From Anaeromyxobacteraceae bacterium (GTDB lineage: Bacteria > Myxococcota > Myxococcia > Myxococcales > Anaeromyxobacteraceae), in assembly GCA_047602405.1 (NCBI GenBank), contig JASGHJ010000001.1, forward strand, positions 1,216,001-1,280,000: DNA of 64,000 bases. Direction: 5' to 3'. Under the pieces are notes generated by a model. That model saw only the letters and a list, made by a program, of their open reading frames with translations, had not been told where the DNA came from and made no database searches. This document shows positions 1 through 64,000 of this stretch, piece after piece; the stretch's first letter is position 1, and each line of letters starts with the position of its first letter. The position numbers and the translations under genes are program-made.

Positions 1-241
1 AGGCCTCGCCCGAGGGCGCCTTGCAGGTCTTGAGGTGCGCGTCGCAGAGGTCCTCCTGCGCGCTGGTCGGCTTCGCGCGGGAGAGCTCGTCGTCGACGGC
101 GTTCTCGCAGGACTTCTTGGTCGCGCCCGAGCCGCGGCACTCGCAGAGCTTGTAGCCGAGCTCCTGGCAGGGCGTGGAGCACGCGCCGGCGCCGGCGACG
201 AGGAGCAGGGCGAAGGCCCAGGTGAGGAGGTTCCGCGGCAT
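1..241 (-). CDS. Cys-rich lipoprotein (3' end truncated by window edge)
   Basis: Manual translation from ATG 241: MPRNLLTWAFALLLVAGAGACSTPCQELGYKLCECRG...; signal peptide with lipobox AGA-C and several Cys. Not in the ORF track. Confidence 0.7.
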   Translation of the reverse strand, partial: MPRNLLTWAFALLLVAGAGACSTPCQELGYKLCECRGSGATKKSCENAVDDELSRAKPTSAQEDLCDAHLKTCKAPSGEA

Positions 242-325
242 GAGGGGGCGGAGGATCACCGTTTGCCGCCCCAGGGTCAAGGCATGTGAATGGCGCCTGG
301 CCGTGGGCCGTCCTAGGGTGCAGGC

Positions 326-994
326 ATGGTAACCGCGATCGCCCTCGCCTTGTTCCTCAACGCCCCTGCCCCGTCCCCGGGCACCCCGGCGGAGCCTCCC
401 GCGCCGCCTCCGGGAGCGGCGGTGGACCCGGCGGCGGCGGCGCTGGCCGCGAAGGTCCAGGCGTTCTACGACCGAACGAAGGACCTCACCGCCCGGTTCC
501 GCCAGACGTACACGTACGCCGGCTTCGGCCGCAAGCAGGTCTCCTCCGGGAGACTCTCCGTGAAGAAGCCCGGCATGATGCGCTGGGACTACGAGAAGCC
601 CGAGCCGAAGACCGTCGCCGTGAAGGGCTCCCGCCTCGTGCAGTTCGAGCCCGAGGCGAACCAGGCCTACGTGGACGAGCGCTTCGACTCGACCGCGCTC
701 TCCGCGGCGGTGACCTTCCTCATCGGCAAGGGCGACCTCCAGAAAGAGTTCGTCCCGTCGCTCGAGCCCTCGGGGACGCTGCGGCTCACCCCCCGGCAGG
801 CCGACTCCCGGGTGACCACGGTCTTCCTCTCCGTCGCGGGCGACGGGCAGGTGGAGGCGACGCGGGTCGTGGACGGGTCGGGCAACGTGAACGAGATCCG
901 GTTCGAGGACGTCCGCCGCAACGTCGGGCTCGGCGACGCGGCGTTCGAGGTGAAGCTCCCGGCGAACGTTCACAGGGTGGCGCCGCCGGGCTAA
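326..994 (+). CDS. lolA: Outer-membrane lipoprotein carrier protein LolA
   Basis: Signal peptide; ARFRQTY, G-x-L-x-x-KKPGMMRWDYEKP and C-terminal FEVKLP LolA-like motifs. Confidence 0.85.
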   Translation: MVTAIALALFLNAPAPSPGTPAEPPAPPPGAAVDPAAAALAAKVQAFYDRTKDLTARFRQTYTYAGFGRKQVSSGRLSVKKPGMMRWDYEKPEPKTVAVKGSRLVQFEPEANQAYVDERFDSTALSAAVTFLIGKGDLQKEFVPSLEPSGTLRLTPRQADSRVTTVFLSVAGDGQVEATRVVDGSGNVNEIRFEDVRRNVGLGDAAFEVKLPANVHRVAPPG

Positions 995-1006
995 GCTCCC
1001 CGGACC

Positions 1007-2503
1007 ATGGCAGACCCCATCCTCGTCGCCCGCGGCACCGGCGCGTCCGGCGCGCCCGTCGATCTCCACCTCCTGCCCGGGCTCGCGAACCGGCACGGCC
1101 TCGTCACCGGCGCCACCGGCACCGGCAAGACGGTGACCCTGCGCGTGCTCGCGGAGGGGCTCTCGCGCCTCGGGGTGCCGGTCCTGCTCGCGGACGTGAA
1201 GGGCGACCTCTCCGGCCTCGCCCGGCCCGGCGGCGACAGCCCGAAGGTGCAGGAGCGCGCGAAGCAGCTCGGCATCACGCTCGAGCCCGCGGCGAGCCCC
1301 ACCGTCTTCCTCGACGTCTTCGGCGAGGCCGGCCACCCGCTCCGCACCACGCTCTCGGAGGTCGGGCCGATCCTGCTGGGCCGGATCCTCGAGCTCAACG
1401 ACGTGCAGGAGGGCGTCTTGCAGGTCGCGTTCAAGGTGGCCGACGAGAACGGGCTCCTGCTGCTGGACACGAAGGACCTCCGCGCGCTGCTCGAGCACCT
1501 CTCGAACAACGCCTCCGAGATCCGGGCCCGCTACGGCAACGTCTCGCCGACCACCGTGGGCGCGATCCAGCGCCAGCTCCTCGCGCTCGAGTCACAGGGC
1601 GCCGACAAGCTCTTCGGCGAGCCGGCCCTCGACCTCGCCGATCTGCTGCGCACCGACCTCGGCGGGCGCGGGCAGATCACCGTGCTCCACGCCGAGCGGC
1701 TCATCCGCACGCCGCGGCTCTACGCGACGCTCCTCCTCTGGATGCTCTCCGAGCTCTACGAGAACCTCCCCGAGGTCGGCGACCCGGAGAAGCCGCGCCT
1801 CGTCTTCTTCTTCGACGAGGCGCACCTCCTCTTCACCGACGCGCCGGCCGAGCTCCTGCAGAAGGTCGAGCAGGTCGTGCGGCTCATCCGCTCGAAGGGC
1901 GTAGGCGTCTACTTCGTCACCCAGAACCCCATCGACGTGCCGGACACGGTGCTCGGGCAGCTCGGCAACCGCTTCCAGCACGCGCTGCGCGCCTTCACGC
2001 CGCGGGACCAGAAGGCGGTGAAGGTGGCGGCGGAGACGTTCCGGCAGAACCCCCCGCTCGACGTCGAGAAGGCCATCTCCGAGCTCGGGGTGGGCGAGGC
2101 CCTCGTCTCCTGCCTCAATCCGAAGGGCACGCCCACGCCGGTCGAGCGCGCCTTCGTCATGCCGCCGCGCTCCCGCCTCGCGCCGCTCACGCCCCAGGAG
2201 CGCGCCGAGGTGATGGCGAGCTCGCCCCTCCGCGGGAAGTACGACAGCGCGGTCGATCGCGAGTCCGCCTACGAGCGGCTCAAGGCCGCGGCCGAGCAGC
2301 AGCCCCCGCCGCCCGCCACGGCCCCGCGCGGCTCCGCCGCCTCGACGGCCGCGACCGCCGGCATGGGCGCCGCCGCGGGCGCGCTCATCGGCAAGATGGC
2401 GACCTCGGCGGTGCGCGCGGCCGGCACCCGAATCGGCCGCGGAATCATCCGCGGCGTGCTCGGCGGCCTCCTCGGCGGCGGCCGCAGCCGGCGCCGCTGG
2501 TAG
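1007..2503 (+). CDS. DUF853/YjgR-family HerA-like ATPase
   Basis: [15 protein letters not shown]alker A; FFFDEAH Walker [33 protein letters not shown]. Confidence 0.9.
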
Positions 2504-2517
2504 GGGCGCGGCCCGCG

Positions 2518-3778
2518 CTACGCCCGCCCGCCGCGGGCGGGCGCGGCCGGGCCGTAGGTGAGCCAGCGCCACAGCCACTCGGCCGGGCCGAGCTCGAACC
2601 GGGAGACCCAGAGCGCGGCGAGGAGCGCCTGCGCGAGCCAGGTCGCGATCGCGAGCGCGAGGCAGGCGTCGGGCGCGAGCGCGCCGTAGAGGCCGCCGCC
2701 GTAGGCGTAGGCGATCGTCGTGAAAGAGCGCCGACTGCCCGAGGTACGCCGACAGCGAGACCCGCCCGAGGGGCGCCAGCGCGAGGAGCAGCCGGGCCCG
2801 GCCGCGCGACCAGGCGAGCAGGAGCGCGGCCGCGAGGCCCAGCGCGAGCGCCGGGGCGCTCGCCGCGTGCAGGCCGGTGCCCAGCGTCACGGCGCTCATC
2901 CGCGCCACGCCGCCGTGCACGAGCCACGCGTACACGAGCTCGCCCACGCCGCCGAGCACGATCCCGAAGCGGGCCACGCGGCCGAGGAGCGCCTCGTGGC
3001 CGGCGGGGTGGGAGAGCACGCCTTGCTCGACGGCCCAGCCGCCCGCGAGGAAGAGCGCGAGGAACTGGGGCAGGAAGGCGAAGGTCGCGAACCAGGTCGT
3101 GAGGAACAGGCCGGCGCGGTGCCGGAAGAGCTCGGCAAGGCTGCCGTGCCCGAAGACCGCGAGGGCCTTCGCGACGGCGGCGTGGGCCTCCTCGACCGCG
3201 CCGGCCGAGAGCTTCGAGAGCGCGTCGGGGCGGACGAGGTCGACGACGGTCATCGCCACGCCCGCGGAGCAGGCGAGGAGCGGCACGAGGGCGAAGAGCC
3301 CGAGCGCCCACCGCGCGCGCGCCGCCGGATCCCGCCCGTGGAAGGCGAGGTACCAGACGAGGCCCACGAGCGCGTAGCCCGCGAGGATGTCCCCGTGCCA
3401 CAGCAGGAGCCCGTGCGCGGCGCCGATGAGCCCGAGCGCCGCGAGCCGGCGCGGCAGCACGGCCGTTGCGCGCGCCCCGAGCCGCCCCGCCTGCAGCGCG
3501 AGCCCGGCGCCGAACAGGAAGGACAGGAGCGTGTACGCCTTCCCGACGAACAGGAGGTGGGTGAGCGCGAGGGCGCGCGGCGCGGCGCTCTCGGCCCAGG
3601 GCAGGTTGAAGACGCGCTCGTCCGGCCCGAGCAGGATCGGCGCGTTGACCGCGACCACGCCGAGCAGCGCGAGCCCGCGCAGGGCGTCGAGCGCCGGCAG
3701 GCGCGACGCCGCCGCGAGCGGCGCGGGCGCGGGGGCCGCTGCCTCCGCGAGGGGCTGTTCGCCGGTGCCGGCGTCCAT
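2518..3778 (-). CDS. DUF418 (YeiB-like) membrane protein, +1 frameshift near 2724
   Basis: RLPALDALRGLALLG, LSFLFGAG, WHGDIL, GRVSLSAYLGQS. Removing one A at 2723-2725 restores the C-terminus ...GPAEWLWRWLTYG... Confidence 0.8.
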
Positions 3779-3991
3779 CGCGGCGCAGGTTAACCCAACT
3801 TCGCCCACACGCAGGGAGTGCAGGCGGTCCACGGGTGGCCGCAGCCCTCACCCCGGGGTCCGCGTACCGTCCGACTGAGCGTGGAGGCGGCCGAGGAGAT
3901 CCGGGCGCTTGGCGGATCCTGAGCTGGGCCGGGCGCTTGCACGGAAGGTCGAACGCCGGTTGCCGCGCCCGGCATCGGGGGATGTACGACG

Positions 3992-4435
3992 ATGAAGGTC
4001 CACTGGACACCCAAGCTCGCGATCGGCGTCCCCGTGCTCGATGACCAGCACCGGGAGCTCTTCCGGCGGGTCGCCGCGCTGCTCTCGGCCATGGCCGACC
4101 GGCACGGCGGCATGCACGTGCGCCAGACCTTCCAGTTCCTCGACCGCTACGTCGAGGAGCACTTCCGCGACGAGGCGAAGCTCATGCGGGAGAGCGGGTA
4201 TCCGCACCTGGCGGCGCACGAGACCTCGCACGCCCGCTTCGTCGCCGAGCTGCGGCGGCTCGAGACGCTGCTCGAGGAGGACGGCACGGCGGCGCGCTCC
4301 ACGGTGGCGGTGCACGCCGGGGGCCTGCTGTGCGACTGGCTGCGCGCGCACATCGCGTCGAGCGACCTCGACTTCGCGCACTACCTCGCGGCGCGGGAGC
4401 AGGCCGCGGGCGTGCAGCGCGCCGGCACCGCCTGA
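3992..4435 (+). CDS. Bacteriohemerythrin
   Basis: W...IG...LDDQHRELF, HFRDE, HETSH and HIASSD iron-ligand pattern. Confidence 0.9.
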   Translation: MKVHWTPKLAIGVPVLDDQHRELFRRVAALLSAMADRHGGMHVRQTFQFLDRYVEEHFRDEAKLMRESGYPHLAAHETSHARFVAELRRLETLLEEDGTAARSTVAVHAGGLLCDWLRAHIASSDLDFAHYLAAREQAAGVQRAGTA

Positions 4436-4469
4436 GCGCGGTACCGGGCAGCGGGCGGAACCCGGGCCC

Positions 4470-5888
<1,419 letters not shown>

Positions 5889-6004
5889 CGTGCTCCGGCC
5901 GGGGAGGGGGACGGGCCCCCGGAACGGGCGGATCTAGCAGCCGGGAGGTCCCCGGGCAAGGCAGCCCCCTCCTGCGCCGGGGACCCCGGGGTAGGTTCCG
6001 GTAC

Positions 6005-6497
6005 GTGACCGAGCTCGAGAATCAGGCCTGCCCGGGTCGAGGACGCGGCGGCGCTGGGACGCATGGGCGCCACGCTCGCCCGCCTGCACCAGCGCATGGA
6101 CCGGCGCCGCTTCTTCGCGCACGCCGGCATGGAGGAGGGCTACGCCTCCTGGCTCGCGAAGGAGCTCGCGAGCAGGAAGGCGGTCGTGCTCGCGGCGGTG
6201 GCGCGTACGCGAGGACGGGAGCAGCTCGTGGGCTACGCCTACGGACGCCTCGAGGGGCGGGACTGGAACACGCTCCGCGACGCAGCCGGCGTGGGCGTCG
6301 ACCTGTACGTCCTCCCGCGCGCCCGCCGGCACGGCACGGGCCGTCGCCTCCTCGAGGCGCTCGTGAAGGAACTCGCCCGCCGCGGCGCCCCGTGCGTCGT
6401 CATCCAGGTGGCCGCGAAGAACCGGCGCGCGCTCGCGCTCTTCGAGGCGATGGGGTTCAGGCGCACGCTCGTCGAACTCGCCATCGAGCCGGGCTGA
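6005..6497 (+). CDS. GNAT acetyltransferase, +1 frameshift near 6020
   Basis: LYVLPRARRHGTGRRLL acetyl-CoA motif and N..ALALFEAMGF. Removing one A at 6020-6021 gives a typical N-terminus MTELEIRPARVEDAAALGRMG. Confidence 0.8.
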
Positions 6498-6500
6498 CCC

Positions 6501-6553
6501 GGTGCCGGACACGCGGCGTGGCGGACACGCCCGGGCGCGGCCGGCCGGACACG
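6501..6553 (+). repeat. Cluster of three GTGCCGGACAC-like motifs
   Basis: GGTGCCGGACACG (6501), GTGGCGGACACG (6518) and GGCCGGACACG (6543), intergenic. Confidence 0.6.
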
Positions 6554-6622
6554 CCGGAGCACAACTCCGCGTACGCGCAGGAGATCCGGAGACGGCCCCG
6601 GGCTTGCTCTGGGCAGGGGGCC

Positions 6623-7919
6623 ATGAAACGGCTCGTCGCCATCGGCTTCGTCTGGCTCGGGTGCGGCCTCGCCTGGGCGATCCTCGGCACCACCCTCGGC
6701 GTCCGCAGCGGGGAGGTCTCGGGCAGCCTGCTCCCCGAGGTCCACGCGCTGTGGGGCCCGCCGCTGCAGCAGGCGCCGCCGGCCGGCAGCGGCACCGAGA
6801 CGCACCGCGAGGTGCAGGCCGAGACCCACTTCGACGAGAAGCAGAAGCGCTACTACGAGGTGAAGCGCGAGGTCGACGTCACGACCGAGGTGCCGCTCGT
6901 CCTCGCCTCCTCGCGCGTCGAGGCGAAGCTCGCGCTCGAGCACCGCCAGAAGGGGCTGCTCTGGTTCCCGACCTACGCGGTCGACCTCCGCGCGGCCTAT
7001 GTGTTCCGGAACGAGAGCGCCGAGGCCCGTGAGGCGAAGATCCTCCTCCCCATCCGCCAGGACGGCGTGACCTACGAGGCCTTCGAGGTGCTCGACGGCG
7101 AGGGGAAGCCGCTCGACGCGAGCTTCGAGGAGGGCCACGTCCGGCTCGACCGGCGGCTCGGGCCCGGCGTGGAGTCGGCGTTCACGGTCCGTTACCGCGC
7201 GCGCGGCACGGGCAGCTGGAGCTACGGCGCCCCCGGGCGCGGCCTCGGCGCCGAGCCGGGCCGGGCGCGCGACTTCCGGCTCGAGCTCACCACCGACTTC
7301 CCCGACGTCGACTTCCCGGCCGGCTCGCTCTCGCCCACCCGGCACGGCCCGATGGGCGGCGGCTGGAAAGGGGTGTGGGAGTCGCCGCAGATCGTCGGCA
7401 CGCAGGTGGTCGGCCTCGAGCTCCCCCAGCTCCTCAACCCCGGGCCGCTCGCGGCGCGCATCACCTTCTTCGCGCCGGTGTCGCTCCTGTTCTTCTTCTT
7501 CGTGGTCTCGATCCTGCTCGCCGCGTCCGAGCGGGCGCTCCACCCGATGCACTACTTCCTGCTCGGCTGCGCGTTCTTCGCCTTCCACCTGCTCTTCGCG
7601 TACCTCATCGACCACGTCGCGGTGGGCCCCGCGTTCGGGATCGCCTCGGCGGTGGCGGTGCTCCTCGTCGTCTCCTACACGCGGCCTCTTCCTGCCGCTC
7701 CGCGCCGCGCTCCTCCGCGTCGCGCTCCCGCAGGTCGTCTTCCTGGTCCTCTTCTCCTGGACCTTCTTCTGGAAGGGCTTCACCGGCCTCGCGGTGACCG
7801 TGGGCGCGGTGGTGACGCTCTTCGTGGTGATGCAGCTCACCGGCCGCCTCGACTGGGAGGTGGCGCTCGCGCGGGGCGGGCCGAAGGCGCCGCCGAAGCC
7901 GGCCTCGACTCCGGGCTAG
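6623..7919 (+). CDS. CreD-like inner membrane protein, +1 frameshift near 7685
   Basis: N-terminal TM, WGPP, RQKGLLWFPTY, LHPMHYFLLG and multiple C-terminal TMs. Removing one C at 7685-7686 restores the TM tail to TAG 7917-7919. Confidence 0.7.
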
Positions 7920-8515
7920 GCGTACTTCCGGGCGTCGATCGTCTTCCCGGTGAGGTCGCCCTCGACCGACGCCGCGTACGCCTTCGCGCAGGCGGCCGCG
8001 GAGATCGCGCCCGGGGCGTTCATCCCGAGCTTCTGGAGCGTCTCGGAGATCCAGGGCGGGCTCACGACGTTGATCCGGATGCCGCGCGGGGCCTCGACGG
8101 CCGCGCCGGTGACGAAGCCCTCGAGCGCCGCGTTGACCATCGAGATAGCCGCGCCACCCGGCATCGGCTCGTGCGCGAGCACGCCGCCGGTCAGGGTGAT
8201 CGAGCCCCCGTCCGCGAGGTGCTGCATCGCGAGGCGCGCGAGGTTCACCTGGCCCATGAGCTTCGAGCGCAGGCCGACCTCGTAGTCCGGCCCGGCGAGC
8301 GCGGCGAGCGGCTTGAACGCGGCGCTGCCTGCGCAGGAGACGACGGCGTTCACGCCCTTCACCGCCTCGAAGAGCCGCTTCAGCGACGCCTCGTCCTCGA
8401 GGTTCGCGGCGGGGTCGCCGCTGCGCGACACGCGGATGACCTCGTGGCGCGCGGCGAGCGCGTCCGCGACCGCCTTGCCGATGGTGCCCGTTGCTCCGAC
8501 GACGATGATCTTCAT
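7916..8515 (-). CDS. Short-chain dehydrogenase (SDR)
   Basis: GATGTIG Rossmann motif, SKLMGQVNL, RINVVSP. Confidence 0.85.
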   Translation of the reverse strand: MKIIVVGATGTIGKAVADALAARHEVIRVSRSGDPAANLEDEASLKRLFEAVKGVNAVVSCAGSAAFKPLAALAGPDYEVGLRSKLMGQVNLARLAMQHLADGGSITLTGGVLAHEPMPGGAAISMVNAALEGFVTGAAVEAPRGIRINVVSPPWISETLQKLGMNAPGAISAAACAKAYAASVEGDLTGKTIDARKYA

Positions 8516-8605
8516 GTGGCTCCCGTACGTGGGGGCGTACTCATGCGGCGCGGCCTGGAGGGCCGCAACGGAATCGGCCTCCCCTCCTGGCGCCCGCGCG
8601 GGCGG

Positions 8606-9691
8606 TCACCCGCGCAGCCGCGCCGCGAGCACGAGGCAAGCGACGCCCATCCCGAGCCCGAGCACCACGGCGGCGACGCGCGCCCCGCGGCCCCAGGGCG
8701 GGTTCGCGACACGGACCCGCACGGCCCGCGGCATCACGAGGAGCTGCACGAGCGTGAGCGAGATCGCGTAGAGCCCGAAGCTCGCGACGAAGAGCCAGCT
8801 CGCGCGGAGGAACCCGGCGAGCACCGGGATGGCCACGGCGAAGACTGCGAGCGCGGCCTGCGAGAGCCCGCCGGCGCGGCGGACCGCCGCCCGCTCGCTC
8901 TCGTCCTCGGCGTGCTCGAGGTGGAGCCGCGTCTCGTACCGCATCGCGAGCGATCCCGCGGCGCCGGCGGCGCCGACGACGAAAGCCGAGAGCGCGGCCG
9001 CGCCCGCCACCCCCTTCGCGAGGACGCCGGTCGCGGTCGCCGCGCCGGCGGCCGTCGGGAGGCCCGTGCCCAGCGCCGCGAGCACGGCGGCGGTGAAGGC
9101 GGCGCCCGGCGTCGTGCGCTCGAGCACGTCGCCGGCGCGCGCGAGGAGGTCGGCGCGCAGCGCGGCGCGGGCGCGGGTGAGCCGCTGCCAGACGGCCTCC
9201 TCCGAGAGCCCGAGCAGCCGCGCGACCTGCGCCGCCGAGCGGCCCTCGCGGTAGTAGAGGACCACCGTCTCCCGCGCGTCGTCCGGCAGCGCGGCCATCG
9301 CCTCCGCGAGCGCGCGCCGCTCCTCCGCGGCGAGGAGCCGCTGGGCGGCGTCCGGCCCGGCCTCGACCGCGGCTTCGAGCGCGTTCGCGGCGGCGTCGCC
9401 GGTCACGAGCCGGCCCAGCTTCTCCCGGGCCTCGCGCGCGCGGCGTCGCGCGAGCTCGCGCAGCCAGGGGAGGAAGCTCGACGGGTTGCGGAGCGCCGAG
9501 AGGTCCCGCCAGGCGTGCAGGTAGGCCTCCTGCGCGGCGTCCCGGGAGGTCTCGAGGTCGCGGGTCTCGGCGGCCGTGATGGCGGTGACGAGGCCGCTCG
9601 TGGCGGTCACGACGCGGCCGAAGGCCTCCCGGTCACCGCGCGCGGCGAGGGCGACGTCTTCGTGCAGGGCGGCGAGGGTGGCGGGGCTCAT
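8606..9691 (-). CDS. ECF sigma-70 factor with C-terminal transmembrane extension
   Basis: Region 2 DAAQEAYLHAW..L..LRNPSSFLPWL; region 4 LYYREGRSAAQVARLLGLSEEAV..RLTRAR; about 4 hydrophobic segments follow. Confidence 0.85.
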   Translation of the reverse strand: MSPATLAALHEDVALAARGDREAFGRVVTATSGLVTAITAAETRDLETSRDAAQEAYLHAWRDLSALRNPSSFLPWLRELARRRAREAREKLGRLVTGDAAANALEAAVEAGPDAAQRLLAAEERRALAEAMAALPDDARETVVLYYREGRSAAQVARLLGLSEEAVWQRLTRARAALRADLLARAGDVLERTTPGAAFTAAVLAALGTGLPTAAGAATATGVLAKGVAGAAALSAFVVGAAGAAGSLAMRYETRLHLEHAEDESERAAVRRAGGLSQAALAVFAVAIPVLAGFLRASWLFVASFGLYAISLTLVQLLVMPRAVRVRVANPPWGRGARVAAVVLGLGMGVACLVLAARLRG

Positions 9692-9784
9692 GCGGACCTC
9701 CGGAGTCTTGCGGGTGTGCGTTCCGCAGACAAGGGAGGGCGGGGCCGGGAAACCTGACCGGGGGGCCCCGGGGCGCGCGGCGGC

Positions 9785-9874
9785 TCAGCGCCCGACGGCG
9801 AGGAGCGCGATGAAGAGCAGCGTCGCGCCCACCGCGAGGACGACGTGCAGGCGCAGGCCGGGGCCGGAGGGCAT
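9785..9874 (-). CDS. Putative 29-aa single-TM small protein
   Basis: MPSGPGLRLHVVLAVGATLLFIALLAVGR*; codons mostly end in G/C; AGGAG lies just upstream but with short spacing. Confidence 0.4.
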   Translation of the reverse strand: MPSGPGLRLHVVLAVGATLLFIALLAVGR

Positions 9875-9957
9875 GACTCCTGGGACGGAGGACCCCCGCG
9901 CCGGGTTCCCAATCCATCGGGTTTGACGATGGATCCGGCCGGCGGTACTCCGGGCGC

Positions 9958-10461
9958 ATGAGACCGAAGGTGCGGTCCGAGACCCGGCACGACGACGTCG
10001 GGGAGGCGGTCGAGGCGGTGGCCCGGCTGTTCCCGGCGCTCTACCTGCGCCTTCACCGCCGCCGGCCGAAGGGCGGACACCGGGCCGACGGCCAGATGAT
10101 GGCGACGCTCACCCACCTCGCGCACGCGGGCCCGCTCACGGTCGGCGAGGCGGCGGCGCACCTCGACCGCGCGCAGTCGGTGGTGAGCGAGCTCGTGGAC
10201 CGGCTCTGCGCGCACGGCTGGGCGGAGCGGATGCCCGACGCTCGCGACCGCCGCCGTACGCTCGTGTGGCTCACGCCCGCGGGCGAGGCGGCGATCCGCG
10301 AGGAGCAGGAGGTGCTTTCGCGCGAGCTGCTCCTCGCGGCGCTCGCGCGGACCGCGCCGGCGGACCGGCGCGCGCTCGTGCGCGGCATGGCGGCGCTGGT
10401 CGAGGCCGCCGGGACCCTGAAGCCGGCGCGCGAGTCGCGCGCCGCGGAGGACGGACGATGA
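9958..10461 (+). CDS. MarR family transcriptional regulator
   Basis: LTVGEAAAHL..AQSVVSELVDRL...GW..R..DARDRRRTLVWLT. Confidence 0.85.
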   Translation: MRPKVRSETRHDDVGEAVEAVARLFPALYLRLHRRRPKGGHRADGQMMATLTHLAHAGPLTVGEAAAHLDRAQSVVSELVDRLCAHGWAERMPDARDRRRTLVWLTPAGEAAIREEQEVLSRELLLAALARTAPADRRALVRGMAALVEAAGTLKPARESRAAEDGR

Positions 10462-10700
10462 CCGGGAAGCAGAAGGTGAGCTGCCAGAGCTGCGGGATGC
10501 CGATCGAGATGGGCCCCTACTGCCCGCACTGCGTGGACGACCACGGCAACCTGCAGCGCTTCGAGGACCGGTTCGAGCGCATGGTGCAGTGGGCGCTCCG
10601 CAAGGACCCCTCGGCGGACCGGAAGGCCGCCGAGCGAAAGACGCTCGAGTACCTGCGGAGCATGCCCGCCTGGAAGGACCACCCGCGTGTCAAGGCGTGA
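10458..10700 (+). CDS. Zinc-ribbon domain protein
   Basis: CQSCGMP...YCPHC, C-terminal MPAWK; ATGA overlap with the marR stop. Confidence 0.75.
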   Translation: MTGKQKVSCQSCGMPIEMGPYCPHCVDDHGNLQRFEDRFERMVQWALRKDPSADRKAAERKTLEYLRSMPAWKDHPRVKA

Positions 10701-10762
10701 GGTGGGGCGCGCGGGCGAGGATTGCGTCTGACGCACCCGGGCCGGGTCACCGGTCCACCGAC

Positions 10763-11680
10763 TCACGGGGCCGCGAGCGCCGCCCAGTCCGGGCGCGCGA
10801 AGTGGGCGCCGAGCGCGTCGAGGAACGCGCGCACGCGGGCGGGGACGAGCCGGCGGTCGGCGTGCAGCGCGTGCAGGCCGGCGGGCTCCATCGGGTGGTC
10901 CTCGAGCACGCGCACGAGCCGGCCGGCGGCGAGCGCGGGCGCGGCCATGAAGTCGGGCATGACGGCGAGGCCGAGGCCCGCGGCGGCGGCCTCGCGGAGC
11001 ACGGTGCCGTCGGTCGAGGCGAGGCGGCCGCGCGCCGGGTAGGGGCGGGCCGCGGCGCCACGGCCGAAGCGCCACTCGGCCTCGCGCGGGACGACGGCGT
11101 AGTGCAGGCACTCGTGGTGGACGAGGTCGGCGGGCGTCCGCGGGGTGCCGGCGCGCGCGAGGTAGGACGGCGCGCCGACCACGACGAGCTCCACCGGCGC
11201 GAGCTTCCGCGCGACGAGCGACGACGGCTGCAGTCGGGCGACGCGCAGCACGACGTCGAGCCCGCCCGCGACGAGGTCCACCTGGCGGTTCTCGGTGGTG
11301 AGCTCGACCTCGACGTCCGGGTGCGCGGCGAGGAACGCCGCGACCGGACGCGCGAGGTAGGTCTGCGCGAAGGTGATGGGGGCGTCCACGCGGACCTTCC
11401 CGGCCGGGCGCTGGCGCACGCCGGCGACGCCGCGCTCCGCGGCCTCCGCCGCGGCGACGAGCGCGGCGCACTGCTCGTAGAAGCGCAGCCCCTCCTCGGT
11501 CGGCGAGAGGCGGCGGGTGGTGCGCGCGAGGAGCCGCACCCCGTGGCGGCGCTCGAGCGCGGCGACCCGCTTCGAGACCGCGGACTTCGCGAGGCGCGCC
11601 TCGTTCGCGGCGGCGGTGAAGGACCCGAGGCGGACCACCCGGGCGAAGAGGGCCATCGAGGCGAGCTCGTCGAGGCGCAT
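10763..11680 (-). CDS. LysR family transcriptional regulator
   Basis: FARVVRLGSFTAAA...KSAVSKRVAALE...LLARTTRRL HTH plus substrate-binding domain. Confidence 0.95.
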   Translation of the reverse strand: MRLDELASMALFARVVRLGSFTAAANEARLAKSAVSKRVAALERRHGVRLLARTTRRLSPTEEGLRFYEQCAALVAAAEAAERGVAGVRQRPAGKVRVDAPITFAQTYLARPVAAFLAAHPDVEVELTTENRQVDLVAGGLDVVLRVARLQPSSLVARKLAPVELVVVGAPSYLARAGTPRTPADLVHHECLHYAVVPREAEWRFGRGAAARPYPARGRLASTDGTVLREAAAAGLGLAVMPDFMAAPALAAGRLVRVLEDHPMEPAGLHALHADRRLVPARVRAFLDALGAHFARPDWAALAAP

Positions 11681-11795
11681 CGGATCGTTCTCCCCAGGGA
11701 AACAGTGATGTTCCCCGGCCGATCTACCGGGCCCGCGCGGCGGGCGCTACCTCTCCGTGCGTCGCAACGACGCGACCTCGAGCAGGAGCACCGCC

Positions 11796-12287
11796 ATGAC
11801 CCGCTTCCTCCGCACCGATGCCTCCCTGACCCTCGCCGCGCAGCGCGCGGTGCTGGGCCTCGTCCTCCTCCCCCACGGCCTCCAGAAGACCGCCGGCTGG
11901 TTCGGCGGCTACGGCTTCGACGGCACCATGGGCTACTTCACCGGCGCGCTCGGGATCCCGGCGCCGCTCGCGCTCCTCGTGATCGCCGCCGAGACCGCGG
12001 GCGCGGTCGCCCTCGTGCTCGGCCTCGGCACGCGCCTCGCCGCGGTGGGCGCCGCGCTCGTGATGACCGGGGCCGCGGTGATGGTCCACGCGCCGCACGG
12101 CTTCTTCATGAACTGGGGCGGCAAGGCGGGCGGCGAGGGTTTCGAGTACCACCTGCTCGCGCTCGCCCTGGCGCTGCCGCTCGTGATCCGCGGCGCCGGG
12201 CGGTTCTCGGTCGACGCCTGGCTCGCCGCGCGGCTCGGACGCGAGAGCGCCGCCGCCCCTCACGGTGCGACGGCGCGGGCGGCGTAG
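11796..12287 (+). CDS. DoxX family membrane protein
   Basis: PHGLQK..GWFGGYG, GFFMNW, GEGFEYHLL; AGGAG RBS. Confidence 0.9.
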   Translation: MTRFLRTDASLTLAAQRAVLGLVLLPHGLQKTAGWFGGYGFDGTMGYFTGALGIPAPLALLVIAAETAGAVALVLGLGTRLAAVGAALVMTGAAVMVHAPHGFFMNWGGKAGGEGFEYHLLALALALPLVIRGAGRFSVDAWLAARLGRESAAAPHGATARAA

Positions 12288-12291
12288 GAGG

Positions 12292-13455
12292 TCAGGGCAC
12301 CGCGATGCAGGCGCCCGTCGGGCAGGAGACGATGGGCTGCGGGGACCACGGCCCGCCTCCGGTCCGCACGGCGGCGGAGACGCCAGCCGTGAGCCAGAAC
12401 GTGCCGAGCGGGCCCGTCTCCCAGTACGGCAGGCCGTCGAGCGTCGGCTCGAAGCTCACCGCGTCGCCCGGGTGGACGAGGCCCGCCGGCCCGGCGACCT
12501 CGGAGAACACGAGCGTGTAGACCCCGTCGCTCGCCACGTCGTCGCCGTGCAGCCCGTCGTCGCGCAGGTCGACCCACCCGACGTTCAGGGCGGTGCTCCC
12601 GAGCCGGACGCTCGAGTACGAGCGGCCCCGGAACGGGCCCTGGAGCCGCGCACCCGAGTCCGAGACGTCGATGGAGACCCGCACGTCGACCGTCCCGAAC
12701 GCCGGGAGCACGTACGTGAGCTTCACCGGGGCCGTCGCGCCCAGCTGCGCGAAGAAGTCTCCGTCCGAGTGCGGGAGGGGGAGCTCGGTGCCGCTCACGG
12801 CGTTCGTCATCAGGAGCACGTACTCGTAGTTCCGCCCGGACGTGTTGGGAATCCAGACGGCGAGGCCCCACCGGTGGTCGCCCGCCGCGGCGCCCTCCGG
12901 CTCGTGACCACCGTCCATCCAGCTGCCGTCGTCGTGGAGGAGCGGAGGGGGATCGGGCCACGTCGGATCCAGGGTCAACACCCGGAGCGTGGCGTCGAAG
13001 GAGAAGGAGCCCTTCAGGGCGAGGTGGTTGGCGGCGCTGACCGCCTGGTTGGCCGTGTCGTCCACCTCGAGGTAGACGCCCACGTGACCCGGCGGCGGCC
13101 CGTAGCCGATCGTGAGGCGCACCTCGTCGTCGGTGGCGAGCTCGCCGTCCCGGACCGTCACCCGCGCCCTGTACTCGCCCTCGCGATCGGGCACGAGCGT
13201 GGCCCTCGGGGTGGCCGCGTCCGTGAGCACGGCCGTGCTGCCCTGCGGAGCGGAGAGGAGCTTCCACGCGAAGGTCAGCGCATCGCCGTCGGGGTCACGG
13301 CTGCCCGACGCATCGAGCACCTGCGGCTGCCACATCCGGCCCCTGCGATCGCCGCCCCCCGCCGCGAGCGGCGCGCGGTTCGGCCCGTCGTATCGATCCC
13401 CGCCGCACGCGGTCGCGGCCACCGCGGCGAGCGCGAGCCACTTGAGCTTCGCCAT
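12292..13455 (-). CDS. Lipoprotein with PKD-like domain and DDG/DG acidic (choice-of-anchor X-like) motifs
   Basis: Lipobox ATAC; LDASGSRDPDGDALTFAW PKD/REJ-like motif; LRDDGLHGDDVASDGVYT. Confidence 0.7.
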   Translation of the reverse strand: MAKLKWLALAAVAATACGGDRYDGPNRAPLAAGGGDRRGRMWQPQVLDASGSRDPDGDALTFAWKLLSAPQGSTAVLTDAATPRATLVPDREGEYRARVTVRDGELATDDEVRLTIGYGPPPGHVGVYLEVDDTANQAVSAANHLALKGSFSFDATLRVLTLDPTWPDPPPLLHDDGSWMDGGHEPEGAAAGDHRWGLAVWIPNTSGRNYEYVLLMTNAVSGTELPLPHSDGDFFAQLGATAPVKLTYVLPAFGTVDVRVSIDVSDSGARLQGPFRGRSYSSVRLGSTALNVGWVDLRDDGLHGDDVASDGVYTLVFSEVAGPAGLVHPGDAVSFEPTLDGLPYWETGPLGTFWLTAGVSAAVRTGGGPWSPQPIVSCPTGACIAVP

Positions 13456-13559
13456 GCACTCCCCCAGACTCCGGGGAGGATACAGGGCCCTACGTGAAAC
13501 GGTGCCGCGGCGGAAGCGCGCGGCGCCGGCCCGGGTCGTGGCGTGGCGCTCCGGTCGCG

Positions 13560-14006
13560 CTACTTCGACGGCGCCGGCGCGGGCGGCTGCTGCGCGGCCG
13601 CGCCCGCGGCCTCGTTCCGCTCGCCACGGCGCTCGACGCGCTCGCCCCGGCGCTCGCGGCGCTCACCCTGCCGCTCCATGCGGTCGCCGCGCCGCTCCAT
13701 CCGCTCGCCCTGGCGCTCCATCCGCTCCCCGCGCCGCTCGGCGCGCTCGGCCGCGATCGGGTGGCCGTTCGCGTCGAGCTTCTCGGCGCGCTCGTGCAGC
13801 CGCTCCCCGCGCTCCTCGCGACGCTCGCCCCGCGCCTCCTTGCGCTCGCCGCGGTGCTCGCGGCGCTCGCCCTGACGCTCCATCCGCTCCCCGCGGCGCT
13901 CCTGGCGCTCGCCCCGGCGCTCGACGCGGGTCGCCTCGTCGGCGCGGCCGGCGGCGGGGAGGGACAGCAGGGCGGCGGCGAGGACGGTCGTGACGATGCG
14001 GTTCAT
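13560..14006 (-). CDS. Secreted Arg/Glu/Gly-rich heptad-repeat protein
   Basis: ATG 14006 with GGAG RBS, signal peptide, repeated ERRGERx units. Confidence 0.7.
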   Translation of the reverse strand: MNRIVTTVLAAALLSLPAAGRADEATRVERRGERQERRGERMERQGERREHRGERKEARGERREERGERLHERAEKLDANGHPIAAERAERRGERMERQGERMERRGDRMERQGERRERRGERVERRGERNEAAGAAAQQPPAPAPSK

Positions 14007-14093
14007 GTCGAGTCTCCGTGGCGGTCCGGTCAGGGGATGGTGCCGCCGTACGTGAGCTTCAACCCGGGACCCCGGCCGCGGTTGCGGTCGCCC

Positions 14094-14165
14094 GGAACCG
14101 GGGGTGCCGGACGCCCGGGAACCGCGGGTGTCGGACACCAGGAAATCGCGGGTACCGGACACAAG
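14094..14165 (+). repeat. Three tandem 24-bp units containing GGTGCCGGACAC-like cores
   Basis: GGAACCGGGGGTGCCGGACGCCCG / GGAACCGCGGGTGTCGGACACCAG / GAAATCGCGGGTACCGGACACAAG. Confidence 0.7.
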
Positions 14166-14193
14166 AAGTTCCTGGAAATCCGGACTGTTGGCC

Positions 14194-14234
14194 AAAAACG
14201 AAGCCCCCGGGGCCGCGAGGGCACCCGGGGGCTC
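14194..14234 (-). terminator. Rho-independent terminator downstream of the OmpA-family gene
   Basis: Minus strand GAGCCCCCGGG...CCCGGGGGCTTC followed by GTTTTT. Confidence 0.75.
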
Positions 14235-14247
14235 CAGCCTTCAACAT

Positions 14248-14298
14248 CCGTTCATCCCGAGCGTAGGGCCCGCGAAGCGGGCCCGGAGACGGGGGACG
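14248..14298 (+). repeat. REP-like palindromic element (copy 1)
   Basis: CCGTTCATCCCGAGCGTAG-GGCCCGC-GAA-GCGGGCC-CGGAGACGGGGGACG. Confidence 0.85.
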
Positions 14299-14299
14299 G

Positions 14300-14920
14300 C
14301 TACGTGGGGTTCGGCACGTCGATGTGCAGCTCGACGCGGCGGTTCTTCGCCTTGCCGTCGGCGGTGTCGTTCGAGGCGACCGGCTTCGTCTCGCCGTAGC
14401 CGACGACCGAGATCTGCTCCGCCTTCACGCCGCGGGCGACGAGCACGGTCTTCACCGCGTCGGCGCGCTTCTCGGAGAGCTTCTGGTTGAACTCGGTCCC
14501 GCCGGCCGAGTCGGTGTGGCCCTCGATCTTCACGCGGTCGTCGCCGTACTTCGCGACGATGTCGCCGACCTGGACGAGCTGGTCGACGGCCTCCTTCTTC
14601 AGCTCGGCGGAGCCGGTGTCGAAGAGGATGTCGTTCTTCATGTTGACGAGGATGCCCTTCTCGGTGCGCTTCGCCTCGGCGACCTTCTCGAGCTCCTTGT
14701 GCTGCTTGTCGAGGTAGAGGCCGACGGAGCCGCCGGCGAGCGCGCCGACGCCGAGGCCGATGAGCGCGCCCTTCTTGCCGCCGATGAGCGCGCCCACGCC
14801 GGCGCCCGCGGCGCCGCCCGCGCCCGCGCCGATGGCGGTGCCCTTGCCGGCGGTGGCGCAGCCGGCCGCGAAGGTGATGGCCGTGACGGCCGCGAGAGAG
14901 AGGAGGAGGTTGCGGTTCAC
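14300..14920 (-). CDS. OmpA family lipoprotein with glycine zipper
   Basis: Lipobox AAGC, Gly zipper, ILFDTGSA, EGHTDS, NQKLSEKRA, NRRVE. Confidence 0.9.
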   Translation of the reverse strand: MNRNLLLSLAAVTAITFAAGCATAGKGTAIGAGAGGAAGAGVGALIGGKKGALIGLGVGALAGGSVGLYLDKQHKELEKVAEAKRTEKGILVNMKNDILFDTGSAELKKEAVDQLVQVGDIVAKYGDDRVKIEGHTDSAGGTEFNQKLSEKRADAVKTVLVARGVKAEQISVVGYGETKPVASNDTADGKAKNRRVELHIDVPNPT

Positions 14921-15104
14921 GGTGGCTTCTCCTTGAAAAGGTGGACGATCGAGCGTGATAGCGGATGCGCTTCACGCGGCCCACCGGAAACATCCCGACC
15001 CCCCATCGCGATTCCGGCTTGCGAGGCGCACCTCTCGGTACACCTCCGCACCCGAGCCGATGAGGCCGTGGGGACGTCCCGGATGTGAGACGACACGGCG
15101 CCGG

Positions 15105-15533
15105 CTACTGCCGGCCGCGTGATCTGAGCACGGCGCGGATCTCGACGAGATCGTGCAAATCGCCGCGCCCCATTCCTTCACACTGCTGCGCCTCCCGGTC
15201 CCAGGCCTTCGCGGACCGCAGGTGCTCTGGCCAGAACGGATAAGTCCGGCACTGCCGCGGCCGCTCCGGGTAGACCGTGCAGCCGTCCTTCCAGAGCGCG
15301 CAGTCGCCGTCGTCGGTGAGCCGGATCGTCTCCTGGCCGTCCACCCGGCGGACGTACTTGCGGTCAAACGCGGCCGCGGTCATGCCGAGGTGCTCGGCCA
15401 TCCGGCCGAGCTCGTACTCGGTCGCGTAGACCACGCCCTCGTGCCCGCCGCGGCAACAGCCGTGACAGCCGGTGCACTCGAAGCGCAGGCCCCCGGCGTA
15501 CCACGGCTGCTTCGGATCACGCGAAGGGGCCAT
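15105..15533 (-). CDS. YkgJ family cysteine-cluster protein
   Basis: LRFECTGCHGCC, CTVYPERPRQCRTYPFWPE. Confidence 0.9.
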   Translation of the reverse strand: MAPSRDPKQPWYAGGLRFECTGCHGCCRGGHEGVVYATEYELGRMAEHLGMTAAAFDRKYVRRVDGQETIRLTDDGDCALWKDGCTVYPERPRQCRTYPFWPEHLRSAKAWDREAQQCEGMGRGDLHDLVEIRAVLRSRGRQ

Positions 15534-15534
15534 G

Positions 15535-16023
15535 TCAGTCCCGGAAGTTCTGGAACTGCAGCGGCAGGCCCAGCGCGGCGCCGCGGATGCGCTGCATGGC
15601 TGCCTGCAGGTCGTCCTTCTTCTTGCCGCTGATCCGCACCGCCTCGCCCTGGATCGCCGCCTGCACCTTGAGGCCCGACTCCTTCATGAGGAGCACGAGC
15701 TTCTTCGCCTCCGGCTGCGGGATCCCCTTCTTCAGCTTCACGAGCTGCTTCACCGCACCGCCGGCGGCGGGCTCGACCTTCTGCGGGTCGATGCCCTCGA
15801 GCGGCACGCTGCGCTTCGCGAGCTTCTCCATGAGGACGCCCAGGGCCGCCTCGCAGCGCCCGTCGCTCGAGGCCTTCACGAGGATCGAGCCGTCCGCCTC
15901 GCGGGAGAGGTCGGTGTTCGTGCCCTTGAAGTCGAACCGCTGCGCGAGCTCCTTGCGCGCCTGGTTGAAGGCGTTCTCGACCTCCTGCAGGTTCAGCTCG
16001 CTCACCACGTCGAAGCTCGGCAA
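15535..16023 (-). CDS. yajQ: YajQ family cyclic-di-GMP-binding protein
   Basis: TTG start after GGAGG; PSFDVVSE, QRFDFKG, KVQAAIQG..VRISGKKKDDLQ, LQFQNFRD. Confidence 0.92.
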   Translation of the reverse strand: MPSFDVVSELNLQEVENAFNQARKELAQRFDFKGTNTDLSREADGSILVKASSDGRCEAALGVLMEKLAKRSVPLEGIDPQKVEPAAGGAVKQLVKLKKGIPQPEAKKLVLLMKESGLKVQAAIQGEAVRISGKKKDDLQAAMQRIRGAALGLPLQFQNFRD

Positions 16024-16037
16024 GGTTCCTCCAGGGA

Positions 16038-17688
16038 TCACAGCTCCAGGACCACCGGCAGCACCGCCGGCCGCCGCGCGCCGGAGCGCCGGAAGAACCG
16101 GCGCACCGACGTCCGCAGCACCTCCTGCACCTCGTTCACGTCCATCCGCGCCGCGGGCGAGAGCTCCTCGAGCGCGCGCACCACGTCGCCGCGCACCTCC
16201 GCCTCGGCGAGGTCGAACCCCGCCACGCCCCGCGCGTACAGCTCCGGCCCTCGCACGACCGCGCCGCTCGCCTTCTCGACCACCAGCACCGCGATGACGA
16301 GCCCGGCCTCGGCGAGGAGCCGGCGGTCCTTGATGACGAGCGGCCCCACCTCGTCGCCGATGAGCGCGTCGCGGTCGACGTAGACGCGCCCGGTCGCCGC
16401 GGTCTCCCGCACGCGCGCGCCCAGGTCGTCGAGCTCGAGCACCTGCCCGTCCACGATGAGGTGCCGCCCGGCCACGCCCTCCGCCGCGGCGTGGGCGGCG
16501 TGGCGCGCGAGGTGGCGGTACTCGCCGTGGATCGGCACGAAGTGCTCGGGCCGGGCGAGCGCGATGAGCCGGCGCTGCTCGTCCTGGTGCGCGTGGCCGG
16601 AGACGTGGAGCGGCGTGAGCCCCTCGTACGCCACCTCGGCGCCGCGGCGGCAGACCTCGTTCACGACCTGCCCGACCGCGATCTCGTTCCCCGGGATGAA
16701 CCGCGAGGAGAGGATCACGAGGTCGCCGGGCTCGATGGAGAGGTCCGGGTGATCGCCACGCGCGAGGCGGGCGAGCGCGGCCCGGGGCTCGCCCTGGGTG
16801 CCGGTCGTGAGGACGCAGAGCTCCCGCGGCGGGAGGTCCCGGGCCTGGTCGGCGCCGATGGGCTGCCAGGGCGCGATCTCGAGGAGCCCGAGCTGCCGCG
16901 CGGTCGCGACGTTCGCCTCCATCGCGCGGCCGAGGAAGCAGAGCCTGCGGCCGGTGGCGCGCGCGGCGCTCGCGATCTGCTGGATGCGGTGCACGTTCGA
17001 CGCGAAGCAGGCGACGAACACCCGCCCGCGCACGGTCGCCATGTGCCTCTTCCAGGGTCGGCCCGACGAGCGACTCCGAGAGCGACGAGCCCGGGCGCTC
17101 GGCGTTCGTCGAGTCGCTCATGAGGAGCCGCACGCCCTTCCGGCCGAGCGCCTCGATGCGGGCGAGGTCGGTCTGCGGGCCCGCGACCGGGTGCGCGTCC
17201 AGCTTGAAGTCGCCGGAGTGGAGCAGGGTGCCCTGCGGCGTCTGGAGCGCGAGGCCGCAGGCGTCGGGGATGGAGTGGGTGACCGCGATCCACTCCGCCG
17301 AGATGGGCGCGGCGTCGCCCGCCGGCCGCACGTCGCCGGGCTGCACCTCGCGCAGGTCCGCCTCCACGCCGGACTCGGCGAGCCGGGGCCGGAGCAGCGC
17401 GAGCGTGAAGCGGGTGCCGTAGACCGGCACCTTCACCTCGCGCAGGAGGAGGGGCAGCGCCCCGACGTGGTCCTCGTGGCCGTGCGTGAGGAAGACCGCG
17501 CCGATCTGCTCCTTCCGCTCCCGGAGCCAGGCGAAGTCCGGCGCGATGACGTCGACGCCGATGTTCTCGTTCGGGAACATGACCCCGCAGTCGACGACCG
17601 CGATGCGGCCGTCGGCCTCGACGGCCATGCAGTTCATGCCGACCTCGCCGAGGCCTCCGAGCGGGACGATGCGGACGGGGGGTGCCAC
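16038..17688 (-). CDS. rnj: Ribonuclease J, +1 frameshift near 17044
   Basis: PLGGLGEVGMN, THGHEDH, HSIPD, GDFK, SDSTN in one frame; FASNVHRIQ, TGTQGEP, HVSGH, PIHGE in the next. Confidence 0.9.
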
Positions 17689-18005
17689 AGGGCGGACAAG
17701 ATAACCGCTCCCGGGTCCTCGGTGCCGGACGGAGGCGAGAGCGAGGATCCGGGCTCCCTGGTTCCCGGATCCCCGCTCTCCGCGGCCGTGGCGCCCGGCG
17801 GTCGGGCGGCGCACGGCACCTCTTTCGGAAGGGGCCGGCGTACACGGCCCCCACTGATTGAGAACACGCGAACCGCCGGATGTGACCGGACACCGTGAAC
17901 CCCGGGCGGGCCGGGCCGAAAAGGGTTATCCTTCGCGGCCTTGCATCGTGTCCGGCACCGGCCTCCCCGGCCGCCCCGCCGGCCAGGAACCGACCGCACG
18001 CCGCC

Positions 18006-20383
<2,378 letters not shown>

Positions 20384-20387
<4 letters not shown>

Positions 20388-22135
20388 GCTCCGGACCCGT
20401 TCGCCCTGAGCCTGTCGAAGGGCGAACGCGGAAGGCCGCATCCTGGCTCCCTCCGCTCGTCCTCACCGTGCTCGTCCTCGCCGTCTTCGCGCAGACGTCC
20501 GGGTTCGGCTTCGTCAACCTCGACGACGACCATTACGTCTACGAGAACCGCCACGTCCTCGCGGGCCTCGGCCGCGCCGGCGCCGCCTGGGCGTTCGGCG
20601 GCTTCCACGTCTGGAACTACCACCCGCTCACCTGGCTCTCGCACATGGCCGACGTCTCGCTGTTCGGCCCCGGGCCCGGGCCGATGCACGCGGTCAACGT
20701 CGCGCTCCACCTCGCCGCCGCGCTGCTCCTCTTCGCGTTCCTCCGCGCCGCCACCGGCTCCACCGTGCGGAGCGCCGCCGTCGCCGCCCTGTTCGCGGTC
20801 CACCCGCTCCACGTCGAGTCGGTCGCCTGGATCTCCGAGCGGAAGGACGTCCTCTCGACCGCGCTCGGCTTCGCGGCGCTCCTCGCCTGGGTCCCCTGGG
20901 CGCGCCGGGGCTCGCGGCCGGCCTACGCCGCGTCGCTCGCGCTCTTCGCGCTCTCGCTCCTCGCGAAGCCGATGCTCGTCACGCTGCCCGCGCTGCTCCT
21001 CGTGCTCGATTTCTGGCCGTTCGGGCGCCTTTCACCACCGCTCGTCCCGAGCGCAAGGGCCGCGGAGCGGCCCTGGAGTCGAGGGACCCTCCTCCTCGAG
21101 AAGCTCCCCTTCCTCGCGCTCTCCGCGGCCTCCTCCGCGGTCACCGTGGCCGCGCAGGCGAGCGGCGGCGGCGCGGACTCCGCGGTCGTGCACCTGCCGT
21201 TCGCCCTGCGGCTCGAGAACGCGGTCGCCTCGGTCGGCGCGTACCTCGGCCAGACCTTCTGGCCCGCGGGGCTCTCCGCGTTCTACCCGCACCCGGCCTC
21301 CGCGGGCGGGCCGCCGCTCGCCGCGGTCTCGGGCGGCGCGGCCGCGCTCCTCGTCGTGAGCGTGCTCGCGTTCAGGGAGCGGTTCCGCCGGCCCTGGATC
21401 GCCGCGGGGTGGTGCTGGTTCCTCGGCGCGCTCGTGCCGGTCATCGGCCTCGTGCAGGTCGGCTCCCAGGCCCGCGCGGACCGCTACACCTACGTGCCGC
21501 TCGTCGGCGTCTTCATCGTGGTCGCCTGGGCGGCCGGCGAGCTCGCCTCCCGCAGCCAGGCCGCCCGGCAGGCCGTGGTGGTCACCGGCATCGCGGCCGT
21601 GCTCGCGCTCGCGTGGGTCGCGCACCGACAGGCCGGCGTCTGGCAGGACGCGGAGTCCCTGCAGCGGCACGCGCTCGCGGTGGACGGACGGAACTGGAAG
21701 GCCTGGCAGGGGCTCTGCTCGGCGGAGCTCGACGCCGGTGGCCTCGACGAGGCCGCGCGCTCCTGCGAGGAGGCGCTGCGCCTCCTGCCCACGTTCCACG
21801 ACGCGTGGAACACGCTCGGCGTCGTCCGCGCGCGGCAGGGCAACCACGCGGGCGCGCTCCGGCACTTCGAGCGCGCGCTCGAGCTCAGGCCGGGGTGGTA
21901 CCTCGCGCTCCGGAACGCGGGCGCCGCGCTCGGGAACCTCGGGCGGCCGGGTGAGGCCGCGCTGCGCCTCGCGGAGGCCGTGGCCGAGCGGCCCGACGAG
22001 CCGGACGCGTGGGCGATGCTCGCCACCGCCTGCGCCGACGCCGGCGACCTCGTCAACGCCCGCGCCGCGCTCGCGCGGCTCGAGGCGATCGACCCGGAAC
22101 GCGCGGCCCGGGTGCGGGCGCGGCGCACCTTCTAG
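20384..22135 (+). CDS. TMTC-like GT-C fold membrane protein with C-terminal TPRs
   Basis: FVNLDDDHYV, YHPLTWLSH, HPLHVESVAWISERKD, ADRYTY, TPR tail; GTGA overlap with the helicase stop. Confidence 0.85.
20397..20428 (+). repeat. Short REP-like palindrome lacking the inner hairpin (in TMTC-like N-terminus)
   Basis: CCGTTCGCCCTGAGCCTGTCGAAGGGCGAACG; CGTTCGCCC/GGGCGAACG perfect inverted repeat. Confidence 0.75.
21038..21087 (+). repeat. REP-like palindromic element (copy 3, in-frame inside the TMTC-like gene)
   Basis: CCGCTCGTCCCGAGCGCAA-GGGCCGC-GGA-GCGGCCC-TGGAGTCGAGGGAC. Confidence 0.8.
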
Positions 22136-22145
22136 GTTGCCACCC

Positions 22146-22196
22146 CGTCCCTCGACTCCGCCGCCGCTTCGCGGCGGCTACGCTCGGGATGAACGG
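22146..22196 (-). repeat. REP-like palindromic element (copy 4; supplies the VOC gene stop codon)
   Basis: Minus strand CCGTTCATCCCGAGCGTAG-CCGCCGC-GAA-GCGGCGG-CGGAGTCGAGGGACG. Confidence 0.85.
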
Positions 22197-22603
22197 GTCG
22201 GTTCAGCCACCTCATCGTATCCAAGCCCCAGGAACTGCAGCAGGCAGAACCCGTTGCCGAACGGGTCGGCCAGCATCGCGATCCGGCCCCACCGCTTCTC
22301 CTTCGGTCCACCCTCGAGCTTCGCGCCGGCCGCGACGGCGCGGGCGACGGCGCCCTCGAGGTCGTCCACCGCGAGGTCGACGTGCACCGGGGTCCAGTGC
22401 CGGCCGTACTCGCGCCGCACGTTCACGCCGGGCACCGGCGCGGAGCCCTCCTCGTTCGCGAGGAGGTACAGCGGCGCCTCGAGGCCCAGGAGCTCGACCG
22501 CGAACGGCCCGAACCGCCGCCCCGGCGTGAGGCCGAGCGCCGCCACGTAGAACCGCTCCGCCGCCGCGAGGTCCGGCACGTCCACGTTCACGAGGAGCCT
22601 CAT
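22178..22603 (-). CDS. VOC/glyoxalase family protein
   Basis: NVDVPDLAAAERFY, HWTPVHVD, ADPFGNGFC. Confidence 0.85.
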   Translation of the reverse strand: MRLLVNVDVPDLAAAERFYVAALGLTPGRRFGPFAVELLGLEAPLYLLANEEGSAPVPGVNVRREYGRHWTPVHVDLAVDDLEGAVARAVAAGAKLEGGPKEKRWGRIAMLADPFGNGFCLLQFLGLGYDEVAEPTRSSRA

Positions 22604-22649
22604 GCACGCCGGTGTACCGGCCGCGCGGCCCCGGCGCTACAACCCGGGC

Positions 22650-23420
22650 ATGGATCTCGGACTCGCAGGGAAGGTGGCGGTGGTCACGGGCGGGAGCCGC
22701 GGCATCGGCCGGGCGATCGCCGAGGAGCTCGCGCGCGAGGGTGCGAGGGTCGCCATCGGCGCGCGCGGCGAGGGCCCGCTCGCGGACGCGCTCGAGGCGC
22801 TCCAGGAGGCGGGGCCCGGCCCGCACCTCGGCGTCACCGCGGACCTCGAGACCGACGCCGGCGTGGAGGCGCTCGTGTCCGGCGCCGCCGAGGCGCTCGG
22901 CGGCGTGGACCTCGTCGTCGCGAACCTCGGCGGCGCGGGGGCCCGCACCCACGCGGCCGCCGACGAGGCCGACTTCCGCGCCATCGTCGAGCGGAACTTC
23001 TTCTCCGCGCTGAAGCTCGTGCGCCGCAGCCTGCCCGAGCTCCGCCGGCGCGGCGGCGGGGCGGTCGTGCTCGTGACGTCGATCTGGGGGCGGGAGACCG
23101 GCGGCGGCCCGTCCTACAACGCCGCGAAGGCCGCGGAGCTCTCGCTCGCGGCCTCGCTCGGCCGGGAGCTCCTGCCCGAGAACATCCGCGTGAACGCCGT
23201 CGCCCCCGGCTCCATCGAGTTCCCCGGCGGCGGCTGGGCGAGGCGCCGCGCGGCCGACCCGCAGGGCATCGCCGAGTTCGTGAGGCGCGAGCTCCCCGGT
23301 GGCCGCATGGGCCGGCCGGAGGAGGTCGCCGCGGTCGTCGCCTTCCTGCTGTCCGCGCGCGCGAGCTGGGTCAGCGGCGCGTGCTGGACCGTCGACGGCG
23401 GGCAGTCGCGGGCGTTCTGA
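22650..23420 (+). CDS. SDR family oxidoreductase
   Basis: TGGSRGIG, YNAAK, IRVNAVAPG, GRPEEVA, VDGG. Confidence 0.9.
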   Translation: MDLGLAGKVAVVTGGSRGIGRAIAEELAREGARVAIGARGEGPLADALEALQEAGPGPHLGVTADLETDAGVEALVSGAAEALGGVDLVVANLGGAGARTHAAADEADFRAIVERNFFSALKLVRRSLPELRRRGGGAVVLVTSIWGRETGGGPSYNAAKAAELSLAASLGRELLPENIRVNAVAPGSIEFPGGGWARRRAADPQGIAEFVRRELPGGRMGRPEEVAAVVAFLLSARASWVSGACWTVDGGQSRAF

Positions 23421-23573
23421 CGCGGAGGCGGCCCCGGAGAGCGACCCGAGGTGCGAGCGGGCCTCGGTGCGACTGCCGCCTTTTCCGATCCGGACGCCCG
23501 TCGCACAACGTGCGAGGTTCACCGCGAGGAGACACATCGAGGCGGGGCGGCCGGCTCCGCTAGGCTGGCCGCC

Positions 23574-24158
23574 GTGAACGAGTACATCCGCAATCCGAGG
23601 CGGTTCCCGCGCCTCCCCGTGCGCTGCACGGTCCGGGTCGGGCTGCGCGGCGGGGGCTTCGTGCGAGCGCACACCGACGCGGTCGGCCCTGGCGGCTGCG
23701 GCGGCACGACCCCGTGGCGCCTCCCCACCGAGGAGCGGGCCTTCGTGGAGCTGCGGCACGAGCGGCTCCTCGAGCCGTGCCTGCTCTCGGGAAAGGTGGT
23801 CTGGTCGTCGAACGACGCGCCCAGCCGCTGGGGCATCGCGTTCGATCCCGAGTCCGAGGCGGTCGCCGCGACGCTGTTCGGCCAGCTCGCCGCCGCGCAC
23901 CCCGAGCTCCCGGTGCGCTCGCCGACCCCCGGGATCGACGGCGAGGCGCTGCTCGTACCCACGACGAGGCTGGAGCGGCTCGCGTCGCTGCGGCCCCCCG
24001 AGGAGGACCTCGTCGGCATGCTGGGCGACGGCAAGCGGGCCGCCGTGCTCCGGGAGGAGCTCGGCGAGCGGTGGGATCACTACGTCAATCCACTCTTCGC
24101 CCTCCTCGACCGCCAGGCCGTCGAGCTGCGCGCGCCCACCCGCTGGCGGCCCGACTGA
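23574..24158 (+). CDS. PilZ domain-containing protein
   Basis: NPRRFPR (RxxxR) and a degenerate D..G.GG motif, GKVVW, GIAF. Confidence 0.7.
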   Translation: MNEYIRNPRRFPRLPVRCTVRVGLRGGGFVRAHTDAVGPGGCGGTTPWRLPTEERAFVELRHERLLEPCLLSGKVVWSSNDAPSRWGIAFDPESEAVAATLFGQLAAAHPELPVRSPTPGIDGEALLVPTTRLERLASLRPPEEDLVGMLGDGKRAAVLREELGERWDHYVNPLFALLDRQAVELRAPTRWRPD

Positions 24159-24189
24159 GCGGCCGCGCCCTGCGCCCCGGGGACCACCC

Positions 24190-24927
24190 TCAGCGCACGA
24201 GCCGCCCCCACCCCGCCGCGACGTCCATCGTCGACGCCACCCCGGCGTGAAGCAGGGCGCCCCACCAGAAGCTCCGGGTGCGGATCGCGAGGTACCCGAG
24301 CGCGATCGCCGCGACGACCGCGCCGAGGGCCTCGGGCTCGGGCTTCGCGTGGTGCTCGAGCGCGAAGGGCAGGGCGAGCACGTAGATCGCGGGCAGGCCC
24401 ACGCGCCGGTACAGCCCGAAGAGCAGGAAGCCGCGCCAGAGCGCCTCCCACGCGACGAAGTAGAGCCCGTAGGCCGCCTCGTACACGAGGAAGAGGCCCG
24501 CGGACGCGGTGGCGCCGTCCGCGAGGGGGTACTTCGCGCCGAAGACCGGCGTCCGCGCCGCGACGAGCACGGCGGGCACCATCACGACCCAGAGCGCGCC
24601 CGCCACCGCGAGCCCGAGCCGCGCGCGCCCGGGGCCGTAGCCGTACTCGCGGAGCGGCTCGCGGAGGAGCGCGAGCAGCAGGAGCGGCGCGAGGAGGAAG
24701 AGCACGGCGTCGCCTGCGAACCAGCCGAGGTGCGGCGCGATGGCGCCCCACGCGCCGAGGTCGCGGCCGGCGAGGAGCCGGGACACGTTCGCGGGCCGGA
24801 CGTGGTGCTGTGAGAAGACGAGGAGCACGGCCGCAGCGCAGGGGATCGTGACCGCGGCGGCGTCGAGCCTCCCGAGGTGCGGCACCGGGGGGAGCTCCCG
24901 GTGGAGCCAGGCGGAGAGGGCGCGCAT
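24190..24927 (-). CDS. CPBP (CAAX/Rce1-like) intramembrane metalloprotease
   Basis: WEALWRGFLLFG, FALEH..KP, RTRSFWWGALLH; multi-TM. Confidence 0.85.
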   Translation of the reverse strand: MRALSAWLHRELPPVPHLGRLDAAAVTIPCAAAVLLVFSQHHVRPANVSRLLAGRDLGAWGAIAPHLGWFAGDAVLFLLAPLLLLALLREPLREYGYGPGRARLGLAVAGALWVVMVPAVLVAARTPVFGAKYPLADGATASAGLFLVYEAAYGLYFVAWEALWRGFLLFGLYRRVGLPAIYVLALPFALEHHAKPEPEALGAVVAAIALGYLAIRTRSFWWGALLHAGVASTMDVAAGWGRLVR

Positions 24928-24936
24928 GCAAGGAGC

Positions 24937-27147
24937 TCAGCAGCCGGCCCGCCGGACGTGGACGTGGCCGTCCGCGTCGAGCCAGCCGATGACGCCGAGG
25001 TTCACCGAGAAGTCACGGACCTCCCCGGGCACGCCGGCGTTCACGGGCACGGGCTGCAGCTCCCAGCCGCCGTTCCATCGCCGGCTGAGCAGCAGATCGT
25101 TGCCGGAGGTGTCGCGCTCGATCCAGTACACCGTGGGCACCGGCGCCCAGGGGTCGAGCACCGCGCCCCGCGCCGCGCGCGACGGATCCACGGCGAGCTC
25201 CGACGGCGCCTCGAAGACGAGGCCGTCATGCGACACGCTCACGACCGGGCGTCCGCCCTCGGTCCACGCGACGGCTTGCCATCCATCGCGGCCCCACAAG
25301 GATGGGGCCACGGCGTCCTGCGCGAGCGCGGCGATCGACGGGATGGGCTCCCAGAGCGGCGGCGCCCTGTACCGCACGCGGGCCCCGGCCAGGCGCCCGT
25401 TCTCGCCCGGCGCGGCCTCCGTCCACACCGCGTAGATCCAGTCCAGCGTGTCGAACGTGTCCGGGCCGGTCTGGACGCGCACCGTCCAGGACGCGAGCGC
25501 CGGCTCGTCGGCGGAGCGCGGCGCAGCGGGCGGCGGAGGGTCGAAGGGGAACTGGTACATCCGGATCACCCGGCCACCTCCGTCCACCGATTCCGACCAG
25601 GCGACGAGGCCCTTCCCGAGGAGCGTGAACGGGTGGCGCGCGTCCTGCGCCGGGTCGATGTTGTGGGATGCGCCGTTGACGATGACCTGCCCCGGCCCCC
25701 CGCCTGCGGACTCGATCCAGGCACGATCGGAGGGCTCACGTGCCACCGCCCCGACGGCTCCGGGCATGTACCGGTGCCACTCCACGGTCGGCGGGTACGT
25801 GTTGAGGCGCGCGAGGTACTGGCTGACGAGCCGGCCGGCGTCCGCCGTGCCCGGCGCCGCCACCGCGAGCACGGTGTCGGCGTCGTAGAAGTTGGGGAGG
25901 GGTGGGTAGCACGCGTTCGGGAGGGCGACCGAGAGCTCGGTGTAGGCGCCTTCCATCGGCGGAAACGGCTCGAGCCACGTGGTCTGGCCGCGATCGCACG
26001 AGACCGTCGAGCGCAGCCCCACCTCGTCCTCGACCGTGGCGACGAGGTGCTGCGAGCGCCAGAGCGGCCCGAGGTCGGTGGCCCAGGTCGGGCAGATCTG
26101 CTGCGCCGTCGAGCTCGTGCTCCCGTACGTCACCGTCGCGGTGTCCGCGCCGAACCTCACGGCGGCCTCCACCACGCGAGCGGGCTCGTCGAGCGAGACC
26201 ACGAAGCAGCCCGGGGCGGTGTCGATGCAGCGGACGAGCGCGGGCGGGCTGCGGTCCACCCGGATCCAGGGCGCGTCGCCCTGGAGGGTGAGGTCCGAGT
26301 CGCCCTGCGGGGTGGCCTCGACCTTGTAGAGGCCCTCGGGGACCTGGGTGGTGTCCCAGGCGAGCGTCCAGCCTCCGGCGGCGTCGATCCTGCCGATCCG
26401 GAGGGAACCTGCGGTGAGCTCGATGTAGCTCGGCGGATCGCCGGAGACGGGCTCGAGCCGCAGCGCCACGGTCCCCGGCGTGGCCTGGGACGCCGTCCGC
26501 CAGGCGAAGGTGGACGCCTTCCCGGCGAGGCGCGTCCAGGTGAAGCTCCACCCGCCGGGGGCGGGCGGGTCGACGATGGTCGGCGCCACCTCGAGGGTCG
26601 CCTCGCCGACGCGGTCCAGGCTCTGCCCGAGCGCGACGCGCAGCGTGTGCCCGTCGGGCAGCACCGACGCGATCGACGGCCGCCCGGCGAAGACGGCGTC
26701 GTGGGCGGCGAGCTCCGGCACGAGCGGCCGCGTGAACCGGATCTCGACCACGAGCGGCGTGTCGGTCATCGGGTCGGCCGCCGGGTAGGCGCCGTCCGGC
26801 GGCTCCACGGACGTGACGAGCTCGCGCCCGCGCCTCACGCGCAGGGTCCGCTTCACCGATCGCGCGGACGAACCGTCGAGCGCGCGCGCGACGAGCACGT
26901 GGGTCCCCTCGCGCAGCCCGGGATCGAGGGCGACGCCGAGGGGGACGTTGGCGGGGAAAGCGCCGGGGATCCGCTCGCCGTCGACCTCGAGCGCGATGCG
27001 CCGCACCGGCCCGCGCACCTCGAGCGCGACCCAGGCGCCGCCGGACAGCTCCCCCTCCGGCAGCAGGGTGAGCTCGCCCGAGTCGGAGAGCACGCAGCCC
27101 GCGAGGGCGGGGAGGAGCACGGCGAGGGCGAGGCGTCGCGCGGTCAC
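24937..27147 (-). CDS. Large lipoprotein with Ig-like domains and beta-rich C-terminus
   Basis: GTG 27147 (GTGA overlap), lipobox LAGC, WDTTQVPEG, RVDRSPP, repeated AW(S/T)E motifs. Confidence 0.7.
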   Translation of the reverse strand: MTARRLALAVLLPALAGCVLSDSGELTLLPEGELSGGAWVALEVRGPVRRIALEVDGERIPGAFPANVPLGVALDPGLREGTHVLVARALDGSSARSVKRTLRVRRGRELVTSVEPPDGAYPAADPMTDTPLVVEIRFTRPLVPELAAHDAVFAGRPSIASVLPDGHTLRVALGQSLDRVGEATLEVAPTIVDPPAPGGWSFTWTRLAGKASTFAWRTASQATPGTVALRLEPVSGDPPSYIELTAGSLRIGRIDAAGGWTLAWDTTQVPEGLYKVEATPQGDSDLTLQGDAPWIRVDRSPPALVRCIDTAPGCFVVSLDEPARVVEAAVRFGADTATVTYGSTSSTAQQICPTWATDLGPLWRSQHLVATVEDEVGLRSTVSCDRGQTTWLEPFPPMEGAYTELSVALPNACYPPLPNFYDADTVLAVAAPGTADAGRLVSQYLARLNTYPPTVEWHRYMPGAVGAVAREPSDRAWIESAGGGPGQVIVNGASHNIDPAQDARHPFTLLGKGLVAWSESVDGGGRVIRMYQFPFDPPPPAAPRSADEPALASWTVRVQTGPDTFDTLDWIYAVWTEAAPGENGRLAGARVRYRAPPLWEPIPSIAALAQDAVAPSLWGRDGWQAVAWTEGGRPVVSVSHDGLVFEAPSELAVDPSRAARGAVLDPWAPVPTVYWIERDTSGNDLLLSRRWNGGWELQPVPVNAGVPGEVRDFSVNLGVIGWLDADGHVHVRRAGC

Positions 27148-28199
27148 CAGACCCTCCAGCTGCCATCGAGCGCGACGGCGAACCACGGGACGACCTTCCC
27201 GTCCGTCGACGCGAGCGCGCCGGCGTCGAGCGCGAGGTGTCCGAGCGCCAGCCGCGCGGCGGCCGCCACCGCGCCCGCCGGCGAGGAGCGGCGCGGCGTC
27301 CACCAGGTCTCCGCGACGATCGCGACCCGGCCGGTGAGCCAGGCGGCGCCCGCCGCGCCCACCACGACGGGGTCGAAGCCGCCGAGCCGCGCCGCCGCCG
27401 CGACCGGAGGCCCCGCGTACACCGTCGCGTGGAGGCGTGGGCCGCCGACGCCCGCGGAGCCGTGCAGCGTGGAGGTGCTGGTGCCCTGGGAACGGACCGC
27501 GGTGACGCCGGCCGCGAGCCGCACGCCCGCGACCTCGAGCTGGGCGGTGGCGTCGACGCGGGTGCCGGTGGGCGGGACCGGATCGCCGTAGAGCAGCGGC
27601 GCCTCGAGCGCGGCGGAGAGCACGAGCCAGTCGAAGGCGGCGGTCTCGAGCCCGAGCGGACACTCGAGCGAGCTGCGCAGCGTCCACTCGCCGCGCCGGA
27701 GCGCGCCGGGCTGGGGGAGGTGCACGTAGCGGATGCGGGACGGGTCGGCCCACGTCCGCAGGGGCAGGTCGCGGTCCTGGAACTCGGCGCGGCCGAGGTC
27801 CGCCTCGGCCACCTCGAGCTCCGCGCCGTCGTCGGCACGGATCCGCAGCACGCCGCCGCTGCGCGCGAGGAGGAGGCCCTCCACGGTCCGCGCCTTCGTG
27901 ACGAGGAGCACGCGCGGCGCGCCGGCCGGACCGTTCCTCCCCGGCTCGGGGAGGCGCCCCACGATCGCGCCGGGCGCGACGCGGAGCACGGCGTCGCTCG
28001 CCAGCGCGATCCCGGGGCTCCCGTCGGGCTCCACCACGAGCCGCCCCGCGAAGTGGCGGCCGTCGCGGAGCAGGAACAGGCCGCGGTCTCCCGGCCGGGC
28101 CGGCAGGGTGAGCGGCGCGTCCACGGGCTCGACGGCCGGCGCCACGGCCGGATCCGGAGCGAGCGTGAGCGCCAGGAGCGCGAGCGGTGCGAGCAGCAT
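27144..28199 (-). CDS. Secreted hypothetical protein (possible outer-membrane beta-rich C-terminus)
   Basis: ATG 28199, signal peptide, amphipathic beta-like segments, terminal Trp. Confidence 0.6.
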   Translation of the reverse strand: MLLAPLALLALTLAPDPAVAPAVEPVDAPLTLPARPGDRGLFLLRDGRHFAGRLVVEPDGSPGIALASDAVLRVAPGAIVGRLPEPGRNGPAGAPRVLLVTKARTVEGLLLARSGGVLRIRADDGAELEVAEADLGRAEFQDRDLPLRTWADPSRIRYVHLPQPGALRRGEWTLRSSLECPLGLETAAFDWLVLSAALEAPLLYGDPVPPTGTRVDATAQLEVAGVRLAAGVTAVRSQGTSTSTLHGSAGVGGPRLHATVYAGPPVAAAARLGGFDPVVVGAAGAAWLTGRVAIVAETWWTPRRSSPAGAVAAAARLALGHLALDAGALASTDGKVVPWFAVALDGSWRVW

Positions 28200-28296
28200 C
28201 CGTCCCCCCGGCACCGAGCGTAGCCGACGGGGGCGCGGACGCGAAGTGAAGAAGTAGGCCTTCAACCCCGGCGCGAAACGTGTTGTCGTCGGGTGG

Positions 28297-30507
28297 ATGG
28301 CGGAGGGGGCTGTGCGCATTCGCCGCAGGGCGTTCGTGGCGCCGTGGGTCCTCGCGGTCGCGCTCTCGGCGTGCTCGCACGAGCCGGACCCCGCGCCGGC
28401 GGACGGGGATCCGGGTCCGGACCCGGTCACCGTCGTGCTCTCGCTGGAGCGGCTCGATCCCGAGCTCACGAACGCGACGACCTACGGGGTCGTGGTCCAC
28501 GCGTCGCCCGACCTGCCGGTGTCGATCGAGCTGGATGGGGTCGCCGTCGCCGCGGGACGCGACCTCCAGGTCGTGCGGGCGCCGATCGACGCGGCCGTGA
28601 GCGGGACCCACGCGCTCGTCGCGGTCGCCCGGATCGACGGCGAGCGGTTCGAGAGCGCGCCGCTCGCGTTCCGGGTGGACCGGACCCCGCCCTCGCTCGT
28701 GGCGCTGTCCCCGGACATCGGCGTCGCCCTGCCCCCGGTCGACGTCATCGCCACCTTCGGCGAGCCCGTGACCCTCGTGAAGGCGGAAATGCTGGTCTCC
28801 GGGGCGGCGGTGTACGAACCGCCGAGCTCACTCTCCGCCGATGGCCTCACCGTCCGGGTGACGCTCGGCTGGTTCATGTGGAAGGCCACGAACGTGCGGC
28901 TCGTCGTGAAGGACGCGCTCGGGAACGCCGGCACGTACCTGCTCGGCCCGTGGCTGCCCGGCCCGCTGGAGGTGGAGCTCTCCGGCGTGCCCGCGGGGCC
29001 GCTGCGCGGGACGGTCCCGTTCTCGGTCCGGTGGCGCGGCCCGGCGTTGCTGGACGTCCTGGTGGGCGGCATTGGCTTCGCGACCCTCCAGGCGCCCGCG
29101 GGCCAGGACGGCTGGCGCGAGGGGCAGGCGGAGATCGACACCCGCGGCGTCCCCGACGGTCCCGCCACCGTCAGGCTCTACTACGACGGGTACGAGTCCC
29201 ACTACCAGCAGTGGACGATCGACAACACCCCGCCCGCGCTCGTCTCGTGCGGCCCGCTCGCGGGCCGGGCCGACGACGCGCCGACCGGCGCGGGGGTCGT
29301 GGCGAGGTTCGCGGAGCCCGTGACCCCGGTGGCGGCGCCGGGCCCGCTCGCGAAGGAGCTCGTGCTCGTCGAGAAGGTGCAGGAGCCGCTGCCGTACACC
29401 TGGCGCGGTGAGATCCCGCAGGTGCGCGACGCCGCCGGGAACATCGTGGGGCCGCTCCCCTGCGGCGAGGTGATCTTCCCCGTCTGGCGCGCCCCCGCGG
29501 GCGCGGGGCCGATCGCGGTCGGCCCGCTCGGACCGGCCCTCCGCCTCTTCGCCGCCGGCGACGGCGTGAGTGTCGAGTTCGCCTCGCTCGACGACGGCGT
29601 GGCCTCCTTCATCCACGGCGGGTACCCGCTCGTCTACCCGCCGCCGCCCGAGCCGATCTACGCGTGGGGCGGCGCCGGCACCATCCAGTCGAGCTCGATC
29701 GTCGTGGGGACGCGGGCGGCGGCCTGGGTCTTCGCCGCCGACTTCGCCTCGAGCCTCACCGTCCGCACGGCGCCGTACGTGGCCGAGGAGTACGTGGGCG
29801 TCACCGCGGCCGCGCGCTTTCCGCAGCGCGCCGTCGCGGTCGCGGAGGATGGCGGCGTCGCCTGGACCGACGGTGGCGCCGGCGCGCGGGTCCTGCGGGC
29901 CTCCTGGCGCCAGCCGATCAGGCGGGCCACGCTGGACGCCGGGATGGACCCGGCTGCGGAGGTGGAGGGCGGGGCGCTGGCCGCCGGCGCGACCCGGCTC
30001 GCATGGCTCGAGCGTGCGCCGGGCGGGCCTGCCCTGCTGTTCCTGCGGGAGGCGGCGGGCTCGCCGCTCGCCTTCGGTCCGACGCTCGGACCACTCAACG
30101 CCGATCCCGCCGCCACCGCGGCGGAGCCGGTGCTCCTCGCATCGGCCCTGGTCGACGCGGTGGCGTGGACGGAGGTGGGCCAGGTGCTCATCCGCACCCG
30201 TGCTCCGGGCCAGGTGGACTACGGCCCCGCGGTCGTGGCGAACGCCGACCCGGCCCGCCTCGCCCGGACGCCGTCGCTCGCCGTCGACGCGGATGGCGCC
30301 GTGCTCGCGTTCGTCGAGGCGACGCCCACCGGGGACCGCATGGAGGTCCGGCGCTGGCGAGGCGGCGCGTGGGTGCTCGACGGGGGGCTCGAGGGGAGCC
30401 TCGAGGGGCTCGACCTCGGCGCGAGCGGCGCGGAGGTGAGCATCGCCTGGCCGGGCGTGCTCTGGCGCTCCGCGGGTGAGACGCGGGTGCGCGTGCGCAA
30501 CCGCTGA
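28297..30507 (+). CDS. Large lipoprotein, distant paralog of 24937-27147
   Basis: Lipobox LSAC, RVDRTPP, IDTRGVPDG, IDNTPP, AWTE motifs, RRWRGGAW; start codon uncertain. Confidence 0.7.
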   Translation: MAEGAVRIRRRAFVAPWVLAVALSACSHEPDPAPADGDPGPDPVTVVLSLERLDPELTNATTYGVVVHASPDLPVSIELDGVAVAAGRDLQVVRAPIDAAVSGTHALVAVARIDGERFESAPLAFRVDRTPPSLVALSPDIGVALPPVDVIATFGEPVTLVKAEMLVSGAAVYEPPSSLSADGLTVRVTLGWFMWKATNVRLVVKDALGNAGTYLLGPWLPGPLEVELSGVPAGPLRGTVPFSVRWRGPALLDVLVGGIGFATLQAPAGQDGWREGQAEIDTRGVPDGPATVRLYYDGYESHYQQWTIDNTPPALVSCGPLAGRADDAPTGAGVVARFAEPVTPVAAPGPLAKELVLVEKVQEPLPYTWRGEIPQVRDAAGNIVGPLPCGEVIFPVWRAPAGAGPIAVGPLGPALRLFAAGDGVSVEFASLDDGVASFIHGGYPLVYPPPPEPIYAWGGAGTIQSSSIVVGTRAAAWVFAADFASSLTVRTAPYVAEEYVGVTAAARFPQRAVAVAEDGGVAWTDGGAGARVLRASWRQPIRRATLDAGMDPAAEVEGGALAAGATRLAWLERAPGGPALLFLREAAGSPLAFGPTLGPLNADPAATAAEPVLLASALVDAVAWTEVGQVLIRTRAPGQVDYGPAVVANADPARLARTPSLAVDADGAVLAFVEATPTGDRMEVRRWRGGAWVLDGGLEGSLEGLDLGASGAEVSIAWPGVLWRSAGETRVRVRNR

Positions 30508-30513
30508 CGGCTC

Positions 30514-31653
30514 TCAGTACACGTCCGCCGGCGACAGCCTCACCGGCGCGCCGATCGGATCCTCCGGCCCGCGCACCGGCTCGCGGTCGAGCGCCGGGGA
30601 GAACGCGCACGGCGCCTCGGGCGGCTCGAGCACGGGCTCGCCGGCGTCGTTCATCGCGGGCTGGAAGACGGCCCAGGCCTCGACCGTGCCGTCGCCGTCG
30701 AGGTCCGCCTCGGCGCAGGCGGCCCACGCGACGTTGCCGTCCTCGTCCTGCTCGGCGGCCACCTGGTAGACGAAGTAGGTCGCGGGTTCGACGTCCCAGC
30801 CGAGCTCCGCGGCGAGCGCGCGGTCCTCGGCGCTCCAGGCGTGCTTCGCCGTGCCGGGGGTCTGGTCGGCGGGGATGCTCAGCTGCACGACGCCACCTCC
30901 GGCCTCCGCGTGCCGCCGCTCGGCCAGGGCGAGCGCCCCGAGGTTCCTGGGCGCCTCCGCCCGCTTCGCGCCGAGCTGGTGCTTCACGAAGTTCGGGATC
31001 GCGATCGCGGCCACGATGCCGGCCACCGCGATCAGCACGAAGAGGCCGCCCAGGACGGCGGCCACGATGCCGCCGGTGCCCGCCGCGCGCCGCTGGACGA
31101 CCGCCGTGCCCGCGACGTAGTCGTGCAGGGCGCGCTTGCGGTCGGTGAACGCGGCGACGACGAAGCCGAGCTCGAGCGGGATCGCCGAGAGGATCTTCGC
31201 GAAGAAGCGCCCGGTCGCGCGCCCGAACGAGAGGCGCCGGCCGTCGGCCGTCTCGACGGCGAGGCCGAGCGCCTTCTTGCCGAGCGTCGCCTGCTGCGCA
31301 GACGACTCCATCAGCGCGGAGTAGAGCCACACGCCGGCGAACACCACGACGTAGAAGAGCCCGAAGAGCGCGAGGAACGCGCCGCCCGGCTCGCCCCCGC
31401 CCTTCGAGAACACCCCGAGGACGGCGCCCACGATCCCGAGCACCACGAGCACGGCCATCTCGCCGAGCCAGACGACGAGCCCGTCGACGAACATCGCGAG
31501 GAACCGGATCCAGAAGCCGGCGGGCCGCGGGAAGCCGTCCTGCCCCGGCGGCGCCGCCTGCGGCTGCGGCGGCGCGGGCGCCGGCTGGGCCTGCCGTGGG
31601 GGCTGCGACGGACCACCCTGCGCCTGGCTGAAGCTCGACCTCTCCTCGGTCAC
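30514..31653 (-). CDS. RDD family membrane protein fused to a type IV pilin-like domain
   Basis: AGFWIRFLAMFVD...QATLGKKALGL...RALHDYVAGT (RDD), then GIVAAIAIPNFVKHQ..AKRAEA..NL; GGAGG upstream of GTG 31653. Confidence 0.8.
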   Translation of the reverse strand: MTEERSSFSQAQGGPSQPPRQAQPAPAPPQPQAAPPGQDGFPRPAGFWIRFLAMFVDGLVVWLGEMAVLVVLGIVGAVLGVFSKGGGEPGGAFLALFGLFYVVVFAGVWLYSALMESSAQQATLGKKALGLAVETADGRRLSFGRATGRFFAKILSAIPLELGFVVAAFTDRKRALHDYVAGTAVVQRRAAGTGGIVAAVLGGLFVLIAVAGIVAAIAIPNFVKHQLGAKRAEAPRNLGALALAERRHAEAGGGVVQLSIPADQTPGTAKHAWSAEDRALAAELGWDVEPATYFVYQVAAEQDEDGNVAWAACAEADLDGDGTVEAWAVFQPAMNDAGEPVLEPPEAPCAFSPALDREPVRGPEDPIGAPVRLSPADVY

Positions 31654-31720
31654 GTGGACGACCCTCCCGGACTGGCAGCCTACCCGGCGCCGCGCCGGTC
31701 GTCGCGGTAGAACCGGCGCG

Positions 31721-33484
31721 ATGGAGGCGGGCGACGCATTCCTGGAGCTCGACGGGTTCTCCGGGCCGCTCGCGTTCCGGGCGCCGCGGGCCGTCCACGT
31801 CGCGCGCACGCTCGCGGAGGTGCGGCCGGTGCTCGAGGCGGCCGCGCGCGCGGGCGCGGAGGGCCGCTGGGCGGCGGGCTTCGTCGCCTACGAGGCGGCG
31901 CCCGCGTTCGACGCGGCGCTCTGCGTCCCCGGCGTCGCCACCGGCCCGCTCGCCTGGTTCGCCGAGTACGACCGGCCGGCGGACCCGACGGCTTTCACGC
32001 CAGGTGAGGCCGACCTCGGCCCGCTCGCGCCCGACGAGGACGCCGGCGCCCACGCCGCCGCGATCGCGCGCATCCGCGAGGGCATCGGCCGCGGCGACTT
32101 CTACCAGGTGAACCACACCTTCCGGCTGCGGGGCCCGTTCCGCGGTGATCCTCTCGCGCTCTACCGCCGCCTCCGCGCCGCGCAGGGCGGCGGCCTCGGC
32201 GCCTGCCTGCACGCGGGCGACCGCGCGATCGTCTCGGCCTCACCGGAGCTCTTCCTCGCGCTCCGCGGCCGGGACGTCGTCATGCGCCCGATGAAGGGCA
32301 CCGCGCCGCGCGGCCGCTTCGAGGACGAGGACGCGCGCGCCGCGGAGGCGCTCCGGAGCTCCGCGAAGGAGCGCGCCGAGAACGTGATGATCGTCGACCT
32401 CGTGCGGAACGATCTCGGCCGCGTGGCCGAGCCGGGCTCGGTGCGGGTGACGCGGCGCTTCGAGGTGGAGCGGTACCGCACGGTCCTCCAGCTCACGAGC
32501 ACGGTCGAGGCGCGCCTCGCGCGCGGGCGCGGGCTCGCCGACCTCTTCGCGGCGACGTTCCCCTGCGGCTCGGTGACCGGCGCGCCCAAGGTCGCCGCGA
32601 TGGCCCGCATCGCGGCGGAGGAGCGCTCGGCGCGCGGCGTCTACTGCGGCGCGGTCGGGCTCGTGGCGCCGGGCGGCGACGCCTGCTTCAACGTGGCCAT
32701 CCGCACGGTCGCGCTGGACCTCGGGTCCGGCACCGCGACCGCTGGCGTGGGTGGCGGCATCACCTGGGACTCCACCGCGCCGGGCGAGCACGCCGAGGCG
32801 CTCGCGAAGGCCGCGTTCCTCACCGCGCCGCCGCGGCCACCCGCGCTCCTCGAGACGCTCCGCCTCGAGCACGGCCGCTACCCGCTCCTCGCCGGCCACC
32901 TCGCCCGGCTCGAGGCCTCCGCGCGCCACCTCGGCGTGTCGCTCGACCTCGCCGAGGTGCAGGCGGCCCTCGCCCGCGCTGCGACCGCGGGTGGAGACGG
33001 CCGGGTGCGGCTCGTGGTCGCCGGGCGCGGGGCGGTGGAGGTCGAGCGCACCCCGCTCCCGCCGCGCGTCGACGCGCCGGTGCCGGTCGCCCTCGCGGCC
33101 GCGCCCGTGTCGCGCCGCGACCGCCGGCTCTTCCACAAGACCACCGACCGCGCGCCCTACGACGCCGCGCGCGCCGCGCGGCCGGACGTGTTCGACGTGC
33201 TCCTCTTCAACGAGGAGGGCGAGGCGACCGAGTTCACGATCGGCAACCTGGTCGCCGAGTTCGACCTGCCGGGCGGCGTCGAGTGCGTCACCCCGCCGCG
33301 CGACGCGGGCCTGCTCGCCGGCGTCCAGCGGGCCGCGCTGCTCGCACGCGGCGAGGTCGTCGAGCGCACCGTCCGCGTGGCGGACCTCGGACGGGCGCGC
33401 CGGCTCTGGCTCGTGAACGCACTGCGGGGGCGGGTGCCCGTCTCGCTCCAGGGAACCGATCCGCCCGCCGGCCCCCGGGAGTAG
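31721..33484 (+). CDS. pabB: Aminodeoxychorismate synthase component I fused to a class IV aminotransferase/ADC lyase-like domain
   Basis: YQVN, SPELF, PMKGT, AENVMIVDLVRNDLGR, PCGSVTGAPK; C-terminal LLETLR, HKTT, EFTIGN, GLLAG. Confidence 0.88.
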   Translation: MEAGDAFLELDGFSGPLAFRAPRAVHVARTLAEVRPVLEAAARAGAEGRWAAGFVAYEAAPAFDAALCVPGVATGPLAWFAEYDRPADPTAFTPGEADLGPLAPDEDAGAHAAAIARIREGIGRGDFYQVNHTFRLRGPFRGDPLALYRRLRAAQGGGLGACLHAGDRAIVSASPELFLALRGRDVVMRPMKGTAPRGRFEDEDARAAEALRSSAKERAENVMIVDLVRNDLGRVAEPGSVRVTRRFEVERYRTVLQLTSTVEARLARGRGLADLFAATFPCGSVTGAPKVAAMARIAAEERSARGVYCGAVGLVAPGGDACFNVAIRTVALDLGSGTATAGVGGGITWDSTAPGEHAEALAKAAFLTAPPRPPALLETLRLEHGRYPLLAGHLARLEASARHLGVSLDLAEVQAALARAATAGGDGRVRLVVAGRGAVEVERTPLPPRVDAPVPVALAAAPVSRRDRRLFHKTTDRAPYDAARAARPDVFDVLLFNEEGEATEFTIGNLVAEFDLPGGVECVTPPRDAGLLAGVQRAALLARGEVVERTVRVADLGRARRLWLVNALRGRVPVSLQGTDPPAGPRE

Positions 33485-33494
33485 ACTCGCGGTC

Positions 33495-33977
33495 GTGACT
33501 GCGCGCCTGCGCTACCGGTCTCCCGTGGGGCCCCTCTTCGTGGAGGCGCTCGACGAGGGCGTGGTCGGCCTCTCGTTCGGCGACGCCGGGCCGGGCCGCG
33601 CCGGCGTCTCGGCACGCGCCCGCAAGCACCTCGACGCAGCGCGCGAAGCGCTCGACGCCTACTTCGCGGGCAAGCCCCCCACGCTCCCTGGCCTGGTCCT
33701 CAAGGGATTGCCGTTCCAGGAGCGCGTCTGGCGGGCGCTCGTCGACATCCCCTGGGGCGAGGTCCGGACCTACGGCGAGATCGCGGCCGCGCTCGGCGTG
33801 CCCGGCGCGGCGCGCGCGGTCGGCGGCGCCAACCACCGGAATCCCATCGCGATCCTCGTGCCCTGCCACCGCGTCGTGCAGACGAGCGGGAGGCTGGGGG
33901 GGTACGGCGGCGGCGTGGACGTGAAGCGCTGGTTGCTCGCCCACGAGGCGGGCCACGGGCCCGCGCTGCGCCTCTGA
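33495..33977 (+). CDS. ogt: Methylated-DNA-protein-cysteine methyltransferase
   Basis: FQERVW, TYGEIA, RAVGGA..NP...PCHRV. Confidence 0.92.
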   Translation: MTARLRYRSPVGPLFVEALDEGVVGLSFGDAGPGRAGVSARARKHLDAAREALDAYFAGKPPTLPGLVLKGLPFQERVWRALVDIPWGEVRTYGEIAAALGVPGAARAVGGANHRNPIAILVPCHRVVQTSGRLGGYGGGVDVKRWLLAHEAGHGPALRL

Positions 33978-34085
33978 TCCAGCACCGCCGGGTGCGGCGC
34001 CTGCTTCCTTGCCCCGCCTACGAAGGGTGCGTAGCATCCGGGACGTTCACGAGCGGTACCGCCCAGCACCAGGAGAATCACAGTC

Positions 34086-35360
34086 ATGGCCAGGCTCCTC
34101 GCGATGATCCTCGCCGGCGGCGAGGGCCGCCGGCTCGACCCGCTCACGCGGGAGCGCGCGAAGCCCGCCGTGCCCTTCGGCGGCCGGTACCGCATCATCG
34201 ACTTCGTCCTCTCCAACTTCGCGAACTCCGGCATCCTCAAGATGAAGGTGCTGGTGCAGTACAAGTCGGAGTCGCTGAACGCGCACATCCAGCGGGGCTG
34301 GCGGCTGACCGCGCTCCTCGACCAGTACGTCGAGCTCGTGCCGGCGCAGATGCGGGTGGGGCCGAAGTGGTTCGAGGGCTCGGCCGACGCGATCTACCAG
34401 AACCTCAACATCATCACCGACGAGCAGCCCGAGTACACGTTCGTCTTCGGCGCCGACCACGTCTACCGCATGGACGTGCGCCAGATGCTCACCTACCACA
34501 AGGACCACCAGGCGGACCTCACGGTCGCGGCGATCCCGGTGCCGGTCGAGGAGGCGAGCGAGTTCGGCATCATCGAGGTCGACAAGGACGGGCGGATGAT
34601 CGGCTTCGTCGAGAAGCCGAAGTCGAACCCGAAGACCATGCCGGGCGACCCCACGCGCTGCCTGGCGTCGATGGGCAACTACCTGTTCGGCACCGAGTGC
34701 CTCGTGCAGGAGATCATGCGCGACGCGGCGGACCCGGACAGCGCGCACGACTTCGGCAAGTCGATCGTCGCGAAGATGTACGACCGCAAGCGGGTCTACG
34801 TGTACGACTTCAAGACGAACCGGGTGCCCGGCCAGGGCGAGAAGGAGCGCGGCTACTGGCGCGACGTCGGGAGCCTCGAGGCCTACTGGCAGGCCAACAT
34901 GGACCTCGTCGCGGTCGACCCGGTCTTCTCGCTCTACAACGACGAGTGGCCGATCTACACGATCCAGCACAACTTCCCGCCGGTGAAGTTCGTCTTCAAC
35001 AACGAGAAGGAGAAGCGGGTCGGCCGCGCCACCGACTCGCTCGTGTCGGAGGGCTGCATCATCTCCGGCGGCCACGTGCACCACTCCATCCTCGGGCCCG
35101 CCGTGCGCGTGAACTCCTACGCCTCGGTGGAGGAGTGCATCGTCTTCGAGAACGTGAACATCGGCCGGCACTGCAAGATCCGGCGGGCGATCATCGACAA
35201 GCACGTGTCGATCCCGCCCAACACCACGATCGGCTTCGACCTCGAGGAGGACCGCCGCCGGTTCCACGTCACCGAGAGCGGCATCGTGGTCATCCCGAAG
35301 GGCATGCGGATCGAGCCGGAGCCGGCGGCCGCGGCGCCTGCGGCCGCGCCCAAGAAGTAG
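34086..35360 (+). CDS. glgC: Glucose-1-phosphate adenylyltransferase
   Basis: [49 protein letters not shown]. Confidence 0.96.
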
Positions 35361-37970
35361 CTACCGCGCCCAGAAGTACGTCCACTTCACGAGGAACGAG
35401 TCGGTCGTGGGCCCGTGCGCCAGCGCCTGCGGCGCGAGCCGGTGCGGCGAGGCGACCCCGTCGCCCGGCTCGGCCTGCGAGCGCGTGTAGACGAGGAACA
35501 GCGTCGAGCCGGCGCGGTACTCCCAGCGCATCACCACGTTCACGTTGAGCCCGACCTCCCGGAAGTCCGGGTCGTCGATCGCGAACGTCGCGGCGGTCGC
35601 GGCCGGCAGCCGCGTGTAGTCGCCGTAGCCCACCCGCGTGTCGCCGCCGGGCGCGACCCGGAAGTTCCGGTACCGCCCGTAGGACGTGAAGAGCTGCGCG
35701 TAGCCCTGCAACGTGAGCCGCGGGGTGATGACGAGCTGCTGGCGCAGCGTGAGCGAGAAGAGCGGCGCGCGGAGGTCGGCGAAGACGCGCTGGCCGGCGA
35801 AGGGGTTCGCGGGGTCGTTCGCGCCCGCGTCGTCCACGTAGCGGGTGGGCCAGCCGGTGTGCTCGGCGTCGAAGCCGACCCGGGTCTCGACGCGCGGGTG
35901 GGGCCGGAAGCGCACGGTGGCGTTCGCGCCGTAGAACACCGTGGCGTCGAAGCCGTCCCGGGCGCGGCTCCGCCCGCCGCCGGCCTGCAGCACCACGCCG
36001 ACCGGCCGCTCGCTCGAGCTGTTCATGAACACCTGGAACCAGTCGGTGGTCGGCCGGCGCTGCGCGGCGCCGGTTTGCGAGACCTCGCGGACGTCCCAGG
36101 CCTCGACGTCGGAGGCGACCACCATGCCGACCCAGTCGAACGAGCGGAGCTGCACCTCGCCCTCCGCCCAGACCTGGCCCCAGCGGTTGAGGTGCCGGGC
36201 GTCGGTCGTGAACGCGTTCTCGAACCCGACGGTGGCGTCCCACTGCTGGAAGGTGCCCTTGCCCTCCGGCTCGTTCCACAGGAGGTAACCGCGGGTGAAC
36301 TCCTCGTTCTGGGTGCGCTGGTAGCCGGTGGCGTTGAGGTCGAGCTTCGGCGAGGAGTAGACGTGGTGGAGCTCGCCGCCGAGGCCGCGGCCGCCGTTCT
36401 TGCCGGCCGCGACGAAGCCGCCGTACCCGAGGTCGCCGCGGGAGAGCACCACGCCGTCGCCGAGCGTCCGCGACGGCGGGCCGCCCTGCACCTGCGAGCC
36501 GGTGAGCTGGGCCTGCAGGAACCACTCCTTGTCGGCCGTGCGCCACGAGCCGTCGGCCGAGGCGGAGTTGCCGCCGAGCGCGTCGCAGCGCGGCTGCGCG
36601 TCGTCCGCCGCCAGGTCCGAGGCGGAGCAGAGCGGGTCGAGCGGCAGCGCGGAGGCGAGCGAGAGGCCGACGCTCGAGTCGGGCGCGGGCCGCCAGCGGC
36701 CCACCGCCGCGAGGAAGTTGCGCGCCGCGGGCTGCTGCCGGGGCAGGGCGGACCGCGGCCCGACCTGGAGCGGCTGCCGCCACGAGAAGCCGGCGCCGCC
36801 CGCCGGGTGCGCGGGGTCCGACTCGAGCCGGCCCCAGCCCGCGCCGTCCACGATCGTGTCGAGCACGCCGATCTGGAAGTCGTCCCCGAGCTGCCCGGTG
36901 ACCTTCGCCGCCGCCAGGATGGGCGCGTCGAGGCCGACCCGGCGCGAGTAGAAGAGCTGCAGCGGCGAGTTGTGCGTGCCGCCGAGCCGGATGGGCTCGA
37001 AGAGGTCCATGCCCTGCAGGAAGAACGGGCGCTTCTCCGGCAGCTGGAGCTCGAAGTTGGAGAGGTTCTGGAGGATCTCGTCCGCCTCGACCTGGCCGAA
37101 GTCCGGGTTCAGCGTGCCGACGAGCGCCATCGAGCGCCCGAGCGAGGCGCGCAGGTCGAGCCCGAGGTTCATCACCGGGTCGAGGAGGCGCGGCCGCGCG
37201 CGGTCCTGATCCGGGTCGGTCGGCCGCGAGGTCACCCGCCCCGCGACGTACGGCGCGAGCTGCACCTCCGGCACCGGCGCCATGTCCGCGAGGCCGACGA
37301 GCGGCCCGAGCCGCGCGATCTGCCCGCGCGCGCCCGGCGGGATGATGCAGGTGAGGTCCTGCTCGTGGGTGCGCCCGATCTGGCGCTTCACCGCGAAGCC
37401 CCAGGTCTGGACCGGGGCCTCGCTGTAGCGCATCACCGAGAGCGGGATGCGGAACTCGGCCGACCAGCCGTCGGGCCGCTCCACGGTCGCGGCCTCCCAG
37501 ACGGCGTCCCAGGAGGTCGAGGTCTTGTCGCTGTCGAACACGAGCGCGTCGGTGAGCACCCCGCCCGCCGTGGCCTCGAAGTAGTAGCCGAGGCGGCCGT
37601 CGCGCAGCGGGTCGACCACCACCGCGACCATGTCGGAGTACGGGGCGGTGTCGCGCCGGCCGAGCGGCCGCTGGATCTGGTCGGGCTCGCGATCGTGCGC
37701 GACCACGGCCACCCAGAGGTCGCGGTCGTCGTAGAGGACCCGCACCTCGGTGTCTTGCGAGGGACGGGCGCCCTGGGTGGGGAAGGCCTGCACGAACCCG
37801 TCGAAGACGGGCGCGGTCGCCCAGGCCTCCTCGTCGACCTTGCCGTCGAGCACGATGGGGGACGAGCGCTTGGCCGCGGTGATGGGGTCGCCGGCCTGGG
37901 ACGCGCGCGCGACGAGCGGGCCGCAGGCGGCGGCGAGCGCGAGGACCAGGGCGGCGCGGAGGAGCGTCAT
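35361..37970 (-). CDS. CBM9-like + DUF5916 outer-membrane protein
   Basis: LDGKVDEEAW, WSAEFRIP, LNPDFGQVEAD, EKRPFF, FYSRRVG, C-terminal KWTYFW. Confidence 0.85.
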   Translation of the reverse strand: MTLLRAALVLALAAACGPLVARASQAGDPITAAKRSSPIVLDGKVDEEAWATAPVFDGFVQAFPTQGARPSQDTEVRVLYDDRDLWVAVVAHDREPDQIQRPLGRRDTAPYSDMVAVVVDPLRDGRLGYYFEATAGGVLTDALVFDSDKTSTSWDAVWEAATVERPDGWSAEFRIPLSVMRYSEAPVQTWGFAVKRQIGRTHEQDLTCIIPPGARGQIARLGPLVGLADMAPVPEVQLAPYVAGRVTSRPTDPDQDRARPRLLDPVMNLGLDLRASLGRSMALVGTLNPDFGQVEADEILQNLSNFELQLPEKRPFFLQGMDLFEPIRLGGTHNSPLQLFYSRRVGLDAPILAAAKVTGQLGDDFQIGVLDTIVDGAGWGRLESDPAHPAGGAGFSWRQPLQVGPRSALPRQQPAARNFLAAVGRWRPAPDSSVGLSLASALPLDPLCSASDLAADDAQPRCDALGGNSASADGSWRTADKEWFLQAQLTGSQVQGGPPSRTLGDGVVLSRGDLGYGGFVAAGKNGGRGLGGELHHVYSSPKLDLNATGYQRTQNEEFTRGYLLWNEPEGKGTFQQWDATVGFENAFTTDARHLNRWGQVWAEGEVQLRSFDWVGMVVASDVEAWDVREVSQTGAAQRRPTTDWFQVFMNSSSERPVGVVLQAGGGRSRARDGFDATVFYGANATVRFRPHPRVETRVGFDAEHTGWPTRYVDDAGANDPANPFAGQRVFADLRAPLFSLTLRQQLVITPRLTLQGYAQLFTSYGRYRNFRVAPGGDTRVGYGDYTRLPAATAATFAIDDPDFREVGLNVNVVMRWEYRAGSTLFLVYTRSQAEPGDGVASPHRLAPQALAHGPTTDSFLVKWTYFWAR

Positions 37971-38134
37971 GGCGGGCGTCGGACGAACGGGGTTACGCGG
38001 GGCGGGGCGGCCGTATTTCGAACCTGATCCGGAGGGAGACGCCAGGCCACGGTTCGTGACGGCGCGGCGCGGCATCGGTGTATCGCCGGCCGCGGCGCCC
38101 CGCGCAAGTTCGCCGCCGCGGGGGAGCGCCCAGG

Positions 38135-38668
38135 TCAGCTCGGCCCGCGGCGAGGCCAGAGCACCCTCGCTCCGAGGGCCAGCACCGTGGCCGGCAGCCA
38201 GATCCAGAGCGCCTCGGACCGGAGCACGGCGAGCCCGCGCTCGGAGAGGAACCGCCCGAGCCCGATGGGCGAGACCTCGATCACCCGCCAGGGCGCGAAG
38301 AACCGCTCCCCGGAAAGGGGCCAGAGGAGGGCGACGCCGAGGCCGCCATTCGTGATCGCGTCGAGGAGCGGGTGCGAGAGCGTCGCGAGGCCGACGAGCA
38401 GGAACGCGCGGAGGCGGGTGGTGCGGAGCGCCGGCGCCGCCGCGGCGGCGAGCGCGCCCACGAGGAGCGCGAACGCGATCGAGTGGCTCGCGCCGCGATG
38501 GCCGAGGGCGTCGCCGTACGGGATGCCGGCCTTGAACGCGAGGACGTCGGCGTCGGGGAGCATCGAGCCGAGCACGCCCGCCACGAGGAGCCGCGGCGGG
38601 ACGGCGCGCGTCCCCAGCCCGGCGCCGGCCGCGAGCGGGATGGCGGCGTGGGAGAGGATCGTCGGCAC
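38135..38668 (-). CDS. YbcI/DUF457-like membrane metal-dependent hydrolase
   Basis: PDADV, HRGASHS, SHPLLDAITNGG.GV, IEVSPIG. Confidence 0.88.
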   Translation of the reverse strand: MPTILSHAAIPLAAGAGLGTRAVPPRLLVAGVLGSMLPDADVLAFKAGIPYGDALGHRGASHSIAFALLVGALAAAAAPALRTTRLRAFLLVGLATLSHPLLDAITNGGLGVALLWPLSGERFFAPWRVIEVSPIGLGRFLSERGLAVLRSEALWIWLPATVLALGARVLWPRRGPS

Positions 38669-38669
38669 G

Positions 38670-39335
38670 CTACTCCACGAACCCGACCACGAGGTTCATC
38701 GCGAGGGCGATGATCGCGGTGGTGAAGGCGAACGACTGGGCGGCGTGGAACAGCACCGCCCGCCGGAGCTGGCGGCTCGAGATCGCGACGTCGGAGGTCT
38801 GGAAGCACATGCCGATGGTGAAGGCGAAGTAGGCGAAGTCGAGCTGGTCGGGGGGCTCGTTCCCCGGGAAGGCGAGCCCGCCCGGGCCCTCGTCGTCGTC
38901 GCGGTAGAAGAGGTGCGCGTACCGGAGCGCCCACGAGGTGTGGGTGAGGAGCCAGGAGGCGACGACCGCGACGAGGCAGAGCGCGACCCAGAGGGCCGCG
39001 TGCTCCGGGGCGAGGTGGCGGGCGCGGCGCAACACGAGCACCGCGGAGAAGAGGCTCGCCGTGCTCGCCAGGATGGAGACCACCCACACCATGCGGCGTC
39101 CGGGGTCCTCGCCCGCCGCGCGCCGGCGCGTCTGCGCCGCGTCCTCGCGCCAGATGACGGTCCACGCGAGCGTGAGCAGCACGAGCGCGAAGACGTCCCA
39201 CGCCGCCACCGCGCGGAGCGCGAGCCCCTCCCCGCGCACGGTGAGGGCCGTCACGAGGGCCGCGGCGGCCGACACCGCGAGCCGCACGATGGCGCGGCGG
39301 GGAGACCAGCGGGCGGCGGTACGGAGGGTGCTCAC
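38670..39335 (-). CDS. DUF1345 membrane protein
   Basis: ALRYAHLFY, GL.FPG, DFAYFAFTIGMCFQTSDV. Confidence 0.9.
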   Translation of the reverse strand: MSTLRTAARWSPRRAIVRLAVSAAAALVTALTVRGEGLALRAVAAWDVFALVLLTLAWTVIWREDAAQTRRRAAGEDPGRRMVWVVSILASTASLFSAVLVLRRARHLAPEHAALWVALCLVAVVASWLLTHTSWALRYAHLFYRDDDEGPGGLAFPGNEPPDQLDFAYFAFTIGMCFQTSDVAISSRQLRRAVLFHAAQSFAFTTAIIALAMNLVVGFVE

Positions 39336-39454
39336 GGGTGGGGGATTGTAGCCCGTACGTTCCGTCGCTCCAGCCTTCGTCCCCGCGCCAGGCCGTCCGG
39401 TGGTATCCGTGGGGGGCCTTCATTCCAACCTCGACCCTCCGGAGACCGCCCGCC

Positions 39455-39955
39455 ATGCCGACCACCCAGGAGAACCTCGCCACCGCGTTCGCCGGCGAGA
39501 GCCAGGCGAACCGCAAGTACCTCGCCTTCGCGCGCCAGGCCGAGAAGGAGAACCTCCCGCAGATCGCGAAGGTCTTCCGCGCGGCGGCCGAGGCCGAGAC
39601 GATCCACGCGCTCTCGCACCTCGCGAACATGGGCGGCGTGAAGTCGACGCTCGAGAACCTCGAGGCCGCGGTCGCCGGCGAGACCTACGAGTCGAAGGAG
39701 ATGTACCCGCCGATGGCCGCGCAGGCGAAGGCCGAGGGCCACCGCGCGAAGACGATGCTCGAGTGGGCCGGCAAGGCCGAGGCGGTCCACGCGGAGCTGT
39801 TCCAGCAGGCCCTCGCGGCGCTCAAGTCCGGCGCCGACCTCTCGCAGATGGACGTCTACCTCTGCCCGGCCTGCGGCCACCTCGAGTTCGGCAAGCCCCC
39901 CGAGCGCTGCCCGATCTGCAATGCGCCCGCGGCGAAGTTCGTGAAGGTCGCGTAG
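39455..39955 (+). CDS. Rubrerythrin
   Basis: AFAGESQANRKY, EAETIH, GETYE..MYP, EAVH, CPAC...CPIC. Confidence 0.93.
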   Translation: MPTTQENLATAFAGESQANRKYLAFARQAEKENLPQIAKVFRAAAEAETIHALSHLANMGGVKSTLENLEAAVAGETYESKEMYPPMAAQAKAEGHRAKTMLEWAGKAEAVHAELFQQALAALKSGADLSQMDVYLCPACGHLEFGKPPERCPICNAPAAKFVKVA

Positions 39956-39980
39956 GGCCGCGCCGCGCGGCAGGCGGACC

Positions 39981-40442
39981 TCAGGCGTCCGGATCGCCCT
40001 CGAAGTAGTCCGCCTGCTTCGCCTTCTCGAAGATCCACCGCTTCCCGGTCGGCTGCGCCCCGAGCACGAACGCGATCTTGCCGGAGTCGGGGTACTCGAC
40101 CACGTCGTGCCCGAAGGCGGCGGAGAGCCCGAGGTACCGGAACGGCTCCCTGCCCTCGTTGACGAGCTGGTGCGCCGGCCCGCCGGGCGGGAACGACACG
40201 TAGTCGCCGGGGCCGACCTCCGTCGTCGCCTCGGGCGTGCGCACCAGCGCCTTGCCGGAGAGCACGTAGAGCGCCTCCTCGGTGACCTGGTGCGCGTGGA
40301 GCGGGAACGACTTCTTGCCCGGCGCGAGCTCCCAGAGCCCGGCCCTGAGCTTCTCGCCGCCGAGCTCCATCCGACGCTGCGAGTACTTCCCGCGCTGCAG
40401 CGAGTCGGCCCAGTTGCCGGTGCCGGACTTGACGATCTTCAT
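39981..40442 (-). CDS. Cupin domain protein
   Basis: PLHAH..EEALYVLSG, GD...FP.G..AHQLVN, YPDSGK. Confidence 0.88.
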   Translation of the reverse strand: MKIVKSGTGNWADSLQRGKYSQRRMELGGEKLRAGLWELAPGKKSFPLHAHQVTEEALYVLSGKALVRTPEATTEVGPGDYVSFPPGGPAHQLVNEGREPFRYLGLSAAFGHDVVEYPDSGKIAFVLGAQPTGKRWIFEKAKQADYFEGDPDA

Positions 40443-40463
40443 GGTGTCTCCTCGAAGGCGTGA

Positions 40464-40500
40464 CGCCCCTCGTCTCCGCCCGCCTGCGGCGGGCTACGCT
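40464..40500 (-). repeat. 3' part of the REP-like element split by the IS110 insertion
   Basis: Minus strand AG|CGTAG-CCCGCC-GCA-GGCGGG-CGGAGACGAGGGGCG; the 5' part lies at 42055-42068. Confidence 0.85.
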
Positions 40501-40517
40501 GCTTCGAAATGCCGGGG

Positions 40518-41772
40518 TTAGGAGGTGACCGCCTCGGGTGTCTGTGAGGTGACGGTCACGCTATAGCCGAGGCGCTCAAGGCGGCGAACGAGGTTCTTGG
40601 CGACGCGCTTTTCGTCGACCCGGTCGAGGTAGGTGTCCCCGAGGTCCTCGTACGGTACGTGTTTCGTGAGGAATCTCATAGGCGGCGTTGAGGATCTTGT
40701 GGGCGATGGCGAAGGTGGCTCGCTTGTGTCCTCGGCGGGCCTTGAGGCGGAAGTACTTGTCTCGCAGGTAGGTCTTCTTGGTGCGGATGGCTGCGCCGGC
40801 AGCCTCGACCAGGGTCGACCGGAGGTGAACGTTCCCCTTCCGCGAACGCCCGGAGCGCCGCTTCCCGGCCGATTCGTCGTTCCCGGGGCAGACGCCAGCC
40901 CAACTCGCCAGGTGGCGCGGGCCGCCGAAGACGGACATGTCGGGGCCGATCTCAGCGAGAAGTGACGCGCTGGTCTGGACCTTCACGCCCGGAATCGTCG
41001 AAAGCAGCTTGACCTGCTCGCGATAGGGCTCGAGTCGGCGCTCGATCTCCCTCTCTAGCGTGTCGACGTCGCGGTCAGCAGCGTCGAGCCGGTCGAGCTG
41101 TAGCCGCAACATGTACCGGTGGTGGTCGCGGAGCCGGCCGTCGAGGGCGGCCTCGAGCTCGGGGATCTTCTTACGTAGGAGCCCTTCGGCGAGCTTCGCG
41201 AGGTTGCGCGGGTCGGATTCGCCATCGGCCATCGCTCGCAGCATCGCCATGCCAGACTTGCCAAAGACATCCGAGGCAACGCTTGCGAGCTTCACGTTCG
41301 CGGTCTCGAGGACCTTCTGTAGTCGATTGCGCTCGGACGTCCGGGCCTGGACGACCGAGCGTCGGTACCGAACGAGGTCCCGTAGGTCGCGAAGGTAGAG
41401 CGGCGGCACGTAGCTCTTGCGGATCAGCCCCATCCTCACGAGTCGGGCAATCCACTCCGAGTCCTTCACGTCCGTCTTGCGGCCTGGGACGTTCTTCATG
41501 TGCTGCGCGTTGCCAACGACGAGCTCGAGCTCGCCCGCCGACTCCAGCACCGCGTAAACGGGCTTCCAGTAGACGCCCGTGCTCTCCATGGCCACGTGCG
41601 TGACGTGCTCCTCGCGCAGCCACTCCACGAGCGCCAGCAAGTCGCGCGTGAACGTCGAGAACTCCCTCACGCACTTGCGCAGCCTGGAGCCCTCTCCCAG
41701 CAGCACGCAGGCCGTCACTTGCTCCTTGTGAACGTCGAGTCCACAGACCCGATCGACAACGATTCCTTCCAT
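40518..41772 (-). CDS. IS110 family recombinase/transposase, +1 frameshift near 40672
   Basis: DEDD motifs GLDVHK, MESTGVYWKP, KTDVKD; LSTIPGV, SWAGVCPGNDESAGK. The corrected frame ends ...LERLGYSVTVTSQTPEAVTS* (about 417 aa). Confidence 0.93.
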
Positions 41773-41788
41773 GACCACCTCCGGGGAA

Positions 41789-41966
41789 GGAGGCGGTCGC
41801 TGCGCCGCGGGGTAGCTTCTAGGACACTGCTTCACGCCCTTCCCAGGCATGCATCTGCCCAGGTACGGCACACCGTGGTACCCATTCGCAGCGCGGGCCG
41901 GTCTCGGGGACGGGGTTCCTGGCAGGACCGCCGAACGTAGCAACGGCCTTCTGAGCGACCACCTCC
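41789..41966 (-). ncRNA. Putative IS110 bridge RNA (target-binding loop 41896-41948; donor-binding loop about 41821-41883)
   Basis: A 13-bp closing stem encloses two stem-internal loop-stem modules; loop sequences match target (GCTACG, CCCCGAG) and donor (GAAGCAG). Folded by eye; boundaries approximate. Confidence 0.75.
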
Positions 41967-42054
41967 GAGGTCGATCGCTACACCGGGACCGCCCGCGCGC
42001 TCAACCAACGGCAGGCATTTCATGCCCCCCGGTGGACGTGTCCGTCCATGAGGT

Positions 42055-42068
42055 CTCGGGGCGAACGG
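42055..42068 (-). repeat. 5' part of the REP-like element split by the IS110 insertion
   Basis: Minus strand CCGTTCGCCCCG-AG. Confidence 0.8.
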
Positions 42069-42161
42069 ACACCTGGATCGTAAAGGCCGCAGGTTCGTCC
42101 CCACACGACCTCACGGGGTCCCCCGTCCGCCGTCCGAGCCTGCCGGTAGACTGCCCGTGCA

Positions 42162-43958
42162 ATGGCCACGAAGAAGCGGTCCCTCATCGCGCCGCCCGGC
42201 GGCCCGGCCTCCGGCCCGCAGGCGCGCCTCGCGCAGATGCGGATCGTCGCGCAGGACCCGTCGGTGCGCGGGAGGCACGGCGAGATCCTCACGGCCGTGG
42301 TCGACGTGCCGGCGGAGACGCTCGCCGCCGGACCGCGCGGCTACCGCGTCCACGTCATCGACTACGACGCCTCCACCGGCCGGCTCTACCCGCCGGTCGC
42401 CTATGACCGCGAGGCCGGAGGCTGGCGCGCCGATCCCGCCGCCGAGGTGACCGAGGAGGTCGTCCTCCGCGACACGGGCTTCCACGCCCAGAACGTCTAC
42501 GCGATCGTGATGCGGACGCTCGCGCGCTTCGAGTTCGCGCTCGGGCGGCGCATCGGCTGGGGCTTCGACGTCACCGGCCACCAGATCAAGGTGGCCCCCC
42601 ACGCGTTCGCGGACGCGAACGCCTTCTACTCGCGCCGCGACGAGGCGCTCCTCTTCGGCCACTTCCCCACGCGCGACGGGAAGGGCCACGTCTTCAGCTG
42701 CCTCTCCCACGACATCGTCGCCCACGAGACGAGCCACGCCGTGCTCGACGGGCTCCGCAAGCGCTTCATGGACCCGTCCTCGCCGGACCAGGCCGCGTTC
42801 CACGAGGGGTTCGCCGACGTGGTCGCGCTGCTCTCGGTCTTCGCCGTGAAGGAGGTCGTGCGCGTGCTCGTCGACGTGCCCGCCGGCGGGCGGGCCGACG
42901 CGCGCGGGCCGCTGCGCGACGTCTCGGTCGCGGCCCTGCGCCGCTCGGCGCTGTTCGCGCTCGGCAAGCAGTTCGGCCGGGAGATGGGCGCCATCGGCCG
43001 CAGCGCCCTCAGGGCCTCGGCGGACCTCGTCGCGCGGCCCGGGCTGGCGCGGCTGCCCGAGTTCGACGAGCCGCACCGGCGCGGGGAGATCCTCGTGGCC
43101 GCGATCCTGCACGCCTTCCTCGCGGTCTGGTCGCACCGGCTCACCGCCCTCCGCAGGCACGGCCCCGTCGATCGCGACCGCGCGGCCGAGGAGGGCTCGG
43201 ACATCGCCGACGACCTCCTCACCGTCGCCATCCGCGCGCTCGACTACTGCCCGCCGGTCCACCTGCGCTTCGGCCACTTCCTCTCCGCGATGGTCACGGC
43301 CGACCGCGAGGTCCGGCCGCGCGACGCGCGCTACGGCGTGCGCGACGCGCTCGTCGCGGCCTTCGAGGCGTTCGGCATCGGGCACGAGTCGGTGGGCCGC
43401 AGGGGCGAGGCCCGCGTCGACCCGGGCTGGCAGCAGGCCACGAAGCGGTTCGACTACGACCGCACCCGCTTCGAGTCGATGCAGCGCGATCCGGACGAGG
43501 TCTTCCGCTTCGTCTGGGAGAACCGGAGGGAGCTCCGGCTCTTCTCCGGCGCCTACACGCGGGTCCTCTCGGTGCGGCCCTGCGTGCGCGTCGCCCCGGA
43601 GGATGGCTTCACGCTCAGGGAGACGGTGGCCGAGGTCTTCCAGCAGCTCTCGATGCTCGCCGGCGAGCTCGGGGCGCACGGCATCGAGAAGCCCGAGGGC
43701 ATGCCGGACGACACGGCCATCATGCTGCTCGGCGGCGTGACGCTGGTCTTCGACGAGTACGGCCACGTGAAGTACACGATCGGCGACTCGGTCCACGACC
43801 CGTCGCGCCCCAACGTGCAGGCGCGGCAGAGCGAGCGCCTGAAGAGCCTCTGGGACCACGGCTTCTTCCGGAGGACCGCGGCGGCGGAGCGGCGCTTCTC
43901 GGCGGTCCACCGGGCGCGCAGCCTCGACCCGGTCACGCAGGCGAAGGAGGCGTGGTGA
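42162..43958 (+). CDS. Gluzincin (M4/M36-like) metallopeptidase, no signal peptide
   Basis: NAFYS, DIVAHETSH (HExxH), AFHEGFAD third-ligand motif. Confidence 0.8.
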   Translation: MATKKRSLIAPPGGPASGPQARLAQMRIVAQDPSVRGRHGEILTAVVDVPAETLAAGPRGYRVHVIDYDASTGRLYPPVAYDREAGGWRADPAAEVTEEVVLRDTGFHAQNVYAIVMRTLARFEFALGRRIGWGFDVTGHQIKVAPHAFADANAFYSRRDEALLFGHFPTRDGKGHVFSCLSHDIVAHETSHAVLDGLRKRFMDPSSPDQAAFHEGFADVVALLSVFAVKEVVRVLVDVPAGGRADARGPLRDVSVAALRRSALFALGKQFGREMGAIGRSALRASADLVARPGLARLPEFDEPHRRGEILVAAILHAFLAVWSHRLTALRRHGPVDRDRAAEEGSDIADDLLTVAIRALDYCPPVHLRFGHFLSAMVTADREVRPRDARYGVRDALVAAFEAFGIGHESVGRRGEARVDPGWQQATKRFDYDRTRFESMQRDPDEVFRFVWENRRELRLFSGAYTRVLSVRPCVRVAPEDGFTLRETVAEVFQQLSMLAGELGAHGIEKPEGMPDDTAIMLLGGVTLVFDEYGHVKYTIGDSVHDPSRPNVQARQSERLKSLWDHGFFRRTAAAERRFSAVHRARSLDPVTQAKEAW

Positions 43959-45358
43959 TGGCGCCCGCCCTGAAGGCCGCGCGGCTGTTCACGTACCGGG
44001 TCGGCTTCGGCGACTGCTTCCTGCTCCGGCTCGAGTACGAGGACCGGCCGCGGCACGTGCTCGTCGACTTCGGCACGACCTCCGCCGCGATCGACCCCGC
44101 GGGCCCGTCCCTCGAGGACGTCGCGAAGGAGATCGCGGCCGACTGCCAGCGACCGGGAGGTCGCTCGGGAACCCAGGGCGGGACGCTCGACGCCATCGTC
44201 GCGACGCACCGGCACCGGGATCACGTCTCCGGCTTCGCGGGTGCGTCGTGGAAGATCCTGAAGGCCTTGAAACCCGGCCTCGCCGTCATGCCCTGGACCG
44301 AGGCGCCGGACGCGCCGGTCGACGGCGGGGTCGTCCCGACCGGCACCCGGCTCGCGATCGGCGAGGCCTCCGTCGCCCACGCGCGGACGCTCCAGGCGAT
44401 CCACCGGGTCGCGGCCGCCGCCGTGAAGGAGCTCGAGCGCCGCGACGGGGAGGACGCGCGCGACGGCGGGACGGAGGAGCCCGACGAGGACGCCGCGTCC
44501 GCCTGGGACGCTGCGGACCTCGGCCCGCCGTCGGTGAACGCGCCCTTCCCGAAGCGGCTCGCCGCGCAGCTGCGCTTCGTCGGGCTCGACAACCTGCAGA
44601 ACCCGGAGGCGATGGCGAACCTGCGCGGCCTCCCGCGGGTCGACTACGTCTGCTACGGATCGAAGACGCGGCTCGAGGACGTGCTCCCCGGCGTGAAGGT
44701 CCGCGTGCTCGGGCCGCCCACGCTCGCGCAGTCGGACGCCATCCGCAGGCAGCGCACCGTCGACCGCGACGAGTTCTGGCACGTCATGGCCGCCGCCGGC
44801 GAGCAGGTCGTGCGCCCCGGCGGCCCGGACCTCTTCCCCGGCGTGAAGACCGTCGGCCCGAGCGCGCTGCCGCTCGAGACCCGCTGGTTCCTGAGGCGGC
44901 TCGACGCGCTCCGCGCCGAGGAGCTGTTCGGCATCGTCCGCGCGCTCGACGACGTGCTCAACAACACGAGCGTGATCCTGCTCCTCGAGCTGCCGGTGAA
45001 GGGCGGGAAGCCGCGGCGGGTGCTGCTCCCCGGCGACGCGCAGCTCGAGAACTGGAGCTACGCGCTCGGGCGGCCGGGCGTGAAGGAGGCGCTCGCGGGC
45101 GTCGACGTCCTCAAGGTCGGCCACCACGGCAGCCTCAACGCCACGCCGAAGACGCTCTGGAACCTGCTCGAGAAGCGCGGCGGGCCCGGGAAGCGCGGCC
45201 GGCTGCGCACCGTGCTCTCGACGCGGAAGGGGAAGCACGGCTCGGCGCAGCGGGGCACCGAGGTGCCGCGCAAGCCGCTGCTCGAGGCGCTCCAGAAGGA
45301 CTCGGAGCTGACCTCGACGATGAAGGGCAAGGCGGTGCCGCCGATCGAGCTCCTGTAG
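43958..45358 (+). CDS. ComEC/Rec2-like MBL-fold metallo-hydrolase
   Basis: VGFGDCFLL, VDFG, THRHRDH, NNTS, LLPGDA, LKVGHHGS; TGATG overlap with AAGGAGG RBS. Confidence 0.85.
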   Translation: MAPALKAARLFTYRVGFGDCFLLRLEYEDRPRHVLVDFGTTSAAIDPAGPSLEDVAKEIAADCQRPGGRSGTQGGTLDAIVATHRHRDHVSGFAGASWKILKALKPGLAVMPWTEAPDAPVDGGVVPTGTRLAIGEASVAHARTLQAIHRVAAAAVKELERRDGEDARDGGTEEPDEDAASAWDAADLGPPSVNAPFPKRLAAQLRFVGLDNLQNPEAMANLRGLPRVDYVCYGSKTRLEDVLPGVKVRVLGPPTLAQSDAIRRQRTVDRDEFWHVMAAAGEQVVRPGGPDLFPGVKTVGPSALPLETRWFLRRLDALRAEELFGIVRALDDVLNNTSVILLLELPVKGGKPRRVLLPGDAQLENWSYALGRPGVKEALAGVDVLKVGHHGSLNATPKTLWNLLEKRGGPGKRGRLRTVLSTRKGKHGSAQRGTEVPRKPLLEALQKDSELTSTMKGKAVPPIELL

Positions 45359-45376
45359 GTGCGGGAGGCCTCCGCG

Positions 45377-47696
45377 TCAGCGGACCGTGAACGTCGCGTG
45401 GAGCGATCGCGGATCGGAGGCGTCGGCCGAAGCCCCGACCCGCACGGCGTAGGCGAGCTTCTCGACCCTCATCGCCCCCGCCCCGGCGTCCCACCACGCG
45501 AGATCCTCCGCGCGGATGGAGAGGGACACCGGCCGGGTCTCCCCGGGCGCGATCTCCGCGACGCGGGCGAAGGCCTTCAGCTCCTGCGCCGGCCGGCCCC
45601 ACGCGCCCGCCACGGCGCTCCCCGGGTAGCTCACGTAGGCCTGCACCACGTCCGTGCCGGTCACCGGCCCGGTGTTGGTGACGTCCACCGTCAGCACGAC
45701 CTCGCCGTCGTCGGCCACCACCGGGGACTTCACCGAGAGGTTGGAGTAGGCGAACGTGGTGTAGCTCTGGCCGAAGCCGAACGGGTAGCGGGGCGTGATG
45801 CCTCCGCGGTCGAGCCACCGGTAACCGTGGAAGTAGCCCACCGCGACGTCCTCCGGAGTGGTGTTCGGGAACGGCGGGAGGTCCGCCTCCGCCACGGGGA
45901 AGCTCTGCACGAGCCGGCCGCTCGGGTTCAGGTCGCCGAAGACGAGCTCCCCGAGCGCGGTCCCCTCGCTCATGCCGCCGAACCACGCCATGAGGAGCGC
46001 GTCCACGCCGGTGACCCACGGATCGACCCGCACCGCCCCGCCGGCTCTTCACGATCACCACCACGGCGAGGCCGGGGTCGGCCTGCTTCAGGGCGACCGC
46101 CGCGGCGATGTTCGCGAGATCGCGGGCCGGGAGGGCCAGGGAGGCGCGGTCCTTCCACTGGCCCTCCTCGCCGGAGGCGCTCCTCGCGAGATCGGCCGGG
46201 TGGTAGGCCGCGATCACGAAGACGACCTGCGCGCCGGCGAGCTCCGCCTCGTGACCGGCCACGGTCGGGAACGTGAGCGCGCACCTCGCGGCCGAACCGC
46301 AGGCGGTCTTCGACGGGTTGGAGGCGCCGAGCGCAGCGGCGAGGCCCTCGTAGGGCGTCACCACGAGGCCGGGGTCCAGGGCGTACGTGGCGGACTCGCC
46401 CCGGTCCCCCGTCAGCTCGGCGTCCGCGAAGCTCCCGATCACGGCGAGCTTCGTCACGGCCTCGCGTGAGAGGGGCAGCACGTCGTCGGCGAGCGCCGCG
46501 GTGGGGCCGTTCTCCAGCAGGACCACGCCCTCCTCCGCGGCGCGCAGCGCGAGCGCGCGCGCGTCCGCGCCTTGCACGAGCCTGGGCGACGTGGAGGCCG
46601 GGTGGTCGAGGAGGCCGAACGCGACCTTGCGGCTGACGATCCGCAGCGCCGCCTCGTCGACGTACCGCGCGTCCACCACGCCCTGCTCGACCAGGCGCAC
46701 GAGGGACGCGCCGTAGGGGTAGCAGGGCCCGAAGTCACCGCACCACCCGCTGAAGGGCATGTAGACGTCGAGCCCTGCCGCCAGCGAGCGGAGGTCGCTC
46801 GCGTTCGCGAACCATTCGGAGACCGTGAAGCCGGTGAACCCCCAGCCGCCCCGGAGCACGCCGCGGAGGAGCGCCTCGCTGACGGTCACGTAGCTCCCGT
46901 TCACGCGGTTCGCGGGGGTCTGGACGGCCGCCGCGCCCTCTTTCACGGCGCGTGCGAGCGGGGCGAGGAGCACCTCGTGCAGGGTCCGTTCGTCCGCGAC
47001 GGCGTTCGCGTAGAACTTCGAGTCCTCGAGCCCGAGCTGACCGAGCTGGCCCGCGCACGCCATCACGCGGTACGTGTCCTCGAGGGGCTGGTCGGGGTCG
47101 GCAGGATCCACCGCCGCGGGATCGTGCTGCGCGCCGCGCACGAACGCCGCGCCCATCTCGCCCGTGAGGAACACGTCCTCGCCGTAGGACTCCTGCGCCC
47201 GGCCCCAGCGAGGATGGCGGACCGGGTCGAGCAGCGGCGCGACCAGCACGTGGTAGCCGGCGTACCGCACCTCGCGGGCGATCGCCTTGCCGATCCGACG
47301 CTCGAGCTCGAGATCCCAGGACGCCGCGCGCGCGGCCGCCACCGGGAACACGGTGGAGCCCTGGCCGTCGCCCCGCAGGCGCCGGGAGGCCATGCCGCGC
47401 GAGCCCCAAAGGTAGCCGAGCCCGGGGATGCCGAGGCGGGGCTCGTCCTCCTGCTGGTCCGCGTTCATCGGGTCGTACTGGCCCTTGCCACTCATCTGGC
47501 GGACCTTCTCCTCGAGCGTCATCTGCGCGACGAGCGCCTGCGCGCGGCGCACGGCGGGATCCGCGCAGGGCACGCCGGCGCGATCGGGGAGCGTGCAGTC
47601 GTACGGGTCGGGCTCCGGGCTGCTGGAGCCTCTGCAGGCCGCCGCGGCGAGCAGCGCCACGACGACGACGAACGTCGACCGATGCCGGGGGAGCAT
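45377..47696 (-). CDS. GH3 beta-glucosidase-like lipoprotein with Fn3-like tail, +1 frameshift near 46043
   Basis: MTLEEKV, FP...ARAASWD, PRWGRAQESYGED, GVVLLEN; second frame AWFGG, PSGRL, GYRW, YPFGFGQSYTTF, ELKAF. Confidence 0.85.
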
Positions 47697-47772
47697 GCCG
47701 ACGAGGCTCGACCCCTCGCGGGTTCGCGTCCAGTGAAGCGATGCCGCAGCCGCACCGCGGGTGCGGCGGGCT

Positions 47773-48213
47773 CTACCCGCGCACCCGCTGCACGAACCAC
47801 CAGCGGTGGCCCTCGGGGTCGACCGCCTCGTACGAGCGGTCGGCCCAGAACTCCGCGCCGTAGTCGCTCGTCGTCGGCTCGACCGAGATCGTCGCGCCGG
47901 CCGCGCGGGCGCGGGCGCAGTGCGCGTCGGCGTCGTCGACGTAGAGCATCAGGCTCGACGTCACCTTCCCGCCGAGCGCCTTCGGGCTGACCTTCAGGTC
48001 CTCGCCCGGACGGCCGCGGCCGCCGAGGCTGTTGACCATCACGAGCGCGCCATCGAGCACGAGCTGGGAGTGCTCGATGCGGCCGTTCTGGCCCGGCACG
48101 ACGAGCTCCGCCTCGAAGCCGAACGCCTTCTGCAGCCAGGCGATGGCGGCCCTGGGGTCCTCGTAGTGCACGGCGACGCTCATCCGGGGCCAGCCGCGGG
48201 GAGGTGGGCGCAT
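47773..48213 (-). CDS. VOC/glyoxalase (PhnB-like) protein
   Basis: YEDPRAAIAWLQKAFGF, LYVDDADAH, DPEGHRWWF. Confidence 0.85.
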   Translation of the reverse strand: MRPPPRGWPRMSVAVHYEDPRAAIAWLQKAFGFEAELVVPGQNGRIEHSQLVLDGALVMVNSLGGRGRPGEDLKVSPKALGGKVTSSLMLYVDDADAHCARARAAGATISVEPTTSDYGAEFWADRSYEAVDPEGHRWWFVQRVRG

Positions 48214-48352
48214 GGCGGAGGTATGTCCGACCCCCGCGCTAGAGTGGCGTCCCGATCGGGCCATCAGGCCCGACCGGTACCACGGCGCCACCCCGCCTCG
48301 ACGAGCTCCGCCGCCTCGACGAACTCCGCCTCACCACAACGCGACAGGCCCC

Positions 48353-49288
48353 ATGCTCCGACAGCTCATCAACGACTTCTCCTGGTCGAAGTCCCGCCAC
48401 GAGAAGTTCAAGGAGTGCAGGCGGGCCTACTGGTACACGTACTACGGCTCCTGGGGTGGCTGGGAGGCGCCGCGCGGCTCCGAGACGCGCGAGCTCTACG
48501 TCCTCAAGAAGCTGTCTTCGCGCTGGCAGTGGGCCGGCCACACCGTGCACCGGGCGGTGAAGGCGACGCTCGACCGCGCCCGCGTCACCGGCGACTTCTG
48601 GCCGGTCGACCGCGTCATCGAGCGCGCTCGGCTGCGCGCCCGCGCGGAGTGGGCGTCCTCGCGCGACAAGGCGTACTGGGGCGAGCCGTCGCGCATCCCC
48701 GGGCTCGTCGAGCACGAGTACGGTGAGGTCGTGCCGGACGGCGACTGGAAGCGCCTCTGGGACGCGACCGTCGAGGGCTCGCTGCGCGCGCTGTGGGCCT
48801 CGCCGACCTGGGAGGAGATCCGGCGCACGCCGGCGAAGGACTGGCTCACGGTCGACGAGCTCGTGGAGTGGTCGTTCGAGGGCACGAAGGTCTGGCTCGC
48901 GATCGACTTCGCCTACCGCGACGCCGACGGCCGCGTGCACGTCCTCGACTGGAAGACCGGCAAGGAGCGCGGCGTCGACCACGTGCAGGTCGGCATCTAC
49001 GCGCTCTACGCGAAGGACCGCTGGCAGGTGCCGGTGGACGGCGTCGTGGGCGGCCTCGTCTACACGGTGCCCGAGCAGCCGGGCGGCGTCGCCGAGCGCG
49101 TCTCGGTCGCGGTCGACGCGGCGTCGCTCGACTCCACGACCGCCGAGATGCTCACGTCCATCGCCGCCATGAAGGCGGTGCTCGCCGATCCCGAGAAGAA
49201 CGTCGCCGACCCGGCGCAGTTCCCGCGGCTCGAGGCGCGCGAGGCCTGCAGGCGCTGCCCGTTCCGGCGGCCCTGCGGCCGGGTCTGA
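48353..49288 (+). CDS. PD-(D/E)XK nuclease, Cas4/AddB-like with a four-Cys Fe-S staple
   Basis: FSWS....F.EC.R.YW, IDFA...DWKTG, Q.GIY, C-terminal CRRCPFRRPC. Confidence 0.85.
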   Translation: MLRQLINDFSWSKSRHEKFKECRRAYWYTYYGSWGGWEAPRGSETRELYVLKKLSSRWQWAGHTVHRAVKATLDRARVTGDFWPVDRVIERARLRARAEWASSRDKAYWGEPSRIPGLVEHEYGEVVPDGDWKRLWDATVEGSLRALWASPTWEEIRRTPAKDWLTVDELVEWSFEGTKVWLAIDFAYRDADGRVHVLDWKTGKERGVDHVQVGIYALYAKDRWQVPVDGVVGGLVYTVPEQPGGVAERVSVAVDAASLDSTTAEMLTSIAAMKAVLADPEKNVADPAQFPRLEAREACRRCPFRRPCGRV

Positions 49289-49383
49289 GCCCACACGGGG
49301 GCTCCTCCTCGTTCGGGTGCGGGCGCCCGCCCGGGACCCGGTTAAGGGCCTCCGGTCCGATCCAGGACTGTCGAGGAGGCTCC

Positions 49384-49623
49384 ATGAAGGCGAACAAGCT
49401 GCTCCGGGTGCTCGTCGTCGGCGGAATCGCGCTCGCAGGCTCGGCCGGCGCCGCGCGCGCGGACGACAAGCCGGCCGGCGAGGCCCAGAAGGAGACGAAG
49501 CACGCCGCCAAGGGCGACGCCAAGGCGAAGGACGCCAAGGCCAAGAAGGACGCCGAGGCGAAGAAGGAGAAGGAAGAGAAGGAGAAGAAGGACGGCGAGG
49601 CCGGCGGCGTGAAGGGCTGGTGA
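49384..49623 (+). CDS. 79-aa Lys/Glu-rich small protein with hydrophobic N-terminus, ending GGVKGW
   Basis: GAGGAGG RBS at 49373-49379; strongly GC3-biased codons; TGATG overlap with the next gene. Confidence 0.8.
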   Translation: MKANKLLRVLVVGGIALAGSAGAARADDKPAGEAQKETKHAAKGDAKAKDAKAKKDAEAKKEKEEKEKKDGEAGGVKGW

Positions 49624-50351
49624 TGGACCTCGGCGGGCCGCCAGCGGTCCGGGCCGTCGCGGCCGCCGCCTGGCGGTTCCGCCACGCCGTCGAGTGCGAC
49701 GCCGAGCTCCGGTTCGCGCGACTCGCCGATCGCATCGAGCGGACCGGGCTCGCGCCCGCGCTCGTGGAGCTCGCGCGTCGCGCCTCGGCCGACGAGCGGC
49801 GCCACGCCGCGCACTGCGCGCGGCTCGCCGCGGCGCTCGGCGACCCGGTGCCGGACGGGCCGCCGCCCCCACCGGCCGACGTCGCGCCGCCCGGGCTCGA
49901 GGAGGAGGACGCGCTCACGTACGAGCTCGTCGCGGCCTCGTGCGTGACCGAGTCGGAGAGCGTCGCGGTGCTGACCGCGCTCCTCCCGGCGGCGAAGGAC
50001 CCGTCGCTCCGCGACGCCCTTCACGAGCTCGCGCGCGACGAGGTCGGACACGCGCGGCTCGGCTGGGCGTGGCTCGCCATCGCCGCTGCCCGCGGGAGGA
50101 CCGGGTTCCTCGGCCGGTGGCTGCCGGACATGCTGGCGGGGACCATCGACGACGACCTCTTCGGCGAGGTCGCGCCGTCCCGGGAGGACCCGGGGCTGCT
50201 CGCGCTCGGCGTCCTGCCGCACGCACGGAAGCGCGCGCTCTTCGTGCAGACGCTCGAGGAGGTCGTGCTCCCCGGGTTCGACGGCGCCGGGGTCGACACC
50301 GGGCCGGCGCGGGCGTGGCTGGCGGCGCGAGAGGCCGCGGCCCGGTCCTGA
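49623..50351 (+). CDS. Ferritin-like diiron-carboxylate protein
   Basis: E (AVEC), DERRH, E (CVTE), DEVGH: two ExxH helices plus two Glu ligands. Confidence 0.8.
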   Translation: MDLGGPPAVRAVAAAAWRFRHAVECDAELRFARLADRIERTGLAPALVELARRASADERRHAAHCARLAAALGDPVPDGPPPPPADVAPPGLEEEDALTYELVAASCVTESESVAVLTALLPAAKDPSLRDALHELARDEVGHARLGWAWLAIAAARGRTGFLGRWLPDMLAGTIDDDLFGEVAPSREDPGLLALGVLPHARKRALFVQTLEEVVLPGFDGAGVDTGPARAWLAAREAAARS

Positions 50352-50393
50352 CCGGGGGCAGCGCGGCCGGGGCCTCACGAGCTGCGGGACTGC

Positions 50394-50690
50394 TCAGAGC
50401 TGCGCGGCGAGGAGCGACTTCAGGTGCTTCACGTACGCCAGGAAGGCGGCGCGGCCCCGCTCGGTGAGCCGGTAGGTGGAGCGGGGCTTCTTGCCAGCGA
50501 AGCCCTTCTTCACCGCCACGTAGCCCGCCTCCTCGAGCTTCGTGAGGTGCACGGAGAGGTTGCCGTCCGTGGCGCCCACCCGCTCGCGCAGGTGCGTGAA
50601 CTCGGCCTCGTCGAGCGTCGCGAGGAGCGAGAGCACCGCGAGCCGGACCGGGGCGTGGACGATCGGGTCGAGCTCCGGGAGCTCAGGCAC
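50394..50690 (-). CDS. Winged-helix transcriptional regulator (HTH_34-like)
   Basis: LDPIVHAPVRL, TDGNLSVHL.KLEEAGYV, K.F.G.KPR..Y.LT..GR.AF..Y. Confidence 0.9.
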   Translation of the reverse strand: MPELPELDPIVHAPVRLAVLSLLATLDEAEFTHLRERVGATDGNLSVHLTKLEEAGYVAVKKGFAGKKPRSTYRLTERGRAAFLAYVKHLKSLLAAQL

Positions 50691-51273
50691 GGGCGCCTCC
50701 GGCCCGCTCCTGCGCCATGAGCCAGAGCCCGAAGGCGACCTCGAAGAGGAGCGCCGCGGCGGCGAACGCGGCCTGCCCGGCCGCGGTGGGCGCGCGGGCG
50801 ACGACGAGCGAGGTCACGAACCAGCCCGCGCCGACGGCGAGCTGCAGGCGGAGGTCCAGCATGAGGCCGCTCGCGACGTTCGCGCCACCCAGGAGGAGGA
50901 GGATGAGGGCGACGAGCGCCTCGCGGGAGAGGCCGGCGCCCGGAGCGAGCGCGATGAGGACGAAGAGGCTCACCACGAATGCGTTCCAGATCGCCGCGAC
51001 ACCGCGCGCCGGCTGCGTCCGCGGCTGGCCACGGCGCAGCACCGTCGCGAGCACGGCGGTGGCGACGCCGCAGCCCATCATCGTCACGCCCCACGCGAGG
51101 TTCTGCTGATCCGGGGCGAGCGCGGTCCACCCGAGCGCCGCGAGGTGGCCGGCGCCCCAGAGCACGAACGCCCACCCCCAGCGCCACGTCGTCCTGCGCC
51201 CGTCGGCGATCATCTTCTCGATGAGCTCGATGCGCCCCACGAGCTCGCTGCCCTGCGTGCCGTGCTCGGTCAT
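50683..51273 (-). CDS. Multi-TM membrane protein co-transcribed with the wHTH regulator
   Basis: GGAGG RBS; I..MI...R N-terminus, FVLWG, about 6 hydrophobic segments. Confidence 0.75.
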   Translation of the reverse strand: MTEHGTQGSELVGRIELIEKMIADGRRTTWRWGWAFVLWGAGHLAALGWTALAPDQQNLAWGVTMMGCGVATAVLATVLRRGQPRTQPARGVAAIWNAFVVSLFVLIALAPGAGLSREALVALILLLLGGANVASGLMLDLRLQLAVGAGWFVTSLVVARAPTAAGQAAFAAAALLFEVAFGLWLMAQERAGGARA

Positions 51274-51286
51274 CGCAACCTCCATG

Positions 51287-51309
51287 CAAAGCACTTTGTA
51301 CAGCAAAGT
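51287..51309. promoter_or_regulatory. Probable operator ACTTTG-N5-CAAAGT
   Basis: AT-rich palindrome at 51293-51309 plus an extra CAAAG half-site at 51287, directly upstream of the membrane protein-wHTH operon. Confidence 0.6.
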
Positions 51310-51360
51310 ACGTGAAGTCAAGGCCAGGGAGGTTCCTCCGTGAAGACGGGGACTTCGGGA

Positions 51361-51398
51361 GTGTCCGGCACCGCCGGGCTCAACGTGTCCGGCACCGC
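51361..51398 (-). repeat. Two GTGTCCGGCACCGC copies at 24-bp spacing
   Basis: Identical 14-mers at 51361 and 51385; reverse complement of the GGTGCCGGACAC motif. Confidence 0.7.
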
Positions 51399-51844
51399 AG
51401 CTTCACCGCCCGCACCGCCACGCCGCCCGGCAGCGGCACGCGGACGGCGGGGCCGTAGCGGAAGCCGAGCGCCTCGTAGAACGGCACGGCGCCGGGGGCG
51501 GCGAGCGCGACGACCGAGGCGTGGCCGGCGCGACGCGCGCGGGCGAGGAGCGTCCGCACGAGGCGCGCGCCGAGGCCTCGACGCGCATGGCGCGGGTGCA
51601 CGAAGCACGCGCTGAGCTCGCGCCCGTGGAGCGCGGCGTAGGCGACGACGCGCCCCCGGTGCTCCGCGACGAGGTACCGCTCGCCGCCGACGCTCATGGC
51701 CCAGCGGTGATACAGCGGCGGCAACGAGGACCACGCGGCGAGCGTGCGCGCGGGGACGGTCCCGCGCGCGAGCCCCAGGATCGCGGCGCGCATCACGCGC
51801 GCGCAGGCCGGGGCGTCGGCGAGCGTGCCGCGCCGGAGCTTCAC
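51380..51844 (-). CDS. GNAT acetyltransferase
   Basis: GTG 51844 (GTGA overlap); FVHPRHARRGLG, AVPFYEALGF. Confidence 0.85.
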   Translation of the reverse strand: MKLRRGTLADAPACARVMRAAILGLARGTVPARTLAAWSSLPPLYHRWAMSVGGERYLVAEHRGRVVAYAALHGRELSACFVHPRHARRGLGARLVRTLLARARRAGHASVVALAAPGAVPFYEALGFRYGPAVRVPLPGGVAVRAVKLRCRTR

Positions 51845-53601
51845 GGCCGCGCGGCCGCCCGGAGCACCGGGTAGCGCCGGTAGTTCCGGTCCCAGGACGG
51901 ATGGCGCCTCGCCCACCAGTCGAGGCGGTCGTCGCGCCGCGTGGCGCCGGCGGCGGGCGCCTTCCCGGCCGGGGTGGGCGACTCGGGCGGGAAGGCCCTC
52001 TCGAACTCGGCCTTCACGGCGGGGTCCTTCAGCTGCTCGCGGGCCCACGTCTCGAGGACGTACGGCTCGATGTACTCGGCCCGGACGAAGTGAGGGTTGA
52101 ACTCCCCCCACGCCAGGAACGAGTCCGGCGCCTCCGGCTCGAGGAGGCTCGCCGCCATGAGCGCGCGCGGCTGCGCGGCCGGGATCCACAGCGCGCCGGC
52201 GCGGACCTCGTGCCGCTCCGGTCGCCACGCGCCCTTCACGGTGAGCCGCTGCCGGCCCTCGTTCGAGGTCGCGCCGAACTCGACCGTGTCGGCCCGGTAG
52301 GCCTCCACGTCCGCCCCCGCGACCGTCGCGGCGACGCGCTCGAACCGCACGCCGTGCAGCCGGAGGCGCTCCTCGAGCCGCGCCGCGTGTGCCGCGGGCA
52401 CGATCCAGCCGCCCGCCGGCAGGGTCACCGTGAGCGACGGCCTGGGGTCCTGCCGGACCGGCACGTCCAGCACCGCCGGCGTGCCCTCGTCGTAGACCGG
52501 GATCGGCGTGCCGGTGATGACCGAGGCCGGCCGCGTGTACGCGTAGCCCTGGAACGCGAACCTCTCGACGCGCTCGCCCTCGCTCCAGGCGAGCACGACG
52601 TCCTTCCCGGCGAGGCCGTTCGCGGCCGCGTCCGCCGCGTCCTCGGCGGCGCGCCAGGCGGCGCCGCGCTCGGCGCCGAGCGCGAGCAGCACCTCGACGA
52701 AGTCGACGGCGGTCTTCACCCGGTGCGCGTACGGTCGCCACGAGTGCGCCTCGTAGAGGATGCCCAGCCGGTTGCGGTTCGCCCAGTACGACTGCGAGAA
52801 GCGCGGCGGCGCGACGCCGGTGGCGAAGCCGCTCGTCGGATCGCGCTCGTCCTCGAAGGATGGGTAGAAGTCGAGCGGCAGGTGCCCGCGCGCGGTCATC
52901 CGCTCCTGGATCGCCTGCGAGAGCGCGTCGCCCACCGGCCGCAGCGAGGCGTCCCAGCCGAGGCGCGGCTCGACCATGATCGACACGTCGTGGCGGAACT
53001 TCGAGCCGTCGGTGACGTGCAGGTCGGCGTAGACGACCGGATCCCACTCGGAGAGGAGCCGCAGCATCGCGCGCGTCTCGGGCGCGTCGGCCTTCACGTA
53101 GTCGCGGTTGAGGTTGAGGTTCTGCGCGTTCGTGCGCCAGCCGCCCTCGGCGGGGCCGCGCTGGTTCGGGCGCTGGTCGGGGCCGAAGCGCTCGTGGCCG
53201 TCCACGTTGAAGACCGGCACGAAGACCGCGGTGACGCGCCCGAGGGCCCCGCCGTCCTTCGACGCGAGCAGCGGCCGGAGCGCCATGAAGCCCGCGTCCT
53301 TCCCGTCGAGCTCGCCCGCGTGGATGGCGCCGTGGAAGAGCACCACCGGGCGCTTCCTCGCGCGGGCGGCCTTCGCGTCGAGCACGCCGTCGGCGCTCGC
53401 CGCGAGCGCGACCATGGGCCGGCCCTCCGGCGTCTCGCCGAACGTGAAGCAGCGCGCGCGTCGCGGGTGGGCGGCGGCGAAGGCGCGGCAGAGCGCGACG
53501 GCCTCGTCGTAGCGCCCGGTGCGCTCGAAGCCTGACTTCTCGGCCGTGGTGAGGAGGTCGGGGGAGGCCGAGACGGCCAGTGCGAGCAGGGGAGCGAGCA
53601 T
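51841..53601 (-). CDS. M14 family zinc carboxypeptidase, secreted
   Basis: Signal peptide; IHAGE (HxxE), NVDGHE, NLNRD, DLHVTDG. Confidence 0.9.
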   Translation of the reverse strand: MLAPLLALAVSASPDLLTTAEKSGFERTGRYDEAVALCRAFAAAHPRRARCFTFGETPEGRPMVALAASADGVLDAKAARARKRPVVLFHGAIHAGELDGKDAGFMALRPLLASKDGGALGRVTAVFVPVFNVDGHERFGPDQRPNQRGPAEGGWRTNAQNLNLNRDYVKADAPETRAMLRLLSEWDPVVYADLHVTDGSKFRHDVSIMVEPRLGWDASLRPVGDALSQAIQERMTARGHLPLDFYPSFEDERDPTSGFATGVAPPRFSQSYWANRNRLGILYEAHSWRPYAHRVKTAVDFVEVLLALGAERGAAWRAAEDAADAAANGLAGKDVVLAWSEGERVERFAFQGYAYTRPASVITGTPIPVYDEGTPAVLDVPVRQDPRPSLTVTLPAGGWIVPAAHAARLEERLRLHGVRFERVAATVAGADVEAYRADTVEFGATSNEGRQRLTVKGAWRPERHEVRAGALWIPAAQPRALMAASLLEPEAPDSFLAWGEFNPHFVRAEYIEPYVLETWAREQLKDPAVKAEFERAFPPESPTPAGKAPAAGATRRDDRLDWWARRHPSWDRNYRRYPVLRAAARP

Positions 53602-53626
53602 GGGGCGGCATCATAGCCGCCCCGGC

Positions 53627-54865
<1,239 letters not shown>

Positions 54866-55047
54866 TCAGTACGGGGCCGGTGTGCGACGGCGGGTGACGC
54901 GGACGGGTCGTCCGTTCGGAACCGGCCGGGCGGGCGCCGGGAGGGTCGATATCGGCGGACCGGGCGTGTCCGGCACCTCCGGGTCCCCGGTTCACGGGCC
55001 GGGCGTCCGCCTTGGTACGGGCCGCAACGCGCTGTAGTCTCGCGCGG

Positions 55048-57840
55048 ATGGCGACGGACCCTGCCTCGCCGCAACAGCCACCGTGCTCGAAGTGCGGGTA
55101 CCTCGCCGACACCTCGGCCGGGCCCGTCAACTTCTGCCCGGCCTGCGGCCAGGACCTGCGGCAGGCGGGCGCCTCCACCCCGAAGACCCTCAAGCACGCG
55201 TACATCGGGCAGGTCGTCGCCGAGCGCTACCGGCTCCTCTCGCTCGTCGGCGAGGGCGGCATGGGGGCGGTCTTCAAGGCCGAGCACGTCCGCATGGGGA
55301 AGGCGCTGGCGCTCAAGATCCTGCGCGGCGACTACGCGGACGACGAGGGGGCCATCGACCGGTTCCGGTCCGAGGCGGCGATCGTCTCCCGCCTCTCGCA
55401 CCCCCACACCATCGCGGTCTTCGACTTCGGCGAGGTGGAGGGCACGGGCGGGCTCTACCTCGCGATGGAGTACGTGCCGGGGAAGGACCTCGCCCACCTG
55501 CTCAAGGGCGAGGGCAAGCTCCACGAGGAGCGCGCCGCCGAGATCGGCCAGCAGATCCTGGGCTCGCTCGCCGAGGCGCACGAGGCCGGCATCGTCCACC
55601 GCGACGTGAAGCCCGGCAACGTGATGCTGATGCAGGCGCGCCCGGGCGAGGACTTCGTGAAGGTTCTCGACTTCGGCATCGCCAAGTTCCGCGACGAGAA
55701 GGGCTCGCTCACCGGCGCGGGCACCATCATCGGCACACCGAGCTACCTCGCGCCCGAGCAGGCGCGCGGCGACGACGTCGACAACCGCACCGACCTCTAC
55801 GCGCTCGGGTGCCTCCTCTACGAGCTCACCGCGGGGCACCCGCCCTTCGTGAAGAAGACGCCGATGGAGGTGGTGGGCGCGCACCTGAGGGAGGAGCCGC
55901 CGCCGCTCGAGCGCGAGGCGCCGCACGTCTCCACCCGCTTCGCCGAGATCGTCCACCGCGCGCTGCAGAAGGACCCTGCCGATCGCTGGCAGAACGCCGA
56001 CCAGATGCGCGACGCGCTCCTCGCGCTCGGGCGCGGGTCGCCCGCCGGCGAGGGCCAGCTCCCGGCCCACTTCACGACCGGCGAGCTCGAGATCGCGAAC
56101 CGCGACGACTTCAAGGAGTTCGAGGCGCAGCTCGCCGCGCTCGAGCGCAGCCACCGCGCGCTGCCGGTGGCGCTCGCCACGGCCGGGCTCGCGGTGGTGC
56201 TCGCCGCGCTCGTCGCCTGGCAGTGGGACGGCGTCTACGGGCTCCTCGCGCGGAAGCTCCCCGCGGTCGCGCAGGCCGTGCCGGCGGCGCTGCGGCCCGC
56301 CACGCTCTACGACGGCAACGAGCACGAGCCCAACGACGTGCCCGACCAGGCGAACCCGCTGCCCATCCCGCCCGGGCCCCAGGGCCAGCCGGCCGGCGGC
56401 GTCGCCGTGATGCGCGGCTTCATCGGGCCGAAGCTGTCGGAGGACGCCGGCGACGCGGACATCTACCGCATCGAGGTGCCGAAGGAGGCCGGCCTGCGCG
56501 TGCTCGCCGCGGAGTGGCACGGGGAGAAGCCGGGCGAGGGCATCCGGGGCCTCGACGTCGCGCTCTCCCTCAACCGCGCGCGCGAGGGCGGCGACCCGCG
56601 CTCGTCCGCGCCGCTCGTCGCGACCGTGAACCGCGGCGGGCCGGGCCGGCCCGAGCTGCTCGCCGCGTCGGTCGAGCCCGGCACGTACTTCCTCACGGTG
56701 CGCGAGGTGCACGGCCGCGCCACCGGGCCGGTGGAGAAGCCCAGCGACCCCTACGTGCTCGAGCTCCGGCTCGGCGAGGCCGGCCCCGGGCAGGAGCTCG
56801 AGCCGAACGACGCGCCCGACAGGGTCGCGGCCCGCTTCCAGCGCTACCCGGAGTGGCGCGAGCTCGCCTCGCGCAACGTCCTCGGCGAGGGGAGCCCGGT
56901 GCGCGGCGACACGAGCGCCGAGGACTGGGACACCTGGGCGGTCGCTCCGCGCCAGGCCGGCGAGGCGCCCGAGGCGATCGTGGGCATCCCCGAGCCCGAC
57001 CTCGCGCTCGAGGCGAAGCTCTGGACGCCCGACGGGAAGGACCTCGAGCCGCCGTCGCCGCCCGTCGACCGCGTCCGCTTCGGGAAGCCGCAGGCCGCCC
57101 GGCCGGGTGAGATCCTCGCGGTGAGGCTCGCGGGCGTGCCCCGGGCCGAGGCGCCCGCGCTCCTGGCGATCCACGCGGCCTCGGGCGCGGGCAGCTACGC
57201 GCTCCTCGGCCTCGGGCAGGGCGCTGCCGCGGCCGCCGCGGTGCGGGAGCAGGTCGACGCGCTCGCCCGCGACGGGCGGGAGGTCGCCGCGCTCCAGCTC
57301 GCCGCGGCCTACGCGGGCCTCGTGCCGCGCGCGCCCGGCCGTGCCGAGGCGCTCGTGGCCGCGGGCCGCATCGCCGAGTCGCTCGCCGATCGGGTCGACC
57401 CCGAGGTCGCCGCGCTGCACGACCGCGCGGCGAAGCTCCTCGGCGCGCCCATCTTCGAGGCGGCCGGCAACAGGGTCCGCTACCGCGGCGCCTTCGAGGC
57501 GCGCGTCCAGGGCGAGGGCCGCTCCGCGGAGGAGGCCGGGCTGCGCCTCGTGCGGCTCGCCGCGCCGTGCACGCCCGTCGAGGTGGCCGCGCGCGCGGCC
57601 GCGTTCCTCGCGAAGAAGCCCGCCGCCGACCTCGCCGAGGAGGCGCGCCTGCTGCGCGCCCGCGCGCTCGAGGAGGCCTACTTCGCGGCCCCCCGGGAGC
57701 GCGGTCGCCTCGGGGCGGCGCAGGACGCGTGGAGGGCGGTGGGGACCACCGGCCGGAACGGCGCCGAGGCGAAGGCGCGGCTGCGCGCGCTCGGCGCGAA
57801 GGCGCCGGCCCGGGCGAAGGTCGCGCCGGTCTGCGAGTAG
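55048..57840 (+). CDS. Hanks-type Ser/Thr kinase with N-terminal zinc ribbon, TM and extracellular domain
   Basis: CSKC..FCPAC; GEGGMG, HRDVKPGN, DFG, GTPSYLAPE; a TM helix, then two E.EPND motifs. Confidence 0.92.
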   Translation: MATDPASPQQPPCSKCGYLADTSAGPVNFCPACGQDLRQAGASTPKTLKHAYIGQVVAERYRLLSLVGEGGMGAVFKAEHVRMGKALALKILRGDYADDEGAIDRFRSEAAIVSRLSHPHTIAVFDFGEVEGTGGLYLAMEYVPGKDLAHLLKGEGKLHEERAAEIGQQILGSLAEAHEAGIVHRDVKPGNVMLMQARPGEDFVKVLDFGIAKFRDEKGSLTGAGTIIGTPSYLAPEQARGDDVDNRTDLYALGCLLYELTAGHPPFVKKTPMEVVGAHLREEPPPLEREAPHVSTRFAEIVHRALQKDPADRWQNADQMRDALLALGRGSPAGEGQLPAHFTTGELEIANRDDFKEFEAQLAALERSHRALPVALATAGLAVVLAALVAWQWDGVYGLLARKLPAVAQAVPAALRPATLYDGNEHEPNDVPDQANPLPIPPGPQGQPAGGVAVMRGFIGPKLSEDAGDADIYRIEVPKEAGLRVLAAEWHGEKPGEGIRGLDVALSLNRAREGGDPRSSAPLVATVNRGGPGRPELLAASVEPGTYFLTVREVHGRATGPVEKPSDPYVLELRLGEAGPGQELEPNDAPDRVAARFQRYPEWRELASRNVLGEGSPVRGDTSAEDWDTWAVAPRQAGEAPEAIVGIPEPDLALEAKLWTPDGKDLEPPSPPVDRVRFGKPQAARPGEILAVRLAGVPRAEAPALLAIHAASGAGSYALLGLGQGAAAAAAVREQVDALARDGREVAALQLAAAYAGLVPRAPGRAEALVAAGRIAESLADRVDPEVAALHDRAAKLLGAPIFEAAGNRVRYRGAFEARVQGEGRSAEEAGLRLVRLAAPCTPVEVAARAAAFLAKKPAADLAEEARLLRARALEEAYFAAPRERGRLGAAQDAWRAVGTTGRNGAEAKARLRALGAKAPARAKVAPVCE

Positions 57841-57935
57841 GCCGGCGTCGACGGCCCGGAGGGGAACGATCGCTCACGTCCTCGCGCCCGCGGGCGCGCG
57901 AGCGGAGTCGAGCCCATTTCGCCTACGATGGCGGG

Positions 57936-59411
57936 GTGACGTCCTCGTCCGCCCCGCCGCCCGCGGACCTCCTCGCGGTGATGCTCGCCTCCATGCGGGA
58001 GGGCGTCGTCGTGTACGGCGGCGGCGGCGAGCTCCTCCTCATGAACCCGGCCGCGGAGCGGATCCTGGGCTTCACGGCCGCCGAGTGGCGGTCCGCGGGC
58101 AGCCTGCGGGAGCGGGCCGACCTGCTCCGGCTCTCCCGCACCGACGGGACGCCCCTCCCGCTCGAGGACTCGCCCTCGGTCCGCGCCGCGCGGGGCGAGC
58201 CCAGCCAGGCCGAGCTGTTGCTGTCTCGCCGGGGGAAAGAGCGCGTTCGCGTCTGGGTGAACGCCTCTCCCATGCGAGGGCCGGACGGCGGGGTGTCCGG
58301 CTTCGTCACCACGTTCGACGACGTGACCGCGCACCGGGACGCAGAGGAGGCTGCGCGCGGCCACGCGGCCACCCTGGACGCCTTCCTCGCCAAGGCGCCG
58401 ATGATCGTGAACCTGCTCGACGAGGACCTGCGGTTCCTCGCCACCGACGCCCTCGCGCCGCGGTTCTTCGGGCTCGATCGGGAGAGCATCCGCGGGCGCA
58501 GCCTCTACGAGCTCAGCCCGGAGGCCCGGGTGGACGAGCCCCGGCTGCGCCAGGTCCTCGCGACCGGCGAGCCGGTCGCCGACCGCGACGTGGAGTTCAA
58601 GGTGCCCGGCCGCGCGGAGTCGGCGTGGTTCCGCACGTCGTCCTTCCCGGTGCCGCTCGCCGGAGGGCGGCGCGGCGTCGGGAGCGTCTCGATCGACATC
58701 ACCGAGCAGAAGCGCGCCGCGCGAGCGCTGGCGGAGCAGCGCGAGCAGCTGCGCGCGCTGACCCGCCGCCTGCAGGAGGTGCGAGAGGACGAGAAGCGGC
58801 GCCTCGCCCGCGACCTCCACGACGGCCTCGGCCAGGTCCTGACCGCGCTGCAGCTCGAGGTGCGCGCCGCGGAGGATCTCGTCGAGGAGCTGCCGGCGGA
58901 CGACCGGTCCGGACGCCTCGCGGACCGGCTCGTGGCCGCCCAGGAGCACTGCAGCTCGGCCCTGGAGCTCGTGCAGCGCATCGCGAGCGGACTGCGCTCG
59001 GAGGCCCTCGACCGGCTCGGGCTCGACGCGGCGCTGCGGCAGGAGCTGCGCCGGTTCCAGGCGCGCACCGGGCTCGCCGTCGAGGAGGCGCTCGCGCCCG
59101 TGCGGCTCGAGCCGCCGGTCGCGAGCGCGCTCTACCGGATCGCGCAGGAGGCGCTCACGAACGTGGTGCGCCACGCCGGCGCGCGGCGCGTGCTCGTCCG
59201 GCTGACCGCCGAGGCCCGGGCCACCGTGCTCGAGATCGCCGACGACGGGCGCGGGCTGCAGACGGTCCCTCGCGACGACGCCCGGCTCGGGCTCCTCGGC
59301 ATGCGCGAGCGCGCCCGCGAGTTCGGCGGCGACGTCGACGTCGAGGCGCGGCCGGGGGGCGGCACCCGCGTGGTCGCCCGGATCCCCTCGCCCCCGGAGG
59401 TCCCCGCGTGA
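57936..59411 (+). CDS. PAS-PAS sensor histidine kinase (HisKA_3)
   Basis: Two PAS-like regions; EKRRLARDLHD, QEALTNV.RH, DDGRG, GLLGMRER. Confidence 0.92.
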   Translation: MTSSSAPPPADLLAVMLASMREGVVVYGGGGELLLMNPAAERILGFTAAEWRSAGSLRERADLLRLSRTDGTPLPLEDSPSVRAARGEPSQAELLLSRRGKERVRVWVNASPMRGPDGGVSGFVTTFDDVTAHRDAEEAARGHAATLDAFLAKAPMIVNLLDEDLRFLATDALAPRFFGLDRESIRGRSLYELSPEARVDEPRLRQVLATGEPVADRDVEFKVPGRAESAWFRTSSFPVPLAGGRRGVGSVSIDITEQKRAARALAEQREQLRALTRRLQEVREDEKRRLARDLHDGLGQVLTALQLEVRAAEDLVEELPADDRSGRLADRLVAAQEHCSSALELVQRIASGLRSEALDRLGLDAALRQELRRFQARTGLAVEEALAPVRLEPPVASALYRIAQEALTNVVRHAGARRVLVRLTAEARATVLEIADDGRGLQTVPRDDARLGLLGMRERAREFGGDVDVEARPGGGTRVVARIPSPPEVPA

Positions 59412-60040
59412 CCCGCATCCTCCTCGTCGAGGACCACGAGCTCCTCCGGCACGGCACGCGGGGCGTCCTGGAGCAGGCGCTCCCGGGGGTCGAGATCGGC
59501 GAGGCGGGCGACGCGGCCGCCGCGTCCCGGCTCATCGCCGAGGGGCGGTGGGACCTCGGGATCGTCGACCTCAACCTGCCCGGCCGCTCGGGCCTGGAGC
59601 TCCTCGAGGAGCTCGCCGGAGGAGCGACCCCGCTCCGCATCCTCGTCCTGTCGGCCTCGCCGGAGGAGGAGCTCGCGATCCGGTGCCTGCGCCTCGGCGC
59701 GGTCGGGTACCTCACGAAGGCGAGCGCCGCGGCGGAGCTCGTGGTCGCGGTGAAGCGGGCGCTCGCGGGCGGCCGCTACGTGTCGCGGCGGCTCGGGGAG
59801 CTGCTCGCGGCCGAGCTCGGGGGCGTCTCCGACGCGCCCCTCCACGACGCGCTGTCGCCGCGCGAGCTGCAGGTCCTGAAGCTCCTCGCCGCCGGGCGCA
59901 CGCTGCGTGAGATCGGCGTCGAGCTGCACCTCTCGGAGAAGACGGTCGCGACGTACCGGGCCCGGATCGCGGAGAAGCTCGACATCTCCCGGCTCGCCGA
60001 CCTCGTCCGGTACGCCGTGAAGCACGGGCTCATCGCCTGA
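59408..60040 (+). CDS. NarL/LuxR family response regulator
   Basis: LLVEDH, VDLNLPG, GYLTK, LSPRELQVL, LSEKTV.TYR; GTGA overlap. Confidence 0.92.
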   Translation: MTRILLVEDHELLRHGTRGVLEQALPGVEIGEAGDAAAASRLIAEGRWDLGIVDLNLPGRSGLELLEELAGGATPLRILVLSASPEEELAIRCLRLGAVGYLTKASAAAELVVAVKRALAGGRYVSRRLGELLAAELGGVSDAPLHDALSPRELQVLKLLAAGRTLREIGVELHLSEKTVATYRARIAEKLDISRLADLVRYAVKHGLIA

Positions 60041-60061
60041 CCGGCGCGCCCGCGCGCGGCC

Positions 60062-61342
60062 TCAACGCAGCCCCGCCTCGATGGCGCGCGCCTCCTCGGC
60101 GAGGCCCTCCACGACGGCATGGAAGCCCTTGAACTGCTCGATCCGCGCCGCGGGGAGCCGGCGGCGCAGCTCGGCGGCGATGCGCGGCACGCGCGCGGTG
60201 CCGCCGGTGCAGCAGACCACCGTCACGTCGCCCGGCGCGACCCCCGCGTCGGCGAGCGTCGCGTCGAGGCAGGCGAGGATCGCGTCGACCTCGCGCTGGC
60301 TCCCCTGCTCGAACGCGCGGCGGGTGAGCGGCTCCCGGACGTCGATGTCGGCGTACTCGAAGCGCACCACCGTCTTCTCCGCCTCGGACACGGCCCGCTT
60401 CGCCTGCTCGATGGCCTCGAAGAGCGCGAAGCCCTGCGTGTCCTCGACGAGCACGCGCAGCTGATCCATCCGGCGCTGGTCGTCGGCGCCGAGCGACCAG
60501 CGCCGCACGTCGTCGAGGAAGCTCGCGACGTCCCGGCGCTGCAGCATCGACAGGTGCGCAGGCGAGAGGAGGTGGCTCATCACCCCGCTCGGCATGGTGA
60601 GCACGTTCTTCCCGAACGGGACCCGGTACTGGACCTCTGCGCCGAAGTGGCGGCTGACGCGCTCGCGCATGATGGAGGCGTCGAGCGCGTCGCCGGCGAT
60701 GCCCACGCCGCCCACCGCGAGCACCTCGCCGCCCGCCGCGTCGCCGGGCGCGAGGCGCAGCACGGTGAAGTCGGAGGTGCCGCCGCCGAAGTCGCCGACG
60801 AGCGCGAGCTCCTCCCTCGCCGTCGCCGCGCCGAACGCGCGCGCGGCGGCGACCGGCTCGGGGAGGAAGCGGACCTCCTCGAAGCCGGCGGCCTCGGCGG
60901 CCCGGCGCAGCCGGCCCTCGGCGAACGCGTCGTCCTCGCCCTGGAAGTGGACCGGCCGGCCGAGGAGCGCGCGCCTCACCTCGACGCCGAGGTGGCGGTC
61001 GGCGCGCTCGCGCATCGTCCGGAGCAGGTGGGCGACGAGGTCCTCGGCCGAGACCATCCGGCCGCGCACCACCGTGCCGCGGAAGTTCTTCGAGCCGAGG
61101 TGGTGCTTCACCGAGCGGAGCAGGCGCGCCTCGCCGCCGTGCTCCACGTACGCCGCGAGCGCCGCGGCGCCCACGAACGCGCCGCCCTCGTCCGGGAAGC
61201 ACAGGATGCTGCGGAGCACCGTCGGATCGGACGCATCCGGGTCGAGCGGCACCGGCGGGAAGGTGCGCTCGGCGCTCGCCGCCGCGAGGAGCGAGTTCGA
61301 GGTGCCGAAGTCGACGGCGTAGAGGGTGGGGCGGTCCGGCAC
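60062..61342 (-). CDS. Hsp70 family protein, YegD-like
   Basis: DFGTSNS, GRPVHF, EPVAAA, DFGGGTSDF, TGG. Confidence 0.88.
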   Translation of the reverse strand: MPDRPTLYAVDFGTSNSLLAAASAERTFPPVPLDPDASDPTVLRSILCFPDEGGAFVGAAALAAYVEHGGEARLLRSVKHHLGSKNFRGTVVRGRMVSAEDLVAHLLRTMRERADRHLGVEVRRALLGRPVHFQGEDDAFAEGRLRRAAEAAGFEEVRFLPEPVAAARAFGAATAREELALVGDFGGGTSDFTVLRLAPGDAAGGEVLAVGGVGIAGDALDASIMRERVSRHFGAEVQYRVPFGKNVLTMPSGVMSHLLSPAHLSMLQRRDVASFLDDVRRWSLGADDQRRMDQLRVLVEDTQGFALFEAIEQAKRAVSEAEKTVVRFEYADIDVREPLTRRAFEQGSQREVDAILACLDATLADAGVAPGDVTVVCCTGGTARVPRIAAELRRRLPAARIEQFKGFHAVVEGLAEEARAIEAGLR

Positions 61343-61461
61343 GGAGCGCGCGGAATTCTCACGGCCCGGGCCGGCGCGCAAGAGGCCGCGCGTCGGGCGC
61401 CCCTCGCGAGGGGCCCCGCAGGGTCCGGGCGAGCGGCGTCGAGCCACGGCACCACACCGCC

Positions 61462-61944
61462 ATGAGGGCCACCGTCCGGAAGGTCGCGACCTCGGCGGCC
61501 GCCACGCCCGAGCGCCGCCTCGCGTCCTTCGTCGCGAAGTTCACGCCGTCCATGGCCGCGCGCATCCGCGCCGCGCGCCGCAAGCTCCGCGCGCTCGTGC
61601 CCGGCGCGACCGAGCTCGTGTACGACAACTACAACTTCTTCGTGATCGGGTTCGGGCCCGGCCCGCGGCCCTCCGACGCGGTCCTGTCGCTCGCGTGCCA
61701 GCGCAGCGGGATCGCGCTCTGCTTCCTGCGCGGCGTCGGCCTGCCGGACCCCCAGGGGCTCCTGCGGGGGGCCGGCAGCCAGGTGCGTTCCATCAAGCTC
61801 GAGGACGACCGCACGCTCGACGCGGCGCCGGTGCGGGCGCTCGTGCGGGCCGCCGTCACGCGGTCGCGGACGCCCTTCGACCCGAAGGCGCGGCGCGCGC
61901 TCGTCATCCGCTCGGTGTCCGCGAAGCAGCGGCCGCGGCGGTGA
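61462..61944 (+). CDS. DUF1801-like protein
   Basis: ELVYDNYN, LPDPQGLL.G.G.QVR, SVSAKQRPRR. Confidence 0.7.
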   Translation: MRATVRKVATSAAATPERRLASFVAKFTPSMAARIRAARRKLRALVPGATELVYDNYNFFVIGFGPGPRPSDAVLSLACQRSGIALCFLRGVGLPDPQGLLRGAGSQVRSIKLEDDRTLDAAPVRALVRAAVTRSRTPFDPKARRALVIRSVSAKQRPRR

Positions 61945-61995
61945 GGGAAGGGCCAGCCACGGCGGCCCTCCCGCCCGCCTCACTCGCCTCACGGG

Positions 61996-62031
61996 AAAAG
62001 AAGAAGGGCCAGCCGGTCGGGCTGGCCCTTC
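61996..62031 (-). terminator. Rho-independent terminator of the rpsF-rpsR-rplI operon
   Basis: 12-bp stem GAAGGGCCAGCC/GGCTGGCCCTTC followed on the minus strand by TTCTTTT. Confidence 0.8.
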
Positions 62032-62080
62032 GTGGATCCAGGCTGACCTGGTTCCGCGGCGGACGGGGTCCGCCGCGGTG

Positions 62081-62527
62081 CTAGGCTTCCGCCTCGACCG
62101 TCAGCTTCACCTTGGCGACGACCTCGGAGTGCAGCTTCACCGGGATCTCGTGCGCGCCCACGGTCTTGATGGGCTCGGCGAGGTCGATGGAGCGGCGGTC
62201 GAGCTGGACGCCGCGGGCCGCGAGGGCCTCGGCGACGTCGAGCGCGGTGACCGAGCCGTACAGCTTGTCCTGCTCGCCGACCTTGCGCTTGAGCGTGATC
62301 GGGGTGTCGCTGAGGCGCTTCGCGACGGCCTCGGCGGAAGCCTTGAGCTTCGCCGCCTTGGCGGACGCCATCGCCTTCTCGTGCTCGAGCTCGCGCACGT
62401 TCTTCGTGCTCGCCGGCACGGCGAGGCCGCGCGGGATGAGGAAGTTCCGCCCGTAGCCGGGCTTCACGTCCACCACCTCGCCGCCCTTGCCGAGGTTGTC
62501 CACGTCTTCACGGAGGATGAGCTTCAT
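62081..62527 (-). CDS. rplI: 50S ribosomal protein L9
   Basis: [33 protein letters not shown]. Confidence 0.97.
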
Positions 62528-62539
62528 GGCTGGCCTCTC

Positions 62540-62992
62540 TCAGATCTGCCCGACGGTGTAGGGCAGGATCGCGAGCATGCGGGCCCGCTTGACCGCCGTG
62601 GCGACCTCGCGCTGGTGCTTCGCGCAGTTGCCGCTGATCCGCCGGGGGATGATCTTGCCGCGCTCGGTGAGGAAGTACTTGAGCTGGCCCTGGTCCTTGT
62701 AGTCGACCTTCAGCGCCTTGTCGGCGCAGAACCGGCAGACCTTGCGACGGCCGAAGCCGCGCCGCCCGCCGCCCTCGTCGCCGCCGCGGTCGTCGCCGCC
62801 GCGCCCGCCGCCGAAGCCGCGGTCCTCGCGGTCGCCGCCGCCGTAGCCGCCGCCCCCGCCACCGCCGCGCCCGCCGCCGTAGCCGCCGCCACCACCACCG
62901 AACCCGCCGCCGCCACCGCCGCCGAAGCCGCCGCCGCGGGGACCGCCGGAACCGCCACCCATCTTGGGACCGCCCATGTCAGGACGCGCCAT
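62540..62992 (-). CDS. rpsR: 30S ribosomal protein S18 with Gly-rich N-terminal extension
   Basis: [31 protein letters not shown]. Confidence 0.96.
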
Positions 62993-62995
62993 GGC

Positions 62996-63448
62996 CTACT
63001 CCTCCCGCTCTTCCGAGGGCTCGGCCTCGAAGCCGTCCTCACCAGGGGTGAACTCACCGCGCTCCTCGCGAGGCTTGGTCTCCTCCTCGGGGGCGGTGAT
63101 CTTGACGTCCTGCTCCACCTGGCGCGCCTCGAAGTCCACGTCCTCGGCCACCTTCACCGACTGGAACTTCTGGACGACGTCGAGCATGCGCAGGTTGCGC
63201 TCGAACTCGGCCACGAGGCCGGGCTTGCCGACGTACAGGCAGTGCATGTAGAGGGCCTTCGGGTTCTTGCCGACCGGGAAGGCGGTCTTCCGCTTCCCCT
63301 GGTTCGTGAACCGGATGACCTTCCCGCCCTCGCGGCTGACCACGCCGCGCAGGCGCTCCTTGATCTCCTCCACCTGGTCGTCGGGCGTCTCCGCCTTGAG
63401 CAGGTAGATGGTCTCGTACTCGCGCACGAGCTGCTTCGTCTCGGGCAT
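62996..63448 (-). CDS. rpsF: 30S ribosomal protein S6
   Basis: REYETIYLL, G.RK.AF; position upstream of rpsR-rplI. Confidence 0.93.
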   Translation of the reverse strand: MPETKQLVREYETIYLLKAETPDDQVEEIKERLRGVVSREGGKVIRFTNQGKRKTAFPVGKNPKALYMHCLYVGKPGLVAEFERNLRMLDVVQKFQSVKVAEDVDFEARQVEQDVKITAPEEETKPREERGEFTPGEDGFEAEPSEEREE

Positions 63449-63453
63449 CTTGT

Positions 63454-63500
63454 GCTCCCCTCGGGTCTGAAAGCGGCGGTTCACCCGCCGCGAGGAGTCC
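63454..63500 (-). promoter_or_regulatory. Probable S6:S18 ribosomal protein leader
   Basis: Minus strand CUCCUCG [GCGGCGG-GUGAA-CCGCCGC hairpin] UUUCAGACC CGAGGGGAG: an SD-containing stem with CC in the 3' internal loop, upstream of rpsF. Confidence 0.6.
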
Positions 63501-63579
63501 CTGTGAGTCCGCGTCCCGGCCCCATGCCGGTCCGCGGGTGCTTCCTTCAGCCGTCCTGCCCTGCGCCGCCGGCGTCCTG

Positions 63580-64000
63580 CTACCGGCGGTTGATCTGGTT
63601 CATCGCCTTCGCGGCGCCGAGCTCGCAGGCGAGCCGGGCCGCGTCGGTGGCGCGCTCGAGGCAGCCGTCCAGCTCCGCCTCCGCGCCCTTCGGGAACTTG
63701 CCGAGCACGTAGTCGGCCGGGTCCATGAACTGCGGCGGGCGGCCCACGCCGACCCGCACCCGCGCGTAGTTCGTGCCGCCCACGTGCGAGTTGACGCTCT
63801 TCACGCCGTTGTTGCCGCCGTGACCGCCGCCGACCTTGAGCTGCACCCGGTACTCGGCGAGCTCGAGGTCGTCGTGCACGACCACGAGATCCTCGAGGCC
63901 GAGCTTGTAGAAACGCAGCGCGGGGCCCACGGCCTCGCCCGACGCGTTCATGTAGGTCAGCGGCTTCATGACGAGGACGCGCTCGCCGGCGAGCTTCCCC
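63580..64000 (-). CDS. pth: Peptidyl-tRNA hydrolase (5' end truncated by window edge)
   Basis: [38 protein letters not shown]. Confidence 0.95.

Follow-up and report, generated by a model that had tools for sequence, protein, structure and literature searches.

Element Structure and Copies

The window, that is, the whole 64,000-bp stretch of an Anaeromyxobacteraceae genome analysed here, contained an IS110-family element of 1,554 bp between two 2-bp cores (40499–40500 and 42055–42056). Its junction strings began at 40491 (CT at 40499–40500) and 42046 (CT at 42055–42056) and each occurred once in the window, exactly where a preliminary description had placed them in proposing an IS110 element at a core inside a REP-like palindrome. 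That description gave the core as CT, which was correct for the forward strand at both junctions. The transposase is encoded on the minus strand, and therefore the core in the orientation of the element is AG and the junction previously called left is the right end. The left core is the AG at 42055–42056 (minus strand; CT on the plus strand), which was common to target and donor while the flanking letters differed, and the right core is the AG at 40499–40500 (minus strand), located by the junction and by comparison of the copies.

All parts of the element were read on the minus strand. A left non-coding end of 282 nt (41773–42054), identical in 4/4 copies, preceded the transposase gene (40518–41772), which was followed by a right end of 17 nt (40501–40517) comprising an inverted-repeat arm (40506–40513) and then the 5 nt predicted to be read by the donor guide (40501–40505). 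The long left and short right ends (282 vs 17 nt) are a trait of the IS110 group in the strict sense, and with only 17 nt at the right end, the long non-coding end 3′ of the transposase that characterizes the IS1111 group was absent. The GC content of the element was 66%, compared with 74% for the genome.

A genome search detected four copies, 98.7–99.0% alike, at C1:163933–165490, C1:1073470–1075027, C1:1256499–1258056 (the window copy) and C2:3206831–3208397. The last of these carried an in-frame 9-bp duplication within the transposase gene. The ends, the split point in the repeat and the direction were identical in all four copies, and beyond the short shared core no copy showed a target duplication. 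Comparison of the flanks thus gave the same boundaries and the same target in 4/4 copies, and removal of the element with one core restored an intact repeat in each of them, as had been predicted. The predicted circle junction was absent from the genome assembly, none of the 24 sequencing runs listed (best share 0.06, no RNA run with it among them) contained the element, contigs of five different runs did not include it, and the exact left-junction pattern was found in 0 metagenome contigs. No close element was detected in 36 other genomes of the genus, where one partial match reached 39%; at E <= 1e-120 the clade was present in 7 of 400 genomes of the phylum.

Target Repeat and Insertion Locus

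The insertion split the repeat into a 5′ piece, the left target flank (42057–42068, minus strand), whose last 5 nt correspond to the second target guide described below, and a 3′ piece (40464–40498, minus strand) composed of CGTAG, a variable 6-bp hairpin and a conserved 3′ arm. The cut was located after CCGTTCG(C/T)CCCG and before CGTAG in all four insertions. In every split repeat the two halves retained their complementarity (CGCCCC/GGGGC in three copies and CGTCCC/GGGAC in one), so that each copy represents a single clean insertion. The repeat family had 262 matches in the genome against 3 in one block-shuffled genome, and 162 of the 176 exact CCCGAGCGTAG sites carried the 3′ arm of the repeat. 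Four further intact members were present in the window (14247, 20151, 21037, and 22145), which also contained a tandem array with a 21-bp period at 13597–13980. The repeat was found in 5/5 genus genomes searched, with 26–132 exact 19-mers in each. The variant fitting the fifth guide letter occurred in 3/4 copies and in 84/262 repeats, numbers too small to interpret.

An abundant short palindrome with a tag is characteristic of GTAG-tagged REP families, and the position at this locus was intergenic. The GTAG/CGTC-tagged families described by Di Nocera (2013; PMC3733652) likewise have GTAG beside a variable hairpin and hundreds of intergenic copies, single or paired. Neither Anaeromyxobacter nor any name beginning with Myxococc- appeared in the text of that paper, on which the comparison is based. 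For the REP-associated tyrosine transposase expected with such families, Y1_Tnp had six weak matches in the genome, one over the cut-off.

At the orthologous site of the related genome G010, where the neighbouring protein was 94% identical, the element was absent, together with the 56 bp that make up the repeat. In contigs of a related organism from four sequencing runs, position 40368 was joined to 42104 with 124 letters between them, which is 55 letters short of an empty site holding the repeat. The empty site expected in relatives was therefore confirmed for the element only, and a repeat-holding empty allele of this exact locus was found neither in G010 nor in the contigs of the related organism. 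According to the comparison with G010, the repeat preceded the element and was likewise inserted here: it was gained at this site (or lost in the relative), and the element entered it afterwards.

Beside the element, a two-gene unit on the plus strand (42162–45358) encoded a 598-aa protein with an HExxH motif and no Pfam match, and a 468-aa protein with a weak match to the metallo-beta-lactamase fold, below the cut-off. Its distribution in the genus was patchy, with strong matches in 3 of 36 genomes and three weaker ones.

Transposase Gene and Frameshift

The transposase matched PF01548 (E 1e-32), PF02371 (E 8e-23) and NF033542 (293 bits, cut-off 140), each above its cut-off, and the catalytic residues D13, E63, D101, D104, and S301 were all present. 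Judged by these profiles and residues, the enzyme is an IS110 DEDD recombinase.

The frame shifts after codon 367 in a GATC context (40668–40677), and the window ORF stops at 398 aa, with the conserved tail encoded in the next frame as far as 40518. All four copies were frame-shifted at the same site and stopped at 398–401 aa. The two closest homologues (93 and 91% identical) were whole at 417 aa, and by these homologues the enzyme has ~417 aa, within the 395–455 range given for the IS110 subgroup (PMC11187229). A programmed frameshift was ruled out because relatives carry one continuous frame.

The shift in the four copies is probably an assembly error. The extra letter was not uniform, being A in three copies and T in the window copy, and a comparison of this assembly with 114 kb of open frames in G010 yielded 36 frame-breaking clusters, in which 9 of 19 single-base insertions were the same change of GATC to GAATC or GATTC. 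The 10-letter form occurred 15 times in this genome, 0 times in G010 and 2–3 times in three others; plain 9-letter sites were similarly numerous in this genome (342) and in G010 (327). Alternatively, the frameshift could be genuine in all four copies, which would now be disabled or have been moved by a truncated enzyme, making the element a recent fossil. Four hits of four at a background of ~3% leave some weight with this reading: only 11 other sites of the 9-letter context carried the extra letter, against 342 without it, and four independent errors would be improbable unless a longer context or repeat polishing drove them. Real mutation is nevertheless the less likely reading, given the unequal letter, the recurrence of the same GATC change elsewhere, the absence of the 10-letter form from G010, and the intact homologues.

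Single-base insertions at GATC thus recurred in this assembly, and GATC may be methylated in this genome; no publication on nanopore insertion errors at GATC was found. Frameshifts and GATC/GATT differences in this genome call for caution. In the window, a gene on the minus strand (45377–47696) was interrupted at about 46030 by a frameshift that is probably an assembly error as well; from its translation we take the product to be a beta-glucosidase-like lipoprotein.

Predicted Bridge RNA and Its Guides

A bridge RNA was predicted in the left end at approximately 41815–41998 (minus strand), with putative limits. A consensus fold of 13 left ends contained 24 pairs, 10 of which had compensatory changes; the window slice in it began past the 5′ strand of the long helix, which sits at 41998–41989. 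This strand is predicted to pair with 41901–41891 as the outer helix of a target loop, with a donor loop after it. The guides were mostly unpaired in the fold, and the second target guide lay unpaired inside the long helix. The left end gave no Rfam match at E <= 1, and a scan of its linear form showed neither a sigma-70-like promoter nor a terminator.

Three putative guides were located, all on the minus strand. The first target guide (41934–41942) is the complement of the right flank (6 nt exact) and of the core, with one G-U wobble. The second target guide (41901–41909) comprises 5 nt of the left flank and the AG core (41909–41903), followed by a 2-nt handshake that repeats the two bases with which the left end begins. 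The donor guide (41825–41833) comprises the terminal 5 nt of the right end and AG (41833–41827), followed by a possible 2-nt handshake. This spacing fits the IS621 template LLLLLLLCC / RRRRRCCHH / rrrrrcchh (PMC11208160), and the template (7+2, 5+2+handshake) fits only if the strand opposite the transposase is used to read both target and donor.

Exact matches of this kind read equally well on both strands, and the guide might accordingly be an antisense RNA of the left end, comparable to Asr9 of ISPpu9, so that the sense-strand polarity would be a mirage; ISPpu9 and ISPpu10 do produce antisense RNAs over this region (PMC12288879). Judged by eye, most guide mismatches replaced C by U or A by G, substitutions that form wobbles only in a sense RNA, and the sense strand places the target loop before the donor loop and the handshake after the core, as in IS621. 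We consider an antisense guide very improbable.

Covariation in Relatives

Evidence for the ends came from 12 multi-copy groups among 80 genome loci. The shared sequence began a few letters before AG in 11 of the 12 groups and terminated at AG in all nine groups with comparable right ends. Tandem joints of right end, AG and left end, observed in the relatives L089, L103, L119, and L211, fixed the position of the core. In these four relatives, as in L092 and L067, the insertion was at the end of a second element of the clade or fused to it, an arrangement that yields tandem joints and left ends without a gene. Nineteen loci of one relative (L037–L058, CAWIII contigs) belonged to a Solirubrobacterales genome; many had common long downstream flanks and some faced each other 3–4 kb apart, which suggests compound elements or that some other mobile element served as the insertion site. 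Another relative, L210, was inserted in what appeared by eye to be the 5′ region of a group II intron.

In a first test, both ends were callable in 59 of the 80 loci, giving 31 non-redundant left ends including that of the window; four were dropped as tandem or cut, and 27 were kept. Most of this set belonged to one actinobacterial group, in which the target was hardly more than 3–4 nt plus AG. Agreement was high for the second target guide with the left flank (100/108, shuffles 46.8), for the donor guide (106/108, shuffles 66.7) and for the handshake (53/54, shuffles 41.5). The first guide showed no significant covariation in this set (36/108 vs 30.0, p 0.08).

A second test started from 176 loci, of which 131 had both flanks and formed 46 clusters at 75% protein identity. 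Both ends were called in 32 of the 46 clusters by a fixed rule that was blind to the guides and demands AG and GAAA/TTTC-like letters; 24 of the 32 called left ends were supported by the guide and eight were not. With the window element left out, 31 relatives less than 75% identical to each other in protein were analysed. The second target guide agreed with the left flank at 101/124 positions (shuffles 33.7, maximum 56 in 20,000), the donor guide with the right end at 122/124 (shuffles 48.3), and the target handshake with the start of the left end at 53/62 (shuffles 31.6). The first guide agreed with the right flank at 82/124 (shuffles 58.4, maximum 74), where the best of three registers was taken for the data as well as for each shuffle. 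The donor handshake was not significant (31/62 vs 26.4, p 0.10). Three controls in the IS621 order stayed at chance (52, 30, and 26, vs 52.4, 30.2, and 26.7).

The relatives are kin, so that the shuffle p-values are overstated; neither kinship nor the end rule explains the asymmetry between the two guide orders. The reverse, IS1111-type order, with the guide complementary to the top strand first, was far above chance, and the bottom-strand-first order of the IS110 group in the strict sense (IS621, ISEc21) was not found. The covariation supports three guide slots and one handshake slot, whose letters change with those of the target flanks, of the right end and of the start of the left end. The closest relative with DNA context, L031 (61% identical, Thermoanaerobaculia), occupied the homologous point in a related repeat and carried guides altered to match it.

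Recognition of the repeat sequence or its cruciform by the transposase itself, with the left-end matches as leftovers of end duplication, was also considered. The second guide, core and handshake do form a 9-nt copy of the left junction, and in ISPpu10 the target stem-loop adds specificity (preprint 10.64898/2026.03.19.712850). Against this, the matches kept to fixed slots within a conserved fold while following unrelated targets in many phyla, and RNA guidance has been shown for IS621, ISEc21, and ISEc11 (PMC11208160, PMC11187229). Protein-only targeting therefore appears extremely unlikely, while the target hairpin may add to guide-based recognition.

End Recognition

An 8-bp subterminal inverted pair was formed by GAAATGCC at 40506 and GGCATTTC at 42014, 5 and 34 nt from the cores, respectively. 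The left arm, GAAATGCC on the minus strand (42014–42021), lies 34 nt inside the left end and overlaps a local hairpin (42014–42026). The asymmetric repeat had been noticed in the preliminary description at these positions, and it proved to be conserved and covarying in relatives: 24/24 elements with a supported left end had an inverted repeat of 5–8 bp, 31–37 nt (left) and 5 nt (right) inside. The first four letters of the repeat were partly forced by the selection rule; positions 5–6 were not, and they agreed at 42/48 against 18.2 in shuffles. Since it recurs and covaries in 24 elements, the repeat is real and clade-wide. It matches neither the absent or 2–3-bp inverted repeats of the IS110 group in the strict sense nor the 11–13-bp repeats of the IS1111 group, 7 and 3 bp from the ends.

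The left end also carried a hairpin (42033–42048, minus strand), the 6-bp stem of which began 7 nt inward of the core, and in relatives the hairpin kept its position while its sequence was free. Among the 24 elements, the mean stem within the first 30 nt of the left end was 5.0, compared with 3.6 in shuffles; the stem was at least 5 bp in 18/24 and started at positions 5–9 in 18/24.

A fourth guide, facing the left end, was unsupported in the 24 elements (best p 0.04 among 10 registers). The RNA may nevertheless be an IS621-like four-guide RNA with donor and target turned round, in which the fourth guide is short or rich in wobbles and the hairpin and inverted repeat serve transcription or RNA folding instead of end recognition. 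In the window element the expected slot contains GGT, three bases that match the start of the left end; three neighbouring registers reach p ~0.04; the left inverted-repeat arm also closes a local hairpin; and mutation of the left-end palindrome of ISPpu9 did not stop circle formation (PMC12288879). Covariation in the fourth slot was weak (39/96 vs 31.9) beside that of the other three guides, and folding of the left-end RNA alone does not explain why the two arms of the inverted repeat, separated by 1.5 kb, covary. We give this four-guide reading somewhat less than an even chance.

Comparison with Known Systems

Targeting of REP sequences by IS110 elements is established (PMC11208160), and the handshake concept has been described (PMC11208158). 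The present element shares with IS621 and ISCro4 (PMC11208160, PMC11208158) a DEDD plus serine enzyme, a left-end RNA (predicted in the present case), a target loop before the donor loop, the 7+2 and 5+2+handshake spacing, a REP target, and a 2-bp core without further duplication. Unlike the present element, IS621 has a CT core along the transposase with the left guide first, a 2–3-bp inverted repeat immediately around the donor, and an evident guide for the left donor side; here the core is AG and the order is reversed. The enzyme of IS621 has 328 aa, against ~417 aa here, and similarity is weak (E 1.6e-16). The preliminary description had drawn the parallel with IS621, which holds for the family, the REP target and the 2-nt core. 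With an AG core and the reverse guide order the likeness is only partial, and ISPpu9 is the closer precedent.

ISPpu9 of Pseudomonas putida (PMC12288879) belongs to the IS110 group and has an upstream non-coding end, AG at both ends and a REP target; its circles are joined at AG, and it has one short palindrome within the left end and another directly downstream of the target AG, as in the present element. Its host and its repeat are different, and it was described without inverted repeats. The passages compared map no guides and contain neither "binding loop" nor "bottom strand".

Among the IS1111 group, ISEc11, ISPa11, and ISKpn4 (PMC11187229) resemble the element in having the guide complementary to the top strand first and a subterminal inverted repeat. 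However, their RNA is downstream and not upstream, their inverted repeats are 11–13 bp, 7 and 3 bp from the ends (5–8 bp, at 31–37 and 5 nt, in this clade), and their enzymes have 330–350 aa (~410–417 aa in this clade). For IS1111 seekRNAs that study reported the complement of the top strand first, with the reverse in one tested IS110 member, and stated that exceptions in end length and probably further subfamilies exist. The clade combines the predicted RNA position and the enzyme length of the IS110 group with the guide order of the IS1111 group.

The genome itself carried four copies of a second IS110-family element (C2, near 481951, 981994, 1994108, and 2509758). It was of canonical IS1111 type, with 13-bp inverted repeats, a long downstream end and an intact frame, and inserted at AG in another repeat with 16 copies. 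Its downstream region had the same AG core and guide slot order as the element studied here. The target repeat of this second element often occurred in divergent pairs ~100 bp apart (C2:519115/519225, 2411825/2411931, and 2890073/2890142; C1:2243951/2244095).

The ISfinder entries ISAzo28, ISGka2, ISAfe3, ISArsp3, ISSsu10, ISCla1, ISCsa3, ISCARN97, and ISAisp4 had the same motifs by eye (MESTGVYWKP, VPGRKTDV, and GNxESAGKR) and the same length class. By eye, the ISfinder group of ISAzo28, ISGka2, ISAfe3, ISArsp3, and ISSsu10 is most likely the catalogued clade of the element. No description of a guide RNA, target or mechanism for these entries was found in the portions of the literature covered; the "ISGka2" of PMC8024623 is an IS701 element and irrelevant here.

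In the published text covered, no description was found of an upstream RNA that has IS1111 polarity. Nor was the guide layout described in the portions covered of 10.1101/2025.10.25.684509, 10.1101/2024.06.21.599552, 10.64898/2026.08.31.748434, PMC13626964, 10.1101/2025.05.14.653916, 10.64898/2026.08.14.744561, or PMC3733652. No publication was found on an IS110-REP pairing in taxa named Myxococc- or on the GTAG palindrome of Anaeromyxobacter. A new pairing of an IS110 element with a repeat had been suggested from this locus, and the common target of all four copies, the IS110 DEDD protein and the lack of the pairing in print bear this out. The pair is an ordinary new member, as is REP pairing in general, and the guide layout is the less ordinary part.

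Proposed Mechanism

Taken together, the data argue, with a probability of about 0.85, for an element inserted at the fixed AG/CT core of a REP-like repeat that is likely a bridge recombinase with a left-end RNA and a polarity reverse to that of IS621. By analogy with IS621, ISPpu9, and ISEc11, the ends of the element would be joined at AG into a circle, or be copied out as one. The first loop of the left-end RNA would open the repeat on both sides of AG, and the second would hold the circle junction on its right-end side. Strands would then be exchanged at the core by the DEDD and serine sites, leaving one core on each side with nothing else duplicated. Since the handshake comes after the left-flank guide, the template strand of the transposase would be exchanged first, which mirrors IS621 and agrees with the order reported for seekRNAs of the IS1111 group. 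The repeat predates the element and offers ~176 matching sites, nearly all in repeats. The left-end hairpin 7 nt inside and the displaced inverted repeat are candidates for recognition of the left donor side by the protein, and a role of the target hairpin such as that reported for ISPpu10 (preprint 10.64898/2026.03.19.712850) is speculative.

A broader proposal, which we put forward tentatively and hold to be rather unlikely as a whole, is that the clade represents a third bridge-recombinase architecture spread over many phyla. It would unite a left-end RNA with IS1111 polarity and an AG core, and three working guides with a left donor side read by the protein through the hairpin and the displaced inverted repeat. 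The target would be ~4 nt plus AG in some branches and would have been tuned onto one widespread REP family here and in an acidobacterial relative.

Implications

The apparent lack of a fourth guide poses a testable question on donor-end recognition. Published rules tie the position of the RNA to the order of its guides, upstream with the IS621 order and downstream with the reverse. The clade of this element breaks that tie, which bears on the origin of the IS110 and IS1111 groups and on guide prediction. The clade is large, accounting for 7,109 of 8,000 scored candidates at E <= 1e-100, and because of the reverse guide order, the IS621 template, if used for mining or reprogramming it, would yield inverted guides. 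Its members, with their slots mapped, form a table of natural reprogramming.

Follow-up and report, generated by a model that had tools for sequence, protein, structure and literature searches.

Competing folds in the bridge RNA leader of a REP-targeting IS110 element and their possible role as a guard against read-through transcription

How can one IS110 transcript serve both as guide RNA and as recombinase message, and what becomes of transcripts that enter the element from the host? The question is raised by a locus in an Anaeromyxobacteraceae genome, analysed within a window of 64,000 nucleotides (the whole stretch of DNA examined; all positions refer to it). An initial annotation had proposed a conformational switch by which the recombinase is translated only from transcripts containing the complete guide region. 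We find that the pairings behind this proposal are a real, partly conserved feature of a bona fide IS110 bridge RNA leader, with a functional role that is predicted computationally. Coordinates of all features are summarized in Table 1.

Related leaders were compared in three samples. The main set comprised 36 leaders picked by eye as resembling the one studied; L119 (insertion) and L111 (truncated) were removed, and the remaining 34 fall into 21 clusters. A sister set held 74 of the other 81 leaders with enough flank, seven having been removed (duplicate, unrelated, broken, or uncertain start). A partial hold-out consisted of 18 later-fetched loci (9 of 26 plasmid hits were fetched; repeats of earlier loci were excluded). 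Host-gene comparisons used 800 genes, crudely called from long open frames with a Shine-Dalgarno sequence. Because the clusters are related by descent, p-values computed over them overstate significance.

Table 1. Features of the element and its flanks, listed along the minus strand, with the basis of each assignment where given.
Feature	Position	Strand	Basis or remark
Left target part, in REP-like palindrome family	42057..42068	-	Flank common to four copies
AG core, left junction	42055..42056	-	Four-copy alignment and empty sites
Left non-coding end, 282 nt	41773..42054	-	Identical in four of four copies
Left subterminal inverted repeat (8 bp)	42014..42021	-	Matches 40506-40513
Predicted -35 box TTGAGC	41999..42004	-	Above shuffles in 10/12 clusters; weak here
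Strand U (anti-bridge strand), in predicted promoter spacer	41987..41998	-	Pairs with V
Predicted -10 box TAGCGA (41980-41975)	within 41974..41980	-	
Strand W (RNA of the -10 region)	41974..41980	-	Predicted to pair with 41944-41938, enclosing strand A
Strand A: 5' word copy and 5' arm of basal stem	41954..41967	-	Predicted start 41969-41966
Target-binding loop	41896..41948	-	Stem 41948-41944 with 41900-41896; consensus fold, guide covariation
Right-target guide (complement)	41940-41934	-	Guide covariation
Left-target guide and core	41911-41903	-	Guide covariation
Strand V: junction of target-loop 3' stem and donor-arm basal stem	41891..41903	-	Alternative partner of U
Donor-binding arm	41802..41894	-	3' guide 41833-41827 matches right end and core; consensus fold
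Strand B: switch strand	41789..41801	-	Alternative partners A (13 bp) and C (10 bp)
Strand C: second word copy	41773..41783	-	Shine-Dalgarno GGAGG at 41782-41778
IS110 recombinase	40576..41772	-	398 aa as encoded; DEDD and SG motifs
Right end, short	40499..40520	-	Inverted repeat 40513-40506, AG core 40500-40499
Right REP-like target part (CGTAG and hairpin)	40464..40498	-	End approximate

The element, its target and its guides

The recombinase belongs to the IS110 family, matching PF01548 (E 1e-32) and PF02371 (E 8e-23) in Pfam and NF033542 at 294.7 bits (cut-off 140); both the DEDD RuvC-like domain and the Transposase_20 domain with its SG motif were located. The element is present in four near-identical copies in this genome, which differ by point changes and occupy four separate sites. 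All four have a frame shift near 40673 (40672-40674, minus strand), where the conserved C-terminal tail of the family is replaced by about 30 Arg-rich residues; in intact relatives the recombinase runs on in the other frame to about 410 aa. Either the shortened recombinase still works, or the copies were moved in trans. No relative was confirmed in viral contigs.

Insertion is site-specific, with the AG core and REP-like flanks found in four of four copies and 138 empty target sites (at most one mismatch) elsewhere in the genome; the element is a REP-targeting IS110. The palindrome family with these 138 sites includes tandem arrays spaced at about 82 nt. Within the left end, a variable hairpin (42047-42034, and its counterparts in relatives) sits between the core and the subterminal repeat, which gives the donor a marked asymmetry (about 33 versus 5 nt). 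Judged by eye, the subterminal repeat motif of relatives changes in step with their right ends. A conserved GAAA motif upstream of U, considered as a T-loop, was rejected on this ground: it mirrors the right end as subterminal repeat.

The circle junction of the element is absent from the assembly. In L104, L116, L192 and L097, left-end-like sequence directly follows the right end, which suggests tandem copies or assembled circle junctions. Adjoining the element ends, the right flanks of L018, L019, L107, L115 and L125 and the left flank of L019 carry short tandem repeats (8-22 nt) with a terminal core-like dinucleotide, which may have been left behind by successive rounds of insertion and excision. 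The genome analysed also contains four copies of another IS110-family element (L005-L008), unrelated to the one studied; it is preceded by short tandem repeats and followed by a long non-coding region. Next to the element studied, a 598-aa open frame (42162-43958, plus strand) has no Pfam match and looks metallopeptidase-like by eye; beside it lies a metallo-hydrolase-like frame (43952-45358).

By sequence comparison, the left end of the element is a bridge RNA fused to the recombinase message. No Rfam match was found up to E 1 across 38000-45000, and folding of the whole leader was uninformative (z-score -0.81); the consensus fold of the 34 leaders comprises a target loop and a donor arm, with 27 pairs of which 15 show double changes. 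Three of the four guides track their target or donor. The donor 3' guide matches the right end at 6.6 of 7 positions (4.2 when permuted) and 3.0 of 5 positions agree between the right-target (5') guide and the right flank (1.7 permuted), both over the 25 of 34 relatives with a located right end; the left-target (3') guide matches the left flank at 7.0 of 9 (5.7 permuted; 32 of 34 relatives). No permutation reached these values. The fourth guide (donor 5', about 41879-41871) gave no excess over permutations in three registers (p 0.11-0.75), with left-end starts only roughly located, and this second donor guide has no match beside the core.

The guides are ordered with the top-strand complement first (right-target guide at 41940 before left-target guide at 41911), an order reported for IS1111-type RNAs (PMC11187229). 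The element has this order despite an upstream non-coding end and a protein of IS110 length. Assignment to the IS1111 group by the ends, defined by subterminal repeats of 11-13 bp near both ends and a downstream non-coding region (PMC11187229), was rejected, as the 8-bp repeat lies about 33 nt inside the left end and the long non-coding end is upstream.

Two exclusive stems and a third strand

On the minus strand the word CGGAGGTGGTC occurs at 41967-41957 and again at 41783-41773, directly before the ATG at 41772, and AGCGACCGCCTCC (41801-41789) pairs with either copy, as the initial annotation had stated. The long-range stem A:B has 13 pairs, one of them G-U; the hairpin B:C has 10 pairs, also with one G-U, and a 6-nt loop. 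Having 10 nucleotides in common, the two stems are mutually exclusive, and their energies are nearly equal. To gauge chance, 5000 random 282-nt windows of the genome were drawn; in 24 of them the final 11-mer had another copy in the 271 nt before it.

Comparison identifies A:B as the conserved basal stem of the bridge RNA. In 20 of 21 clusters strand A pairs better with its own partner than with those of other lineages, and 55 double-change cells were counted, as high as in none of 500 shuffles; a one-column slide scores nearly as well, the alignment being loose there. For the hairpin B:C, 15 of 21 clusters lie above the chimeras (p 0.023) and above the shuffles (p 0.0009); roughly one in three of the 34 relatives has a weak hairpin or none. 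In this copy the hairpin's cost of opening the ribosome site is 19.8 kcal/mol, a value reached by 1.3% of the 800 host genes.

The duplicated word itself is kept in part of the relatives, with different words in different lineages. Cognate A and C strands have a common word of 5.7 nt on average against 4.5 nt when permuted (none of 2000 permutations as high), and words of at least 7 nt occur in 14 of 34 relatives compared to 6.7% of 1072 non-cognate pairs; in L108 and L113 the word reaches across the start codon. None of the 74 sister leaders shares a 7-nt word, and their hairpins exceed shuffles in only 9 cases. In the hold-out, B:C was above shuffles in 10 of 18 loci, which is no excess. The Shine-Dalgarno hairpin is thus, on this comparison, lineage-limited within the family. 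In some sister leaders (e.g. L158, L042 and L171) strand B folds on itself instead of pairing with the Shine-Dalgarno sequence; in leaders of these types the ribosome site is predicted to be more open than in shuffles, with a different alternative fold.

The initial annotation missed a further strand, U, whose sequence is complementary to the junction of the two guide loops (V). Since U:V crosses A:B, the two cannot coexist in a nested fold. Pairing of U with V exceeds the shuffled controls in 17 of 19 clusters. Taken singly, 17 of 32 leaders reach significance and the other 15 do not; in L105 and L125 the U region is deleted. In the alignment, 78.5% of U:V cells are paired, compared to 25-43% in slid controls, and 25 cells at 5 of 11 pairs show double changes (0 of 500 shuffles). 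In folding models U is predicted to dismantle the bridge fold. Shuffling U restored A:B in 15 of 19 clusters; the opening cost of the ribosome site was not significantly lower (11 of 19 clusters, p 0.18).

In a rival reading, A:B is the only functional stem, and the hairpin, the word duplication and U:V result from G+C richness or shared ancestry, or act as a simple damper of expression. Such a reading would fit the persistence of A:B in 73 of 74 sister leaders, the small number of hairpins that rank in the top 10% of host genes (9 of 34) and the ability of the pyrimidine-rich strand B to pair with any Shine-Dalgarno sequence. However, the chimera and permutation nulls retain the Shine-Dalgarno sequence and are still exceeded, the words differ between lineages, compensatory changes in U:V occur at 5 of 11 pairs, and L175 and L178, the later-fetched relatives with a clear U, both have strong hairpins. 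We regard this explanation as quite unlikely.

Transcript start and predicted folding state

A sigma70-type promoter appears to straddle U and to start transcription at A. Boxes resembling -35 and -10 elements lie on either side of U, 16-18 nt from one another and conserved in position; together they score above shuffles in 12 of 13 clusters; singly, the -35 box does so in 10 of 12 clusters and the -10 box in 11 of 12. It is important to note that the promoter windows were set after the pattern had been seen and that the matrices were approximations of E. coli type. The reverse-strand control was not free of signal (9 of 13 clusters, p 0.055), an unanchored scan gave a weaker signal (6 of 32 at p <=0.1), and a consensus promoter scan returned no sites. 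Of the 18 hold-out loci, 10 have their best -10 box in the window 16-26 nt ahead of the target loop (3.5 expected). The predicted start (41969-41966) is the 5' end of strand A and coincides with the RNA 5' end put forward in the initial annotation; with a start there, U and W would be found only in transcripts begun upstream. A junction promoter was not supported, the best promoter-like score across the predicted junction being 0.4. In the short-left-end relatives L191, L193, L197, L187 and L200 the subterminal repeat apparently doubles as -35 box, and several low-G+C hosts among such relatives have near-consensus -10 boxes.

Folding models of this copy depend on where the transcript begins. 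For starts at 41969-41966, A:B is lower in energy by 0.4-4.4 kcal/mol in 32 of 32 end combinations, and for upstream starts B:C is lower in 23 of 24; for a transcript beginning at 41988, the choice of 3' end decides which of the two states is predicted. With the real host flanks of the four copies attached, the hairpin has a probability of 0.94-1.00 in 12 of 12 cases. When the full left end is grown, U:V forms once V appears (probability 0.79-0.89), after which the path barrier to A:B is 35-40 kcal/mol, compared to 6.5 kcal/mol from the internal start (upper bounds). Full-length and read-through transcripts are predicted to be shut because U traps the guide-loop junction.

Relatives behave similarly where U is present. 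Upon addition of upstream sequence to 24 U-bearing relatives, mean A:B pairs fell from 5.3 to 0.7 and B:C pairs rose from 4.7 to 7.9, a shift seen in 14 of 15 clusters. Values barely changed in 12 relatives that have no clear U (A:B from 6.8 to 5.6, B:C from 3.1 to 2.9). When folded from the predicted start, no more than 13 of the 24 relatives with U (6 of 15 clusters) favour A:B at equilibrium. The sister set was unfit as a control for read-through folding, as single-sequence folding did not recover A:B there.

Transcripts that lack strand A are also predicted to be shut, with a hairpin probability of at least 0.93; leaving out A raises the opening cost in 19 of 21 clusters, and shuffling it does so in 16 of 19. 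This part of the translation gate in the initial annotation is supported. It would suit a mechanism that needs no strands other than A, B and C, the hairpin silencing transcripts that have been truncated or processed at the 5' end and have no intact guide. Such a mechanism does not account for the covariation of U:V or for the predicted closure of full-length transcripts, and there is no known source of the truncated transcripts here; we judge it highly improbable. The idea that a complete guide region suffices for translation is not supported, given that full-length and read-through RNAs contain the guide and are nonetheless predicted shut.

The native transcript could also include U and be shut by default, until the recombinase bound to the guide loops, an antisense RNA or 5' processing flips it into the bridge fold and so frees the ribosome site. 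This copy's proposed promoter scores 3.0, sixth in the leader, and the best promoter-like site, scoring 6.0, lies upstream of U, as a feedback switch would have it. Forcing the bridge core to form switches the leader to A:B (0.84-0.98) and lets the A:B stem form in 25 of 34 relatives instead of 10; in this copy's full left end the hairpin is then gone and the opening cost drops only from 10.9 to 9.9 kcal/mol, since other pairings then cover the ribosome site. An antisense RNA is known to open the leader of the IS110 element ISPpu9 (PMC8450116). Against feedback, the upstream promoter-like site, with the subterminal repeat as its -10 box, is supported in only 1 of 12 clusters, in the full left end the two folds are separated by a computed barrier of about 45 kcal/mol, and no strong promoter-like site was seen antisense to the leader (best score 4.2). 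We consider feedback unlikely as the main explanation, and it can coexist with a guard against read-through.

The reading we find somewhat probable is that the leader is a two-state guard against read-through transcription, silencing guide and enzyme together. Sequence comparison shows the leader to be a bridge RNA closed by the basal stem A:B; it also shows that, in part of the family, B has an alternative partner in the Shine-Dalgarno and start region, and U one in V. With a sigma70-type promoter straddling U and starting at A, U and W would be confined to RNA begun upstream. RNA started by the element is predicted to close A:B before the Shine-Dalgarno copy emerges; read-through RNA would form U:V early and be unable to refold in time, leaving B to take the Shine-Dalgarno copy. 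Translation and guide activity would follow these folds, such that transcripts from the predicted promoter of the element would make guide and enzyme and stray host transcripts from outside neither. That an IS110 lineage senses the start of its transcript in this way, with U relaying through the guide loops to switch off bridge RNA and recombinase together, is a tentative proposition that we hold as close to evenly balanced.

Relation to known systems and implications

In IS10 and IS50, sequence upstream of the element's own start, present only in read-through transcripts, folds to block transposase translation, the upstream strand pairing directly with the initiation region. The present leader resembles them in that upstream-only sequence is predicted, from folding models and covariation, to drive a fold that buries the initiation site. 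It differs in that a relay is predicted (U takes V, A is trapped and B takes the Shine-Dalgarno sequence) and that the guide fold would be destroyed as well. Like the tnpA leader of IS200, it has an anti-Shine-Dalgarno hairpin predicted to repress translation and an alternative fold, which is predicted in IS200 too (PMC4513863); IS200, however, belongs to another family, involves art200 with Hfq and a terminator against impinging transcription, and has no bridge RNA according to the available sections of that paper (PMC4513863).

Within the IS110 family, ISPpu9 of Pseudomonas putida is similar in its REP target, AG core, long bridge-RNA leader, promoter inside the element (predicted here, native there) and structure burying the ribosome site (PMC8450116, PMC12288879), a likeness that concerns target, core, leader and promoter features. 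The ISPpu9 native promoter is active, its long transcript includes the bridge RNA, and its junction brings no promoter gain (PMC12288879). There the leader structure covers the ribosome site, which limits translation, and the antisense RNA Asr9 opens it in trans (PMC8450116); no competing basal stem, word duplication or anti-bridge strand is described in the available sections of these papers. IS621 is similar in its DEDD recombinase (PDB match E 1.4e-16), its left-end RNA with target and donor loops and its two-base core, and differs in that its guide order is not the one seen here, with the top-strand complement first, and in relying on a junction promoter (PMC11208160, PMC13626964), none being evident in the present element. 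Read-through suffices for excision of IS621 (PMC13626964), whereas here it is predicted to be silenced; the use of read-through for IS621 excision means that guards of this kind are not universal.

In the literature covered, the main texts of papers that are mostly open access, no account of rival folds within the leader of a bridge RNA came up; fold predictions in supplementary material on ISPpu9 and on bridge RNAs could affect how new the arrangement is. No such switch appears in the available sections of PMC4265352, PMC5006887 and PMC13604230, nor in those of the preprints 10.64898/2026.10.21.760802, 10.64898/2026.09.15.751765 and 10.64898/2026.08.31.748434. The initial annotation knew of no description of the switch; in that literature this applies to the competing folds, and it does not extend to an IS110 leader that buries its ribosome site, published for ISPpu9 (PMC8450116); silencing of transposases by leader structure is known already. 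Bridge RNA processing is left unresolved in the available sections of PMC11187229.

For engineering of bridge recombinases, the prediction for the family of this element is that additional native sequence at the 5' end misfolds the guide and additional sequence at the 3' end opens the basal stem, so that RNA boundaries would decide activity. If the start-sensing reading is true, the guide RNA doubles as a translational switch, with enzyme made only from the fold that makes a working guide. A fold switch set by the start site, if true, would offer a testable answer to how one IS110 transcript serves as both guide and recombinase message, and would also explain how elements in transcribed REP repeats escape activation by host transcription.

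Follow-up and report, generated by a model that had tools for sequence, protein, structure and literature searches.

The window, a stretch of 64,000 nucleotides from an Anaeromyxobacteraceae bacterium, contains a mobile element with a recombinase gene, a predicted bridge RNA and two ends that interrupt a repeat (Table 1). The element is a member of the IS110 family, with DEDD RuvC-like and Transposase_20 domains and a core at both ends. These domains were matched by PF01548 with 113 bits and PF02371 with 81 bits, and the NCBIfam IS110 equivalog NF033542 scored 295 bits (cut-off 140). The recombinase is read on the minus strand from an ATG at 41772, and its residues, including the catalytic serine, align with those of IS621. 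The region of the predicted RNA is the non-coding stretch upstream of this gene within the element.

Table 1. Features of the element and of the repeat that it interrupts (positions in the window).
Feature	Position	Strand	Remarks
REP repeat, left part, ends in GCTACG	40464..40498	+	interrupted by the element
IS110-family element, both core dinucleotides included	40499..42056	-	1,558 bp; four genome copies, ~99% identical
Right donor arm GAAGC + core AG	40499..40505	-	CT on the + strand at 40499-40500
Right subterminal inverted repeat GGCATTTC	40506..40513	-	
DEDD recombinase ORF	40576..41772	-	D13, E63, D101, D104, S301; frameshifted near codon 366
One-base frameshift site common to all four copies	40672..40674	-	ATT here, AAT in the other three
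Predicted bridge RNA	41789..41966	-	outer closing stem 41966-41954 with 41801-41789
Right donor guide GAAGCAG, then UG	41825..41833	-	GAAGCAG covaries, UG does not
Covarying left donor guide ACCACGGUG	41871..41879	-	6/9 identical to the displaced left-end segment here
Right target guide CCCCGAG + handshake AC	41901..41909	-	covariation
Left target guide GCUACG(UU) = target left arm GCTACG(CT)	41934..41941	-	covariation
Left subterminal inverted repeat GAAATGCC	42014..42021	-	
Displaced segment ACCGGGGGG; the left donor guide matches it in the same sense	42025..42033	-	covariation
Left-end DNA hairpin GGACG-GACA-CGTCC	42034..42047	-	
7-nt left-end arm between core and hairpin	42048..42054	-	covariation with the RNA limited to the first 2 nt (handshake)
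CT core, upstream (left) end	42055..42056	+	
REP repeat, right part, CGGGGCGAACGG	42057..42068	+	interrupted by the element

The reading frame of the recombinase is disturbed by one extra base in 4/4 copies, whereas homologues read through to a conserved tail. A tail homologous to that of the relatives continues in another frame and stops at 40520-40518. In the predicted model of an intact homologue a helix is found at the frameshift position, and the best match of this model is IS621 (8WT9, E 7e-13). A general read error at GATC words was considered as well, and no depletion of those words was found in the genome. A second four-copy IS110-family element of the same genome, which serves as control for read error, is intact. 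The shared frameshift may be real or may be a site-specific consensus error. One copy (G000:C2:3206794-3208409) additionally carries an in-frame 9-bp duplication inside the gene.

The second element is unrelated to the first. Its four intact copies lie near positions 481951, 981994, 1994108 and 2509758 of G000:C2, are inserted before a shared CCACCCAGCAGT motif, and are of the IS1111 type, with the non-coding region downstream and subterminal repeats of 12 bp. Beside the element studied here, two ORFs lie on the plus strand (42162-45358 of the window). The first, of 598 aa, matched nothing in Pfam; the second, of 468 aa, gave a weak hit to the metallo-beta-lactamase fold, below the cut-off.

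A comparison of the four genome copies places their ends all at the same point in one repeat, with a CT core that lies on the strand antisense to the recombinase gene in every copy. This orientation of the core had been proposed in the initial annotation and is supported by the copies and by covariation; as a trait, it has already been published. The empty site rebuilt from the four copies reads (C/G)CTACG-CT-CGGG(G/A)CGAACGG. The part CTACG-CT-CGGG(G/A) is restored in 4/4 copies, with no target duplication beyond the short core, and the junctions are (C/G)CTACG|CT|GCTTC and GAGGT|CT|CGGG(G/A). The interrupted repeat, which is presumably a REP, is abundant: the word CTACGCTCGGG(G/A) occurs uninterrupted 174 times in the genome, with about 2 occurrences expected. 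Its outer stem covaries, with TCCC/GGGA in 100 and CCCC/GGGG in 56 of the 174. The GGGG form accounts for 3/4 insertions and 62/174 empty sites, which is too few to speak of a preference. The repeat (40464-40498, 42057-42068) folds into a covarying outer stem and an inner hairpin with the CT core in an internal loop, a fold reminiscent of the structural gate of ISPpu10.

Homologous loci (L numbers) were collected in two sets. Set 1 comprised 90 genome loci, 88 of them with upstream DNA, reduced to 64 representatives; L028, L043, L064 and L067 were dropped because of a broken or misaligned RNA. A left end was obtained for 54 loci, and 35 remained after dereplication at 85%. Set 2 was held out and consisted of 80 loci from metagenomes (66 with upstream DNA, 47 with left end), of which 18 were less than 85% identical to set 1 and 16 were kept; the displaced register described below was fixed beforehand. 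L062 and L069 were left out of the protein alignment on account of internal stops. A DNA motif alone served to place the right ends. For the left ends, the best match of a guide in the range of 29-36 nt ahead of a conserved motif was taken, and non-cognate guides were given equal freedom. Related loci are not independent and the permutation tests on both sets ignore kinship, so that permutation p-values overstate the signal and nearest-neighbour comparisons are fairer.

The initial annotation had placed the RNA at 41821..41948. The words that it had recognised lie where they were placed, whereas the RNA reaches further, to about 41966-41789. Folding of a stem-bounded window, with boundaries picked after the fold was seen, gave z = -2.7; an earlier fold on an arbitrary window had given z = -0.16. 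Among 19 sequences, 12 of 21 scaffold pairs were changed on both sides, a number reached in 0/500 shuffles, and compensatory changes were found in the outer stem and in both loop-closing stems. The closing stem that had been proposed around both loops comprises 8 pairs, 5 of them changed on both sides. The loop 1 stem GGCCG/CGGCC (41948-41944/41900-41896, minus strand) and the inner stem CCUGGGCA/UGCCUGGG of loop 2 (41863-41842) are also present. The inner stem UCCUG/CAGGA, as originally drawn, would close a 1-nt loop and had to be given up; the fold takes a 3-nt loop instead. As for the IS621-type bridge RNA, the conserved scaffold upstream of the gene thus contains two internal loops. Three guide words occurred jointly in 0/20,000 dinucleotide shuffles of the RNA, and singly in 2.7%, 4.1% and 0.6% of them.

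The G-U pairs in the stems of the RNA suggest that it has the sense of the gene. A search of the region against Rfam gave no match, and a scan of 41700-42250 for sigma-70 promoters and terminators found none. Within 41793-41777 (minus strand), a CCUCC at the 3' arm of the outer stem could pair either with the 5' arm of the RNA or with the GGAGG ribosome-binding site just downstream. By eye, the two pairings might act as a switch of translation, comparable to the structured 5' UTR of ISPpu9.

In the target loop, the right guide matches its own flank over at least 7 nt in 31/42 distinct guides, compared to 2/1,722 non-cognate pairs, and both bases of the handshake match in 31/35. For the element itself, CCCCGAG at 41909-41903, followed by AC, had been read as the complement of core and right arm; it is present and covaries. 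GCUACG at 41941-41936, proposed to match the left arm of the target, is found there too; it is short and covaries weakly: the mean run is 2.7 for cognate and 1.6 for non-cognate pairs (n=29), with runs of at least 4 in 8/29 and 22/812, respectively. The target loop accordingly matches both target strands, as for IS621-type bridge RNA, with a short left guide. A displaced flank partner for the left target guide was considered and rejected (p=0.35). With 7 nt, the right guides are longer than the native right target guide of IS621 (4 nt, in the parts of PMC11208158 that were covered), as had been suspected, and this length is supported by covariation.

Some relatives (L019-L022, L027, L015, L073) immediately follow another member of the clade, at its right end. 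The sequence of this end (ATGGCAG) is spelled by the right target guide in L019-L022 and L027, which would build head-to-tail arrays. In an element with 13 copies (L031-L042, L047), 11 left flanks read CTTGGCAG and the other flank is loose; here an invariant C is observed one base beyond the guide match.

In the donor loop, GAAGCAG at 41833-41827 had been matched to the donor word CTGCTTC. The guide is present and covaries with the right end: a 7/7 match was found in 20/27 cognate and 5/702 non-cognate pairs of set 1, and in 16/16 of set 2. The dinucleotides after both right guides had been taken as handshakes. This holds for the target loop. For the UG of the donor loop no covariation was seen: both bases match in 3/29 (p=0.05 and 0.36), though many of the flanks are off-consensus sites. 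Wobble-type mismatches prevail by 7 to 1 in the handshake and the right donor guide, as would suit a gene-sense RNA, and are neutral in the other two guides, including the left donor guide (10 vs 12).

The left donor guide GGUGU, already noted as weak, could not be upheld. No covariation was seen in either canonical register (p=0.42 and 0.54 in set 1, p=0.81 and 0.57 in set 2), and no RNA column tracked the bases adjoining the left core beyond the handshake. Instead, covariation was found for the 5' arm of loop 2, the 9 nt of which follow, in the same sense, a segment located 22-30 nt inward of the left end. In set 1 this displaced register matched at 6.26/9 positions for cognate and 4.0 for non-cognate pairs, above all 100,000 permutations (n=35). 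In the held-out set 2 the values were 6.75 and 5.09, above all 50,000 permutations (n=16). When an element's own segment was compared to that of its nearest relative, it matched better in 20, worse in 4 and equally in 11 cases of set 1, and in 9, 3 and 4 cases of set 2. Over all 51 elements the signal forms a single diagonal, with z 5.5-8.5 at guide positions 2-7, and none is seen against other RNA columns. The match is 9/9 in L068, L101 and L167, which contain very different words. Among 25 disjoint nearest pairs, the DNA followed 17/45 RNA differences in both members, and 22 DNA differences occurred without RNA change. Five named plasmid loci were read by eye. The displaced match is 8/9 in Cupriavidus necator C39 plasmid p1 (L173), 6/9 in an ISArsp3-family element and 4/9 in Variovorax, and 9/9 with a one-base bulge in Alicyclobacillus dauci DSM 28700 (L171); the layout of the Bacillus locus (L175) could not be made out. 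These data suggest that the weak left donor guide was misassigned and that the covarying guide reads the displaced segment.

Taken with the stem covariation, the covariation of the guides across relatives supports the original reading of a bridge-type, RNA-guided recombinase. The region is predicted to encode a bridge-type RNA that guides the IS110 recombinase, and programmability can be inferred from the natural covariation.

One could also imagine that the left end is transcribed and that a third stretch of RNA pairs alternatively with the segment or with the RNA arm, the latter having no DNA pairing. Such an RNA switch or antisense RNA, as Asr9 of ISPpu9, seems very improbable here. A search for an RNA-internal partner of the left donor arm gave a slight excess of complements (6.5 vs 6.3, p=0.011), as this explanation would have it, and no diagonal: no complementary column run for the arm exists anywhere in the aligned RNA. 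The arm, moreover, occupies the place of a left guide, opposite the right donor guide. ISPpu9 does possess a structured 5' UTR and an antisense RNA, according to the parts of PMC8450116 that were covered.

The segment read by the left donor guide has a fixed place in the left end. From the core inwards, 7-8 nt lead to a GC-rich hairpin with free sequence. The 9-nt segment comes next and, after another 3 nt, an inverted repeat of 6-8 bp, the reverse complement of which is found 5 nt inside the right core; the two repeats thus lie 33 and 5 nt from the left and right cores. A perfect hairpin of at least 4 bp adjoins the segment in 29/35 elements, while shuffles gave a mean of 2.7 (max 9), and 26 distinct stem sequences are represented. 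The distance from core to stem is 7-8 nt in 37/40 elements with such a stem (51 examined). The inverted repeat covaries between the ends (5.9 vs 4.7).

When the two ends are joined, the predicted junction of the element studied here forms the hairpin with probability 1.0 and the repeat with probability 0.98. Both exceed 0.5 in 29/48 junctions joined by script; the folding windows of the junctions were cut at the repeat, by which their z-scores are inflated. Natural tandem junctions of right and left end are present in the homologues L014 and L015, and that of L015 folds no better than shuffles (z -0.27). Wobble pairs, examined as a sign of the folding strand, were uninformative (2 vs 2).

At 5/120 left ends (L003, L011, L017, L021, L066) a perfect tandem duplication of 12-17 bp of the flank, ending in the core, was observed. 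In all five, AG precedes the first copy, as if a second core 12-17 nt away had been used. Short spacers ending in AG are also found between tandem copies (L006, L172).

The fixed geometry bears on another explanation, an ordinary IS621-like recombination of duplexes in which the left donor guide GGUGU is degenerate and the likeness of arm and segment stems from shared ancestry or a regulatory role. This explanation is improbable, since the geometry is constant while the stem sequence is free, very different words are tracked position by position up to the 9/9 matches mentioned above, and neither canonical register covaries in either set. In its favor, many differences between near relatives are untracked, half-match recognition suffices for IS621 excision according to the parts of a preprint that were covered, and the palindrome mutant of ISPpu9 still circularises (PMC12288879, parts covered).

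An RNA arm with the same sequence as the gene-sense segment can pair only with the CT strand, which is also read by the right donor guide. Both donor guides would then read one and the same strand, as expected if the donor is a single strand folded back on itself. A probability of roughly 0.6 is given to the reading that this is the bridge RNA of an IS110-family element, the donor loop of which reads the joined ends as one folded-back strand.

The following sequence of events can be proposed. The RNA would be made from the gene-sense strand and bind the recombinase. Loop 1 would open the double-stranded REP, the 7-nt right guide supplying most of the specificity. Excision would copy out the CT-bearing strand as a circle. 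At the circle junction, a bubble would be bounded by the inverted repeat and the hairpin; its core arm would have 14 nt, as many as the IS621 window, and its opposite arm 12 nt. The right donor guide would pair with the core and the right arm, and the left donor guide with the opposite arm, as a stand-in for the bottom strand where that of IS621 lies. One strand exchange, followed by replication, would complete the insertion.

Published observations speak on both sides of the folded-back donor. In the portions of the preprints that were covered, a single top strand is excised for IS621 and CazIS110-1, which counts for it. For CazIS110-1, a double-stranded donor is preferred ~20-fold at one junction (preprint, parts covered), which counts against it, as does a left-end palindrome mutant of ISPpu9 that still gave circles by end-point PCR; in the sections covered, the authors leave the role of the palindrome in integration open (PMC12288879). 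Within the element studied here, the displaced match of only 6/9 and the frameshift in all four copies also count against it.

A donor that stays double-stranded would use the same guides. A cruciform could be extruded locally by the hairpin and the repeat, either in a supercoiled circle or at the left end of the integrated element; alternatively, a protein could bind the repeat. The RNA would invade the CT strand at two places. This variant is rather unlikely, though well short of negligible. All sequence evidence is blind to the presence of the partner strand, and the pairs of the left-end stems are almost all Watson-Crick (229/239, from stems that had been picked for such pairs), as a cruciform would have it; the donor preference of CazIS110-1 points the same way. 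A duplex of about 50 bp, rich in GC, would have to open, however, and single-strand excision is reported for two members of the family in the preprint text covered.

The folded-back donor can be extended from this locus to its relatives. The odds lean slightly towards a widespread IS110 clade in which the RNA-guided recombinase is adapted to single-stranded donors. The ends would be a self-folding site, where the cut arm and a decoy 'bottom strand' read by the RNA both come from one strand, and an integron-like single exchange would be resolved by replication. The attC site of integrons serves as an analogy only: it is a single strand folded as a duplex mimic, with one exchange and replicative resolution. 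Unlike the element here, it is handled by a protein-only tyrosine recombinase with no RNA guide.

The closest described systems are compared here as far as the parts of the cited sources that were covered permit. With IS621 and ISCro4 (PMC11208160, PMC11208158; PDB 8WT6-9, 9T56), the element shares a protein with DEDD RuvC and Tnp-serine parts (phmmer E 1e-16), an upstream two-loop RNA with the target loop first, the CT core, the handshake after the right target guide and the REP target. In contrast to IS621 and ISCro4, the core and the 'top' strand are antisense to the gene, the protein has ~410 aa and ~21% identity, the right guides have 7 nt, and an outer stem surrounds both loops. The left donor guide matches a top-strand segment beyond the hairpin and not the core-adjoining arm, the handshake of the donor loop appears not to be conserved, and no sigma-70-like promoter was found in the integrated left end. 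The order of the guides relative to the gene strand is reversed as compared to IS621-type bridge RNA, the bottom-strand guide not being first.

Such a reversed order is known from the seekRNAs of the IS1111 group, where the top-strand match comes first (PMC11187229). ISEc11, ISPa11 and ISKpn4 of this group resemble the element in the top-strand match lying 5' of the bottom-strand match and in the subterminal inverted repeats (PMC11187229). Their RNA is downstream, their proteins have 330-350 aa and their repeats of 11-13 bp lie 7 and 3 bp from the ends (PMC11187229), whereas here the RNA is upstream, homologues have 400-420 aa and the repeats 6-8 bp.

ISPpu9 of Pseudomonas putida, of the IS110 group, is similar in its upstream non-coding region, the AG core in gene sense, the REP target, a palindrome 8 nt inside the left end and the absence of a junction promoter, as described in the parts covered of PMC12288879 and PMC8450116. 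In the supplement of PMC12288879, short complementary words can, in our own reading, be recognised at the inner margins of boxes A and B. The ISPpu9 palindrome is followed by 15 nt, compared to 12 nt here, and its mutant still makes circles. The likeness is one of layout, and neither a guide mapping nor a fold-back was found in the parts of PMC12288879 covered. ISPpu10 (bioRxiv 10.64898/2026.03.19.712850, parts covered) likewise targets a REP, in which a stem-loop precedes the core on its 5' side, and has a strict right and permissive left guide. Its structural gate is situated in the target, however, whereas here it is the element's own end that carries the hairpin, across which a guide reads. 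An element with the RefSeq label of the ISArsp3 family (L174) has a protein 44.5% identical and, by eye, the same end layout and a right donor match of 7/7 beside the displaced match given above; its target differs.

The two-loop logic, the reversed guide order, the AG core, the left-end palindrome, the strict right and loose left guide and the longer guides have thus already been published. The displaced left donor guide suggests a folded donor. Neither a donor guide displaced across a hairpin nor a fold-back donor was found in the text of the literature searched; Extended Data Fig. 10 of PMC11208160 or Fig. S12 of the Evo-PIN preprint may be relevant to the former. A published covariation pipeline, in the part covered, centres short windows of 25 nt on the core (10.64898/2026.10.21.760802). 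With such windows, elements of this kind would likely be scored as having no left donor guide.

Current preprints, in the sections covered, disagree on whether IS110 elements move as circles of single- or double-stranded DNA. A clade with a donor guide that fits only a folded strand makes this dispute testable with few oligonucleotides. The fold-back could also explain the left-end palindrome of ISPpu9, which is so far unexplained. If single-stranded donors work, such a recombinase would be a programmable inserter for ssDNA cargo.
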